Part shown: positions 1-55,099 of the stretch, in pieces
How the letters are laid out: the number at the start of each line of letters is the position of its first letter
Numbering within the stretch: the first letter of the stretch is position 1
NCBI GenBank assembly: GCA_021780155.1
Contig: JAJXZH010000024.1
Coordinates: forward strand, 1-55,099
Direction of reading: 5' to 3'
Length of the DNA: 55,099 bases
Source: a bacterium
Lineage (GTDB): Bacteria; Patescibacteriota; Minisyncoccia; UBA6257; JAGOQP01
The notes under the pieces: model-generated
Databases searched by the model: none
What the model saw: the letters and a program-made list of their open reading frames with translations, nothing else
What the model was told of the DNA's origin: nothing
Program-made: the position numbers and the translations under genes

Positions 1-377
1 AGAGTAGGAAGACCTAAGTTAGCACAGGTAGAGGTGGTATCAGGAATTGAGACATAGACGGTATTAGCCAGTCCAAAGTTAGTTATTCCTTGTGATTCTA
101 AGACGGATAAGGCTTGATTGATTGAGGTAAGATCATTCATTCTGGTGACATCTCTGGTTTGTTTGAGATATTCTGCGGGGTTAAGGATGATTATTACAGC
201 GGCAGTGAGAATGGCTAAGATACCTATTACTACCAATAACTCTATGAGAGTGAAGCTTGTGTTGGATTGTAGAGGCAAAGTAAATTTGGATCTTTTTAGA
301 GGAGAGGCCATCTTATTTTGTTTAGAAAAGATATGATGTATTTTTTGGGTTTGGGTAGATAAAGATTGTATATTCAT
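1..377 (-). CDS. Type IV pilin-like protein with prepilin N-terminal cleavage/methylation motif (partial, runs off window start)
   Basis: Manual translation from ATG at 377: MNIQSLSTQ...LQSNTS-FTLIELLVVIGILAILTAAVIIILNPAEYLKQTRDVTRMNDL. Class III signal peptide with E5 and a hydrophobic helix. Not in the ORF track. Confidence 0.88.
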   Translation of the reverse strand, partial: MNIQSLSTQTQKIHHIFSKQNKMASPLKRSKFTLPLQSNTSFTLIELLVVIGILAILTAAVIIILNPAEYLKQTRDVTRMNDLTSINQALSVLESQGITNFGLANTVYVSIPDTTSTCANLGLPT

Positions 378-469
378 ATGTTTTATTTATTATACTTTGT
401 TTGGATTTTTTTGTATAGATTTTTTGGTTTTGTGAGTTGTTTATTTTCACCACAAATTTTTAATAGATA

Positions 470-877
470 TCAAAATCCCGTAAGAGATTGCCTGAGCGTA
501 TTAAGATAATTAATCGATTCCCCATAAATAAGCCAGATGGTAATAATAGAGGAAAGCAAAGTTAAGCCAATGGCAATAATGCCGATTTTTTTGGCTTGAG
601 GGTTTTGCTTCATAAAATATTTTACTCCCGGCCAAAATCCCAGCGGTGGCAAAAAAACACTTATAAAATAAATTCCGACTTGAGTCCAAACCGAAATTTC
701 ACCCAATGTTTCTTTTAAATTAGTTCCGCAATTGGGACAAAAATAATATTCCGGTTTTATCGGCTGATGACAAACGGGGCAAAAAAACTGGTTTTGGTTT
801 AAATTGCTCGGGTTATTCAATTTAGGACTTTGAACAGCGCTCTGATCCTGAATTGGTTCTGAATAATTATTTTCCAT
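470..877 (-). CDS. Zinc-ribbon domain membrane protein
   Basis: CPVC...CPNC motif followed by two hydrophobic helices. Confidence 0.7.
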   Translation of the reverse strand: MENNYSEPIQDQSAVQSPKLNNPSNLNQNQFFCPVCHQPIKPEYYFCPNCGTNLKETLGEISVWTQVGIYFISVFLPPLGFWPGVKYFMKQNPQAKKIGIIAIGLTLLSSIITIWLIYGESINYLNTLRQSLTGF

Positions 878-984
878 ATCTTAAATATAATATCAAAAAA
901 TTAATATTTTTAAAATGGCGCGCAGATAATCGAATTTTTACTATTTTATTTGTTAGCTTTTAATTCTTGTGATAATGTTAAAAA

Positions 985-1590
985 GTGATTGAACAAATAA
1001 CGCTATTTATTCAAAATTATCAATCAATTGTTTATTTGATAGTTTTTCTGGCGATTATCGCCGAAGGAGATATCTCTCTTCTTTTGTTTGGCGCTTTAAG
1101 CAAGATAGGGATTTTGAATTTTTCAAGAACACTGGGAGTGGTTATTTTAGCGGCAATGACTCACGATGTTATTTTCTGGAAGATAGGAGAGAAACTATCC
1201 GTTATGAAAAATAAAAAATATCTGTTCTTGGATTTTGAAAGAATGGGTCATTTTTTGGACAAGATAAAACCATCAATAGGAATTTATGTTATTCTCTCAA
1301 AGTTTGCCTGGAATTTTAACAGAATAGTAATTGTTTCAAGCGGATATATAAAAACACCCATAAAAAAATTCATAAAATATTCTTTTTTGTCGTCGTTTTT
1401 ATGGTCTGTGAGTTATATGTCTTTGGGTTATGTCTTTGCCGATCAGACGGATATTTTTAAACAAAAATTGGAGGTTGCCGGCATTCTTGTAATCGGAATA
1501 ATTCTGATAATGGCGCTTTTTGAAATTTACATCAAAAAAGCCGTCAAAAAATATTTCTTCCAAAGCGACGGCTCTGATATAAAAAATTAA
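985..1590 (+). CDS. DedA/VTT family membrane protein
   Basis: AEGD..LLFGAL, HD..FWKIG, SKF...R..G motifs and multiple TM segments. Confidence 0.8.
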   Translation: MIEQITLFIQNYQSIVYLIVFLAIIAEGDISLLLFGALSKIGILNFSRTLGVVILAAMTHDVIFWKIGEKLSVMKNKKYLFLDFERMGHFLDKIKPSIGIYVILSKFAWNFNRIVIVSSGYIKTPIKKFIKYSFLSSFLWSVSYMSLGYVFADQTDIFKQKLEVAGILVIGIILIMALFEIYIKKAVKKYFFQSDGSDIKN

Positions 1591-1639
1591 AAAGTGGAAA
1601 TTGGCCTTGAAAAAAGATACTATATCTTTGTAAAAATAA

Positions 1640-1713
1640 GGACGATTAGCTCAGTTGGTTAGAGCGTCTCGTTTACACCGAGAAGGTCGCAGGTTCGAAT
1701 CCTGCATCGTCCA
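1640..1713 (+). tRNA. tRNA-Val (anticodon TAC)
   Basis: Acceptor GGACGAT/ATCGTCC, D-arm AGCTCAGTTGGTTAGAGC, anticodon arm TCTCG-TTTACAC-CGAGA, T-loop GGTTCGAATCC; CCA not encoded. Confidence 0.95.
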
Positions 1714-1741
1714 CTAAATTAAAAGCAATTTATTATTTTAA

Positions 1742-2278
1742 ATGAGTTTGTTTTCAATTGTTTTTGTTATAATAATGTTCATTTTGACCGCCGCGTTTTT
1801 GTCTTTGGCGATTGCGGGGGTGTCTTTTGCTCCATGGGTGCCAACAAGCAAAAAAGACATTCAACGAATTATTGATATCTCCCAAATTAAAGAAGGACAG
1901 ATAATTTATGACTTGGGTTGTGGAATTGGGACGGTCGTTTTTGAAATAACCAAACAATTGCCGGTTTCGGCGGTAGGCTTTGAGAGGGCTTGGCCATTGT
2001 TTTTGGTTTGTCTTTGGAGAAAAAAGTTGGGGGCATTTAAAGGAACTCCCAATTTTGAATTCGGAAATTTCTTTAAAAAAGATATTTCCAAAGCCGATAT
2101 AATTTATATTTTTGGAATGCCCGATAAAATCCTGAAAAAATTAAAGCCAAAGATGGAAAAAGAGTTAAAAAAAGGGACCAAGGTAGTTTCTTACGTTTTT
2201 CCGATAGAAGGATGGAGGGAATCAAAAATAGACAAAATCAGCGGACGCCCTCAAATTTATCTTTATATCAAAGAATAA
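1742..2278 (+). CDS. Membrane-anchored class I SAM-dependent methyltransferase
   Basis: N-terminal TM helix, APWVPT motif, YDLGCGIG motif I. Confidence 0.85.
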   Translation: MSLFSIVFVIIMFILTAAFLSLAIAGVSFAPWVPTSKKDIQRIIDISQIKEGQIIYDLGCGIGTVVFEITKQLPVSAVGFERAWPLFLVCLWRKKLGAFKGTPNFEFGNFFKKDISKADIIYIFGMPDKILKKLKPKMEKELKKGTKVVSYVFPIEGWRESKIDKISGRPQIYLYIKE

Positions 2279-2279
2279 A

Positions 2280-2654
2280 TTATCTTCTCCCCCTGCCAAT
2301 TAGAATATCTTGTTGAACTTTTGAATTGTTTCTTTTGAAAACCGAGTGCCCAACGCCTTTGAGCGCTTTGGCAACCATACGAGACATTATCAAAAAAACT
2401 TCTTTTGAATTTTTTTCCCAAGTCGGATGTTTTTTATAAGTCGCCGCCAAAACTCCATTGCGAGCAAGATGGTCTTTCAAAAAACGGGCTATGGAATTTT
2501 TTTGAGCCAAAGAAAGCTTTTTTGACTCGGCGAAGTTCCACCACCCCCTGACTTCAACATCTTTTTGTTCTTGATTTTTATTTTTGTTGTTTAACCGAGC
2601 CGGTTCAAATTTAATTTCGCTTTTCACAATTTCAAAAATTTTGTCTTTGTCCAT
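2280..2654 (-). CDS. ArfB-like paralog lacking the GGQ motif
   Basis: Colinear similarity by eye to the upstream ArfB (EIKFE/EIRFE, GWWNFAESK/GLWNFSVSK, N.K.V...MS....KA.K); the GGQ loop is replaced by NNKNKNQ. Confidence 0.65.
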   Translation of the reverse strand: MDKDKIFEIVKSEIKFEPARLNNKNKNQEQKDVEVRGWWNFAESKKLSLAQKNSIARFLKDHLARNGVLAATYKKHPTWEKNSKEVFLIMSRMVAKALKGVGHSVFKRNNSKVQQDILIGRGRR

Positions 2655-2701
2655 AAGATTTGTAATTTGGATTAAAAATAATTAGTTTTCCCGACCGATA
2701 A

Positions 2702-3124
2702 CTACTCATTAATACGGGAGCGAAGCTTTTTTGTTTCAGAATTCTTTTTTTTGGAAAAAATCCTGGATTCTTTTTGAGAAACGGAAGGGTTGGTGGGAAT
2801 TCTTGTTTTTTTAACTTTAACCGCTTTTTCAATTAATTGAGACATCAAATTGATGACATCTTTTTTGTTGTCCAATTGAGAACGATTTTTTTGGCTGGAT
2901 ACGGCGATGGCTCTTCCAAAAATAATCTTGTTTTTTAATTTTTCTTTTATTCTTTGTCTGTCGTCGTTATTGATTAGTTTGGAAACGGAAAAATTCCACA
3001 GGCCGGTTATTTTGGTATTTTTCTTATTAACATTTTGCCCTCCGGGTCCTGACGACTTGGAACTTTCAAATCTGATTTCTTTTTTGATGATTCCAAGAAA
3101 ATTTTTTGGTTTTAAATTTGCCAT
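2702..3124 (-). CDS. arfB: Alternative ribosome rescue factor ArfB (peptidyl-tRNA hydrolase)
   Basis: SSGPGGQNVNK, SQKNRSQLDN and basic tail RIFSKKKNSETKKLR; start placed at ATG 3124, 6 nt after TGGTATAAT. Confidence 0.92.
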   Translation of the reverse strand: MANLKPKNFLGIIKKEIRFESSKSSGPGGQNVNKKNTKITGLWNFSVSKLINNDDRQRIKEKLKNKIIFGRAIAVSSQKNRSQLDNKKDVINLMSQLIEKAVKVKKTRIPTNPSVSQKESRIFSKKKNSETKKLRSRINE

Positions 3125-3551
3125 AAACTGATTATACCACCAAAGGCAACCAAACAATAAACGAGATAAAAAAAGTTCGATATGCCCCAAGATAAACAGA
3201 ACACAAAAGATTGATTTTAAAAAATAATTTTTATCAGATCTTTCTATTTCTATAATAATTTTTGTTATTAATAAACTATTTTGTCTATCAATCCCCTTGC
3301 CGGACTTTTTCTAAAAATTTTTTTGTCTTGCCGGACTTTTTAATAAATTACACATTTCAATGCCAAGTTATAAATCCTTTTTCAAAAAATAAAACAAGAC
3401 ATCAAAAAAAGCTAGTATCCATGCCGAAAGTGAGTTTCCGCATGAAACCTATCTTTTTTAAAAAATGGTAAAAATAGTGTGAAACATTCGTTTTTCAAAA
3501 AAAGTCACCTATCGCATGAATACTGGCTTTTTTGAAATTGTTTCACAAAAA

Positions 3552-3567
3552 TGTTTCACGTGAAACA
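3552..3567. promoter_or_regulatory. parS: parS site (ParB-binding centromere-like site)
   Basis: Perfect TGTTTCACGTGAAACA palindrome, matching the established parS consensus. Confidence 0.92.
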
Positions 3568-3605
3568 TTTTTAGCCATATTTTGATGGTCAAAAACGAGA
3601 TAAAA

Positions 3606-3621
3606 TGTTTCACGTGAAACA
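3606..3621. promoter_or_regulatory. parS: parS site
   Basis: Perfect TGTTTCACGTGAAACA. Confidence 0.92.
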
Positions 3622-3685
3622 TTTTCTTTCAAAATAATCCGGCAAGGTAATTATTTGCCTTGCCAAGCTCTTTGCCGGACTTCAT

Positions 3686-3701
3686 TGTTTCACGTGAAAC
3701 A
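3686..3701. promoter_or_regulatory. parS: parS site
   Basis: Perfect TGTTTCACGTGAAACA. Confidence 0.92.
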
Positions 3702-3766
3702 TTTTCTTTCAAAATAGTCCGGCAAAAGTAGTTTAAAAAATGAAAATTAACATATATAATATATTT

Positions 3767-4195
3767 ATGGATAATATAGAGATTGGAAAAATTGGAGAAA
3801 ATATCGCCTGTGGATATCTCGTGAATAACAATTATAAAATAATTGAACGAAACTATAGAGAAAAAATGGGAGAAATTGATGTTATCGCAAAATCTCCAGA
3901 TAAAACCTTGACTTTTATTGAAGTCAAAACAATCTCTGTGCCAAACTTGCCTGTGGAAAAGAGTCCGGCAAGTTATCCACACCTTGCCGGACTCAAATAT
4001 AATCAAGATGACGATTTTTTATATCCGGAAGATGAAATGAGTGTTTCAAAGATAAAAAAATTTAGACGGATCTGCCAATGGTATGCCAATCTAAAACCCA
4101 AACTGGTTAATAATAAAGGATATCAACTTGACGCAATAACTATATTATTGGATAATAATAAAAAAACTTTAATAAAGCACTATAAAAATATATAG
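3767..4195 (+). CDS. yraN: YraN (UPF0102) family nuclease-like protein with an internal insertion
   Basis: GKIGENIACGYL, IIERNY, GEIDVIA, FIEVKT, LDAI, HYKN; alternative start at 3740. Confidence 0.9.
   Translation: MDNIEIGKIGENIACGYLVNNNYKIIERNYREKMGEIDVIAKSPDKTLTFIEVKTISVPNLPVEKSPASYPHLAGLKYNQDDDFLYPEDEMSVSKIKKFRRICQWYANLKPKLVNNKGYQLDAITILLDNNKKTLIKHYKNI
3973..3981 (+). promoter_or_regulatory. Perfect DnaA box inside yraN, flanked by inverted motif copies
   Basis: GAGTCCGGCAAG-TTATCCACA-C-CTTGCCGGACTC; a second box, TGTGGAAAA, lies at 3952-3960. Confidence 0.6.
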
Positions 4196-4332
4196 CTAAA
4201 AATAATTTTTGAAGAAATTATTTTGTGATTTAAACCAAACAATTATGCGCGGTAAAAAATACTATTTACTAATTGACTGCCGATGATTATTATTTACTAA
4301 ACGATTTGCCGATTTAACTATTCAATCATTTT

Positions 4333-4881
4333 ATGTCAGGACACAATAAGTGGGCGCAGATAAAAAGAAAGAAAGAAGTCACCGACAAAAAAAGAAGTCA
4401 AATTTTTTCAAAACTTCTTAAAGCGATTTCGATTGCCGCCAAAAACGATTCCAACCCAAACTATAATCCTATTTTAAAGTCGGCCATTGAGAGGGCAAAG
4501 GAATTTAATGTCCCTCAAGAAAACATAGAAAGAGCAATTAAAAAATCTTCCGATTTGGAAAATATAAAAGAGATTTTAATTGAGGCCTACGGACCGGAAG
4601 GAACAGCTCTTCTAATTGAAGTTCAAACCGACAACAGCAATCGATCCGTTGCTGAAATAAAAAAGATTTTAAACGAACACGGGGGAAAATGGGGAGACCC
4701 GGGAAGTGTGACTTGGGCATTCGAAAAAACGGACAAAGGATATCTGGCAAAGTTTCCTCAAAAAATTCAATTGAGTTCCGAGGAGCGGTTGATAAAATTA
4801 ATGGAGGCGCTCGATGACCATGACGATGTTGTTGAAATTTATTCCAGTGCCGATTTGGAAAACGATGGACAAGATAAATAA
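4333..4881 (+). CDS. yebC: YebC/PmpR family protein (short form)
   Basis: MSGHNKWAQIKRKK, EAYGPEG, TDNSNRS, LDDHDDV. Confidence 0.95.
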   Translation: MSGHNKWAQIKRKKEVTDKKRSQIFSKLLKAISIAAKNDSNPNYNPILKSAIERAKEFNVPQENIERAIKKSSDLENIKEILIEAYGPEGTALLIEVQTDNSNRSVAEIKKILNEHGGKWGDPGSVTWAFEKTDKGYLAKFPQKIQLSSEERLIKLMEALDDHDDVVEIYSSADLENDGQDK

Positions 4882-4909
4882 AATTAAGATTATAACTTTT
4901 TAATTCAAA

Positions 4910-5419
4910 ATGATTATTTTAGGAATAGACCCGGGAAGCACGCGTGCCGGATACGGAGTGATAAATTTCCCGCAAAAAGGAGGGCAAAAACCCGAGTTTA
5001 TAGACGGTGGGATAATACAGGTATTTTCCAAGGACAAAAGCCAACGCTTGGTAGATCTTAAAAATTCTCTTATCCCAATAATCAAAAAATTTTCTCCGGA
5101 CGTTGCTGGAATAGAGAAATTATATTTTGTCAAAAATATGAAAACCGCTCTGGAAGTGGCACAATCGAGAGGAGTAATTATGATGTGCCTTCAAGAAAAC
5201 AAAATACCAATGGAAGAGTTTACCCCTCTTGAGGTAAAACAAGGGGTCTGTGGATACGGCAATGCCGATAAGATAGCCGTCACTAAGATGGTGAAGAGAA
5301 TTCTTAAAATAGAGGATTTAAATCAACCGGACGACGTTTATGACGCTTTGGCAATAGCAATTATTTCCGGATATTCAATAAAAAACAAAAAACCGGAAAA
5401 TCAACCCAAAAACCTTTGA
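4910..5419 (+). CDS. ruvC: Holliday junction resolvase RuvC
   Basis: ILGIDPG, IEKLYF, GYGNADK, DDVYDALAIA. Confidence 0.96.
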   Translation: MIILGIDPGSTRAGYGVINFPQKGGQKPEFIDGGIIQVFSKDKSQRLVDLKNSLIPIIKKFSPDVAGIEKLYFVKNMKTALEVAQSRGVIMMCLQENKIPMEEFTPLEVKQGVCGYGNADKIAVTKMVKRILKIEDLNQPDDVYDALAIAIISGYSIKNKKPENQPKNL

Positions 5420-5477
5420 CAAAAAAAATATATCCATTATATTTTTATAGTCGTTTTTTATTATTATTAATTAACAT

Positions 5478-5741
5478 ATGTCTAACGAATTATTGTTAAA
5501 TTTTCCTTTGGCGGCTTTCTCTAATTTAGATTACGACAGCGAAGATGACGAATTTGAATACAAAGAGACGAGATTGGACAGTAGCAGCAAAGACGAAGAC
5601 GACGAGGATGATGTAGATAAAGAGTGGGATGAAAATATATCCACGGGAGATGATGACGACGAAGATGACGAAGAAAAAGACAAAGAAAAAGAAGAAGACG
5701 AAGAAGATGATGACGACGAGGAAGACGAAGACGAAGAATAA
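5478..5741 (+). CDS. Highly acidic small protein
   Basis: 87 aa with about 55% Asp/Glu; upstream TTGACA-N16-TATATT promoter-like sequence and downstream terminator. Confidence 0.65.
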   Translation: MSNELLLNFPLAAFSNLDYDSEDDEFEYKETRLDSSSKDEDDEDDVDKEWDENISTGDDDDEDDEEKDKEKEEDEEDDDDEEDEDEE

Positions 5742-5745
5742 AAAC

Positions 5746-5771
5746 AACCCCTCTAAAATTGGAGGGGTTTT
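5746..5771 (+). terminator. Intrinsic terminator
   Basis: AACCCCTCT-loop-GGAGGGGTT followed by Ts. Confidence 0.65.
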
Positions 5772-5809
5772 AAATTACAAAATAACAAAAATATACTATA
5801 ATTTAATCT

Positions 5810-7963
5810 ATGCCAAACATTGATAAAAAACACAGACTTAAAAAAATATTTTTATATGGATTTATTTCTTTGCTTGCAATCGGAGTTGTGGGATTGGTTT
5901 ATTTTATACAAATAATAAGAAGCTTGCCTCATCCGGAAAATATAGCAGACCTTCAACCGGTTCAATCAACAAAAATATACGACCGAACAGGGCAAATTCT
6001 TCTTTATGAAATACACGGCAACGAAAACAGAACAGTGATATCCCCTCAAGACATACCTAATTTTATGAAAGAAGCCGCTGTTGCCATAGAAGACCAGGGA
6101 TTTTATCAACACTCGGCGTTGGATTGGAAGGGAATTGCCAGAGCGTTTTTTGTCAATCTTTTACGAGGCAAAATATCCCAAGGGGGATCAACTATTACTC
6201 AACAATTGGCTAAAACGATTTTTTTAACTCCGGAAAGAACAGTTAGCCGAAAAATAAAAGAGTGGATACTTTCTTATTGGATAGAACAGAATTATTCCAA
6301 AGACGAAATACTTGATTATTATTTAAATCAAATACCTCTCGGGTCAAACGCTTACGGGATAGAAGCCGCAGCTCAGTTTTATTTTGGCATAGACGCCAAA
6401 GACATGACCCTGCCCGAATGTGCCACCTTGGCGGCAATGATTCAGTCGCCAACATATTATTCCCCCTGGGGGCCCCATAAAGACGAGCTTCTGGCGAGAA
6501 AAAATCACGTCCTGGAACAAATGAAGGCATTGGGGTATATAAATGACCAACAATTATCGCAAGCAATGAATCAGCAGTTGGTATTTCAACCTCAATCAAT
6601 AGGAAATATCAAAGCTCCGCATTTTGTTATGAAAGTTAGAGACGATTTAATAAATAAATATGGAGACAGCATGGTTGAAAATGGAGGATTGAAAGTAATC
6701 ACCACTCTTGATTACAATCTCCAACAAGCCGCAGAAAAAGCCGTTGCCGATGGAGTCGCCAGAAATACAAAATTATACAAAGGAACCAATGCCTCTCTTG
6801 TCGCTCAAGACCCCAAAACGGGGCAAATTTTGGCGATGGTTGGTTCGGCTGATTACTTTGATAAGAATATAGACGGAAATTTTAATGTCGCCACGCAAGG
6901 GCTAAGACAACCCGGATCTTCCTTCAAGCCGTTTGTTTATCTGACCGCTCTTCAGGAAGGATACACTCCCGACACGATTGTTTTTGATACACCCACAGAA
7001 TTTTCCCCCAACAATCCTAATTGTCCGGCAATTCCCGATTTTACCCAAAAAAACACCCAATGCTTCCACCCACAAAACTTTGATAATCTTTTTAGAGGAC
7101 CGGTGCCGATGAAACAAGCGTTGGCTCAATCATTAAATGTCCCATCGGTTAAATTCTTGTATTTAGCTGGAATTCAAAACTCAATAGAAACCGCTCAAAA
7201 GATGGGAATAACTACTTTAAACGACCCATCGTCTTACGGATTGTCTCTTGTTTTGGGGGGAGGAGCGGTGAAATTAATTGATATGGTGGGAGCCTATTCT
7301 GTTTTTTCTCAAGACGGAGTCCAACATCCAACTTCATATATTTTAAGCGTTCAAGACAACAAAGGACAAACATTAGACCAATACGTGGATAATGCGGTTC
7401 AAGTAGAGGATCCTCAATATATAAGAGTTATTAATTCTATATTATCAGACCCCAATTTAAGAGCTCCATTGTTTGGCGCAAGCTTAAATTTAACTACATT
7501 CAAGGGATACCAAGTGGCGTTAAAAACAGGAACCACCAACGATTACAGAGACGCTTGGGTTTTGGGATATACTCCATTTTTAACCGTCGGAGTTTGGGCA
7601 GGAAACAGCGATTACTCTCCTATGCAAAAAAGCGGTGGAAGTATTTTAGCGGCCGTTCCAATGTGGAGCGAATTTTTAAACAGCGTCATCAACCAATACC
7701 CCCCGGAGACATTCAATCCACCATCTCCTTTAATGTCGTCCAAACCAATGCTTAACGGTCAATACGTTTATTATTCCAATAACGACACCAGCTCTTCCCC
7801 TCAAATTCACAACATTCTCTATTACGTTGACAGAAATAATCCTCAGTCAGATTTTTCAGTTCCAAATCCGGGAAACGATCCTCAATTTAATAATTGGGAA
7901 ACGTCCGTTATAAACTGGGCAAAAATAAATGTCCCCAATTTTGATTCCATCTACAACAAATAA
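5810..7963 (+). CDS. Class A penicillin-binding protein (transglycosylase/transpeptidase, PBP1A family)
   Basis: EDQGFYQH, QGGSTITQQL, RKIKE; transpeptidase motifs SSFK, SLN, KTGT. Confidence 0.95.
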   Translation: MPNIDKKHRLKKIFLYGFISLLAIGVVGLVYFIQIIRSLPHPENIADLQPVQSTKIYDRTGQILLYEIHGNENRTVISPQDIPNFMKEAAVAIEDQGFYQHSALDWKGIARAFFVNLLRGKISQGGSTITQQLAKTIFLTPERTVSRKIKEWILSYWIEQNYSKDEILDYYLNQIPLGSNAYGIEAAAQFYFGIDAKDMTLPECATLAAMIQSPTYYSPWGPHKDELLARKNHVLEQMKALGYINDQQLSQAMNQQLVFQPQSIGNIKAPHFVMKVRDDLINKYGDSMVENGGLKVITTLDYNLQQAAEKAVADGVARNTKLYKGTNASLVAQDPKTGQILAMVGSADYFDKNIDGNFNVATQGLRQPGSSFKPFVYLTALQEGYTPDTIVFDTPTEFSPNNPNCPAIPDFTQKNTQCFHPQNFDNLFRGPVPMKQALAQSLNVPSVKFLYLAGIQNSIETAQKMGITTLNDPSSYGLSLVLGGGAVKLIDMVGAYSVFSQDGVQHPTSYILSVQDNKGQTLDQYVDNAVQVEDPQYIRVINSILSDPNLRAPLFGASLNLTTFKGYQVALKTGTTNDYRDAWVLGYTPFLTVGVWAGNSDYSPMQKSGGSILAAVPMWSEFLNSVINQYPPETFNPPSPLMSSKPMLNGQYVYYSNNDTSSSPQIHNILYYVDRNNPQSDFSVPNPGNDPQFNNWETSVINWAKINVPNFDSIYNK

Positions 7964-8025
7964 AACTTGATTTAAACAAAAAAATAACCCATCATTCTTT
8001 TTAGATTCTTTAAAAAGGAGGCTTT

Positions 8026-8472
8026 TTGAAAAAACAAAGTAGTGTTTTAATTTGTTTTTTGTTTGCGTTTCTTTTTGGTTGCTCTTCTATAAAATCCGAA
8101 ATTATACCAAATAAAAAAATAAATCCCGATTACAATGAATTAAAAAATGATTTTAAAATAAACACCGACTGGATTTGTGAAAACAACACATCAATAAAAA
8201 CATTTGAGCTTTATCAAAACAAAACAAACCAATCAATTTATATTCAGGAGATAAAAAATTCAAAAAATAAAAACGATTTGGTTTTATATTATCTAAAATC
8301 GGACAGCAAAGATTTTAATTTAATTGCTTATGCTTATAGCTTTGAAAAACGCATTTTAAGCTATAAAGAATTAAGTTCTATCCACTGGATAAACTGCCAA
8401 TTAGTTTGTAAAGACGAACAACTGAAAGAAACTATTTTGAAATTATGGGATAAAAAACTTCCTGGAAAATAA
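8026..8472 (+). CDS. Hypothetical lipoprotein
   Basis: AAGGAGG SD before a TTG start; lipobox LFGC. Confidence 0.6.
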   Translation: MKKQSSVLICFLFAFLFGCSSIKSEIIPNKKINPDYNELKNDFKINTDWICENNTSIKTFELYQNKTNQSIYIQEIKNSKNKNDLVLYYLKSDSKDFNLIAYAYSFEKRILSYKELSSIHWINCQLVCKDEQLKETILKLWDKKLPGK

Positions 8473-8476
8473 GTTC

Positions 8477-8505
8477 AAAAAACTCCGCATAATCGCGGAG
8501 TTTTT
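8477..8505. terminator. Bidirectional intrinsic terminator
   Basis: AAAAACTCCGC-ATAATC-GCGGAGTTTTT between convergent genes. Confidence 0.75.
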
Positions 8506-8509
8506 ATTA

Positions 8510-9631
8510 TTAAGAAGATTTAATCGGCATCACAATATAAACATAACTTGGATCATCTGCGGATTTTATCAAGCTGGCTTTTTCTTCTCCATTAAACCCG
8601 ATAAATACCGACTGATTTTTTAAATTTTTTAATCCGTCCAATATAAATTTCCAGTTAAAAATAACTTTAGCCACCGTTCCTTTTGTTTTTGCCGGTAATA
8701 AATATTCGCTTTCTCCAAATTCCTGACTGGAAGAAAAAACTCTTATATTTTTTAAACTCTCATCGGTAATAAATTTTACTTCATTTAATCTATTTGAGAG
8801 AGAGCCGGATAATTTTAAAGCTCCAACTAAATCATCTCTGTCCATTATCGCTTCCGTTTCAAAATCTTTAGGAATAATAAATTCGTATTCGGGAAACTTT
8901 CCTTCAATTAACCGAGAAAATAATTTTATATTTTCGCTTTCAACCGATATTTGATTTGATTCAAAAAATATTTTAATTTTTTCCTCTTTTTTTAACGAAA
9001 ATATTCTTATTATTTCCGATGCTGTTTTTAATGGAATAATAAAAGAAATTTCTTTTTCAAATTGAGATTCTACTTTTTTATCGGATATCATTTTTTCCGC
9101 CAATCTAAAACTATCGGTGGCCGCCAATCTTATTTCGCTATTTTTAAACCAAAAATTAACCCCGCTTAACTCCGGTCTAATATCTGAAACTTGGCAAGCG
9201 GAAGTAACTGAAGATAAAGATTCTATAAAATAATTTGCCTCACATTCGCAAAAATTTGTTTTTTTGTTTTTTATTTCCGGAATTATCGGAAAATCGTCTT
9301 TGGAAACAGTGGATATCTTGGCTTTATAATTATCCGATGTAATTAATAATAAATTTTCTTTCTTTTCTAAACTGATTCTTTCGGAGGTTAAATTATTTAT
9401 TATTTGGTTAAAAATATTGTAAGGAATAACCAAAGATCCTTCTTTTATAATTTTAGCGGAGATTAAAACATTTATTCCTATTTCAAGGTCGGTTGAAGAA
9501 AGTTTTAATTTCTCTCCTTGAGTTTCCAGAAGAAAGTTTTTTAATATCGGTAAATTACCACTTTCTTTTCTGCCTCCTGAGATTATCGATAGTGCTTCTT
9601 TTAGATTATTTTTTAAAACAATGATGTTCAT
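8510..9631 (-). CDS. dnaN: DNA polymerase III beta sliding clamp
   Basis: LPILKN, STDLEI, ATDSFRLAE, SRLIEGKFPEY, YIVMPI. Confidence 0.97.
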   Translation of the reverse strand: MNIIVLKNNLKEALSIISGGRKESGNLPILKNFLLETQGEKLKLSSTDLEIGINVLISAKIIKEGSLVIPYNIFNQIINNLTSERISLEKKENLLLITSDNYKAKISTVSKDDFPIIPEIKNKKTNFCECEANYFIESLSSVTSACQVSDIRPELSGVNFWFKNSEIRLAATDSFRLAEKMISDKKVESQFEKEISFIIPLKTASEIIRIFSLKKEEKIKIFFESNQISVESENIKLFSRLIEGKFPEYEFIIPKDFETEAIMDRDDLVGALKLSGSLSNRLNEVKFITDESLKNIRVFSSSQEFGESEYLLPAKTKGTVAKVIFNWKFILDGLKNLKNQSVFIGFNGEEKASLIKSADDPSYVYIVMPIKSS

Positions 9632-9796
9632 ACTCCTATTGTATTATTAATAATATATAAATAGTAGTTATAGTTATAGTAAATGTTAATATGTTGATAA
9701 TTCGTAAAGCTCAGTTTTTATAACGAATAATAACAATTGTAATTTTAATTAACTGGATATAACTTGTTTATAAATTATGAATAGTAATTTAATAAC
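9632..9796 (-). other. oriC: Probable oriC unwinding region (DnaA box, DnaA-trio-like repeats, AT-rich DUE)
   Basis: Minus strand reads TTATCAACA-TATTAACA-TTT-ACTATAACTATAACTACTAT-TTATATATTATTAATAATA in the dnaA-dnaN spacer, the same layout as the Bacillus subtilis unwinding element. Confidence 0.7.
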
Positions 9797-11176
9797 TTAA
9801 GAACGACTTTTGTTAATGGATTCTTTTATAAGGACTATTTTTTGGTTTAAATTTTTATCCGACATTATTTTACCTGATATTTTGTTGTAAGAATGAATAG
9901 CGGTGGTGTGATCTCTTTTTCCCAACTTATCCCCAATATCCGGATAAGACATCCCCAACATATCCCTCAACAGAAACATAACTATTTGTCTCGGCATGAC
10001 TACTTCTTTTCGTCTTGATTTGGTAATTATGTCTTGAGGATTAATTTCAAAAAAATCAGAAACGCATTTAATCACCAGCTGAGGATTGATGTTAACCATA
10101 TTTTGCTGAAGAGTGGCGTTGATTATTTCTTCGGCTGTTTTGGCATCAATTTCATTATTTTTAAATTCTTTATAAAAAAATAATTTGTTTATTATCCCTT
10201 CTATCTCTCTGATGTTTCTTTGAATTTTGACGGCGATAATGTGATTGACTTCATCGGGGAAAATAATATTTTTTTCCAGAGTCTTGTTTTTTATAATAGC
10301 CAGTTTCATTTCATAATCGGGATAAGTGATGTCGGCAATCATTCCGCCTTCAAAGCGCGATCTTAGCCTGTCTTCAAGCGTCGGGATTTGAGATGGGGGC
10401 CTATCCGAAGACAAAATAATTTGCTTGTTGTTTTGATAAAGAATATTGAAGGTGTGGAAAAATTCTTCCTCACTTCTTTCTTTTCCTCCAATAAATTGAA
10501 TGTCGTCTATAATCAAAACATCCACCGTCCTATATTTATTTTTAATATCGTCCATTCTTTTTGTTCTGATTGCCCAAACGACATCATTAACAAATTTTTC
10601 CGAAGGAACATATTTTACTTTAATTCTGCCTTTAAAATTTTTGAGTATTTCATTTCCAATCGCCTGAATTAAATGGGTTTTTCCCAATCCTGTTCCTCCA
10701 TAAACAAAAAGAGGATTATATTTTTTTCCGGGCTCTTTGCTTACGGCATTAGCGGCGGCGTAAGCCAATTCATTTGAAGATCCGACGACAAAATTTTTAA
10801 AACAATATTTAGGATGAAGATTTGTTTCCGGGTCGGCGGCAAATTCAATAAATCCTATCTGACCAACCCCTCCTTGCTCGGGAACTTTTTTATCGTCCGA
10901 ATAAATTCTTTTGTTTATATTGCTGTCGGTTAAAACGACATAATCAATTTTATTTATAGCAGGGTCGAGATTTCTCATAATTTCCAAAATCATCTTGCTG
11001 TATTTTGATTGGATCCATTCTTTGGCGAAATTATTGCTTACGCCGATAACAATCGTTCCCGACTGCTCGTTTTTTTCCATAGGGCGACTATTTTTAAACC
11101 AAGTTAAAAAATTGGGTTTTGAAATTTGAAGTTCTACGTCGGATAAAGTTTTTTCCCACAATTTTTTTAGGTCCAT
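9797..11176 (-). CDS. dnaA: Chromosomal replication initiator DnaA
   Basis: YNPLFVYGGTGLGKTHL, DDIQF, RLRSRF, RDHTT. Confidence 0.98.
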   Translation of the reverse strand: MDLKKLWEKTLSDVELQISKPNFLTWFKNSRPMEKNEQSGTIVIGVSNNFAKEWIQSKYSKMILEIMRNLDPAINKIDYVVLTDSNINKRIYSDDKKVPEQGGVGQIGFIEFAADPETNLHPKYCFKNFVVGSSNELAYAAANAVSKEPGKKYNPLFVYGGTGLGKTHLIQAIGNEILKNFKGRIKVKYVPSEKFVNDVVWAIRTKRMDDIKNKYRTVDVLIIDDIQFIGGKERSEEEFFHTFNILYQNNKQIILSSDRPPSQIPTLEDRLRSRFEGGMIADITYPDYEMKLAIIKNKTLEKNIIFPDEVNHIIAVKIQRNIREIEGIINKLFFYKEFKNNEIDAKTAEEIINATLQQNMVNINPQLVIKCVSDFFEINPQDIITKSRRKEVVMPRQIVMFLLRDMLGMSYPDIGDKLGKRDHTTAIHSYNKISGKIMSDKNLNQKIVLIKESINKSRS

Positions 11177-11243
11177 TTTATTATTGAATTAAAATTTTAT
11201 TTTAAAGAAAGGTTTTTAATAAAACAAAGAACAAATACACTTT

Positions 11244-11458
11244 TTATCAACAGGTCTGAGACATCGGAGAATAAGATATTTCCTATTCTAAACAAAAAAA
11301 CAATTTAAATATAGACCATAAAATTGTGAAATGTTGATAACCTGTTAATTTCTTTTTTTGAATGATAATAATCATTTTTATTGTGAGTGTCCAGACTTGA
11401 TTAAAACCTTATTTATTGTCCTGTTTTTCAAATTATCCAAAAAATAGAATTATTAACA
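11244..11458. promoter_or_regulatory. DnaA-box-like cluster upstream of dnaA
   Basis: TTATCAACA 11244-11252, TGTTGATAA 11332-11340, TTATCCAAA 11433-11441, TTATTAACA 11450-11458. Confidence 0.55.
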
Positions 11459-11541
11459 AAAAATGATTTGAAATGACAATTTTTTTGAAATTATTCCGAT
11501 TTTGAGATATATTTTATTCAGAATTTTAAAAAGGAGGGGGT

Positions 11542-12099
11542 TTGAGCAAGAGAAACACAGAGCATCATCGGCTACCCAAGAGCCGATGCACAGAATTTAA
11601 AGTCAATCCCGACGATTTTCGCAATAAGATATTAAAAACAGAAAAAGAACATCGAGCTTACCATACTATTTTTGCCGACTTAACGCCGGAAGAGGCGGTA
11701 AAGAAGCTTATCTTGGAATGGTTTCCTGGACCAACTTTGTTTTCGCCTGTTTTTATAAAAAATAAAAATCTCAGATCTTATTACAAGCAAGTTTGGTTTG
11801 AAAAAAACAAATCAATTTCGGCAAAAACGAATTTTCAATGCGAAAATTGCGGATGCCGATTGGTGGAGTTTGGAAAAAATAATGGAGTTTTGGAATTTAA
11901 TTGCGAGAATTGCGGTCAAGATGCCAGATGGGCGTGTGTCCTTTGCAGAAAACCATCAAAGTTGGAAATTGACAAAGAAAAAAATATTTATATCTGCAAA
12001 AGATGTTTAATAAATTTGGTAAAAAAAGGAATTCACCTTCCCAAAAAATACCGAATATACTCAAACAAAATAAGAGAGATTTATAAAAATATTTTTTGA
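11542..12099 (+). CDS. Hypothetical protein with an HNH-like N-terminus and four CxxC motifs
   Basis: EHHRLPKSR...N...EHRAYHTIF; CENC, CENC, CVLC, CKRC; strong SD AAGGAGG. Confidence 0.6.
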   Translation: MSKRNTEHHRLPKSRCTEFKVNPDDFRNKILKTEKEHRAYHTIFADLTPEEAVKKLILEWFPGPTLFSPVFIKNKNLRSYYKQVWFEKNKSISAKTNFQCENCGCRLVEFGKNNGVLEFNCENCGQDARWACVLCRKPSKLEIDKEKNIYICKRCLINLVKKGIHLPKKYRIYSNKIREIYKNIF

Positions 12100-12111
12100 A
12101 CATTTTAAAAA

Positions 12112-12141
12112 CGCGGCTGTTAAAACGGCCGCGCTTATTTT
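12112..12141 (+). terminator. Intrinsic terminator
   Basis: CGCGGCTGTT/AACGGCCGCG hairpin with a T-rich tail. Confidence 0.6.
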
Positions 12142-12175
12142 AATGGTTTTTTTGTGTTAAAATTTAAAAACAAGA

Positions 12176-13033
12176 ATGAAAAACACTTTTGAGAACAACA
12201 AAGCAAGCGGAATTGAAAAAAAAGAAATTATTGAAAAGGCGCTTTTTTTGTCGCGAGAAATAATAAAAAGGACTCAAATCAAGGAAGCGGACTTTCAAGA
12301 ACTTTATGGAAAAGAAGAAATAGAAAGAGATTCAAATTATGTAGAAAAAAGGACAAATGATTTTAAAAACAGCAATCAAGAAAATTCTGAAAATGCAAAA
12401 TTAGGAGAGATATTTGAAGCGATAACGGCGGTTGCCAGAGAGTGGTTTGGAAAAAATACTCAAACCATAAAAACGTCAAGATATGACGATATTGCTAACG
12501 GAATTGATTTAATTGCCGAGCTTTCAAAAGACGAAGAGGGGATTTTTGTGGGAGAAATAGGCTTGGCTATAGATGTCACTTTCAGTAATGAATTTGAAGA
12601 TAAATTGGAAAAAATAAGAAAAGAAATAGATGAAGATAGATTGCCTAAAATAAAATATTTTGAGTCAAAAAAAAGAAAAATTAAAGGTCAATTATCGGAC
12701 GTTGTCAGAGTAGTAATTACAGCCTCAAAAGAAACGGTTTTAGAATTATCGGAAACTCTTATTTCGGCAACTAAAAATCCGAAAATTCTTTTTGAAAACC
12801 AATTTCAATTTCAGGCGCTTGAAGAAATTATAATTCAGCTAAAAACTTACCAAAGATATGCTCAATCGTTGGGAAGAAAAGATTTGGCGGAAAGATTTCA
12901 AAAAGCGTTGTCTTTGATGCTTTATGTAAAAAAAGAAAGAACTCAAACAATTGAAGATAAAAAAGAAAGAGACTCGGCTTTTGATAAACTTGAATCTTAT
13001 TTATCTTCAGATTTTCAGACTTCAATCAATTGA
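12176..13033 (+). CDS. Hypothetical protein, possible PD-(D/E)xK-like fold
   Basis: Long ORF; E...YDD...GIDL...AIDVT pattern. Confidence 0.6.
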   Translation: MKNTFENNKASGIEKKEIIEKALFLSREIIKRTQIKEADFQELYGKEEIERDSNYVEKRTNDFKNSNQENSENAKLGEIFEAITAVAREWFGKNTQTIKTSRYDDIANGIDLIAELSKDEEGIFVGEIGLAIDVTFSNEFEDKLEKIRKEIDEDRLPKIKYFESKKRKIKGQLSDVVRVVITASKETVLELSETLISATKNPKILFENQFQFQALEEIIIQLKTYQRYAQSLGRKDLAERFQKALSLMLYVKKERTQTIEDKKERDSAFDKLESYLSSDFQTSIN

Positions 13034-13064
13034 TTTTTGATATAAAACCTGATAATCTTTTTTT

Positions 13065-13199
13065 ATGTCAAGAACATATCAGCCAAAGAAAAAAAAGCGC
13101 GCCAGAACTCACGGATTTTTGAGAAGGTCATTAAGTTCTTCGGGAAAAAGAGTTCTATCAAGAAGGCGAGCAAAAGGCAGAAAAAGGTTGTCGGTTTAA
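13065..13199 (+). CDS. rpmH: 50S ribosomal protein L34
   Basis: Manual translation [44 protein letters not shown]; directly upstream of rnpA. Confidence 0.97.
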
Positions 13200-13230
13200 T
13201 TTTTAAACTTTCGGAGTTTTGTTTTTTGCT

Positions 13231-13572
13231 ATGCTCGCTAAAAAATATAAGTTAACGACGGCATTTTTTAATAAAAACAATTCCGTCGCTAAAAATCTTT
13301 TGTTATCTCGTCAGTCAAGTGGATTTAATTTGAAAGTTTTTGACTCGCCGCTTGATTACAGCCGATTTGCCGTTATCGCTTCGCTTTCTGTTTTTAAGAA
13401 AGCAACAGAAAGGAACAAATACAAAAGAATGATTTATGATGCGATAAGAAAGTCCGGGTTTTATAAAATTCCCAAAAGAAATATCGTCATCTATCTTAAG
13501 CCCGAGATTGTTGGAAAAAATCCTCAAGAAGTGGAAGTGATTGTCTCTGATTTTCTTAAAAAACTAAAATAA
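13231..13572 (+). CDS. rnpA: Ribonuclease P protein component
   Basis: SRFAVI, KKATERNKYKR (RNR-like motif); rpmH-rnpA-yidC synteny. Confidence 0.9.
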   Translation: MLAKKYKLTTAFFNKNNSVAKNLLLSRQSSGFNLKVFDSPLDYSRFAVIASLSVFKKATERNKYKRMIYDAIRKSGFYKIPKRNIVIYLKPEIVGKNPQEVEVIVSDFLKKLK

Positions 13573-13573
13573 A

Positions 13574-14311
13574 ATGTCATATCTATTCAACGAATTTTTA
13601 TATAGGCCATTATTGAATCTTTTGTTTTTGATTTATAACAACACGATTGCCGATGTTGGAGTATCGGTTATTTTGCTGACAATTTTAATCAGGTTGATTT
13701 TGCTTCCGATTTTTTATAAGAGCGCCAAAGATCAGACGATTTTACAAAAAATAACCCCGCGAATAAAAGAACTTCAAAAAATACACAAAGACAACAAAGA
13801 AAAGCAAGTAGAAGAAATAATGAAAGTTTATAAAGAGCATAAAGTTAATCCATTTTCGGGATTTATTTTGCTTTTGATTCAGATACCGATTCTTATCGCT
13901 TTATATAGAGTTTTTCTGAACGGATTTTCAAAAAATGTTTTGTCGGGATTGTATTCTTTTGTCTTGCCGCCTCAAAACATACACACGATGTTTTTGGGGA
14001 TTATAGACTTAACCTCTAAAAATATTTGGATAGTGGTTATTGCCGGAGTTTTCCAATATTTGCAATCAAAATTGATGATGAATATGTCAAAGATTGCGGC
14101 GGGCTCTAATCAAGGAAAAGAAGTTGATATTGCCCAAAAAATTTCAAGGAATATGATGATAATGGGACCGGTTTTGACGGTTTTGATTTTATATCCGTTA
14201 CCATCGGTGGTTGCTTTATATTGGTTGACAACCTCCGCGTTTTCAGTTATTCAACAGATAGTTATAAATAAAAAAATTCTTAAAAATGAACGAAACAAAA
14301 GCACTAATTGA
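13574..14311 (+). CDS. yidC: Membrane protein insertase YidC/Oxa1 (short form)
   Basis: LTILIRLILLP, LLIQIPIL, LYWLT. Confidence 0.95.
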   Translation: MSYLFNEFLYRPLLNLLFLIYNNTIADVGVSVILLTILIRLILLPIFYKSAKDQTILQKITPRIKELQKIHKDNKEKQVEEIMKVYKEHKVNPFSGFILLLIQIPILIALYRVFLNGFSKNVLSGLYSFVLPPQNIHTMFLGIIDLTSKNIWIVVIAGVFQYLQSKLMMNMSKIAAGSNQGKEVDIAQKISRNMMIMGPVLTVLILYPLPSVVALYWLTTSAFSVIQQIVINKKILKNERNKSTN

Positions 14312-14717
14312 AAAATTAATAAAATTGATGGGGTTTGAAGATTTTTCGGTTTCTCTCGTTGAGGACTCCAAAAGGTATTTAATATTTATAAACGACGCCC
14401 CGTTCTTAAAAAGATTTATCCCCCAAATGATTTCCGATTTGGAGTTTTTAGTGAAGATGATTTTGAGTAAAAAGAATTTTGATTATGTTTATATTGATAT
14501 AAACAATTATAGAAAAGAAAGAGAAGATTTAATTGTCGAATTGGCAAAGGCGGCGGCAAAAAAAGTTTCAATAACCAAAAAAGAAGTTGCATTGCCGGCG
14601 ATGAATGCTTACGAAAGAAGAATTGTCCATTCGCAATTAGCGATGCGTCCGGACCTAAAAACCGAAAGCACCGGCGAAGGCAAACAAAGAAAAGTAATAA
14701 TCAAACCGATTGAATAA
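14286..14717 (+). CDS. jag: Jag/EloR-like R3H RNA-binding protein (short form)
   Basis: DINNYR, MNAYERRIVH, TESTGEG; follows yidC. Confidence 0.88.
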   Translation: MNETKALIEKLIKLMGFEDFSVSLVEDSKRYLIFINDAPFLKRFIPQMISDLEFLVKMILSKKNFDYVYIDINNYRKEREDLIVELAKAAAKKVSITKKEVALPAMNAYERRIVHSQLAMRPDLKTESTGEGKQRKVIIKPIE

Positions 14718-14899
14718 AAAACCGACCAAGATCTAAAACTGGCGGTTTTTTATTTGCTTGTTTTTTTCGCTTATCTACAACTTATTTTTTAATTAATCTT
14801 TGTTATTGATGGTCGTTTTTTAATTGTATTAATATATTTTATTTAGTGATGGAAAAACAGACAAAATGACAGGGAATAATAATGTGATACAATAAAAAA

Positions 14900-17341
14900 A
14901 TGAAGACATTATTATTGATAGATGCCAATTCGCTTATTCATCGCTGTTTTCATGCGTTGCCTCCATTCACTAACCCCAAAGGAGAACCCGTCGGGGCTCT
15001 TTTTGGAATTTCAAACATTCTCCTTAAAATTATTTCCGATAAAAAACCGGATTATGCCGTAGCTTGTTTTGATAGACCCGAGCCGACATTCAGAAAAAAA
15101 ATGTTTTCTGATTATAAAGCCCAAAGACCAAAAGCACCCGATGAGTTGGTTTCTCAGATAATTGGCGCTCACAAACTTTTTGAAAGTTTCTCCGTTAAAT
15201 TTGCGGAAATTCCCGGATATGAAGCCGATGATATTATTGGTTCTTTAGCCAAAAAATCCGAAGAAATAAAAGACATAAAAACTATTATTTTAACCGGCGA
15301 TCTTGATTCTCTTCAGTTGGTAAAAGACGGAAAAATTATTGTTGATACTTTTAAAAAAGGAATTTCCGAAACAATTGTTTATGACGAAGAAAAGGTTAAA
15401 GAAAGATACGGAATAAAATCAGACCAGCTTATTGATTATAAAGCTCTTGTCGGAGACGCTTCGGATAACATTCCCGGCGTTTTCGGTATCGGTCCTAAAG
15501 CGGCAACCTTTATATTGCAAAAATATGAAACGTTGGAAAATTTTTTGAAAAATGGCGTTAAAGAAAAATACTACGAGAAAATAAAAGAACAGGAAAAAAC
15601 AGCTCTGCTTTCAAGGCAATTGGCCGAGATTGATCAGAATGCTCCTATTGATTTTAATCTTAATAATTTTATTTTTGCGCCCAACAAAGATAAAATGCTG
15701 GAATATTTCAAAGAAAACGACTTTTCCAGCTCTATCAAGAGATTGGAGAAAAATTTTTTTCAGGAAAGTAAAAGCGACGACAATTTTAAAAAAGAAGAAA
15801 AAATCGAAATAATAAAAAATGTCCAAACAGAAATTTTCAAAAAAGAAAATTTAATTTTAATAACCGAACAATCCATCAAGTCGCTTTCTTTGGAAGATTT
15901 AAACTCCAAAAAAGAAAAAATCGGATATGACTTAAAGTTGTTTTTTAAAGAAATAAATTTTGCTCGTCCCATTTTTGATATTGCCATCGCGTTAAAACTT
16001 TTGGGGATGGATTTTGGCGATTGGCAAGATGCTTCTTTGAAATTATTCAAACAAAATTTGCCTCAAGATGATTTTCTTTTGAAATCCTATAATTGGCTGG
16101 TTGGTAAGATTAAAGAAAAAGGACTTGAAAAAATAATGTATCAAATTGAAATGCCTCTTTTGCCGACAATCGCCAAAATGGAAAGCAATGGCATTTTAAT
16201 CGATAAAAAGGTCTTGGAAAAAACAGAAAAAGAATTAAAAGAGGCGCTAAAAATATCTCAAGACGAACTTTCAAAAATAATCGGCAAAGATATAAATCCC
16301 AATTCCCCAAAACAACTTTTGGATTATTTTAAAAATACTCTCAATCTAAAAATAAATTCCACTTCCGCCGAGGCGATAGAAAAAGCCGAAGAAAAAAATA
16401 ATCTTCCGGTTTTTGGCGCGTTGGTTTTGTATCGGGAAATTTTCAAGCTCAAAACCACTTATGTTGATGCTTTTAAAAAATTAATCGCTTCTGACGGGAG
16501 AATTCATCCGACATTTTTGCAATTAGGAGCGGCAACCGGACGACTTTCCTGCCAAAATCCAAACTTGCAAAACATTCCTCAGGAATCCCAATGGTCTCAA
16601 AAAATAAGAAGTATTTTTGTGGCTCCGTCAGGGAAAGAATTGGTTTCTTTTGACTACTCTCAAATAGAATTAAGAGTTTTGGCGTCGCTTACCGGAGACA
16701 AACAAATGATTGAAACATTCAAAAGTGGCGGCGACATTCACACGACAACGGCAGAAAAAATATTTGGAGTTTCCAAAGAACAGGTCACAAAACAAATGAG
16801 ACGATTGGCAAAAACGCTCAATTTCGGAATGGTCTATGGGATGGGGCCAAGAGCTTTTGCTCAAGGAGCAAAAATTTCATTAAAAGAAGCTCAAGATTTT
16901 ATTAAAAAATATTTTGAACAATTCCCGTCTATAAAAGAATGGGAAAAAAGAATTTTAAGCGAAGCGCGTCGAGAAGGAGTTTCAAAAAATATAAATGGAA
17001 GGTTTCGCGATGTGTCGCAAATCAACTCGGTCAATCAGAGATTTTCTTCCGAGGCGGAAAGAATGGCTAAAAATATGCCCAGTCAAAGTTTGGCGGCGGA
17101 TATTTTGAAATTGGCGATGATTGGCGCCGATGAATACATAAAAGACAAGGAGGCAAAAATGATTCTTTCCATTCACGACGAATTAATTTTTGAAGTTGAC
17201 GGATCTTTAATAAACAAAAAAGGAGAGAGCCGTTTTATCCAAGATATAAAATCTATTATGGAAAATTCTTTTGAATTGAAAGTTCCGCTTCAAGTTGAAA
17301 TAAAAACAGGAGAAAACTGGGGGAATATGAATAGTTATTGA
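14900..17341 (+). CDS. polA: DNA polymerase I
   Basis: 5'-3' exonuclease (EADD, GDASDNIPGV); polymerase motifs DYSQIELR, KTLNFGMVYG, IHDEL. Confidence 0.97.
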   Translation: MKTLLLIDANSLIHRCFHALPPFTNPKGEPVGALFGISNILLKIISDKKPDYAVACFDRPEPTFRKKMFSDYKAQRPKAPDELVSQIIGAHKLFESFSVKFAEIPGYEADDIIGSLAKKSEEIKDIKTIILTGDLDSLQLVKDGKIIVDTFKKGISETIVYDEEKVKERYGIKSDQLIDYKALVGDASDNIPGVFGIGPKAATFILQKYETLENFLKNGVKEKYYEKIKEQEKTALLSRQLAEIDQNAPIDFNLNNFIFAPNKDKMLEYFKENDFSSSIKRLEKNFFQESKSDDNFKKEEKIEIIKNVQTEIFKKENLILITEQSIKSLSLEDLNSKKEKIGYDLKLFFKEINFARPIFDIAIALKLLGMDFGDWQDASLKLFKQNLPQDDFLLKSYNWLVGKIKEKGLEKIMYQIEMPLLPTIAKMESNGILIDKKVLEKTEKELKEALKISQDELSKIIGKDINPNSPKQLLDYFKNTLNLKINSTSAEAIEKAEEKNNLPVFGALVLYREIFKLKTTYVDAFKKLIASDGRIHPTFLQLGAATGRLSCQNPNLQNIPQESQWSQKIRSIFVAPSGKELVSFDYSQIELRVLASLTGDKQMIETFKSGGDIHTTTAEKIFGVSKEQVTKQMRRLAKTLNFGMVYGMGPRAFAQGAKISLKEAQDFIKKYFEQFPSIKEWEKRILSEARREGVSKNINGRFRDVSQINSVNQRFSSEAERMAKNMPSQSLAADILKLAMIGADEYIKDKEAKMILSIHDELIFEVDGSLINKKGESRFIQDIKSIMENSFELKVPLQVEIKTGENWGNMNSY

Positions 17342-17388
17342 TTTTTTAATCTGACAAAATTAAAACCGGCAAAATGCCGGTTTGGTTT

Positions 17389-17742
17389 TTACATAATTTT
17401 ATTTTGGACGACGACTTCTTCGGTATAAAGTTGAATATCCCCCTCTTCGACTCCTTTCTCGTCGGATGACGCTTTTAATTCTCGGGCGATCTCAACCAAA
17501 TCTTTCGGGTTGAAATCTATGTAGCTGGTGGCTCCGCAATCACATTTTCCGGCAAGCATAAAAACAAAATTTCCCGGAGTTTTCTTATTTCTTGAAAAAT
17601 CGACAGGCAATGTCGTTGAATCGGAAGTTACCGAATAAAATATTTTTACAGCCAATTGCTTGAGCTCTATCGATTCGCCGCATCGATTGCATTTAGCCGG
17701 AATAAATCTCAGTTTTGCCATAAAGCGCCGGCTCATTGGCAT
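17389..17742 (-). CDS. Hypothetical zinc-binding protein
   Basis: CNRC...CDC; SD AAGGAGG; upstream TTGACA. Confidence 0.6.
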   Translation of the reverse strand: MPMSRRFMAKLRFIPAKCNRCGESIELKQLAVKIFYSVTSDSTTLPVDFSRNKKTPGNFVFMLAGKCDCGATSYIDFNPKDLVEIARELKASSDEKGVEEGDIQLYTEEVVVQNKIM

Positions 17743-17839
17743 TGTGTCCCTCCTTTGGTTTAAGTCCTAAATTTATTCTAAGGTTGCAATCTTTTTTGTC
17801 AATAAAAATCCGGCGTTTAGGCCGGAAATAAAATGACTT

Positions 17840-19147
17840 CTAATCGCTTCCGAAGATGTCGGGGACTTTTTCTTCGTCTTCATCGGGGTCAAAAAATGCT
17901 TCTTCTATTTCAATTCCGTCTACTTCTCTGATTGATGACTTACTCATGTCTTTTTGAAAAACAATCATTCCCGTTTTTTTATTGATATCGGCGAATATGA
18001 CATCTCCCCGTCTGATGTCTCCGCTGTTGAGCGGGCCGGCCAGTTTTTCTCTGATATACTTTTTGATTCTTTTTCTGGCTTGTCTGCCGCCAAACTCGGG
18101 ATGGTCGGATGACTTTTTGAAAATGAATTCAAGTAATTCATTCGAAGCTCTCAAAAAAATTCTTTGATTTTTCCAAAGAAAATCAGTGATTTCCTTGAAT
18201 TCCAAATTCATAATCGCTTTTAGTTCATCGGCCGACGGCTGCTTAAAAACAATTGTGTTTTCTTCTATGCGGTTAAACAATTCGGGAGGAATGACTTTTC
18301 TCAATTTATCGACGGCGATGTGCCAATTGATGTTTTTGTCGGATTTGCTTGTCCCAAATCCGATTGATGTCTGCCCATTTTTTGCCATAGACGCCAATTT
18401 GTCTGAAGCCAAGTTGCTTGTCAAAAAAATAAAAGAGTTTTTGAAGGAAACAATTTCCGCATACTTGCCCTTAATGGCAATCTGTCCTTTACTTGAAATT
18501 TCCAAAAGGAGATTCCAAAGGGCATGACTGGATTTTTCGAATTCATCAATCAGAATCACCGAACGAATCGGTTCCCGATTAAATATAATATCTATTTGAA
18601 TTTTCAAACTGGAATCCAAATTTTTATAATGTTCAAAAAATTCGTCCCATTCGGGAAGTTTCTCGTCTTTGGATCGAAGAATGTTTGCTGTTTTGGACAG
18701 TTCATTCATCAATTCTCTGACTCTGGCATTTTTTTTGTAGGCAACCATCATACGATGCCGTTTGACGTAGGAATCTATATTGTCTTGAGTCAAAATAGGC
18801 GGGTCGTCATATCCCACATAAGAATGAGAAGAGCCGGTCAAACTGGTGATTAGATGGTCCTGCGAAAAATCAGGACCAAGAATCTTAGTCATTCCATCTT
18901 TTTTGCCCGAAAGGAATTCTGCCACCAATTCGGCGGTGTATGTCTTTCCCGTTCCCGTTCCTCCCAAAAACAATCCGACGAAAATGGGCGTTTGCGGGTC
19001 TTTAAGCGGAGATAGCGACAAATTAAAAGATGAAACAATTCTTTCTATGGCGAGTTGTTGTCCCATCAATCTTTCCGATAAAAATTTTTTTAATTCCGAA
19101 GCTTCCGGATGGAGTTTATCGGTTCTGATGTTTACCATCGTAGACAT
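17840..19147 (-). CDS. Stand-alone ClpA/ClpB D2-type AAA+ ATPase
   Basis: GQQLAI, Walker A GGTGTGKT, pore loop SYVGY, Walker B ILIDEFEK, LTSN, PELFNRI, FGGR; start after a G-rich SD. Confidence 0.85.
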   Translation of the reverse strand: MSTMVNIRTDKLHPEASELKKFLSERLMGQQLAIERIVSSFNLSLSPLKDPQTPIFVGLFLGGTGTGKTYTAELVAEFLSGKKDGMTKILGPDFSQDHLITSLTGSSHSYVGYDDPPILTQDNIDSYVKRHRMMVAYKKNARVRELMNELSKTANILRSKDEKLPEWDEFFEHYKNLDSSLKIQIDIIFNREPIRSVILIDEFEKSSHALWNLLLEISSKGQIAIKGKYAEIVSFKNSFIFLTSNLASDKLASMAKNGQTSIGFGTSKSDKNINWHIAVDKLRKVIPPELFNRIEENTIVFKQPSADELKAIMNLEFKEITDFLWKNQRIFLRASNELLEFIFKKSSDHPEFGGRQARKRIKKYIREKLAGPLNSGDIRRGDVIFADINKKTGMIVFQKDMSKSSIREVDGIEIEEAFFDPDEDEEKVPDIFGSD

Positions 19148-19252
19148 TTCTCCCCCCCCTTTTTTTAAAAAAGCTTTTGACATTGTAAATCGTTTCGCTT
19201 TTTAATGTCAATTGTTTTAATTTTTGACGGCTGTTATATTTATCTTATATTT

Positions 19253-19804
19253 ATGAGAGAATTTTATTCCAAAGCCATTGTTTTGGGCAGAAAAGATTCC
19301 GGTGAAGTTGACGCGGTGATTGATTTATTTACCGAAGATTTTGGTAAAATATCCGCCTGGGCAAAAAGTGTTAAAAAAATAAAATCAAAACTTTCCGGCC
19401 ATTTACAGCCGATGTCTTTTGTTAAAGCTCGTTTCATTCAACGCTCGGGACCAAAAGACGGGTGGTCAATGATTGATTGCATAAGCGACGACGATTTTTC
19501 GGACTTTTATACGAAAGAACGTTATGACCTTTTACCTTTGATAAATTTTTTGAACAAATATCTTTTTGAATTTCAATCGGACAGAAAATTATGGGCCTTC
19601 TTGTCTCAAATTTTTTTAAAAAAATACGACACAAACCAGACATCAAAAGCGCTTTTAAAAATAATGGGTTTTGATCCCGATAAATCTTCTTGCGCTGCGT
19701 GCCACTCTAATTTGGTCGGGGCGTTTAAAGCCGATAGTCAGATATTTTTGTGCCAGAGGTGTGCTTTAAAATTTAACCCGAATGAGCTATTATTATTTAA
19801 ATAG
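19253..19804 (+). CDS. recO: DNA repair protein RecO
   Basis: AIVL...GEVD...[20 protein letters not shown]-terminal CAAC/CQRC. Confidence 0.9.
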
Positions 19805-19836
19805 TCGCCAAAATTAAAATTGGCAAAATATTTTTT

Positions 19837-21732
19837 ATGTCGCTTGAAGATTTAGAAAAAGAGCTTTACTCCCAAAAAGAAACAAAAAGAGAACAATCAA
19901 AAATTGTTTCCGATGATTTTAATAAAAGCAGCGGCAATTCTTTGCCGTTAAGTTCCTGGAAAGATTCCGAGGACTCAAAAAAGGGAACGAATTTTACCGG
20001 TAAGACCATTTCAAAATACGGAAAAACTTTAATTATTTCTCTTATTTCCATAATTTTGATTTTGGTTGGCTTTTCCGGTTTTTATCTTTATCAATATTTT
20101 TCAACCAAAGATGTTTCGGTTGATTTTTCCGGCCCAACGCAAGCCGATGTCGGCAGTCCGTTTACTCTTTCGGTCACCTTCAATAATGTTTCAAAAAGAA
20201 CGCTTGGTTCTCCCAGCGTTTCTCTTTCTTTGCCTGACGGAGTTATTTATGTTCAGGATCCGTCAAAAAGAGTGGTCACTTATAATATCGACCCGGTAGC
20301 TCCGGGTGTTTCCATAAAAGAAGATTATCAGATAGCAATCGTGGGAAATTCTTTGCAGACATATCAATTTATCGGAACCGTTTCTTATGCGTATGATGCC
20401 AATACTTTTTCCAGCCGATTTGAAAAAACAAAGACCTTTGGAGTTTTGGCGCGAGACCCGATTATCGCTCTTGATCTAAGCACTCCCAACAAAGTTTTAA
20501 ACGGACAAGATTTTGAAATAGATTTGCAGTATCAAAATGTTTCCGATTCCCCAATAGACACCGCAAAGATTCAATTCAAAGTCCCTGACAATTTTCATTT
20601 AAACAATTCAAGTCCGACTTTAAACAGCGATTACTCATTGAATTTAACCAACATCCCGCCATCCACTCAAACGCCGGTTATTTTTTCCGGAACCATAACA
20701 GGCAAGGAATCTTCCTTCTTTAATATTGAAGCTCATGCTCAGGTTCAAATTGGCGGTCAGTATTATGACATCAATGTCAAAACCGCTTCCATTTCCATAG
20801 AGCCGTCGCCTCTTTCTTTGCAAGTTCAATTGAACGGCAATAGTCAAATCGTCAATCCCGGCGATCAACTTAATTATCAAATAAATTTTGCCAATAATTC
20901 CAATATAAATTTATCGGATGTGGTTTTGACCGCTACATTGCAAGGAGCAATGTTTGATTATTCTTCAATTTCAAGCGATGGTTATTTTAACGGTTCTGAT
21001 AATTCAATCACCTGGACGGCGGCAAATTTGCCGGCGTTAAAAGAGCTTGCTTCAAATGCGCAGGGAAGCGCTTCGTTTAAAATAAAATTACTTTCCGATT
21101 TTCCGATCAATCTTTTGAGTGATAAAAATTTCACTGTTAAAGTTGTTGGACAAATATCGTCGCCCACCGTTCCTTATAATGTTACCGCCTCAAAGACGGT
21201 TGGTTTTGATGAATTGGAAAATAAAATTTCTGGATATCTTTCGGTTTATCAGAGCGCTTTTCATAAAGAGCCATCTTCTGATATTATCAATTCCGGATCG
21301 ATTCCTCCCGTTGTCGGGCAAGCCACCGAATACACCGTTCATTGGAATTTTTCTGCCTTTGCCGATGACTTTACCGATGTTAAAATGACCGCTTTCTTGG
21401 GACCGGGAGTTTCTTGGACCGGTAAATTTACCGCCAATACACAATCGGTTCCGACTTATGATCCGCGAACTCAGGAAATAACTTGGGATATCGGCTCTAT
21501 TATCGCCAATCAGGGAGTTATTGGACAAGGACCGCAAGCGACTTTTCAAATTTCGCTCACTCCTTCCGTAAACCAAGTCGGCTCAAGGCCTCTTTTGGTA
21601 AGCCAAATTAATGTTTCCGGAAACGATGCTTTTACCAGTCAGCCGGCGCAACTCTCTTTGAAACAAATTGAAGCCAAAGACATTTCCGACCCATTATTGC
21701 CGATGGGATTTGACACCGTTGTGGCTCAATAG
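19837..21732 (+). CDS. Membrane-anchored protein with repeated Ig-like/DUF11-like domains
   Basis: Single N-terminal TM helix, then beta-rich repeats ([19 protein letters not shown]). Confidence 0.7.
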
Positions 21733-21769
21733 GTAATCTCTAAAAATACGTTTTGATTAAAAATATAAG

Positions 21770-23122
21770 ATGAAAAAAGAAAAAGAAAAAGAAGTCAGCT
21801 CCGATTTAATGGAAAAAATAATCAGCCTTTCCAAAAGAAGAGGATTTATTTTTGCCGGTTCTGAAATATACGGCGGACTTGCCAATGCTTGGGATTTTGG
21901 TCCGCTTGGAGTTGAGCTCAAAAACAATATCAAAAAATCCTGGTGGAATTATTTTGTCCACCAAAGAGATGATATGTATGGCATAGACGCCGCTATTTTG
22001 ATGAATCCAAAAACTTGGGAAGCCAGCGGACACTTGAGGGGATTTTCTGACGCTTTGATTGAATGCAAAAATTGCCACGAAAGATTTAGGGTTGATATGT
22101 TGCAAAAAGACAAAGATGAAAAATACATCTGTCCTTCTTGCGGAAAAAAAGAATTTACCGAAGCCAAGCAATTTAATTTAATGCTCAAAACATTTTTGGG
22201 TCCGTCCGAAGATGAATCTCACATTGTTTATTTTCGTCCCGAAACAGCGCAGGCAATGTTTGTTGATTTCAAACAAGTAGTTTCGTCGATGTCTCCAAAA
22301 ATTCCGTTTGGAATTGCTCAAATCGGGAAATCTTTTAGAAACGAAATTACTCCGGGAAATTTTATTTTTAGAACCAGAGAGTTTGAACAAATGGAAATAG
22401 AATATTTCATCCATCAGAATTCTTGGCAAGACCAGTTTGAATATTGGTTGTCGGAACTTAAAAAATGGATGAAATCCATCGGATTAGACGAATCAAAAAT
22501 TTTTTATTATGAGGTTCCCGAAAGCGATAGAGCTCACTATTCAAAAAGAACCGTTGATATAGAGTTTGAATTTCCTTTCGGCAAAAAAGAACTTTATGGA
22601 TTGGCTTATCGTGGAGATTTTGATTTATCCAGCCATCAAAAATCAAGCGGACAAAATATGGAATATTTTGACGAAAAAACCGGAGAAAAATTTATTCCTC
22701 ATGTTATTGAGCCATCGCTTGGAGTTGAACGCACGGCGTTGGCAATTTTAACTTCCGCTTATAAAGAAGAAAAAATAGAAAAAGACACCAGAGTTTATCT
22801 TGATTTGAATATCAATCTGGCGCCATATAAAGCCGCTGTTTTTCCGCTGATGGCAAACAAGCCCGAGTTGGTCAAAAAAGCCAAAGAAATATATTCAAAA
22901 ATAAAATCCGCCAAAGTAACGCCGGTGGCGTTTGATGATGGCGGGAATGTCGGCAAAAGATATCGCCGTCAGGATGAAATCGGAACTCCCTATTGTTTCA
23001 CAATTGATTTTCAAACGCTTGAGGACAACACTATTACGGTTAGGGACAGAAACACAATGAAGCAGGAGAGAATTTCTTCCGATTCGGCGCCTGATTTTAT
23101 CAAACAAAAAATGGAGTTTTAA
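21770..23122 (+). CDS. glyQS: Glycine--tRNA ligase (alpha2 dimeric type)
   Basis: KRRGF..GSEIYGG, RPETAQ, FRNEITP, REFEQME, EPSLGVER, RQDEIGTP. Confidence 0.97.
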   Translation: MKKEKEKEVSSDLMEKIISLSKRRGFIFAGSEIYGGLANAWDFGPLGVELKNNIKKSWWNYFVHQRDDMYGIDAAILMNPKTWEASGHLRGFSDALIECKNCHERFRVDMLQKDKDEKYICPSCGKKEFTEAKQFNLMLKTFLGPSEDESHIVYFRPETAQAMFVDFKQVVSSMSPKIPFGIAQIGKSFRNEITPGNFIFRTREFEQMEIEYFIHQNSWQDQFEYWLSELKKWMKSIGLDESKIFYYEVPESDRAHYSKRTVDIEFEFPFGKKELYGLAYRGDFDLSSHQKSSGQNMEYFDEKTGEKFIPHVIEPSLGVERTALAILTSAYKEEKIEKDTRVYLDLNINLAPYKAAVFPLMANKPELVKKAKEIYSKIKSAKVTPVAFDDGGNVGKRYRRQDEIGTPYCFTIDFQTLEDNTITVRDRNTMKQERISSDSAPDFIKQKMEF

Positions 23123-23201
23123 AAATATTTTTTACCGCTATCTTTGGCGGTTTTTTATTTGACGGATAAAAACAAAAAATCTACAATCTTTTTAGTTCTT
23201 A

Positions 23202-23807
23202 ATGGGGGCGGAGATGAGGCCTATCCGATTGAAATTCGCTCTGTTCGTTTCTTTGGTTGTTGTTTTTTCTGTGGCGATTTACGGAATTTGCGTTTGGCAA
23301 GAATTTGTTTTTCTAAAGCCAACGATCCAGCAAAAATATCGCGCTTTGTGGATTTCGGGTCATAGTATGGAGCCGAATTTTCATAATAACGATGTTATTA
23401 TTTTAAAAAACATCAATAAAAATTACAAAATCAAAAGATGGGATGTGGTTTCGGTTACTCATACAGGATTTTATTGGGACAAAAATCTGACTATGCCTGA
23501 GGATTTTTTAAAAAGGGTAGTCGGACTTCCCGGAGAAGAGTTGATGTTTAACGACGGGAAAATATTTGCCAGAATGTCGCCCGGATTTTTCAGAAAAGTA
23601 TCCGGAAATTTCAATCGTCTCGGTTGCACAAAATTTTTTAGGATTCGTTTGGATAAAAATCAGTATTTTGTTTTGGGAGACAACCGCCAATTTTCTTTGG
23701 ATTCTAGATACTTTGGTCCGATTTATGACTTCCAAATAAATGGAGTTGAAGTTTTCAGAACTTCAAACGAATCTTTGTCCAATATTATTTTTAACGCGAT
23801 TAATTAA
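23202..23807 (+). CDS. lepB: Signal peptidase I
   Basis: SGHSMEP, KRVVGLPGE, GDNR..SLDSRYFG; alternative start at 23214. Confidence 0.92.
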   Translation: MGAEMRPIRLKFALFVSLVVVFSVAIYGICVWQEFVFLKPTIQQKYRALWISGHSMEPNFHNNDVIILKNINKNYKIKRWDVVSVTHTGFYWDKNLTMPEDFLKRVVGLPGEELMFNDGKIFARMSPGFFRKVSGNFNRLGCTKFFRIRLDKNQYFVLGDNRQFSLDSRYFGPIYDFQINGVEVFRTSNESLSNIIFNAIN

Positions 23808-23888
23808 TCGCGTTTTTTAATTAATAATTGACAATCACTATCGTTTTTGTTATAAACTTTTTAGCTCTAAAAAAGAAAGGACAAAAAG

Positions 23889-24086
23889 ATGCCAAACGGT
23901 TTTAACCAAAAAGAAGACGATTTGCCTTCGAGAATGGAAGTTTTGAGTGTTTTGTCGGAGGAATTAAGCAATTGTCATTTGACTGCCGATGAGATGAGGA
24001 CTCTATCGCAGAGTCGGATTTTCAGAGAATTGATGCAGATGGCGATCTTGCGTTTTTATCCCAAGAATGTCCAAAGGAAGGGCTGA
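23889..24086 (+). CDS. Small hypothetical protein
   Basis: Own TTGACA promoter-like site, AAGGA SD and downstream terminator. Confidence 0.5.
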   Translation: MPNGFNQKEDDLPSRMEVLSVLSEELSNCHLTADEMRTLSQSRIFRELMQMAILRFYPKNVQRKG

Positions 24087-24096
24087 TTTTTTTCTC

Positions 24097-24134
24097 GCCG
24101 CTCGCGTATGTAACATATACCGAGCGGCTTTTTT
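24097..24134. terminator. Intrinsic terminator between convergent genes
   Basis: GCCGCTCG...CGAGCGGC followed by a T-tract. Confidence 0.65.
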
Positions 24135-24139
24135 ATTTT

Positions 24140-27100
24140 TTAAATTTCTGTTGTGGTGGTGATAGTTATTGTCTCTTGATTTTTGGAAGGGGAAGAAACG
24201 ATTTCGGAAGTCGTTGCGGTATTTGTTTCATTTTGAGTTTCCGATGTGGTTGTTGTAGTCAGAAGTTCAACTTCGTTGATTTTTATCTCTTCGGTTGTTG
24301 TTGTTTGGGTTGTTGTCGCTTCTTCTGCCGTTTTGGCAAAATCATTTTCTATAATTTCGGTCGTTGTTTGTGTTGTTGTCGCCAGATTTAGCAATTCCGT
24401 TTCAATTATTTCAAGATTTTCATCTAAAGAATTTTCCGATTCCGGACTGACGACGATTAAATTTGATTCGTTCGTGTTTAATTTTTCATCGTTTGCCAAA
24501 TTATTTATTGTCGAAGTCGAGTTCACGGGCAATAAATCTTGATTTTCGTTTTTTACAACAATATCCAGCTCTTTCAAAGATGAGCTCGCGTTGTCATTTT
24601 CGGTTGATGTGGCTTCGGTTGTGGTTGCGAGAGTGGAAGTTGTTTGGTCGAAAATTCCTTTTATTTTAATTGATTGATTTTTTGGCTGAGAAAGGAGATT
24701 TGCCATCTCGGTTATTGTCTGAGGATAACCAAACAATCTGAAAAATATATCTTTTGTTGAATGCTCGGCCCAATCTACGCCGGAACTTCCCGGTTTTCTA
24801 AAGACATAAACATTTGTTTCGGTGGGAGTGTTATTTGCCATGGATATGGAAAGTCCCTGGTCTCTATTTGATACATCTCCGTTTAATGTTTTCACTTCAA
24901 AAAAATAATTTCCTGGAGTCAAAAGCAATGACTGATCCATTTTGATATCAAAAATCTTTTGCTCAAAGTAATACAGCGCGGGAATTTGAGTGATGACTTT
25001 AGAATATATTTCGGTAAGTCCGTTATTGGGATCAGACGATGTCCCATCAATTAAACTGATTGAAATTCGCGCATCAAAACTAGAAGGCGGAATTGTTTGA
25101 TTCCAAAATTGTTTTATATTATGCGCTTCCAAAAGCAGTTCGGTTATTTTGCTCGGATTTTTTATATTGATTTTCTCTCCGATTTTGTAGATTTGATTTG
25201 AGTTTTCGGTGGTGGCAATGTCGTAGGTTCTGTCCCAAGGATATTTTTCCGTCGTGCCGGCAATAAATTGAGGCGGATTAAAATCCAGGATGAAACTTGA
25301 AACTTCAGACGGCAATCCAAAATTGTCTTTGGCTCTCAGATAAAATTTATATTTTCCCGCATCCCCCAGAGAAATTTCTGGACCGGTTTGGAATAAATTT
25401 CCGTTGCTTATGGCATATTGTTTATAAGTTTTATTCCACAAAAGCGAGGAATTATTTTCTGTTTCCGTTGATGTTGAGTCGGTTGATGTGGAAACGGCAT
25501 ATTCATAAGTGATGAGTTTGTCCACGCTGTCTTTATCGGTTGTGTCGTCCCAAGTTAAAAATACATGAGGGTTATAGATTTCTTCATCGTGAAGTTTAAC
25601 TGCGAAGTTTTGAATTTTTTCCGGCGGATAATGTTTCGGCGCCGGATATTTTAGATAGTGTTTTGTTTTATCAATCGCCGCCAATTTTAAAATTTCTTCC
25701 CACCCACTCCAAACGCTGGAATGGTCATAAGCATAAAAAGCGACGGTCACATAATCGTTTTCCGATAGCTCTTTTTGAGGAAGCGCTTTTAACAAAAACG
25801 ATTTATCTTCAAAATATTCTTTTGATGGCGTGCCGGACATTAAACAATAAAGCGGACAAGGATCCAATACATCTGCCGACATAAACATATTTAGCGGACC
25901 CGGATAAGCGGCGCAATGATTGTAATCGACAGTTAACAAACTGGCGGCAATTTCTTGAGATTGTGTTTTATATCCGCCTTCAATCATCGGCTCTTTTGCC
26001 GCTTCGTGATTTAGAAAAAATACCAAAATTGAGCCGTTTAGATTTCCCCGCGGAGCATATAAATTGGGGACAAACGGATATTGAGAATATCTTCCCTCTA
26101 AATAATATCCTTCGTTTCCGTTAGAATCTTTTTGTTTAAAAAAATCGAGCGAATCCAAAAAACTCGGAAAGTAAATTGAAGCGGTTGTTGTTGGTGATGA
26201 TAATCCTTCGGCGTCCATCGCTAAAATTGACCAAAAATAATCCCTTCCAATTTCGTCCACATTTTTTGATATTGATGATGAAGCGGTTTGCCCGATTTCA
26301 TTTTCTTTGTCGTCAACAATTTTATAAGTCAATTTATTATTTTCCGAAATTGTAGAGCTCGAAGTTGAAGTTGAAATAATCTCCGAGCTTGATGTTGTTT
26401 GCCAGGATGCCGATAAAATTAAACTTGTCGTTGAATAAGAAAGTGAAAAATTTTCGACAGCCAAAGGAGCATTTCTTGGTTCGGCTAAATTCAAAAGTCC
26501 TTGAGGACGAGGATTTTGGCGAATTTCAAAATCTCCTTCAGGCATTCCGGTTTTGCATCCATTGCCCAAAAATTCGCCTTCGTTTTTTGGACTTACGCAA
26601 AAATTTCCGCTTAAAGCCAACCGTTCTGCACTTTGATTTGAATCGGGCGCTGTCACGGAAAATACATTCGGCAAATTAACATCTCCGTAGGCGATGTAGT
26701 CAATAATAGAGAGGTCGTTTTCGGAAGGTATTGGTTCGATTGAATTTGACAAAAAGACAATCGCCGAACTTTTTGAAAGAGAATAAGAATAAATCAAGTC
26801 GGGATTTTTTTGGGAATAAATGCCGTCTTTATTCGCCAATAAAAAAAATTTTAACGGCGGAACGACGATGTCTTCGTTTATTTTTGCCAAAAAGTGGATA
26901 TTGTGAGTGGAGGTTGCTTGTCCGCTCAGATATTGCAGGGAGTATCCCTTGAGAGAAATGGGATTTTGAGTCGGATTATAAAGCTCAATAAATTCATCGT
27001 CCGGATTTTGTCCGTCGGTTTGAATTTCACTAATAACCAAATGAGTTGGCGTTCCGGAATATTTTTGAGTTTGGGAAAAAATATTTTCTTTTCCCGGAGT

Positions 27101-29950
27101 GGGCGCCGATTCTTTCCATCCGTCAGAAAATTTTTGGATTGATTTTCCGTTATCGTTGCCTCCCCATTCCGGTAAGTAATTTACCTCATCGATTTTCAAA
27201 TCGCCATTTTTTATGGCGATTATTTTACCGCTATTGTTAAGCGAAAAAGAGCTGTCAAACAAAGCAAAAGATTCATCATAAATTTGGCCATAAATTGCCG
27301 GATAATCCAGCTTGAATTGCTCGGCATCGTCGGCGATGACGGCATATTCTCCGGCACCGATAGTTGTCGGTCCTCCCCTTAAAGATAATAAATGCCCCGT
27401 TTCTCCTTCAAAAATTTTCCATTTTGCGATATCCACCGACGTTTCTCCGCTGTTATAAATTTCTATCCACTCCCGATTATTGTCGGCCCCTTTTGGGTTA
27501 TACATTATTTCATTTATAACAATCGGATAAAATTGCGGAGTTTCTTTGGGTGTCGGATTGTCTTGAGCGGTTTGAGAATTGGAAGTTGAATTAGTTGTTC
27601 CGCCTCCACCGGATGAATATCCAAAACTATTTTCGTTTTTGGGAGTGCCACCGATGGTCGCTGATGTATGCCAACCAAAAAAGTTTGAATTTCTTTCGGC
27701 GGTTCTTTTGGAAGAGACATCTCCCGAAGGCCAGTTGGGCGAGGCGATAATTTCGTCAATTAGTCGGCAATTGGCATCAAATAATCTCAGTCCGCTGTTT
27801 TCGTTTGCCAAAGACCCTGAATAAATCAAATCGGCCTTGATGTTGGCAACGGAGTTGTCGTCGGTTCTTTCCAATAATAAAAATTTTTCCGTATTTGAAT
27901 TTGGGGCAAATTTTATTTTTCCCAGATCTATTTCTATTTTGTTGTCTTTGCCTATCAGTTGGTAGCCGGACAGGTTCAATTCCGAGTTTGAAATATTTTT
28001 TAATTCAATCCACTCGTCATTTGAGCTATTTAGCGTTCCCATCCAAGCCACTTCGTTGATAATTAAATTTTTAAGCGACGGGGTTTGATTTTGACCCGAT
28101 GAAAATTGACAGAAGTTTTTTATTTCACTAGAAAGATTATTTGAAGTGTTGTTGTCGGCATTTGATTTGTCGGTTGTATTTTGATTTTCGGTATTGTCGC
28201 TATTTTGTTCTTCACTTGAGCTGGCGGTTGTGGTTGATGTTAAATTATTTGCTGTCGTGTCTTTTTTACAAGCCGGCCCCCAAAGTCCTAATTTTGATGC
28301 GCGAGCTGTCGTTTGCGCGTCCAAAAATTCTTGGTCTTTGGAATGTTTTTGACCGAAATTATAGGCGTAAGCATAACCTTCGGCAACCAATATTTCGTTT
28401 GCCAAATTATTGCCGTCCCAAACATAAGCCAACGTTCTGTCATATTTGTCGGTTCTTGTTCCGGGGATATATTCAAGGCGGACATTTTTGTTGAGCGTCA
28501 ATTCTTTGTTTCTTTGAAGGGCCTCTTCGGCAAAACAATCGCTTTTGCCTTGTCGGTAGGCAATTTCCGGAGCATCAATCCCGATGTAGCGGATAACCGT
28601 TCCGTTATCCAAAACTATCGTGTCGCCGTCTATCACTCGCGATACTTTGTATGTCTTGGTGGATTGGTTTTTGCTCGAACCGGTTGTTGTCGGCGGGGAA
28701 ATTTTATTGTTGATTGTGTTTTCGTTTGTTGCGGAATCAATCGGAGAGCTTGAGTTCTGAATCTGATTTTGCCCATCGGACGGGATTTGAGAAATTTCTT
28801 GAAAGTCGTTTCCACTTCCAAAAACTCCCAAAACAAAATTTTTGGCGGAGTTCCAACTATTTTTGACTGCATCAGCGGCTTGAGCCAAAAATGATGGAGA
28901 TTCTTTTTTGGCAAATGCTGGATTGTCTTTATTTTTTTCAACTTCGTTAAAAAATAAATTTATCGCTCCGGCGCTGTATTGAGTCGCTTTTTTTGATAAC
29001 AAGGACCAGTAGTCTTTTAAAACTTGATCTCCTCCAGATTTATTAACTGATAAGACATAATTTTCTTTACTTGATGAGACGGAATTTAATATGCTTTGTT
29101 TTTTAACAATTAAAATTTTATAAGTATTTCCAAATTGATCAGTTTTATATTCGTAATTATAATCGCCTTCTACTATTGGATAATCTGGTTGTGGCATTGA
29201 ATATCCGCTTTGAATTCCGATAGTGTCTTTGCTGTAAAAATTATTATTTGAGTAAGTCGCCATCCGGTCAAAATAAGAATTCAAGTCAGCCAATTCTATT
29301 GGTTTTGAATTTTTTATGCTTTGAGTTAGTAATGTGTCCGGATGGGATAAGGTATATTGAGTGGAATAATTTTCATAAGGACTATCTCCCGGATGGGGGT
29401 CGTTTCGGGTATGGTCGGGAACCGAAACATCCTGTATGAGGTGAGCGATGTGTCCTAAGGTAAACATCGCCATTTCTTTATCTCCTTGTATCCAATACTT
29501 CATTGCTTCGTTCCAGGTAAAATCCGCCGTTGGGAAAAACTTTTCTATTTTGCCCGATTGGATTGAAGAAAGTATAGTGGCGATTACCGGAGAATATTGA
29601 ATTCTGTTTTGATTGCCACCATCTTGCGCCCAGAGTTTTGATGCTTGCCAATCTCCCAGTTGGTAAAGGGGCTCTATTTTTCCGTCTTGAGAAAGCCCTC
29701 TATTATAAATTGGGTCATAAAAGTGATTCATCCAGCGGGGAGGGTCGTCTTCGCGTCTAACTCCGTCCAGCAGATATTTTTCAAGGTCGGAGTTTATTTT
29801 GCTTGAATAATTGTTATTAAATAGTTTTATAGCGGTGTCGGAAATAAATTCGTGAGTTCCGGAATCGTAAGCGAGGGTCAATTTGAAATTAAAAATAAAA
29901 AGTCCCAGTATTACCGGGACCAAAAAGATTACATATTTTCTATTTTCCAT
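24140..29950 (-). CDS. Large secreted multidomain protein: zinc phospholipase C/P1-nuclease-like domain, thermonuclease (SNase), three lamin-tail domains, FN3-like regions, Thr/Glu-rich tail
   Basis: Signal peptide; AYDSGTHE, NHFYDP, GHIAHLIQD, PDH; RVIDGDT, IGIDAPE, DKYDRTLAYV; IINEVAW, VINEIMYNP, VISEIQ. Confidence 0.85.
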   Translation of the reverse strand: MENRKYVIFLVPVILGLFIFNFKLTLAYDSGTHEFISDTAIKLFNNNYSSKINSDLEKYLLDGVRREDDPPRWMNHFYDPIYNRGLSQDGKIEPLYQLGDWQASKLWAQDGGNQNRIQYSPVIATILSSIQSGKIEKFFPTADFTWNEAMKYWIQGDKEMAMFTLGHIAHLIQDVSVPDHTRNDPHPGDSPYENYSTQYTLSHPDTLLTQSIKNSKPIELADLNSYFDRMATYSNNNFYSKDTIGIQSGYSMPQPDYPIVEGDYNYEYKTDQFGNTYKILIVKKQSILNSVSSSKENYVLSVNKSGGDQVLKDYWSLLSKKATQYSAGAINLFFNEVEKNKDNPAFAKKESPSFLAQAADAVKNSWNSAKNFVLGVFGSGNDFQEISQIPSDGQNQIQNSSSPIDSATNENTINNKISPPTTTGSSKNQSTKTYKVSRVIDGDTIVLDNGTVIRYIGIDAPEIAYRQGKSDCFAEEALQRNKELTLNKNVRLEYIPGTRTDKYDRTLAYVWDGNNLANEILVAEGYAYAYNFGQKHSKDQEFLDAQTTARASKLGLWGPACKKDTTANNLTSTTTASSSEEQNSDNTENQNTTDKSNADNNTSNNLSSEIKNFCQFSSGQNQTPSLKNLIINEVAWMGTLNSSNDEWIELKNISNSELNLSGYQLIGKDNKIEIDLGKIKFAPNSNTEKFLLLERTDDNSVANIKADLIYSGSLANENSGLRLFDANCRLIDEIIASPNWPSGDVSSKRTAERNSNFFGWHTSATIGGTPKNENSFGYSSGGGGTTNSTSNSQTAQDNPTPKETPQFYPIVINEIMYNPKGADNNREWIEIYNSGETSVDIAKWKIFEGETGHLLSLRGGPTTIGAGEYAVIADDAEQFKLDYPAIYGQIYDESFALFDSSFSLNNSGKIIAIKNGDLKIDEVNYLPEWGGNDNGKSIQKFSDGWKESAPTPGKENIFSQTQKYSGTPTHLVISEIQTDGQNPDDEFIELYNPTQNPISLKGYSLQYLSGQATSTHNIHFLAKINEDIVVPPLKFFLLANKDGIYSQKNPDLIYSYSLSKSSAIVFLSNSIEPIPSENDLSIIDYIAYGDVNLPNVFSVTAPDSNQSAERLALSGNFCVSPKNEGEFLGNGCKTGMPEGDFEIRQNPRPQGLLNLAEPRNAPLAVENFSLSYSTTSLILSASWQTTSSSEIISTSTSSSTISENNKLTYKIVDDKENEIGQTASSSISKNVDEIGRDYFWSILAMDAEGLSSPTTTASIYFPSFLDSLDFFKQKDSNGNEGYYLEGRYSQYPFVPNLYAPRGNLNGSILVFFLNHEAAKEPMIEGGYKTQSQEIAASLLTVDYNHCAAYPGPLNMFMSADVLDPCPLYCLMSGTPSKEYFEDKSFLLKALPQKELSENDYVTVAFYAYDHSSVWSGWEEILKLAAIDKTKHYLKYPAPKHYPPEKIQNFAVKLHDEEIYNPHVFLTWDDTTDKDSVDKLITYEYAVSTSTDSTSTETENNSSLLWNKTYKQYAISNGNLFQTGPEISLGDAGKYKFYLRAKDNFGLPSEVSSFILDFNPPQFIAGTTEKYPWDRTYDIATTENSNQIYKIGEKINIKNPSKITELLLEAHNIKQFWNQTIPPSSFDARISISLIDGTSSDPNNGLTEIYSKVITQIPALYYFEQKIFDIKMDQSLLLTPGNYFFEVKTLNGDVSNRDQGLSISMANNTPTETNVYVFRKPGSSGVDWAEHSTKDIFFRLFGYPQTITEMANLLSQPKNQSIKIKGIFDQTTSTLATTTEATSTENDNASSSLKELDIVVKNENQDLLPVNSTSTINNLANDEKLNTNESNLIVVSPESENSLDENLEIIETELLNLATTTQTTTEIIENDFAKTAEEATTTQTTTTEEIKINEVELLTTTTTSETQNETNTATTSEIVSSPSKNQETITITTTTEI

Positions 29951-30516
29951 ACGTTTGAGTATTTATTTAATATTAAATTTATGTCATAAAGTAATTTTCC
30001 TTCTGCGTTTCTTATTTCAAATCCAAATTTTCCGTCAGTCCATGATCCCGCCGGAGTTGCTTTTGATAGCAGATTAACAACGTCATTTAATTTTCCAGAC
30101 AGTTTCAGTTCATTGAGATTACTTAACCAATTAGCATTCCTCGTCCCGTCATCGTCTAACAAAAAATAATTTGACGCCAGATCAACATTTCCGTTTTTAA
30201 GAGCTTCAATAAATAAATTTAAGGTGTCTTGCGGTGTCGCTCCTCCGTAAGTGTCGGCTTCCATAGCTGCCTCGTATTTTTGTTGGAAATTAAGATATTT
30301 TTGGTAGTTTGCTTCCGATTGGCGAGCGTATCGCGCCGATGGGCTCAAATAGTTTTCCCAAGAATAATATCCTCCGGCAATTAAAATCAAAATTCCCAAA
30401 AAAATTGAAGCAAATATAATAAGGTGTTTTCTTTTTGGTCCTTTTTTAAAACCGGAAGAAACAAACCCATCTTGAGAATATTCTCCCGAAACAAAATCAT
30501 TTTTTTTATCATCCAT
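29929..30516 (-). CDS. Hypothetical membrane-anchored protein overlapping the start of the large secreted protein gene
   Basis: Single TM helix; DTYGGATPQDTLNLFIEALK motif; 22-bp overlap. Confidence 0.7.
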   Translation of the reverse strand: MDDKKNDFVSGEYSQDGFVSSGFKKGPKRKHLIIFASIFLGILILIAGGYYSWENYLSPSARYARQSEANYQKYLNFQQKYEAAMEADTYGGATPQDTLNLFIEALKNGNVDLASNYFLLDDDGTRNANWLSNLNELKLSGKLNDVVNLLSKATPAGSWTDGKFGFEIRNAEGKLLYDINLILNKYSNVWKIENM

Positions 30517-30692
30517 ATATTTTATTGGTTAATTTTAAGCGCAAAAAATCCATCGCGAGGATGGATGTTAAAAGACGGTAAACAAAGCTAATAAAAAAAG
30601 CGCCCCCTTCTGCAATTAAATCGGTAAATGAGTGAAAATATTTTGCTCATTTTTTATATTATATCACCACTTTTCATTGATAGCGGTAGATT

Positions 30693-30701
30693 TGTGGATA
30701 A
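30693..30701 (-). promoter_or_regulatory. Perfect DnaA box upstream of the winged-helix gene
   Basis: TGTGGATAA about 30 bp upstream of TTGACA (30731)-N17-TATGTT. Confidence 0.5.
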
Positions 30702-30767
30702 CTCTCCTTAATTGTAAATTTTAGCAAACATTGACATAAACAAATTTTAGTTTTATGTTTTGATTAA

Positions 30768-31682
30768 ATGTATAGCAAAGAATTTTTTATACAAAGGTCT
30801 TTTGAAGTTGTTTGGGCGGTTTTTAGGGTCGCCGAACACACAACCAGACAAAAAATAAAACAAGGTCTCGAAGACAAGGCGGTTGATTATTTATTGGCAA
30901 AGGATTTGATGACTTTGGATGGATTGGAAGAGGTTGTTCGCCTTTCGGGACAAATAAAAGAAATCAATCAAATAAATACCAGTGTTCTTTTGAGAGAAAT
31001 AGGAAATTTAAGAGCGGCGATGTTGGAACTTGATGGCACCCAGAGAAAACAACTCGCGTCGGCCATCACTCCGGAAAATGCGCCAAAAATTGAAGAAGTC
31101 TTTTCTCGTCCGCCGATGAGAGTTTCGGATTTGATAGAAATTATGAAAAAGAGCGGTTTTGAGATAAAAGAAAGTAAGGTGGAAGAAAAAGAACCGGCTC
31201 CAAAAGATTATTTGGAAAAAAATTTATTGGAAACAAACAAATCAACGCAGACGAATAATATTTATTTTGGCAAAAGTCCGGCAAGGGAAGAAATCAATTT
31301 TGTAAAGGAAAAGCAGGAAGAAATTAAATATGAGCATAAAGAGTCCGGCAAGGAAGAAATAAATAGTCCGGCAAGGGAAGAAAGTCCGGCAACTGCCAAT
31401 CTAAATAGTCCGGCAAGGCAGGAATCCGGCAAGGAAGAAATAAAAAGTCCGGCAAGCAAAAAAGATAGATTTGAAGCTATTATTGGTTTTAAGGAGAGAA
31501 ACTCAATTATAATGGAGGTTTTAAACAAGAGATCTCTTTGCCATACCAAAGATTTAGTTGATGCTTTGCCGAATATCAGCGAAAGAACGGTAAGATACGA
31601 CATTCAACGCCTTGTTGATAAGGGAATAATAGAGAGAGTCGGTACTGGTGGTCCCAATTCGTTTTTCAGAATCAAAAAATAA
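30768..31682 (+). CDS. Protein with a C-terminal winged helix-turn-helix (DeoR-like) and an internal repeat linker
   Basis: C-terminus ERNSIIMEVL...ISERTVRYDIQRLVDKGIIERVG; SPAR/ESGK repeats. Confidence 0.8.
   Translation: MYSKEFFIQRSFEVVWAVFRVAEHTTRQKIKQGLEDKAVDYLLAKDLMTLDGLEEVVRLSGQIKEINQINTSVLLREIGNLRAAMLELDGTQRKQLASAITPENAPKIEEVFSRPPMRVSDLIEIMKKSGFEIKESKVEEKEPAPKDYLEKNLLETNKSTQTNNIYFGKSPAREEINFVKEKQEEIKYEHKESGKEEINSPAREESPATANLNSPARQESGKEEIKSPASKKDRFEAIIGFKERNSIIMEVLNKRSLCHTKDLVDALPNISERTVRYDIQRLVDKGIIERVGTGGPNSFFRIKK
31275..31456 (+). repeat. Seven direct copies of A(G/A)TCCGGCAA(G) within the wHTH gene
   Basis: Copies start at 31275, 31342, 31365, 31383, 31407, 31423 and 31446. Confidence 0.85.
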
Positions 31683-31902
31683 CGTTATAAATGGTAAAAA
31701 ACGATAAAAACGTTAAAACATCAGGGAAAACCTTAGCTATTCTTGAAATTATCGGGTCAGTTGGAAATAACAGGAGAAAACGCATAATCGCATAATATAG
31801 AGCAATATGACCTGTAACGTCTTTGGTTATTCTTCGTTTTTATTATTTGTAACCAACAAAGTCGGTAGTTTATTTTCAAAATAAGCGCAATCAATTAACT
31901 AT

Positions 31903-31932
31903 TTGACATTTTGTAATTGATTCGTTTATACT
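31903..31932 (+). promoter_or_regulatory. Sigma70-type promoter, probably for the S-layer-like gene
   Basis: TTGACA-N18-TATACT. Confidence 0.55.
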
Positions 31933-32120
31933 GAAAATGTTACAAGTTAATAGTTCCGTTCTTTCAAATAATATTTGAAGGAGTGAGGCGGAGCACAAGC
32001 AAGATATAGTCGGCTTTATTGCCGAATATTCACTGCTGATTTATCGCCTCACGAAAGTGAGGATTTTTATTTTTATAAATTCCTCGCTCACCTCGCTTGG
32101 CGACGTGAATCAGATAGGCA

Positions 32121-32331
32121 CAAGCTTGGAATGACAGGCGTGTGTCATCCCGTTGGAAAACGGGATCCAGGAGTCACAAGAACAAAACTCTGGATTCCAA
32201 ATCAAGTTTGGAATGACAAGCTAAACAAAAATCTGGATTCCAAATCAAGTTTGGAATGACAAGCTAAACAAAAATCTGGATTCCAAATCAAGTTTGGAAT
32301 GACAGATTTAGAATGACAGAAAAGAATGACA
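32121..32331. repeat. Palindromic (REP/RPE/dRS3-like) repeat array upstream of the S-layer-like gene
   Basis: TGGATTCCAAATCAAGTTTGGAATGACA units at a 43-bp period, plus GTCATCCCGTTGGAAAACGGGATCCAGG. Confidence 0.85.
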
Positions 32332-32770
32332 GGGGAAAACATATAAATATATAAAAAAATCTTGTTCGGTGCTAAATTCTAAAAAATTGGAATTTAACAC
32401 GGACCAAGATTTGGTCCAAAAAGAAATCAAGAATGTTAAGAATAAATTGATGGAGGATAGTTTATGAATGTAATCCGAAATTGATGTTAACCTGCGTCGA
32501 CTCGTCAAAGATGAGTTGAAAAATTTTAATTTGCCTCGCGTTTGTTTTTGTTAATTTTTGTAAAAAATATCCGTCCTTGTTTTTTAAATAAAATAAGGAC
32601 AGCACTTAATTTATTATAGGAGCTCTTCTGATTATTAACTTGCTGATGCGTCCTCACCGATGAAGCAGTGGGTCGATAATAATACGAGAATAGCTTTCTG
32701 AAATCCAATTTAATTTTGAATTAAATTTAGTCAAAAATAAAATAATAATGTATTTTCTGTAAAACCTAAA

Positions 32771-35700
32771 ATGAGTACTGCAAAAAAATTAGCAGTCGTT
32801 GTGTTATCAATCGTTATGGTTTTTGGAGCTTTTAGCTTTAATGCTAATGCTCAAACAACCACTGACTTGCAAACGCAGATCGCGACCTTGCTCGCTCAGA
32901 TAAATGCTTTGAAATCACAAATGGCTGCTTCACAAGGAGGCACTACATCTTCTTCTTATAGCTTCACCAAGGACCTCACCCTCGGTAGCAGAGGAGCTGA
33001 TGTTTCTGCTCTTCAGCAAATTTTGATAGATGGCGGATTTCTTAAAATCTCCGCTCCGACCGGATACTTTGGTGCGATGACCAAAGCCGCGTTGGCAAAA
33101 TATCAGGCAGCGAATTCAATTTCGCCTGCCGCCGGATACTTTGGCCCTAAAACCAGAGCATTCATAGCATCGCAAACAACCGGAACAACCGGAACAACCG
33201 GAACGACTGGAACTACCACTGGAACAACCGTTCCTGCAACTGGTGGATTTAGCGTTTCGTTGGCTTCGGACAACCCGAGTGCTTCAAATATTCCTGTTAA
33301 TGGAGGAAATATTCCGATGTTGAAACTTAATTTCAGCGCGGGAGCTACTCCGGTAAATGTAACTTCTTTCCAAGTTACAAGAAGTGGACTTTCTGCCGAT
33401 ACTGACCTTCAAAATGTTTATCTCTATCAAGGAGGAACAAAGTTGGCCAGCAATATGGGGATTTCTAACGGCGTAATCAACTTTAGTCAATCTACTGGAC
33501 TCTTTACGGTTCCAGCAAATTCTACGATTGAAGTTACTGTTTCCGCCGATATCACCAACAATTCAGGTTCCGCCAGTCATGTAATGTCATTTGGCGTCGC
33601 CTCGGCTTCGGCTATTACCGCTTCAGGTTCCACGACCGTTTCGGGAACTTTCCCAATCAATGGAAATCCGATGTCGTTGGTTTACATTTCTAATATCGGA
33701 TCATTGCAAATTACCAATTCAACTTACTCGTCAACAAATGTTAATGCCGGACAAACGGGATATTTAATTGGACAAGTTAATTTGCAAGCTGTTGGAAGCG
33801 ACCCGATCAAAGTCAGCTTGCTTCGATTTACTGATATCGGAAGTGTCGGCTCTTCGGCTTTGCAAAATCTTAAGTTGATGAATGGTAATACCCAATTGGG
33901 AAACACTATTTCAGCTCTTGATTCAAGCAATGTGGCATTATTTGACTTATCGTCAAATCCGCTTATGCTTGCTGCCGGACAGACGGTTACTTTGGGAGTT
34001 TATGCGGATGTTATGCCAACCTCTAACAGCGTTGGAAGAACTTTCCAATTTACTCTTCAGCAACCTTCGGATATTAGCGCTGTTGATAATATGTACAGCG
34101 TTGGTCTTTTGCCTACCATTAACGGAACTGTTAATGGATCTTCGGCAAATTCGTGGCCTGTTTCTCTCTATAACATAACTGTGAATAACGGAGGATTGGT
34201 TATGTCTTTGGACTCAACCTCTCCTTCAACTTACGTTGTTGCGGGAAACACTCATCAAGTTATTGCTAAATTTGACGTGTTGGCATCAGGCGACACCGTT
34301 AGATTGAACGACTTGGTCTTTAAGATTTCTGGAAGCACAACTTCAACTTTGAACAATGTTCAAATTATGGGTTCTTCCGGACAACTTGGAACCACGGCTT
34401 CAACTTATGTAATGGGGTCAAGTCTTGATCTTAACACCAGCAATTCTTTGAACTATATGATTGCGGCTAATAAAACCGATGTCATAACCGTTTATGCCGA
34501 TATTCCAGTCGGAGTTACAGGAACAATGACTGCTCAAATCGTTTCTGGCTCGGCTCAAAGCAATACCAGTTATGCATCTGTTGCAGTTGGTGGAGTAACA
34601 AGTAATTCTTTGAATGTCTTGTCGTCTACTTCCAATTTGACTGCTGCCATAAACTATGGTTTGGGATCTCCGACAGTTTCTGCTGGTCAACAAGGAGCTC
34701 AATTGGCTTCATTCAATTTGACCGCCGGACAAGTTAATGATATTTCCTTGTCGGGAGTTACGGTTCAATTGGCTAACAATGCCAGTCTTGCTTCCGAACT
34801 TTCAAACTTTGTTGTGAAAGTTAACGGAAACGCTATTGGTCAAACTACAGCTTTGATGAATGCAAATTCCAGTCAGACATTCAGCGCTGCTGCTCCGATT
34901 GTAGTCAAAGCCGGAACAACTGCCGAAGTTGATGTTTATGCCAATCTTTCCAACACCTTGACGGCTACCGGAACATTTAACCCAGTCTTTACCTTGTCTT
35001 CGGTTAACGCCAATGTTGTTAATGGAAACAGTGTTTCTGTTTCATCTGTTCCTGGTCAATCAGTTCTCTTAACGACCGGAGGAGCTCTTAGCGCTGTCAT
35101 TGATGGAGCTTCGGCTCAATCTCAGTATGTTGGAATGGGTGTAAGCAACAATTCGTTGGCTACATACAGATTCAATACTGACACCAATGGTTCGGCTACT
35201 TTGACTCAGGTTGTTGTTCAAGACAGCCCGAGTGCGTCAGCTTCAACAACCACTTCCACGAGTGGAGGAGACTTCGTCAGCTACGCGTTGATGCAAGGCA
35301 CCACTCAGTTGGCTAGTGGAACATACGCAAATGGTTTTGTAACCTTTAACTTGAGCGGATTAAGCATCCCTGTTAACAGCTACGCTTCTTTGAGCGTTGT
35401 TGCTTCCTCGAATGTTTATCCTTATGCTTCATCTTCTGCCGCTCATGCTATGTGGTTGAGTTCATTCCAGTACACCACTCCAGCCGGATCTCACACAGTG
35501 ACTCCGTCTAGTGTCCACGGAAATCTATTCACGATTTACCGCTCGGTATTGGGTGTAACTCAAGGAGCTAACGTCACCGCTCCGACCTCAATTTCTGGAG
35601 GTTCGGGATATGCCGTGGCTCAGTTCAACTTTGCGGCATCGCAATACGATACATTTGTAAAGCAATTAACGGTTTCTAACGCTGGTACACTTGTTCAAAG

Positions 35701-36016
35701 TTCTACCACTGTCGTTCTTAACCTTTATGCTTCAAACAATCCTTCGTTATTGCTTGCTACAACGACTCTTTCTGGAACTGCTACTAATACTTTGACTTTG
35801 AGTCCAGTTTTGGACATTCCTTCTGGTCAATCGTATACTCTGACATTGAAACTTGGAGCAGTAACCAATACGGCATCAGTAACTTCAGGCACCGGTTCAT
35901 ATCAGGTGTCACTCAATGGAGTTAAATGGAACGACAGCATTCTTGATGTGAGCACTTTGTCTCCATCAATTACCTTGCCTGTTCCTGGCCAATCAATCAC
36001 TGGTTTATCTAACTAA
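32771..36016 (+). CDS. S-layer-like surface protein with an N-terminal peptidoglycan-binding domain
   Basis: Signal peptide (ANA-Q), DLTLGSRGADVSALQ...TGYFG...GYFGPKTR, TGT linker repeats, Ser/Thr/Asn-rich beta-type body. Confidence 0.8.
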   Translation: MSTAKKLAVVVLSIVMVFGAFSFNANAQTTTDLQTQIATLLAQINALKSQMAASQGGTTSSSYSFTKDLTLGSRGADVSALQQILIDGGFLKISAPTGYFGAMTKAALAKYQAANSISPAAGYFGPKTRAFIASQTTGTTGTTGTTGTTTGTTVPATGGFSVSLASDNPSASNIPVNGGNIPMLKLNFSAGATPVNVTSFQVTRSGLSADTDLQNVYLYQGGTKLASNMGISNGVINFSQSTGLFTVPANSTIEVTVSADITNNSGSASHVMSFGVASASAITASGSTTVSGTFPINGNPMSLVYISNIGSLQITNSTYSSTNVNAGQTGYLIGQVNLQAVGSDPIKVSLLRFTDIGSVGSSALQNLKLMNGNTQLGNTISALDSSNVALFDLSSNPLMLAAGQTVTLGVYADVMPTSNSVGRTFQFTLQQPSDISAVDNMYSVGLLPTINGTVNGSSANSWPVSLYNITVNNGGLVMSLDSTSPSTYVVAGNTHQVIAKFDVLASGDTVRLNDLVFKISGSTTSTLNNVQIMGSSGQLGTTASTYVMGSSLDLNTSNSLNYMIAANKTDVITVYADIPVGVTGTMTAQIVSGSAQSNTSYASVAVGGVTSNSLNVLSSTSNLTAAINYGLGSPTVSAGQQGAQLASFNLTAGQVNDISLSGVTVQLANNASLASELSNFVVKVNGNAIGQTTALMNANSSQTFSAAAPIVVKAGTTAEVDVYANLSNTLTATGTFNPVFTLSSVNANVVNGNSVSVSSVPGQSVLLTTGGALSAVIDGASAQSQYVGMGVSNNSLATYRFNTDTNGSATLTQVVVQDSPSASASTTTSTSGGDFVSYALMQGTTQLASGTYANGFVTFNLSGLSIPVNSYASLSVVASSNVYPYASSSAAHAMWLSSFQYTTPAGSHTVTPSSVHGNLFTIYRSVLGVTQGANVTAPTSISGGSGYAVAQFNFAASQYDTFVKQLTVSNAGTLVQSSTTVVLNLYASNNPSLLLATTTLSGTATNTLTLSPVLDIPSGQSYTLTLKLGAVTNTASVTSGTGSYQVSLNGVKWNDSILDVSTLSPSITLPVPGQSITGLSN

Positions 36017-36061
36017 CATTAGATAAAGAGTCGATTCGTTTACCGATGTCGTATAATCGGA

Positions 36062-36093
36062 AACAAAAATCCGCCTTTGGGCGGATTTTTGTT
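36062..36093 (+). terminator. Intrinsic terminator after the S-layer-like gene
   Basis: AACAAAAATCCGCC-TTTG-GGCGGATTTTTGTT. Confidence 0.8.
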
Positions 36094-36118
36094 GGGTTCG
36101 TGTTTTAAACTTGATTTA

Positions 36119-36460
36119 GGATCCAGGAGTCATAAGAACAAACCACTGGATTCCAAATCAAGTTTGGAATGACAGATGAGACGAAGATCTGGATTCCAGC
36201 TTTCGCTGGAATGACAGAGATGTGTCATCCCGTTGAAAAACGGGATCCAGGAGTCATAAGAACGAAACTCTGGATTCCAAATCAAGTTTGGAATGACAGA
36301 AAGTGTGTCATCCCGTTGAAAAACGGGATCCAGGAGTCACAAGAACAAAACTTTGGATTCCAGCTTTCGCTGGAATGACAGATGAGACGAAGCTCTGGAT
36401 TCCAAATCAAGTTTGGAATGACAGAAATGTGTCATCCCGTTGAAAAACGGGATCCAGGGG
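36119..36460. repeat. Palindromic repeat array downstream of the S-layer-like gene
   Basis: Alternating TGGATTCCAAATCAAGTTTGGAATGACA, TGGATTCCAGCTTTCGCTGGAATGACA and GTCATCCCGTTGAAAAACGGGATCCAGG units. Confidence 0.85.
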
Positions 36461-36463
36461 CCT

Positions 36464-36827
36464 CAACAAAATATCTCGCACAAGGCAGGATATTTTATTG
36501 TCGGGCCGCCGGGAATCTCACGTCGCTCACTTCGTTCGCTCTTTAAAACCCTTCGGTTTTAATATTTCCGGCACGGGAAACTACAAGTTTCCCGACCCCT
36601 TCCGATTCGAATCCGTTAGCTCAGACAAAAACAAAACACCTTACACAAGGTAAGGTATTTTGTTTTCTTGTCGGGCCGCCGGGAATCTCACCGCTCGCCC
36701 CCGACCCCCACTTAAGAAACCTTCGGGTTTCTTACGTCGCTTCGCTCCTATTTTCCAACACGGGGGCTCGCAGTTAAAATCCCGGAGCATCAACAAAATA
36801 TCCCGCACAAGGCAGGATATTTTATTG
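36464..36827 (-). repeat. Two duplicated tRNA-Pro 3'-end plus terminator units
   Basis: TTGTCGGGCCGCCGGGAATCTCAC at about 36498 and 36668, each next to a copy or variant of the tRNA terminator hairpin. Confidence 0.75.
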
Positions 36828-36900
36828 TCGGGCCGCCGGGATTCGAACCCGGAATCTCACGCACCCGAAGCGCGCATGTTAGCCGTTACACTACGGCCCG
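36828..36900 (-). tRNA. tRNA-Pro (anticodon CGG)
   Basis: Reverse complement CGGGCCGTAGTGTAACGGCTAACATGCGCGCTTCGGGTGCGTGAGATTCCGGGTTCGAATCCCGGCGGCCCGA. Confidence 0.93.
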
Positions 36901-37032
36901 TTTTTATATTGTTGTTTTACGATAACTCTAAAATGGAGACAAATCAAATCGGTAATTTTATTTTAGATATTTTTTTGGAGTTTAATGTTTTTTATTTTGA
37001 CATTGGATTGTATAAGGTCTATATTATTTTTT

Positions 37033-37512
37033 ATGGAAGATGTTTTTTTTGGCAGTGAAGGAAAAATTTTTAACAAGAGGGAGGTAGTGAGAGAAATCTA
37101 CGATTATATGTCTTCTGGCCCTCAAAATGTTTATAAAATAATCGTTGGTAGCGATTCTCAGCCACTTTCTTCGGATAATGCCGATTTTGTTACGGCTATT
37201 GTCGTTTATAGAGTTGGAAGAGGCGGAAGATATTTTTGGAGAAGAGTTAACAATCACAAATTTTTCAACTTAAGAGACAGAATCTTAAAAGAGGTTATGC
37301 TTTCGCTTGAGACCTCGGTTGAAATTTTGAAGATTTTGAAAGAAAATAAAGACGTGAAGTTTGATTTTGAAGTTCATGTGGATGTCGGTCCCAACGGAAA
37401 GACCAGCGAGCTCATAAGCGAAGTAACGGGAATTATAAGAGCTTATAATTTTTCGTTTAAAACCAAGCCTGAAAGTTATGCTGCCAGTTCGGTTGCCGAC
37501 AAACATGTTTAA
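37033..37512 (+). CDS. Ribonuclease H-like YkuK (DUF458) family protein
   Basis: IIVGSDSQ, GRGGRYF, EVHVDVG..GKT, KPESYAASSVAD. Confidence 0.88.
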   Translation: MEDVFFGSEGKIFNKREVVREIYDYMSSGPQNVYKIIVGSDSQPLSSDNADFVTAIVVYRVGRGGRYFWRRVNNHKFFNLRDRILKEVMLSLETSVEILKILKENKDVKFDFEVHVDVGPNGKTSELISEVTGIIRAYNFSFKTKPESYAASSVADKHV

Positions 37513-37565
37513 TCGATTGGAAAATATAAATTTTTTTAAAATTATAATTATTTAATTTTTATTTT

Positions 37566-38129
37566 ATGAGAGACACGGTAGTAATTGATATTGAAACAAA
37601 AAATACTTTTTTTGATGTCGGCAGGGATAATTTCGGGGGGTTGGAAATTTCGTTAGTGGGTCTTTATTCTTACCAGCACGACAAATACATCGCCTTTGAA
37701 GAAACAGAACTGGATAAAGCCGGAGAATATCTAAAAAACAGCGAGCTCATAGTCGGATTTGCCATAACCAGATTTGATTTGCCGGTAATGGCGAAGCATT
37801 ATGATTTTGATTTGTTTGCGATTCCCAGAATAGATATTTTGGATGAAATAGAAATTCTTACCGGAAAAAGAATCGGATTGGATTTGTTGGCTCAAACCAA
37901 TTTAGGAGTCGGGAAAAACGGACACGGATTGGAAGCGGCTAATTTATATAAAGAAGGGAAAATAAATGAGCTTAAAAATTATTGTCTCAACGATGTTAAA
38001 ATCACCAAAGAACTTTATGATTTGGCAAAAAAACAAGGTCATTTAATGGTTCCTCAAAGGTCTCAGCCTCAGCCGGTGAAAGTTTCTTTTGACTGGAGAG
38101 AAAAACTTTTGTATCAAAGATTGTTTTAA
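37566..38129 (+). CDS. RNase H-like DEDD 3'-5' exonuclease (YprB-like)
   Basis: VIDIET, GF...FDLP, YCLNDV. Confidence 0.85.
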   Translation: MRDTVVIDIETKNTFFDVGRDNFGGLEISLVGLYSYQHDKYIAFEETELDKAGEYLKNSELIVGFAITRFDLPVMAKHYDFDLFAIPRIDILDEIEILTGKRIGLDLLAQTNLGVGKNGHGLEAANLYKEGKINELKNYCLNDVKITKELYDLAKKQGHLMVPQRSQPQPVKVSFDWREKLLYQRLF

Positions 38130-38204
38130 TCGGTCTCAAAAAACAAAAGCGCGTGAAACACATAAACTGATTACAAACTTTTGTTTTTATAAGATTTTGA
38201 TTTT

Positions 38205-39419
38205 ATGAAACAAATTTATCTTGATTATGCGGCAACAACTCCGGTCGATCCGGAGGTTTTTGAAAAGATGAAAAATTTTTTCACAAACGAATCGCAGGAT
38301 TTTGGCAATCCGGGTTCTCTTCACTATTTTGGGCAAAGAGCTCAAAGCGCGTTGGATTTTTCGAGAAAAAAAATAGCTCAATCCATAAGTGCCAATTTTA
38401 GGGAGATAATTTTTACCTCTTCTGCTACCGAAGCCAATAATTTGATTATTCGCGGGGTTGTTAGCGGTTCCATCAGCGCTTTTAAAAATAATGGACAAAA
38501 TTTTATTCCCAAAATTATAATTTCATCCATTGAACATCCATCTGTTTTGGAAACAGCAAAGGATTTGGAAAGAGAAAAAACGGCAGAAGTTGTTTATTTG
38601 CCGGTTGATAGGAGTGGTGTTGTCGATTTGGCGACGCTTGAAAAAGAATTGGACGAAAACGTTGTTTTGGTTTCGGTGATGGTCGTTAATAATGAAACTG
38701 GAATTATTCAGCCAATTGAAAAAATCGAAAAATTGATTGATGATTACAAAAAAATAAAAAATAATGCCAAAGAACTTAAATACCCGATGTTTCATTGCGA
38801 TGCTACTCAAGCGTTTAACCTTTTTGATTTGAATGTGATAAAAAGCGGAGTTGATTTGATGACTTTTTCCTCTCACAAAATTTATGGACCAAAAGGAGCC
38901 GGCGTTGCGTATATAAAAGGAGGAGCCGACAGGGCTGATTTTATTAAACCGATTATAACCGGTGGAGGTCAAGAATATGGATTAAGGTCGGGAACGGAAA
39001 ACATTCCGGCTATTGTCGGATTTGCTTACGCCGCAGAAAAGTCCTTTTCTTTATTCAAAAAAGAAAAGGAAAGATTGGAAAAAATATCCGAATCTTTTAT
39101 AAAGGAAATAAAAAAAGAATTTCCCGAAGCCGAGATTAATGGTTCTGTTGAAAATAGGTCTTTTCATATAGTAAATTTATATTTTCCGCATAACAAAAAT
39201 ATCGGGATTTCGTTAGATTTAATAGGGATATCGGCATCGGCCGGCGCGGCATGCGCTCAAAGGATTGAAAAGCCGTCCCATGTTTTAAAAGCCATGGGAT
39301 TTTCCGATGAAAGAATTGACCGAAGTATTCGTTTTAGTTTTGGGAGGTTTTTTCTTGAGGAAGATGTTTTCCCGTCTGTTTTAAAAATATCCGAAGCTTT
39401 GAATAAAAATAAAAAATAA
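38205..39419 (+). CDS. iscS: Cysteine desulfurase (IscS/NifS group I)
   Basis: YLDYAATTP, FTSSATEANN, SSHKIYGPKG, RSGTEN, SAGAAC. Confidence 0.93.
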   Translation: MKQIYLDYAATTPVDPEVFEKMKNFFTNESQDFGNPGSLHYFGQRAQSALDFSRKKIAQSISANFREIIFTSSATEANNLIIRGVVSGSISAFKNNGQNFIPKIIISSIEHPSVLETAKDLEREKTAEVVYLPVDRSGVVDLATLEKELDENVVLVSVMVVNNETGIIQPIEKIEKLIDDYKKIKNNAKELKYPMFHCDATQAFNLFDLNVIKSGVDLMTFSSHKIYGPKGAGVAYIKGGADRADFIKPIITGGGQEYGLRSGTENIPAIVGFAYAAEKSFSLFKKEKERLEKISESFIKEIKKEFPEAEINGSVENRSFHIVNLYFPHNKNIGISLDLIGISASAGAACAQRIEKPSHVLKAMGFSDERIDRSIRFSFGRFFLEEDVFPSVLKISEALNKNKK

Positions 39420-39453
39420 TTGATTTAAAATTTATAATTAATAAAATAAAAAT

Positions 39454-40770
39454 ATGTTTCATCAAAAAATATCAACATTAAGCAAAAAAGCCAAAGAAAA
39501 TAAATTTTTTATAATTGTCGCCGTCATTGCTTTTGCCGGAGGAATATTAGGAGGGGCGTTTGTCGCTCCCGCTTACACCAGAGCCAGTATTTTTGGAGAT
39601 ATTTATCGGGGGATTGTTAACGGCGTTGGCGGAGTTTCTTCCGGTTCAAGTTCGAATTTGAATTTGAATTCAACGCCTTCCAATTCTTCTGTCTCGTCGG
39701 TGACCAATGATTATGAGCAAGCGGTGATTAACGCCGTTCAAAAGGCATCACCGGCGGTTGTTTCAATAGTTATTTCAAAAGATGTGCCGGTTGTTGAGCA
39801 ATGTCCTTATAATCCTTTTTCAAACTTACCTCAGCAATTCCAGCAATTCTTTGATTTTGGCGGCAACGGCAGCCAATTATATCAGCCGTGCAATACCGGA
39901 AAGACCCAAAAGCAAGAAGTTGGTGGGGGTTCGGGATTTATTATTTCATCGGATGGGTTGATATTAACCAATAAACACGTGGTCAGTGACACTTCGGCCG
40001 ATTACACCGTTTTTACCAACGATGGAAAAAAATACACGGCAAAAGTTTTGGCCAGACATCCGACTTTGGATATTGCTTTGGTAAAAATTTCGGCGACCAA
40101 TTTGCCGACGGTAGAATTGGGCGATTCAAGCAATTTAAAATTGGGTCAAACGTCGATTGCCATCGGAAATGCGTTGGGAGAATTTAGAAATACCGTTTCG
40201 GTGGGAAATGTATCGGGATTGGCAAGGACGCTTACCGCCTCTGATGGCAGTGGCAATGCCGAGACGTTGGATAATGTCATTCAAACTTCGGCGGCAATCA
40301 ATCCCGGAAATTCGGGAGGACCGCTTTTGGATTTGTCGGGTAGAGTTATCGGAATAGATACGGCGATGGTCTCGGGAGCTCAAAATATCGGCTTTGCCAT
40401 TCCCATAAATTATGCCAAAAAATCCATTCAATCGGTTATCAGTTCCGGTAAAATCAGCGTTGCTTATTTGGGGGTGAGATACATAATGCTCACTTCGGAT
40501 GTCGCCAGCCAATATGGGATCAAACAAACTTCCGGCGCTTTGATAAAAGGAGATTCCAATAATTTTGCGGTTGAGAAAAATTCTCCCGCCGAAAAAGCCG
40601 GCCTTCAAGAGGGAGATGTCATCACTAAAGTTGACGGACAAGACGTCAACGCTCAAAATCCTTTGGCTTCTATTATTTCCCAGAAAAATCCGGGAGATAC
40701 GATAGTGATAACTTTCATCAGAAACGGAAAAGAAATGACAGCCAACGTTACCTTGAGCGAAAGAAAATAA
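39454..40770 (+). CDS. htrA: HtrA/DegP-like serine protease with a PDZ domain
   Basis: TNKHVV, DIALVK, INPGNSGGPL, C-terminal PDZ. Confidence 0.95.
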   Translation: MFHQKISTLSKKAKENKFFIIVAVIAFAGGILGGAFVAPAYTRASIFGDIYRGIVNGVGGVSSGSSSNLNLNSTPSNSSVSSVTNDYEQAVINAVQKASPAVVSIVISKDVPVVEQCPYNPFSNLPQQFQQFFDFGGNGSQLYQPCNTGKTQKQEVGGGSGFIISSDGLILTNKHVVSDTSADYTVFTNDGKKYTAKVLARHPTLDIALVKISATNLPTVELGDSSNLKLGQTSIAIGNALGEFRNTVSVGNVSGLARTLTASDGSGNAETLDNVIQTSAAINPGNSGGPLLDLSGRVIGIDTAMVSGAQNIGFAIPINYAKKSIQSVISSGKISVAYLGVRYIMLTSDVASQYGIKQTSGALIKGDSNNFAVEKNSPAEKAGLQEGDVITKVDGQDVNAQNPLASIISQKNPGDTIVITFIRNGKEMTANVTLSERK

Positions 40771-40976
40771 AATTAACCGACAACGTTTTACACAAAATCC
40801 GCCTCTTTTGAGGCGGTTATCTGTCAAGTATTGAAATTTAAAAAATACGCTATAATATAAGAATTACGGAATACAGTAAGCTACGAAATACGAAATAATT
40901 ACGAAATTAAGAAAGCGGAATAATATCTAGATTTTTACATTTTGGTGTCAGTTTTTTATTTTTTGTAAAGATTATT

Positions 40977-43631
40977 ATGAATAATTTCAACAAATTCACC
41001 ATAAAAGCCCAAGAAGCTCTTCAGGGGGCGCAAGAAATTGCCGCCGAGAAGAATCACGGGGAATTAAAAGCCATTCATTTATTGGCTTCTTTGATTTTGG
41101 ATACTCAATCTTTGGTTTTGCCGATTTTAAACAAAGCCGGAGTTAATATTGAACAGCTGGAAAAAGAAATTCAGGAAGAGTTAAACAGACAGCCGAGAAT
41201 ATTTTCGGCTGCCCAATTTTCTCCCGGTCAGCTTTATCTTTCGCAAGAATTGATTCAAATTTTAGACAGAGCCGGAAAAATTTCGGTTGCCAAAAAAGAC
41301 GAATTTATTTCCTGTGAACATCTTTTGGCGGCAATTGCCGAAGTTCCGTCATCGGCTTTTGGCATACTCTCGCGATTTAATTTTAACGGGGAAACAGCTT
41401 TAAAATTAATTGATGAATTGAGAGGAAGCGCCAGAGTGATTGATGAATCTCCCGAAAGCAAATTTCAAGTGATTGAAAAATATTCAATCAATCTCACCCA
41501 AAAAGCTCGCGAAGGAAAGCTTGATCCGGTTATTGGACGCGACGAAGAATTAAAAAGAGTCATTCAAGTTCTTTCGCGAAGGACGAAAAACAATCCTGTT
41601 TTAATTGGAGAGCCGGGAGTGGGAAAAACAGCGGTAGTTGAAGGATTGGCTCAAAAAATTGTTTCCGGAGAAATCCCCGAAAGTTTGAAAGGAAAAGAAA
41701 TTTTGATGCTTGATTTGGGGTCTTTAATTGCCGGGACAAAATTCAGGGGCGACTTTGAGGACAGGTTGAAGGCGTTTATGAAAGAAATTCAAAGCTCTCA
41801 AGGCAAATTGATTTTATTTATTGACGAGATTCATACTATCGTTGGAGCGGGTGCGGCCGAAGGAGCGATTGACGCATCCAATCTTTTGAAACCGGCTTTG
41901 GCGAGAGGAGAGTTAAGAGCTATCGGCGCCACGACAATAAAAGAATATCAAAAATACATAGAAAAAGATTCCGCTTTAGAAAGAAGATTCCAGCCGATTA
42001 TGGTTGATGAGCCGTCAATTGACGATAGCATCGCCATCTTGAGAGGTCTTAAAGAAAAATATGAAATTCATCATGGGATTAGAATTTCGGACGAGGCAAT
42101 TGTTTCGGCAGTCAATTTATCGGCAAGATATATAACCGATAGATTTTTGCCGGATAAAGCAATTGATTTAATTGATGAAGCGGCGGCGGCAAGGAGATTG
42201 GAGTCCGATAGTGTTCCGTCCGAAATAGAAAAAATAAGGAGACAAATCACAAAATTGGAAATAGAAAAATCGGCGCTTTCAAACGAAAAAGGACAAAAAA
42301 GCAAATTGCGTTTGAGTGAAGTTGAAAAAGAATTGATAGATCTAAAAAAAGAAGAATCTCAAACGACTTTGGTTTGGAAAAAAGAAAAGGACGAATCTTC
42401 CAAAGCACACGAAATTCAAAAACGACTTGAAGAGGCCAGAAGAGAATCCGAGACGGAAGAAAGAGGCGGAAATTTTGAAAAAGCCGCCAAGTTGAAATAT
42501 GGAGAAATCCCTCAACTGGAGAAAGAATTGGCTTCTTTTGAAAAAAAGAGAAATCAAAAAAACAAAACAAAAAAATCAACAGCCTTCACAAAAGAAGGAG
42601 TTGATGAAGAAGATATTGCTCAAGTAGTTTCGAAATGGACCGGAATACCGGTATCAAAAATGCTTGAATCGGAAACGGAAAAACTCTCTAAAATTGAGGA
42701 AATTTTACGCCAAAGAGTTATCGGTCAAGATAAGGCGGTTGCCGCTGTAGCAAGCGCTTTAAGACGGGCAAGAGCCGGTCTTAGCGACGAGAACAAGCCA
42801 ATTGGGTCATTTATATTTCTGGGTCCAACCGGTGTTGGAAAAACCGAACTGGCAAGAGCTCTGGCTGAATTTATGTTTAACGATGACAAGTCGCTTATTC
42901 GGGTGGATATGTCCGAATTTATGGAAAAGCATTCGGTCTCAAAATTAATCGGCTCGCCTCCGGGATATGTCGGGCACGAAGAGGGCGGCTATTTAACCGA
43001 GACCATCAGACACAGGCCTTACAGTTTGATTTTGTTTGATGAAATAGAAAAAGCTCATCCGGAAGTTTTTAATATTTTGCTTCAGGTTTTGGATAACGGA
43101 AGATTGACCGACTCCAAAGGCAAGGCGGCTAATTTTAAAAATACGATTATAATTTTAACTTCAAATATCGGTGGAGAATATTTTTCATCTTCTTCTGTCG
43201 GCAGAATCGGATTTGAAAGAGAGGGAGATCAAGAAGAACAAAAGAAAGTTTCCGCTAAAGAAGTTGAAGAAAAAGTTCTTTCTCAGCTCAAAGAAAATTT
43301 CAGGCCGGAGTTTTTGAATCGATTGGATGAGATAATTTTATTTAATCCCTTAACTCAAAAAGAAATTTCAAAGATTGTGGAAATTCAATTGAATGAATTG
43401 GTGATAAAAAGAATGCAGGCCAAAGGATATAAAATTGAAATAGATGATGGCGTCAAGAAGTTTATTGCCAAAGAAGGATTTGATCCGACTTTCGGCGCCA
43501 GGCCGATAAAAAGAGTGATCCAAAGGCAAATTTTAGATAAATTGGCCGATAGAATAATAAAAAAAGAAATCAATGGAAATAAAAAAGTTAAAGTTGGCTT
43601 TAAAAAGCCAGACCGTATTACTGTCGGCTAA
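40977..43631 (+). CDS. clpB: Chaperone ClpB
   Basis: Two AAA modules ([16 protein letters not shown]), middle coiled coil, GSPPGYVG. Confidence 0.95.
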
Positions 43632-44310
43632 CGCTTTGGTTTTTGGAGCTTTGGCTTTTATTGCCGGAACGTCGCGGCTGTTTTTTTGGATTTTGATTTA
43701 CCTGGCTGATGCCGCTTATATCCGTTTGAAATTTTCAAAAAACGAAGAATCAAATCCAAATCTTCTTTTTGCCTCTTTTTTATTTTTGGTGGTTTCTTTG
43801 GTCTGGTTTTCTCAAGGTGTGGATGTGGCGGTTTTGGTTTCTATAATTTCGGCTATTTTGATGTTTACATTTTTAGGAAGCCAGATTTTTTATTTTTCAA
43901 AATCCAAGATAGCTTTCAATGTTTTTTATCAGGCAATTATTTTCGGTATTGCCGTTTATTTTGCCTCCGTTTCTCCGTTTGATGTTTGGTGGGGAGCAAT
44001 ACCGCTTATATTCTATGCCATTTATGGGTCAACTCGCGACTATTTAAGAATAGAGACCGGCGGTTTTGATAGAAGAAAAAAAACTTATTCGCTTATATTT
44101 TCTTTATTGGCAATAGAATGTATTTGGTTGGCGTCGCTTTTGCCTTTTGGATTTTTAAATTCGGGGGCAATAGTTTTAATTTTTTCCGTTATGACAAACG
44201 ATGTTTTTCTGCGTCATTTATCGGGAAAAATAAAAAAAGAAGACATAATCAAAAATTCCGTCATAATGGCGGCGCTTACTATTTTGATTTTTGTCGTCAG
44301 CTCAATCTAA
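43573..44310 (+). CDS. Hypothetical multi-pass membrane protein
   Basis: Many hydrophobic segments; overlaps the end of clpB. Confidence 0.7.
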
Positions 44311-44311
44311 T

Positions 44312-44794
44312 ATGAAAGAAATAAAAATAAAAAGCGACAGCGTTTCTTTAACCAAAAAAATTGCCGAAAAGTTTGCCCCCGTTTTTTTGAAAGAGTATTT
44401 TTTTAAAAATAAAACCCAAGCGATAATTTTCAAAGGAAATTTAGGAGCGGGCAAAACAGCTTTTATTTTGGGTTTTTTGAATTATTTTGGAGTTAAACCT
44501 AAGGCCGCCAGCCCGACTTTTGTTATTATGAAAAAATATCGCCCGTTGAAAAATTTTAAATATAAAAACCAAAAAATAGAAAACATCTATCATCTGGACG
44601 CCTACCGATTGAATTCAAAAAAAGATTTGGAGGTTCTTGGCTTTGAAGATATTTTAAAAAATCCACAAAATATGATTTTAATCGAATGGCCGGAGAAAAT
44701 AAAAGGAGCCGAATTAAAAAACAAAATACCGATAAAAATCGATTATGGCAAAAAAGAAAATGAAAGAATTATTTATTTAAAAATAAAAAAATAA
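44312..44794 (+). CDS. tsaE: t6A biosynthesis ATPase TsaE
   Basis: GNLGAGKT, SPTF, YHLDAYRL, LIEWPE. Confidence 0.95.
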   Translation: MKEIKIKSDSVSLTKKIAEKFAPVFLKEYFFKNKTQAIIFKGNLGAGKTAFILGFLNYFGVKPKAASPTFVIMKKYRPLKNFKYKNQKIENIYHLDAYRLNSKKDLEVLGFEDILKNPQNMILIEWPEKIKGAELKNKIPIKIDYGKKENERIIYLKIKK

Positions 44795-44827
44795 TCCCCA
44801 ATGTTTGAGGATTTTTTAAAAGATAAG

Positions 44828-45241
44828 CTACCAGTGCCAATAGATTCCGTTATTTTTTTCTTCTATTACCAATGTTCTGATTTGTCTGGACCAGTTGTCC
44901 AGATAAATGTTTGGCGTAAATGAAATTGTCCTTCCGTCCGGCAAAATAATCGTCAACAAAATGGAAATATTCCGCGAGTTGTAGTAATTGCCCCAGCCGG
45001 AGTAAATATCAAAGCTGAAAGTCGAATGAGGTTTTACGCTTTCTTGATTGTAACCGATAGTAATTGATGCCAAATAATCGGTATCGTTCCTAAATACAAT
45101 CAAATTTGAATAATATTGGATTCCTCCGACCCACGAGGTCTTAATTTCAGGACCCCAGGGAGTTGCCATCGTCATTGTTTCGCACGACGACAGCGTAATT
45201 GTCGCCAAAACAATCAGGGTGATAGCAGAAATCCTTTTCAT
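44828..45241 (-). CDS. Hypothetical lipoprotein
   Basis: SD AAGGAGG, MKRISAITLIVLATITLSSC lipobox, upstream TTGACT-N17-TATAAT. Confidence 0.7.
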   Translation of the reverse strand: MKRISAITLIVLATITLSSCETMTMATPWGPEIKTSWVGGIQYYSNLIVFRNDTDYLASITIGYNQESVKPHSTFSFDIYSGWGNYYNSRNISILLTIILPDGRTISFTPNIYLDNWSRQIRTLVIEEKNNGIYWHW

Positions 45242-45440
45242 TTTGCGCCTCCTTTTTGCTGTTATTATTATATCTAATAATAATGTGTTAGTCAATTATC
45301 TGCGATAATCCAAAAAATCAACTATTTTGATGATTTGAAATATAAAAATTGATTGTTTAAAGATTGCCCGAAATTGTTTTTTTCAGATTTTAGAATGCCT
45401 TTGTTTGAGGAATATTTTTTTAAGATGTATAATTAACAAA

Positions 45441-47126
45441 ATGGCCGATAAACCAAATAATCTTCAAGACCAATTATCAAAAATGAGGCGAGAAGCCGAA
45501 GAGCGAGACGCTAAAAAGCGAGCTTCTTTAAATCATCTCTCTTATCTGGAACCGGCTAAAATTTCGGTAAGTCTTGATGCCTTATCAATCATCCCGGAAT
45601 CGAAAGCCAGAGAATCGGCACTGGCTTTAATCGCCATTAAAGATACTAAAGTCGCGGCAATCGTTATTGATCCTAATTTTTCAAAAACCAAAGAAGTTTT
45701 AGAAGAATTAAAAAAACAAGGACATCAGATAAATATTTTTGTCGTTTCGGCCAGCTCTTTTGATTATGCTCTGACTTTTTACAGGTTCGTTATGAAAAAA
45801 AGGGAAGACATAAGCGGTAAGGTAAATGTCGGCGAATCGGCAAGTAAAGATGAAAAAGAAAAAAGACAAGATTTGGACACCATTCCCAAAGTAGTTGAGG
45901 CGATAAAAGAAGTTAACGAGTCGGGGAAGATTCCGGAACTTTTTGAAACAATTCTTTTTGGAGCTTTGTCTACCAGGACTTCCGATATTCACATTGAACC
46001 GTCGGAAAAAACCGTCAAATTGCGTTATAGAATTGATGGAAATTTGAATGACATTTTTGGAGATATCAATCATCAGGTTTATCGTTCACTGCTTTCTCGC
46101 ATAAAACTTCTTTCTAATTTAAAACTCAATGTTCGCGATGAGCCACAAGACGGAAGATTTACCATGAATTTGCCCGGAAAAGATGTAGAAATGCGTGTTG
46201 CCATTGCTCCCTCCGAATTTGGAGAGGTTGTGGTTATGCGTATCTTGGACCCGGACGCCATAAATTTATCGCTTCAGGATTTGGGTCTTCGCGACGATGA
46301 TTTAAAAATAGCTCAAGAACAATTGGATAGGCCTTACGGAATGGTATTAAACACCGGACCTACCGGTTCCGGTAAAACGACAACGCTTTACGCTTTTTTG
46401 AGACACAAAAATACCCCCGACCTTAAAATAATCACCATTGAAGACCCAATAGAATATCACCTGGAGGGGATTGAACAAACTCAAGTTAATAACGAAGCCG
46501 GTTATACTTTTGCCGGAGGACTGCGTTCGTTGATGAGGCAAGACCCGGATGTCATATTGGTTGGAGAAATCAGAGACAACGAAACGGCTGGAATCGCGGT
46601 GCAGGCGGCATTGACCGGTCACTTAGTGCTTTCAACCGTCCACGCCAATGAAGCGGCGGCGGCAATACCAAGATTGCTTGATTTGGGGGTTAATCCGGTG
46701 AGTTTGGCTCCGGCTTTGAATTTACTGATTGCCCAAAGATTGGTAAGAAGATTGTGCAAGTTTTGCAAAGTTGAAGATCAAATATCGCCGGAACTAAAAG
46801 AAAAATTGGAAAAATACATCAACAAAATTCCCGACAGAGTGGACAAACAAAAATATCTTAAAGATATAAAAATATACAAACCGGTCGGCTGTGATAAATG
46901 TAATAATACCGGCTATAAAGGCAGAGTTGGAATTTATGAATTATTGGTTATCAATCCTCAGATGCAGGAGATGGTAGTTAAAGGTTCGGGACAGCTTGCC
47001 ATACAGGAGGAGATAAAAAAGACCGATTTTGTTAATATGCAACAAGATGGAATTTTGAAAATCGTTTCGGGAATGACCACCTTTGAAGAAGTGGAAGGAA
47101 CGGCGGGAAAGATTGTTTGGGAATAG
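45441..47126 (+). CDS. pilB: GspE/PilB family type IV pilus assembly ATPase
   Basis: SDIHIEP, PQDGRF, GPTGSGKTTT, TIEDPIE, RQDPDVILVGEIRD, TGHLV, CxxC pairs. Confidence 0.93.
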   Translation: MADKPNNLQDQLSKMRREAEERDAKKRASLNHLSYLEPAKISVSLDALSIIPESKARESALALIAIKDTKVAAIVIDPNFSKTKEVLEELKKQGHQINIFVVSASSFDYALTFYRFVMKKREDISGKVNVGESASKDEKEKRQDLDTIPKVVEAIKEVNESGKIPELFETILFGALSTRTSDIHIEPSEKTVKLRYRIDGNLNDIFGDINHQVYRSLLSRIKLLSNLKLNVRDEPQDGRFTMNLPGKDVEMRVAIAPSEFGEVVVMRILDPDAINLSLQDLGLRDDDLKIAQEQLDRPYGMVLNTGPTGSGKTTTLYAFLRHKNTPDLKIITIEDPIEYHLEGIEQTQVNNEAGYTFAGGLRSLMRQDPDVILVGEIRDNETAGIAVQAALTGHLVLSTVHANEAAAAIPRLLDLGVNPVSLAPALNLLIAQRLVRRLCKFCKVEDQISPELKEKLEKYINKIPDRVDKQKYLKDIKIYKPVGCDKCNNTGYKGRVGIYELLVINPQMQEMVVKGSGQLAIQEEIKKTDFVNMQQDGILKIVSGMTTFEEVEGTAGKIVWE

Positions 47127-47191
47127 TCATCCCAAAAATTAAATTAAAAATCAGACCGCGCAATATTTTTAAGATAGAATATAATTAAAAT

Positions 47192-48034
47192 ATGGAAGAA
47201 CAAAACATTGTTGAAAACAAAAATAAATTAATGCCGATTGGAGTTTTAATCTCCAATACTTTTAATTTATACGCAAAATTCATCGGGCCGATTTTACTGA
47301 TGGGTTTACTGCCGGTAGTGTTATTTCTCGTGTCGTATCTGTTTAATTTTTCTTGGCTGGCGATGATTTTTGGGATTATTCTTATTTTGTATGCTTGGTT
47401 ATTCTTTCCGTCGGTTATTTTTCTAATTTCATCCGAAAGATTTGAAGGGTCTAATTTGGAGTTTGTTGTCTCGGCTTATAAAAATTCATTAAAATATTTT
47501 TGGAGTTATATTGGATTGATTATTTCAATCACAATTCTTGTTTGGGGAGGATACTTACTTTTTCTAATACCCGGACTTTATATAGGTGTGGCAATGAGTT
47601 TGGCGCCTTACATTTTTTTTATTGAAAAAGAAAAAGTCAGACCGGCTCTAATGAAGTCATGGTTTTACATTAAAGGAAATTGGTGGAAAATATTTTTGAG
47701 ATATCTTTTGTGGGGAGTAGCTATCATTATAATAATATCTGCCATCTCATATTTTGCGAATCTGATATTTTCCGCCAAATCACTGGGGTCATCGTTGGTT
47801 GTTTTTGCTTTTGATTATCTATTAGGGATACCGTTGATGATTGTTTTTGGATTTGAAATGTATAAAGATATCAAAAATTTGAAGGGATCGCCAAACGAAG
47901 AACAACTTGCTCCTTTCAAAAAAAGAGTTTTTTGGTTTAGCGTCATTGGTATTGTTGCGATAATCGGCCTTGTCTTGATGGTGATATCGTTTCCGTCGGA
48001 ATTTATTAACAATCGACCAAATTTTATTTATTAG
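47192..48034 (+). CDS. Hypothetical multi-pass membrane protein
   Basis: Multiple TM helices; LIPGLY and ALMKSW..IKGNWW pattern. Confidence 0.7.
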   Translation: MEEQNIVENKNKLMPIGVLISNTFNLYAKFIGPILLMGLLPVVLFLVSYLFNFSWLAMIFGIILILYAWLFFPSVIFLISSERFEGSNLEFVVSAYKNSLKYFWSYIGLIISITILVWGGYLLFLIPGLYIGVAMSLAPYIFFIEKEKVRPALMKSWFYIKGNWWKIFLRYLLWGVAIIIIISAISYFANLIFSAKSLGSSLVVFAFDYLLGIPLMIVFGFEMYKDIKNLKGSPNEEQLAPFKKRVFWFSVIGIVAIIGLVLMVISFPSEFINNRPNFIY

Positions 48035-48053
48035 CGCAAAAAGATAAATGAAG

Positions 48054-48082
48054 CAAAAACCGCCATCTTAAGGCGGTTTTTG
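48054..48082. terminator. Bidirectional intrinsic terminator
   Basis: CAAAAACCGCC-ATCTTAA-GGCGGTTTTTG. Confidence 0.75.
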
Positions 48083-48092
48083 TTGGTATCTG

Positions 48093-48164
48093 TGCGCCTG
48101 GTAGGGATCGGACCTACGACATCTACTTTATAAGAGTAGCGCTCTACCACTGAGCTACAGGCGC
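48093..48164 (-). tRNA. tRNA-Ile (anticodon TAT/UAU)
   Basis: Reverse complement GCGCCTGTAGCTCAGTGGTAGAGCGCTACTCTTATAAAGTAGATGTCGTAGGTCCGATCCCTACCAGGCGCA; anticodon loop CT-TAT-AA. Confidence 0.9.
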
Positions 48165-48204
48165 GCAATAAAAGTTATTGTATAAAAAAGAACCGAGTTT
48201 TGCA

Positions 48205-48238
48205 AACAAAAGCCGCCATTTTGAGGCGGCTTTTGTTG
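48205..48238 (-). terminator. Intrinsic terminator after ftsH
   Basis: AACAAAAGCCGCC...GGCGGCTTTTGTT. Confidence 0.75.
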
Positions 48239-50101
48239 TTATATTTCAATTTGTTTAATTCCTGATTTTTTTATAATAGCGTCAAACTCTTCTTTCTCTA
48301 TGGTTTCTTTTTCCATAAGCGTTTTTGCGATTTCATCAAGAGTTTTTCTTCTTTGAATAATTATTTTTTTGGCGGCGTCGTATGCCTTTTTGATTATTTT
48401 TTCCACTTCGCGGTCAATTTCCATTGCCGTCTCTTCGGAATAATTTTTTTCGGTTGAGATTTCTTTGCCCAAGAAAATTAATTCTTGTGTTTTTCCAAAA
48501 GTTATTGGTCCGAATTTTTCACCCATTCCATAACGAGTAATCATCTTTCTTGCCATATCGGAAGCAATCTGCAAATCATTGGATGCGCCGGTGCTTAAAT
48601 CTTTAAAGACAATTTCTTCGGTGGAATATCCTCCGAAAGCCACAGCCAAGTCGGCCATAAATTGTTTTCTGGTTTTAAGATGAATATCTTCAATGGGAAG
48701 TTTCAATGTGTATCCGCCGGCTTGTCCACGGGCGATAATCGAAATTTTATGAACCGGGTCGGCATATTTTAAAGAGGCGGAAACCAAGGCATGTCCGGCT
48801 TCATGGTAAGCGGTCGTTTCTTTTTCTCTTTTTGAAAGCGCGCGCGAGCGTCTTTCCGGACCAAGCAAAACTTTTTCTATTGATTGATATAAATCATTTT
48901 GTATTATTTCTTTTTGTCCTTTGCTTGCCGCCATTATAGCGCCTTCATTCATAAGGTTTTCCAAGTCGGCTCCGGAAAATCCCGGAGTGCGAATGGCAAT
49001 TTGTCTCAACTCAACTTCTTTTGCCAACGGTTTGTTTCGTCCGTGAATTTTCAAAATCGCCTCTCGATCGTTGATGTCCGGTAAATCCAAAACAACTCTT
49101 CTATCGAATCTTCCCGGTCTTAAAAGCGCCGGGTCTAAAATGTCGGGTCTATTTGTTGCCGCCAGAACTATAACTTGAGCATCTTTTTCAAATCCGTCCA
49201 TTTCCACTAAAATTTGATTTAATGTCTGCTCTCTTTCGTCGTGTCCTCCGCCGACTCCCGCTCCGCGTTCTCTTCCGATGGCATCAATTTCGTCTATAAA
49301 TAAAATAGAGGGAGCAGCTTTTTTGGCGGTGGAGAAAGCGTCTCTGGTACGCGAAGCGCCAACGCCGACAAACATTTCAACAAATTCCGAAGCGCTGATG
49401 TGAAAGAATGGAACGCCCGCCTCTCCGGCGACAGCTCTTGCCAATAAAGTTTTCCCCGTTCCCGGTTGTCCCAAAAGCAAAACTCCTCGTGGAATCTGAG
49501 CTCCCAGATCCAGATATTTTTTTGGATTTTTCAAAAAATCGACAACCTCTATCAATTCTTGTTTGGCTTCTTTTAATCCGGCGACATCGGCAAAAGTTGC
49601 TCTATCCTTAAACGATGAAAAAAGTTTTATATTTGATTTGCCGAAAGAAAACGCCTGATTGGCTCCGGCTTTGGCTTGTCTGAATGTCCACCAGAAAAAC
49701 ATTCCAATAAGAATCAAAGGAACTAAAGTTGGGATTAAAATTCCCGCCCAATATTTCCACCCCGATTCGTTAACTATTTCCAGAGGAATTTGAGATAAGG
49801 TTTTTGGGTCAACGCCATAATTTTTAAGAGTATCAGATAAACTCGTTTCAACCTCTTTTTGGGTTTCGACATTGCTGTTGTCTTTCAAAACGGCATCAAC
49901 GGTGTTTCCCGAAACGGAAATGCTTTTAATCTGCTGATTATTTATGTAATTAGCCAAATCGTTCAATGTTATCTGTTTTGGCGCTTGCTGACCGGAATAT
50001 ATGGAAGAAAAAAGAGCCAAAATAACAATGAAAGTTAAAATGACCAAGAAAAAGTTTTTTAAAATTCTCCCCGAGATGTTTGTTGTTTTTTTTATTTTCA
50101 T
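48239..50101 (-). CDS. ftsH: ATP-dependent zinc metalloprotease FtsH
   Basis: [31 protein letters not shown]. Confidence 0.98.
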
Positions 50102-50202
50102 ATTTTTATGTTCAATAATTATAAATCATCGGAAGATAAGTTTAAAGCCAAAATCTTTTTCTGTCAAAAAACGCCCCAATTGAGTTGAGGCGTTCTTTTA
50201 TT

Positions 50203-51303
50203 TTATTTTTTCAGTTTCAAAATAATTCTTTTTTCCGTGGGCTTAATGCTGGAAATAATAAAATCGTATTTGTCTCCTATTTTAAGCGTTTCTTTCATTT
50301 TTTCGGCGCTTTCAAATTCGGAAATATGAATCAATCCTTGCAAGTCGTGGTCCAAAGAAATTAAAGCTCCAAAGGGATTGAATTTGGCGACTACTCCTTT
50401 TATTTCCTGATTGGCAGAAAAATATTTTTCGGCCTCGTCCCAAGGATTTGGTTTTAACGCTTTAAATGAAAGAGTCACGCGTCCTTCTTTGATGTCTATT
50501 ATTTTGGCCTTCATCAAATCGTTAACCTTGACCGATTCTTTGGGAGAATCTATCAATTTGTGGTCTATTTCGCTGATATGAACCAATCCTTCGATGGACG
50601 GATCATCGGCAAATTTAACAAACACTCCAAAATCCGCCATTCCAGCCACAATTACGTCAATTGAATCTCCAACGTGATATTTTTCCAAACTCTTTTTAAC
50701 GCCTTCTCCGGTCACTTCTTTTTCCGATAAAATCAATTTTTCGGCTTTGGCATTAAAATCAAGAACTTTAACTTCGAGTTCCATTCCAACGAGTTTTTTC
50801 AATTCCTCCAAGATTTTGGATTTGTCGCTGTCTTCAACGTGAGGATAGTGAGCGGTTGAAAGTTGTGATACCGGGATAAAAGATTTTATTCCGTAAAGGT
50901 CGGTCATTAATCCTCCGCTGTTGGCAGAAATAGCTTTGACTATAATCGTTTCTCCCGATTCTCTGAGTTTTTTAATCTCTTGCCAGTTTTGTTGCCAAAG
51001 GGCTTTAACCAAAGAAACTTCTATAAAGCCGTCGTCGTTTTCGGGTAGGGTAATGGTAACGGAGCATTTTCCTCCAACTTCTATATTCTTGAGAATATCT
51101 TTGGCGTTGAGCATCTCAGATCCGTAAAGAATGCCTGTCCCTCTGCCTTCTATATCAAAAAAAGCGGTTTGATTGTTTTTGCTCAACAAAGCCGCTTCAA
51201 AAACATTCCCTTCTTTTATGGGCAAAGCGAAATCGGGATTGTTTTTTAAAACATTGTTTAGTGGATGATTTTTTTTAGGTTCCTCCACTGTTTGTGTTTT
51301 CAT
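50203..51303 (-). CDS. rpsA: 30S ribosomal protein S1 (four S1 domains)
   Basis: FIPVSQL, FGVFV..EGLVHISEI, FGALI..GLIHISE; start placed at MKTQ. Confidence 0.9.
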   Translation of the reverse strand: MKTQTVEEPKKNHPLNNVLKNNPDFALPIKEGNVFEAALLSKNNQTAFFDIEGRGTGILYGSEMLNAKDILKNIEVGGKCSVTITLPENDDGFIEVSLVKALWQQNWQEIKKLRESGETIIVKAISANSGGLMTDLYGIKSFIPVSQLSTAHYPHVEDSDKSKILEELKKLVGMELEVKVLDFNAKAEKLILSEKEVTGEGVKKSLEKYHVGDSIDVIVAGMADFGVFVKFADDPSIEGLVHISEIDHKLIDSPKESVKVNDLMKAKIIDIKEGRVTLSFKALKPNPWDEAEKYFSANQEIKGVVAKFNPFGALISLDHDLQGLIHISEFESAEKMKETLKIGDKYDFIISSIKPTEKRIILKLKK

Positions 51304-51470
51304 ATTTTTTAAATAAATCAATTTTAAAAGCGGGGCTACCGCTAAAATTGTCTAAAAATACTACCTAAAAAGATGTTGCAAATCAAGCCCGTTGGTGATA
51401 TATTAAGTAGGCGCGGTAATGATTTTTTATTTGATTATTTGCCGCCATTTTTGATTTTATATTAATTTTT

Positions 51471-52094
51471 ATGGTTATTACTTGGAACGGCGAGGGGTGT
51501 TTCAAATTCCAAAATGGGGAGGATTCTCTTTTAACCGATCTACCGGACGTCTCTTCGGGAATTTCAGCCCCCAGATTTAAGACCGATGTTTTGCTTAAAA
51601 CTATCACTCCATGGCCCGGGGATCATTCTGAAAACAATTCCGACAATATTATTATTGGCGCCGGAGAATATGACATTAAGGGAATTAAGATAAAGGGCGC
51701 CGAATTGATTGATGAATCTTCTTCCAAATTTTTTAAAACTGTTTACTCTATTATTTGGGATGAGATTACTATCGGAATTTTGGGGCACATTGCCGGAGAT
51801 TTACCCCCAAACATAATGACCGACTTTGAGGAGCTTGATATTTTAATCGGTCCAGCCGGAGGGGAGCCGTTTGCCTCTCAGGAAAAAATGGCAAAGTTGA
51901 TAAAACAGCTTAACCCCAAAATTTTTATTCCGTCCTTTTATAAAATTCCCGGCCTAAAAAGAAAAACTAAAGACATAAAAGATTTTACCGCCAATTTTAA
52001 TGGAGAAGTAAAAACAAATCAGGATAAATTTGTTTTTAAAAAGAAAGATTTGGCCGACATAAAAAAAACAAATATAGTATGTTTAACGGTTTAA
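51471..52094 (+). CDS. Metallo-beta-lactamase-fold protein with a degenerate metal site
   Basis: ITWNGEGCFK, GAGEYDIKGI, PKIFIP; HxHxDH absent. Confidence 0.75.
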   Translation: MVITWNGEGCFKFQNGEDSLLTDLPDVSSGISAPRFKTDVLLKTITPWPGDHSENNSDNIIIGAGEYDIKGIKIKGAELIDESSSKFFKTVYSIIWDEITIGILGHIAGDLPPNIMTDFEELDILIGPAGGEPFASQEKMAKLIKQLNPKIFIPSFYKIPGLKRKTKDIKDFTANFNGEVKTNQDKFVFKKKDLADIKKTNIVCLTV

Positions 52095-52477
52095 AACGGG
52101 GGCTTGGTAGATTGCGCGAAGAAAGTCCTCAAAAAAAGAAAAAAATTTTTTGGATTTGGACATCGCTGTTGTTTATAATTGTGATAGTGTTATGGATTGT
52201 TTTTGGTGGAGCTTTTGGTTTTAATAATAAGTTTAGTGGTGCCGGTTATTTTGGAGAGTTGCAATCAGTTTGGGGCAATGTCAAAAATGCTTTCGGATCG
52301 TCCACTAAGGAATTTTCGCAAGCCAAAGACCAGATAAATAATTTAATCAATTATGCTATGACAAGTTCGACTGCTTCAACTACCGACAATCAATCGACTA
52401 CAACCTTGACTACAACAACGATAGAGCAACAAACCAACACATCGACATTTCAACAATCAACCACAACCAATCAATGA
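52079..52477 (+). CDS. Hypothetical membrane protein with a Thr-rich tail
   Basis: One TM helix; overlaps both neighbouring genes. Confidence 0.6.
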
Positions 52478-54957
52478 AAAATAAAAACGAAAAAAATAAA
52501 AAAGATAAAGATTTGGAACCAAAAAAAGAACCGGTCAGAGAGGCAAATCTTCAAGTTGTAGAAATTACCCAAGAACTGGAGGTTTCCTATTTGGATTATG
52601 CGATGTCGGTTATCGTTTCGCGTGCTTTGCCGGATGTTCGCGACGGACTAAAGCCCGTTCATCGCAGAATATTGTGGGCAATGTGGGATAGCGGAATAAC
52701 TCATTCGGCAAAATACAGAAAATCTTCAAATGTTGTTGGAGAAGTTTTGGGTAGATACCATCCTCACGGAGATATGGCGGTATATGACGCGATGGTTAGA
52801 ATGGCTCAGGATTTTTCTCTGCGTTATCCAATGATTGACGGACAAGGAAACTGGGGGTCCGTGGACGGAGACAACGCCGCAGCGATGCGTTATACCGAAA
52901 GCCGGCTTTCAAAAATTGCCGAAGAAATGTTGGCCGATATAGAAAAAGAAACGGTTAATTGGTTGCCAAATTACGACAACAGTCGCAAAGAGCCTCAGGT
53001 TTTGCCTTCAAAAATTCCCAATCTTTTAATCAATGGAGTTTCGGGAATAGCGGTCGGAATGACAACGTCTATCCCTCCTCATAATTTAACGGAAGTCGTG
53101 GACGCTACTTTGCATCTGATAAAAAATCCTCAAAGCTCAACTTCCGAATTGATGGAGTTTGTCAAAGGCCCCGATTATCCCACCGGAGGAATTATCTACG
53201 ACAGAAAAAGTATTATTGATACTTACAATACCGGTCAGGGATCTATCACTTGCAGAGCCAAATCGGAAATTACCGAAAGAAAAACCGGTCAGTTTAATAT
53301 CGTCATTTCCGAAATTCCCTACATGGTCAACAAATCGGAACTTATTCAAAAAATAGCTATGCTCGTGGGGGATAAAAAAATCGAAGGCATAAAAGATTTG
53401 CGCGACGAAAGCGACAAAGATGGACTTTCTATTGTTATTGAGTTAAAAAACGATATTTCTCCACAAAAAATATTGAATCAATTATACAAACATACCGATT
53501 TACAAAAAGATTTTCATATGAATCTGATTGCTCTGGTTAATGGCATCCAGCCACAACTGCTTTCTTTAAAGGAAGTTTTGGAGCAATATATTTTACATCG
53601 CAAAGAAATCGTCAAGCGAAGAACCGAATTTGATTTAGCGCGCGCCAAAGAAAGAGCTCATATTTTGGATGGGCTGGTGAAAGCGCTTGACCACATCGAC
53701 GCGGTTATCGCAATTATTAAAAAATCAAAAGACAAAGAGGACGCTCGTAAAAACTTGATTGAAAAATTCAAATTAACCGACCTGCAGACGACTGCTATTT
53801 TGGAAATGAGATTGCAGACACTTGCTTCTCTGGAAAGAAGAAAAATAGATGATGAACTTAAAGAAAAAAGAAGTTTTATAAAAGATTGCGAAGCCGTCCT
53901 ATCTTCTCCAAAGAAAATTTTGGAAGTTATAGAAAAAGAACTTGCCGAAATAAAAGAAAAATATGGAGATGCTCGCAGGACTCAAGTGACACAAAACGGA
54001 TTAACCGAGTTTAATGACGAGGATTTAATCTCTCAAGAAGAAACCATTATCACTCTTTCATCCGGTGGATATATAAAGAGAGTCCCCCCCGAAACATTTA
54101 AAGTTCAAGGAAGAGGAGGTAAGGGAATTATAGGTTCGGAAGTTGGGGAAGAAGATTTTCTTACTCATTTAACCGTCGCTCAAACTCACGATAATATTTT
54201 ATTTTTTACCGACAGCGGAAAAGTTTTTCAAACAAAAGTTTATGAAATTCCCCAAGGGTCAAGAACCGCCAAGGGGAAAATTATCCATAATTTTTTGGAT
54301 ATTCCGCCAACAGAAAATGTTAATACAATTTTAGCTTACGATTCAAAATCAAAAGATATGAAATTTTTGGTTATGGCAACTGCCAACGGAGTGATTAAAA
54401 AAACTCCCATAGAAGATTTTGAAAATGTTAGGCGAAGTGGGATCATCGCGATTAATTTGAAAAAGGGAGACAATTTAAAATGGGTTAAGCCGTCATCGGG
54501 TAGCGATCAAATAATTTTGGTGAGCGCTAATGGCCAAGCCATCAGATTTAAAGAATCTCAATTAAGACCAATGGGACGCTCTGCCGCCGGAGTCGGAGGA
54601 ATTAGATTAAAAAAAGGAGACCTTATGGTTGGCCTTGATATAATAAAGGAAAAAAGTGCCGATAAACTTCTTATCGTTACCGAAAAGGGATTTTCCAAAC
54701 AAACTTCCATAAAAGAATACAAAGTTCAATCTCGCGGAGGGAGTGGAATCAGAACCGCCAACGTGAGCGACAAAACGGGAAAAGTTATTACTTGTAAAAT
54801 AATCAGCCAAGAACAGGAAGTGATAGTTCTTTCGGCAAAGGGCCAAGTTATAAAAACGCCGCTCTCTGATATCAGAATAAGCGCCCGCGCCACTTCCGGA
54901 GTTCGTGTTATGCGATTAAAAGATGGAGATAAGATTGTCGCTATTACTTGTTTGTAA
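52474..54957 (+). CDS. gyrA: DNA gyrase subunit A
   Basis: [24 protein letters not shown], GyrA-box QGRGGKG. Confidence 0.97.
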
Positions 54958-54962
54958 AATAT

Positions 54963-54971
54963 TTATCCACA
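54963..54971 (+). promoter_or_regulatory. Isolated perfect DnaA box
   Basis: TTATCCACA just after the gyrA stop, upstream of a TGnTATAAT element. Confidence 0.35.
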
Positions 54972-55099
54972 ACCTCATTTTTTAATTATGTTATAATTAA
55001 AAAATATAAACTACAAAATAGAGTATAATAAATATAACAAAATATTCTTATGGACGCTCCGTCTAAAATAATAAACAACAAATCTCCATCCTTAAAAAG

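Follow-up and report, generated by a model that had tools for sequence, protein, structure and literature searches.

A DNA motif of about 10 bp and a 304-aa protein predicted to bind it point to an undescribed origin-organising system in tiny, uncultivated bacteria of the Patescibacteriota (Paceibacteria). The motif is restricted to two loci, the parS/yraN locus and the linker-coding DNA of the gene for the 304-aa protein, and both lie in the window, the whole stretch of 55,099 nucleotides that was analysed. It is conserved in relatives, covaries between the two loci, has a set geometry relative to parS and is proximal to the origin. Linkage, together with the phyletic pattern in genomes that are related and so not independent of each other, makes the 304-aa protein the putative binder. 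The predicted recognition motif is about 10 bp, AGTCCGGCAA(G), and its consensus across the family is TCYGGMAA.

The 11-mer AGTCCGGCAAG occurs nine times in the whole genome (708 kb, 99.67% complete), against a genome-wide Markov expectation of 0.1–0.6, and all nine copies are confined to the two loci. The shorter 9-mer RTCCGGCAA is found 19 times in the window, where shuffled sequences contain a mean of 1.06 and a maximum of 4 (n=100). There are 66 copies of the 9-mer genome-wide, 19 of them on the window's contig, and the leftover single copies roughly equal the order-4 Markov expectation. The sequence-only reading had seen only isolated near-matches elsewhere and had called for a count against a Markov background; the count found no even scatter. 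A dispersed motif, such as a DNA uptake sequence or REP-like element, is ruled out because the copies beyond the two loci are at the Markov expectation. An RNA-level element is also unlikely, as the intergenic copies are found in both orientations. Antisense in-gene copies exist in relatives (G013 has two, G003 one), therefore the sense bias of the in-gene copies looks like a coding constraint.

The gene and its array are as follows.

30768..31682, + strand, gene for the 304-aa protein (ORF, Pfam, AF2 model, homologues)
31275..31456, + strand, array in the stretch of this gene that codes for the linker, made up of A(G/A)TCCGGCAA(G) in seven direct copies
31276, 31343, 31366, 31384, 31408, 31424 and 31447, + strand, starts of the in-gene 9-mers

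The seven copies use two reading frames, five being read as SPA and two as ESGK, all in the same orientation at 31276–31455 on the + strand as had been reported. The repeat units in this genome (G000) have GGAAGAAAT flanks in common. Codon choice was compared with a background of 400 other long ORFs. SPA is encoded by AGTCCGGCA in 5/5 cases in the 304-aa gene versus 1/31 in the other ORFs, and SGK is encoded by TCCGGCAAG in 2/2 versus 2/95. The linkers of the homologues, although they cannot be aligned, always contain SPA(R/K), ESG(K/N) or VRQ (alignment A1, 33 homologues of 34–79% identity). The motif yields these peptides in its three frames, which argues for selection at the DNA level. Selection acts on the motif DNA, not on the peptide; this had been proposed from the two frames, and the codon test and the third frame (VRQ) in the homologues bear it out.

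The second locus contains the following features.

3296-3306 and 3327-3337, - strand, the motif CTTGCCGGACT twice, bordering the parS region on the left
3552-3567, 3606-3621 and 3686-3701, perfect parS sites TGTTTCACGTGAAACA, the only perfect parS of the genome
3636-3646 (+), 3671-3681 (-) and 3716-3726 (+), three motif copies among the parS sites
3740..4195, + strand, yraN (UPF0102), in which the profile match ends at residue 64-66
3952..3993, composite element in yraN
3952-3960, DnaA-like box TGTGGAAAA in yraN
3962-3972, + strand, motif copy in yraN
3973-3981, perfect DnaA box TTATCCACA in yraN
3983-3993, - strand, motif copy in yraN
9800..11188, - strand, dnaA (463 aa), some 6 kb away from parS/yraN

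The five copies that had been described among three perfect parS sites are present at 3297–3725, as are the two further copies inside yraN (3963 and 3984). Each of the interleaved copies (3636–3726) has its TCC end toward the adjoining parS, at distances of 16, 6 and 16 bp. An insertion in yraN houses the composite DnaA-box/motif element, in which the motif pair is inverted (9-mers at 3963 and 3984) and brackets the perfect DnaA box. The gene order is yraN followed by yebC and ruvC. The genome has a single ParB_N locus, on contig C10, which leaves no Noc-like paralogue as a candidate binder of the motif.

This geometry is repeated across genomes. Among motif copies within 60 bp of parS, 42 have the TCC end facing parS, and none with the AA end facing it is closer than 23 bp. 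The preferred motif-parS gaps are 6–7, 15–17 or 28–30 bp, with 17 cases at 15–17 bp in 13 genomes, and the copies flank the outer parS of a single cluster. Neighbouring copies in the same orientation are 10–14 bp apart in 27/50 pairs and 22–24 bp apart in 14/50, and arrays of 4–12 copies keep to a period of about 11 or 22 bp. Of the 25 parS loci examined, 14 have a perfect DnaA box no more than 25 bp from a motif copy. Order-wide, the tight module parS-N(4-20)-TCYGGMAA is present in 5/8 genomes of family f1 and 0/143 others, and is therefore specific to this family. Distant homologues of the protein are present in 77 of the 143 genomes outside f1, all without the tight module.

It had been proposed to check whether homologues carry an internal DNA repeat, whether a matching variant lies beside parS/oriC, and whether the motif covaries. 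Internal repeats are found in relatives from many genera. Clusters of the exact 10-mer are in the homologous gene of G001 (5), G002 (4), G003 (7), G005 (3), G006 (7), G011 (3), G015 (4), G017 (3), G014 (2) and G018 (2). A second 10-mer cluster, always at the parS/yraN locus, is found in G002 (7), G003 (7), G005 (5) and G015 (11). All full-length f1 homologues examined carry the linker array; of the distant homologues, several have no more than one in-gene copy. The degenerate motif is present at least twice at parS in 18 of 19 protein-positive genomes, versus 0–1 copies in control flanks of about 4 kb per genome, G005 and G023 excepted. The motif is kept across genera in which the proteins are only 35–45% identical.

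Matching variants do lie beside parS/oriC in the genomes that have a homologue. Both loci have AATCCGGCAAT in G009 and G023, just TCTGGCAA and TCCGGAAA variants in G019, and mainly TCCGGAAA in G010. The two loci do not match in G008, with 4 C-variant copies in the gene but 6 T-variant copies and a single C-variant copy at the parS locus, nor in G006, where the gene has 7/2/1 and the parS locus 0/4/4. Since the mixes disagree in these two genomes, the classes TCCGGCAA, TCTGGCAA and TCCGGAAA look interchangeable. The sole clean switch is in the genus of G012, where AAGTGGMAA has replaced the motif at the two loci jointly. In this genome the gene contains AAGTGGAAA four times with 11-bp phasing and the parS/yraN locus has eight copies of AAGTGGMAA, with the positions relative to parS and the DnaA box unchanged. 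There are 22 copies of AAGTGGMAA elsewhere in G012, all singletons, and no clusters of this type were found in G000, G009 or G019. Wing length does not track the motif, because G009 is also shorter-winged like G012 yet keeps CCGG.

The homologue was not found in G022, G031, G036 and G037, and the parS clusters of these genomes have 0–1 motif copies nearby. G033 has a distant homologue and parS sites without the motif. In G016, which is 90% complete, the motif is at parS and the homologue was not found; its three congeners all have the gene.

The position of dnaA, about 6 kb from the parS/yraN locus, makes the window origin-proximal, as the sequence-only reading had supposed for the parS cluster. 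GC skew inside the window alone is uninformative, and Rfam identifies three tRNAs in the window and no other match. In the closed relative G009 the cumulative GC skew minimum is at 125–126 kb, which resolves the origin only to about 119–132 kb, with parS/yraN at 124.6–125.5 kb and dnaA at 130.5–131.9 kb. Its top DnaA-box cluster is at 124,934–125,176. The yraN cluster in G000 is only the second densest of its genome. Because of the skew minimum and the densest DnaA-box cluster in the closed relative, the parS/yraN spot with its DnaA box is probably part of oriC. The in-gene array is 20–70 kb from the origin across genomes, and 27 kb from the skew-defined origin region here.

The 304-aa protein has, in the AF2 model, a four-helix-bundle N-domain (residues ~4–97), a disordered linker (134–236) and the C-terminal winged helix-turn-helix (wHTH) domain that had been recognised by eye (241–302, pLDDT >90). 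This domain matches PF08220 (HTH_DeoR) at residues 244–291 (E 9.8e-9, with a score of 35.3 bits where the cut-off is 21), and its recognition region is nearly invariant among the homologues of alignment A1. NCBIfam DeoR/GlpR equivalogs reach only 14–21 bits, with cut-offs of 244–400. The Pfam search at E<=0.1 found no DeoRC effector domain, no ParB_N (PF02195), no match to the Rep_3, RepA_N and phage O families, and no PF05635 sequence match for the N-domain; nor was there a Pfam match to MatP. A Foldseek search of the model against the PDB gave nothing at E<=1e-3; the hits that fell short of this threshold were wHTH proteins of a generic kind and a four-helix bundle annotated as hypothetical. 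The best PDB fold match to the N-domain is weak (2gsc, E 7e-3, TM by target 0.64–0.70), and is to a protein that we take to be a member of PF05635. In the ESM Atlas a PF05635 (bAvd/23S_rRNA_IVP-like) match was under the bar at TM 0.60–0.63, and the other matches were hypothetical clusters only. Complex prediction with two copies of the N-domain (residues 1–132, alignment A1) gave no answer (score 0.00) and is neutral on oligomerisation.

The gene had been called an orphan, which is wrong. One search found 56 homologues and another 643 clusters of 50% identity at E<=1e-3, and on sequence similarity the protein is a member of a large uncharacterised Paceibacteria family. A phylum-wide profile search identified it in 15/401 genomes at E<=1e-8, with mostly wHTH-only matches outside the order.

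Two features are located upstream of the gene.

30693..30701, - strand, perfect DnaA box TTATCCACA, about 72 bp before the start codon of the 304-aa gene
30731..30759, + strand, promoter-like TTGACA-17-TATGTT, a consensus match only, ending 8 bp before the ATG

This DnaA box had also been noted previously. A box in the same orientation is found upstream of the homologues, perfect in 6/17 and with one mismatch in 7/17. The TTGACA is likewise present upstream of several homologues, and in G005 the homologue's own promoter has a copy of the motif placed between its -35 and -10. The distance of 8 bp between the candidate promoter and the ATG suggests that the mRNA of the 304-aa gene would be leaderless or near-leaderless.

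On balance, the 304-aa protein is probably an origin- or centromere-associated architectural or regulatory factor that binds the motif there and in its own gene. The winged helix would recognise the motif of about 10 bp, with the four-helix bundle serving as a hub and some 100 residues as a flexible tether. Such a factor may mark or insulate the parS-oriC module and modulate the action of DnaA, ParB or both at this site. The in-gene array could then be a second, iteron-like site that serves in titration, in bridging ('handcuffing') or in autoregulation. A more elaborate form is possible, and is put forward tentatively, in which a DnaA-dependent chromosome is overlaid with iteron-like control that couples initiation, ParB loading or confinement and the factor's own dosage in one circuit. 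The tethered wHTH would clamp an important DnaA box at oriC as well as the DNA on either side of parS, multimerisation would perhaps be through the bAvd-like helical bundle, and the linker-codon array would be a decoy or handcuffing site. The coordinated 2-bp change in G012 suggests that binder and sites would evolve jointly.

The motif could instead be a real cis-element bound by another factor (a regulator, say, or a protein that partners ParB or DnaA) that has the wHTH gene as just one of its targets. The fixed parS geometry and the bracketing of the DnaA box make a ParB- or DnaA-associated activity conceivable, and the motif is present in G016 without a detected homologue; however, that genome is only 90% complete and all three of its congeners have the gene. 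Another binder is unlikely given that the arrays are in the linker of this one gene in every full-length f1 homologue examined, that motif and gene change together in G012, and that the four homologue-less genomes are without the motif at parS. The precedent of oriλ in gene O also has the gene product as the binder (PMC5043065). An ordinary autoregulated transcription factor for yraN-yebC-ruvC and itself, with incidental closeness to parS and oriC, would suit the DeoR-type DNA-binding domain, the motif sites upstream of yraN, the location of yebC and ruvC downstream of it, and the promoter copy in G005. This is decidedly improbable, since most copies are in coding DNA (the gene's own linker and the yraN insertion) rather than in promoters, and since orientation and spacing are fixed to parS and not to a promoter. 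The phasing of the 4–12-copy arrays at about 11 or 22 bp and the absence of a DeoRC effector domain in the Pfam search also argue against it.

There might, lastly, be no DNA function at all, with a peptide repeat or recent tandem duplication in the linker and chance copies at parS. Low-complexity linkers are often repetitive and the G000 units share their GGAAGAAAT flanks, but this is barely credible and is ruled out by the genome count (9/9 11-mers at two loci versus 0.1–0.6 expected), by the three reading frames among the homologues and by the codon test, which contradicts peptide-level selection. The conservation of the motif between genera at 35–45% protein identity and the concerted G012 switch at both loci are also against it.

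To our knowledge, nothing is known experimentally of origin organisation or regulation in the CPR/Patescibacteria. None of the literature matches listed dealt with a Patescibacteria/Parcubacteria origin or with a parS-associated factor, which does not prove absence. The 10-bp motif and the 304-aa protein are a concrete cis/trans candidate pair, the predicted oriC overlaps yraN and the parS cluster, and G012 is a natural specificity switch. We know of binding sites within the coding sequence of their binder otherwise from phage and plasmid replicons. If the favoured reading, of an origin- or centromere-associated factor, is true, this is a chromosomal case of sites written in the coding sequence of their binder, in all three frames. 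It would also add a second factor wired to parS at a base-pair-fixed geometry, with a bearing on ParB clamp loading and confinement.

DeoR regulators have an N-terminal HTH followed by a C-terminal DeoRC effector-binding domain. The 304-aa protein is similar in its HTH_DeoR winged helix (PF08220), yet its HTH is C-terminal, it has no DeoRC sensor domain, and its N-terminus is a four-helix bundle. The oriC-binding regulators CtrA, Spo0A, MtrA and HP1021 and, in the Vibrio cholerae ori2, the crosstalk of ParB2 and RctB that couples a parS site with replication control sites provide further comparisons. As in the oriC-binding regulators, a non-DnaA protein has predicted sites adjoining DnaA boxes; unlike them and RctB, it is from an unrelated family, has no receiver domain and has an extra in-gene array.

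The phage lambda repeats sit in a region of O that is tolerant of them. The oriλ binding-site repeats are described as lying within the coding sequence of their binder O (PMC5043065). Here also the site repeats are inside the gene of the predicted binder, but the sequence is unrelated to O, the DNA-binding domain is C-terminal, and the replicon is a chromosome with DnaA and DnaA boxes. Unlike oriλ, the in-gene array and the origin region defined by skew are 27 kb apart, and there are further sites at parS/oriC. RepA_N plasmids have their iterons in the variable middle of repA, and P1 (incC/incA) has a further iteron array by which the origin array is titrated or handcuffed. RepA_N proteins bind to repeated iterons at their own origin (PMC7145576). 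As with iteron initiators, there are direct repeats in the protein's own gene (seven here, in an array conserved in homologues). Unlike RepA_N and Rep_3 proteins, it combines a four-helix bundle with a single wHTH, has no Rep fold and belongs to a DnaA-dependent chromosome. Skew places the origin at parS/yraN/dnaA and not in the 304-aa gene, and a canonical DnaA is present.

An analogy to Noc, RacA and MatP had been drawn, which stands as functional likeness only, Pfam giving no family membership. MatP binds matS sites in the terminus region, unlike the sites here, which are at the skew minimum and not the maximum. Noc/NBS and RacA/ram each involve a short motif bound near the origin that organises or anchors this region, and in B. 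subtilis a parS is inside parB (spo0J), a site within its binder's own gene. The 304-aa protein has no ParB_N, and its predicted sites are at two loci rather than over hundreds of kb. Its putative motif is, moreover, interleaved with parS at a fixed spacing.

The 9-mer RTCCGGCAA, the core of a motif of about 10 bp, has 19 copies in the window; in shuffled sequence the mean is 1.06 (n=100; largest value 4). Its clusters and their landmarks are:

3297-3725, five motif copies among three perfect parS sites
3552, 3606 and 3686, the perfect parS sites
3963 (+) and 3984 (-), inverted motif pair in yraN, bracketing a perfect DnaA box
3973-3981, the perfect DnaA box in yraN
31276-31455 (+), array of seven motif copies inside the ORF at 30768-31682, which encodes a 304-aa winged-helix protein (the wHTH gene)

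The genome of origin (G000; 707,709 bp in 35 contigs, 36.5% GC, completeness rating 99.67%; the window is its contig C29) contains 66 copies of the 9-mer. The 11-mer AGTCCGGCAAG is present nine times, and all nine copies are at parS/yraN or in the wHTH gene, where the Markov expectation for the genome is 0.1-0.6. A dispersed uptake- or REP-like sequence was rejected because all of the 11-mers are at these two loci and the scattered single 9-mers are only about as frequent as expected from an order-4 Markov model. Five of the in-gene copies are read as SPA and two as ESGK. SPA is encoded as AGTCCGGCA in 5/5 cases in the wHTH gene versus 1/31 in 400 other long ORFs, and SGK as TCCGGCAAG in 2/2 versus 2/95. 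Window counts, genome-wide counts and codon usage confirm the motif repeats that the sequence-only reading had described in the gene, at parS and in yraN, and the genome-wide count restricts the 11-mer to the two loci.

The wHTH gene had been taken for an orphan, which is not borne out. An initial search found 56 homologues and an exhaustive phmmer search found 643 clusters at 50% identity with E<=1e-3 (337 at E<=1e-10), typically matching in two stretches, the N- and C-domains, that flank a variable linker. Of 41 close relatives 29 have a homologue, with 17/19 in its own family (f1), and across the order a homologue was found in 85/151 genomes, in a clade-wise all-or-none pattern. In a phylum-wide sample 15 of 401 genomes match, those outside the order mostly by the wHTH alone. 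The named records are MAGs of Candidatus Paceibacterota, Parcubacteria and Wolfebacteria. The only Pfam match of the protein is HTH_DeoR (residues 244-291, E 9.8e-9), and a search of NCBIfam gave none above the family cut-offs. The AlphaFold2 model, made with a 33-sequence alignment, predicts with confidence a four-helix bundle (residues 4-97, pLDDT above 90) and a winged helix (241-302). Between them, residues 134-236 are disordered (pLDDT below 50), and the motif array encodes precisely this stretch. Foldseek found no PDB match at E<=1e-3. The nearest structure to the N-domain is 2gsc (E 7e-3), a hypothetical four-helix bundle; for the C-domain the similarity is to generic wHTH proteins. The ESM Atlas gave only a sub-threshold row with a bAvd/23S_rRNA_IVP-like fold.

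The linker cannot be aligned across the 33 homologues, yet all 33 contain SPA(R/K), ESG(K/N) or VRQ, the peptides that (A)GTCCGGCAA encodes in its three frames. On these comparisons, the motif is best described as selected as DNA and tied to the wHTH gene. An internal DNA repeat in homologous genes is indeed found, with clusters of the exact 10-mer in the genes of ten relatives (G003 and G006, 7 copies each; G001, 5; G002 and G015, 4; G011 and G017, 3; G014 and G018, 2; and G005, 3 plus 2 in the promoter of the gene). These copies are nearly always on the strand of the gene. Sense frames of the motif encode S/P/A/E/G/K/R/Q and antisense frames L/A/G/L or C/R/T. Since G003 has one antisense copy and G013 has two, the sense bias probably reflects coding constraint.

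Second clusters of the exact 10-mer are found in four relatives (G002:C16:69822-70515, 7 copies; G003:C38:22120-22763, 7; G005:C1:3413-4027, 5; and G015:C9:73682-74406, 11), each in a region of 2-3 parS sites adjoining yraN, which has the same composite of motif, DnaA box and motif. There is one parS cluster per genome. At 20 further parS loci, examined with the degenerate motif TCYGGMAA, clusters lie beside parS in most genomes that have the protein. Of 19 protein-positive genomes, 18 have at least two copies in the parS locus of about 1.5 kb, G033 being the exception. Other fetched DNA, about 4 kb per genome, has 0-1 copies, except for promoter copies in G005 and copies adjoining the gene in G023. 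Four genomes in which no homologue was detected, the profile search included (G022, G031, G036 and G037), have 0-1 copies near their parS clusters. In G016 the motif is present at parS and the gene was not detected; this genome is 90% complete and its three congeners have the gene. At 14 of the 25 parS loci examined, a motif copy has a perfect DnaA box no more than 25 bp away.

Several local features of these loci were also seen. In G015:C9 a whole block of four motif copies and parS occurs twice (locus L036, 1646-1732 and 2052-2138), at an offset of about 406 bp and with identical flanking sequence, and in G023:C3 five perfect parS sites are spaced exactly 48 bp apart (L052, 1346-1553). A conserved hairpin-like element directly left of the first parS (window 3405-3460; AAAAAGCTAGT...CCGAAAGTGAGTTTC.G...CTA.CTTTTTT), which has no Rfam family, is also at about 1185-1245 of L044 and recurs in G012 and partly in G001, G002 and G005. 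A single GTCCGGCAAT within the ParB_N-coding region of G000 parB (C10:63435) is probably due to chance.

Within 60 bp of parS, 42 copies face it by the TCC end, and none facing it by the AA end is closer than 23 bp. Three gap lengths between motif and parS recur: 6-7 bp in 8 cases, 15-17 bp in 17 (from 13 genomes) and 28-30 bp in 10. Neighbouring motifs in the same orientation are 10-14 bp (27/50 pairs) or 22-24 bp (14/50) apart, one or two helical turns. In an order-wide scan parS-N(4-20)-TCYGGMAA was found in 5/8 f1 genomes and in 0/143 genomes of other families, therefore this tight coupling, judged by the scan, is a trait of f1. In family f5 (G023) some 130-300 bp separate the motif array from that of parS.

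The G012 gene has no TCCGGCAA and instead has four copies of AAGTGGAAA with exact 11-bp phasing. In the same genome AAGTGGMAA is present eight times at parS/yraN; these copies keep the usual placement with respect to parS, with gaps of 15 and 6 bp, and flank the yraN DnaA box on either side. The 34 variant copies in this genome are these 8 and 4 plus 22 singletons; in G000, G009 and G019 the variant occurs only as singletons. By positional alignment we read the G012 motif as the usual one minus its central CC. Elsewhere the two loci share variants: TCTGGCAA and TCCGGAAA only in G019, mainly TCCGGAAA in G010, and AATCCGGCAAT in G009 and G023. They disagree in G008 (4 C-variants in the gene; 6 T-variants and 1 C-variant at parS) and G006 (7/2/1 versus 0/4/4), and so the three common variants look interchangeable, and the clean switch was seen in one genus only. 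The recognition region of G012 also differs (TSRTLRND and EKLGGGPSSF versus SERTVRYD and ERVGTGGPNSF). Its shorter wing is shared by G009, which keeps CCGG. No residue-base code is claimed.

GC skew within the window alone, where dnaA is at 9800-11188 (-), was uninformative. In the closed relative G009 (561,860 bp) cumulative skew has its minimum at 125-126 kb, a plateau at about 119-132 kb and its maximum at 405 kb. The three loci of interest map to 124.6-125.5 kb (parS/yraN), 130.5-131.9 kb (dnaA) and 186.9-187.6 kb (wHTH gene). The densest G009 cluster of DnaA boxes (<=1 mismatch) is inside yraN (124,934-125,176). The yraN cluster of G000 ranks second in its genome; the densest, outside the window on C16 at about 5098-5314, has 4 boxes, two of them perfect and 12 bp apart (5294 and 5306). 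The gene and parS are 21-68 kb apart when on one contig (G000, G002, G009, G011, G012, G014, G015, G033 and partly G006).

Gene order around the wHTH gene is conserved (window 24140-36016):

24140-29950 (-), giant secreted protein carrying an SNase domain and three lamin-tail domains, upstream
29929-30516 (-), 195-aa protein with no Pfam match, upstream
32771-36016 (+), large protein with a peptidoglycan-binding domain, downstream

In 15 named loci the downstream family is present in 15 and the two upstream families in 10 and 9. A DnaA box in fixed orientation upstream of the gene is perfect in 6/17 relatives and has one mismatch in 7/17. In the window, the promoter-like TTGACA-17-TATGTT stops 8 bp short of the wHTH-gene ATG. 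Upstream of the homologous genes in six genomes (G001, G018, G019, G010, G012 and G003; L005, L012, L013, L014, L016 and L020), the DnaA-box-like TGTGGATAAC is closely followed by a long, perfect palindrome. Its arms, of about 13-18 bp, vary in sequence by genome, and its centre, CGATCG, is constant. The G000 gene has no such palindrome upstream. The element could be an operator or terminator. The gap of about 1.1 kb after the wHTH gene (31683-32770) has no Rfam match and only two short ORFs, of 60 and 66 aa. An extremely acidic, D/E-rich ORF of 87 aa (5478-5741) lies between ruvC and a penicillin-binding-protein-like gene.

We interpret the motif, with high confidence, as a conserved protein-binding cis-element that occurs both in the origin/centromere module and in the DNA encoding the linker of a single gene. 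Less probably than the reading that follows, another factor binds it, or the protein is an autoregulated transcription factor of the ordinary kind, controlling yraN-yebC-ruvC. The predicted and probable binder is the wHTH of the gene itself, because arrays and gene are physically linked in all f1 homologues, the motif changed at gene and parS together in G012, the phyletic pattern agrees, the G005 promoter has an operator-like copy, and a near-invariant recognition region pairs with a near-invariant motif. The lack of a second ParB paralogue in the genome also argues for this. The relatives are non-independent samples and the MAGs are incomplete.

A protein built as hub, tether and wHTH would allow sites of either orientation and irregular spacing to be used. 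Acting at the motif, the protein may insulate or organise the parS-oriC region or modulate DnaA or ParB, and the in-gene array may be a titration, handcuffing or autoregulatory site. These putative functions are proposed by analogy with P1 incA/incC and V. cholerae ori2, as well as with oriλ in gene O and the iterons of RepA_N. The oriλ repeats are located inside gene O (PMC5043065), and RepA_N proteins are iteron-binding (PMC7145576).
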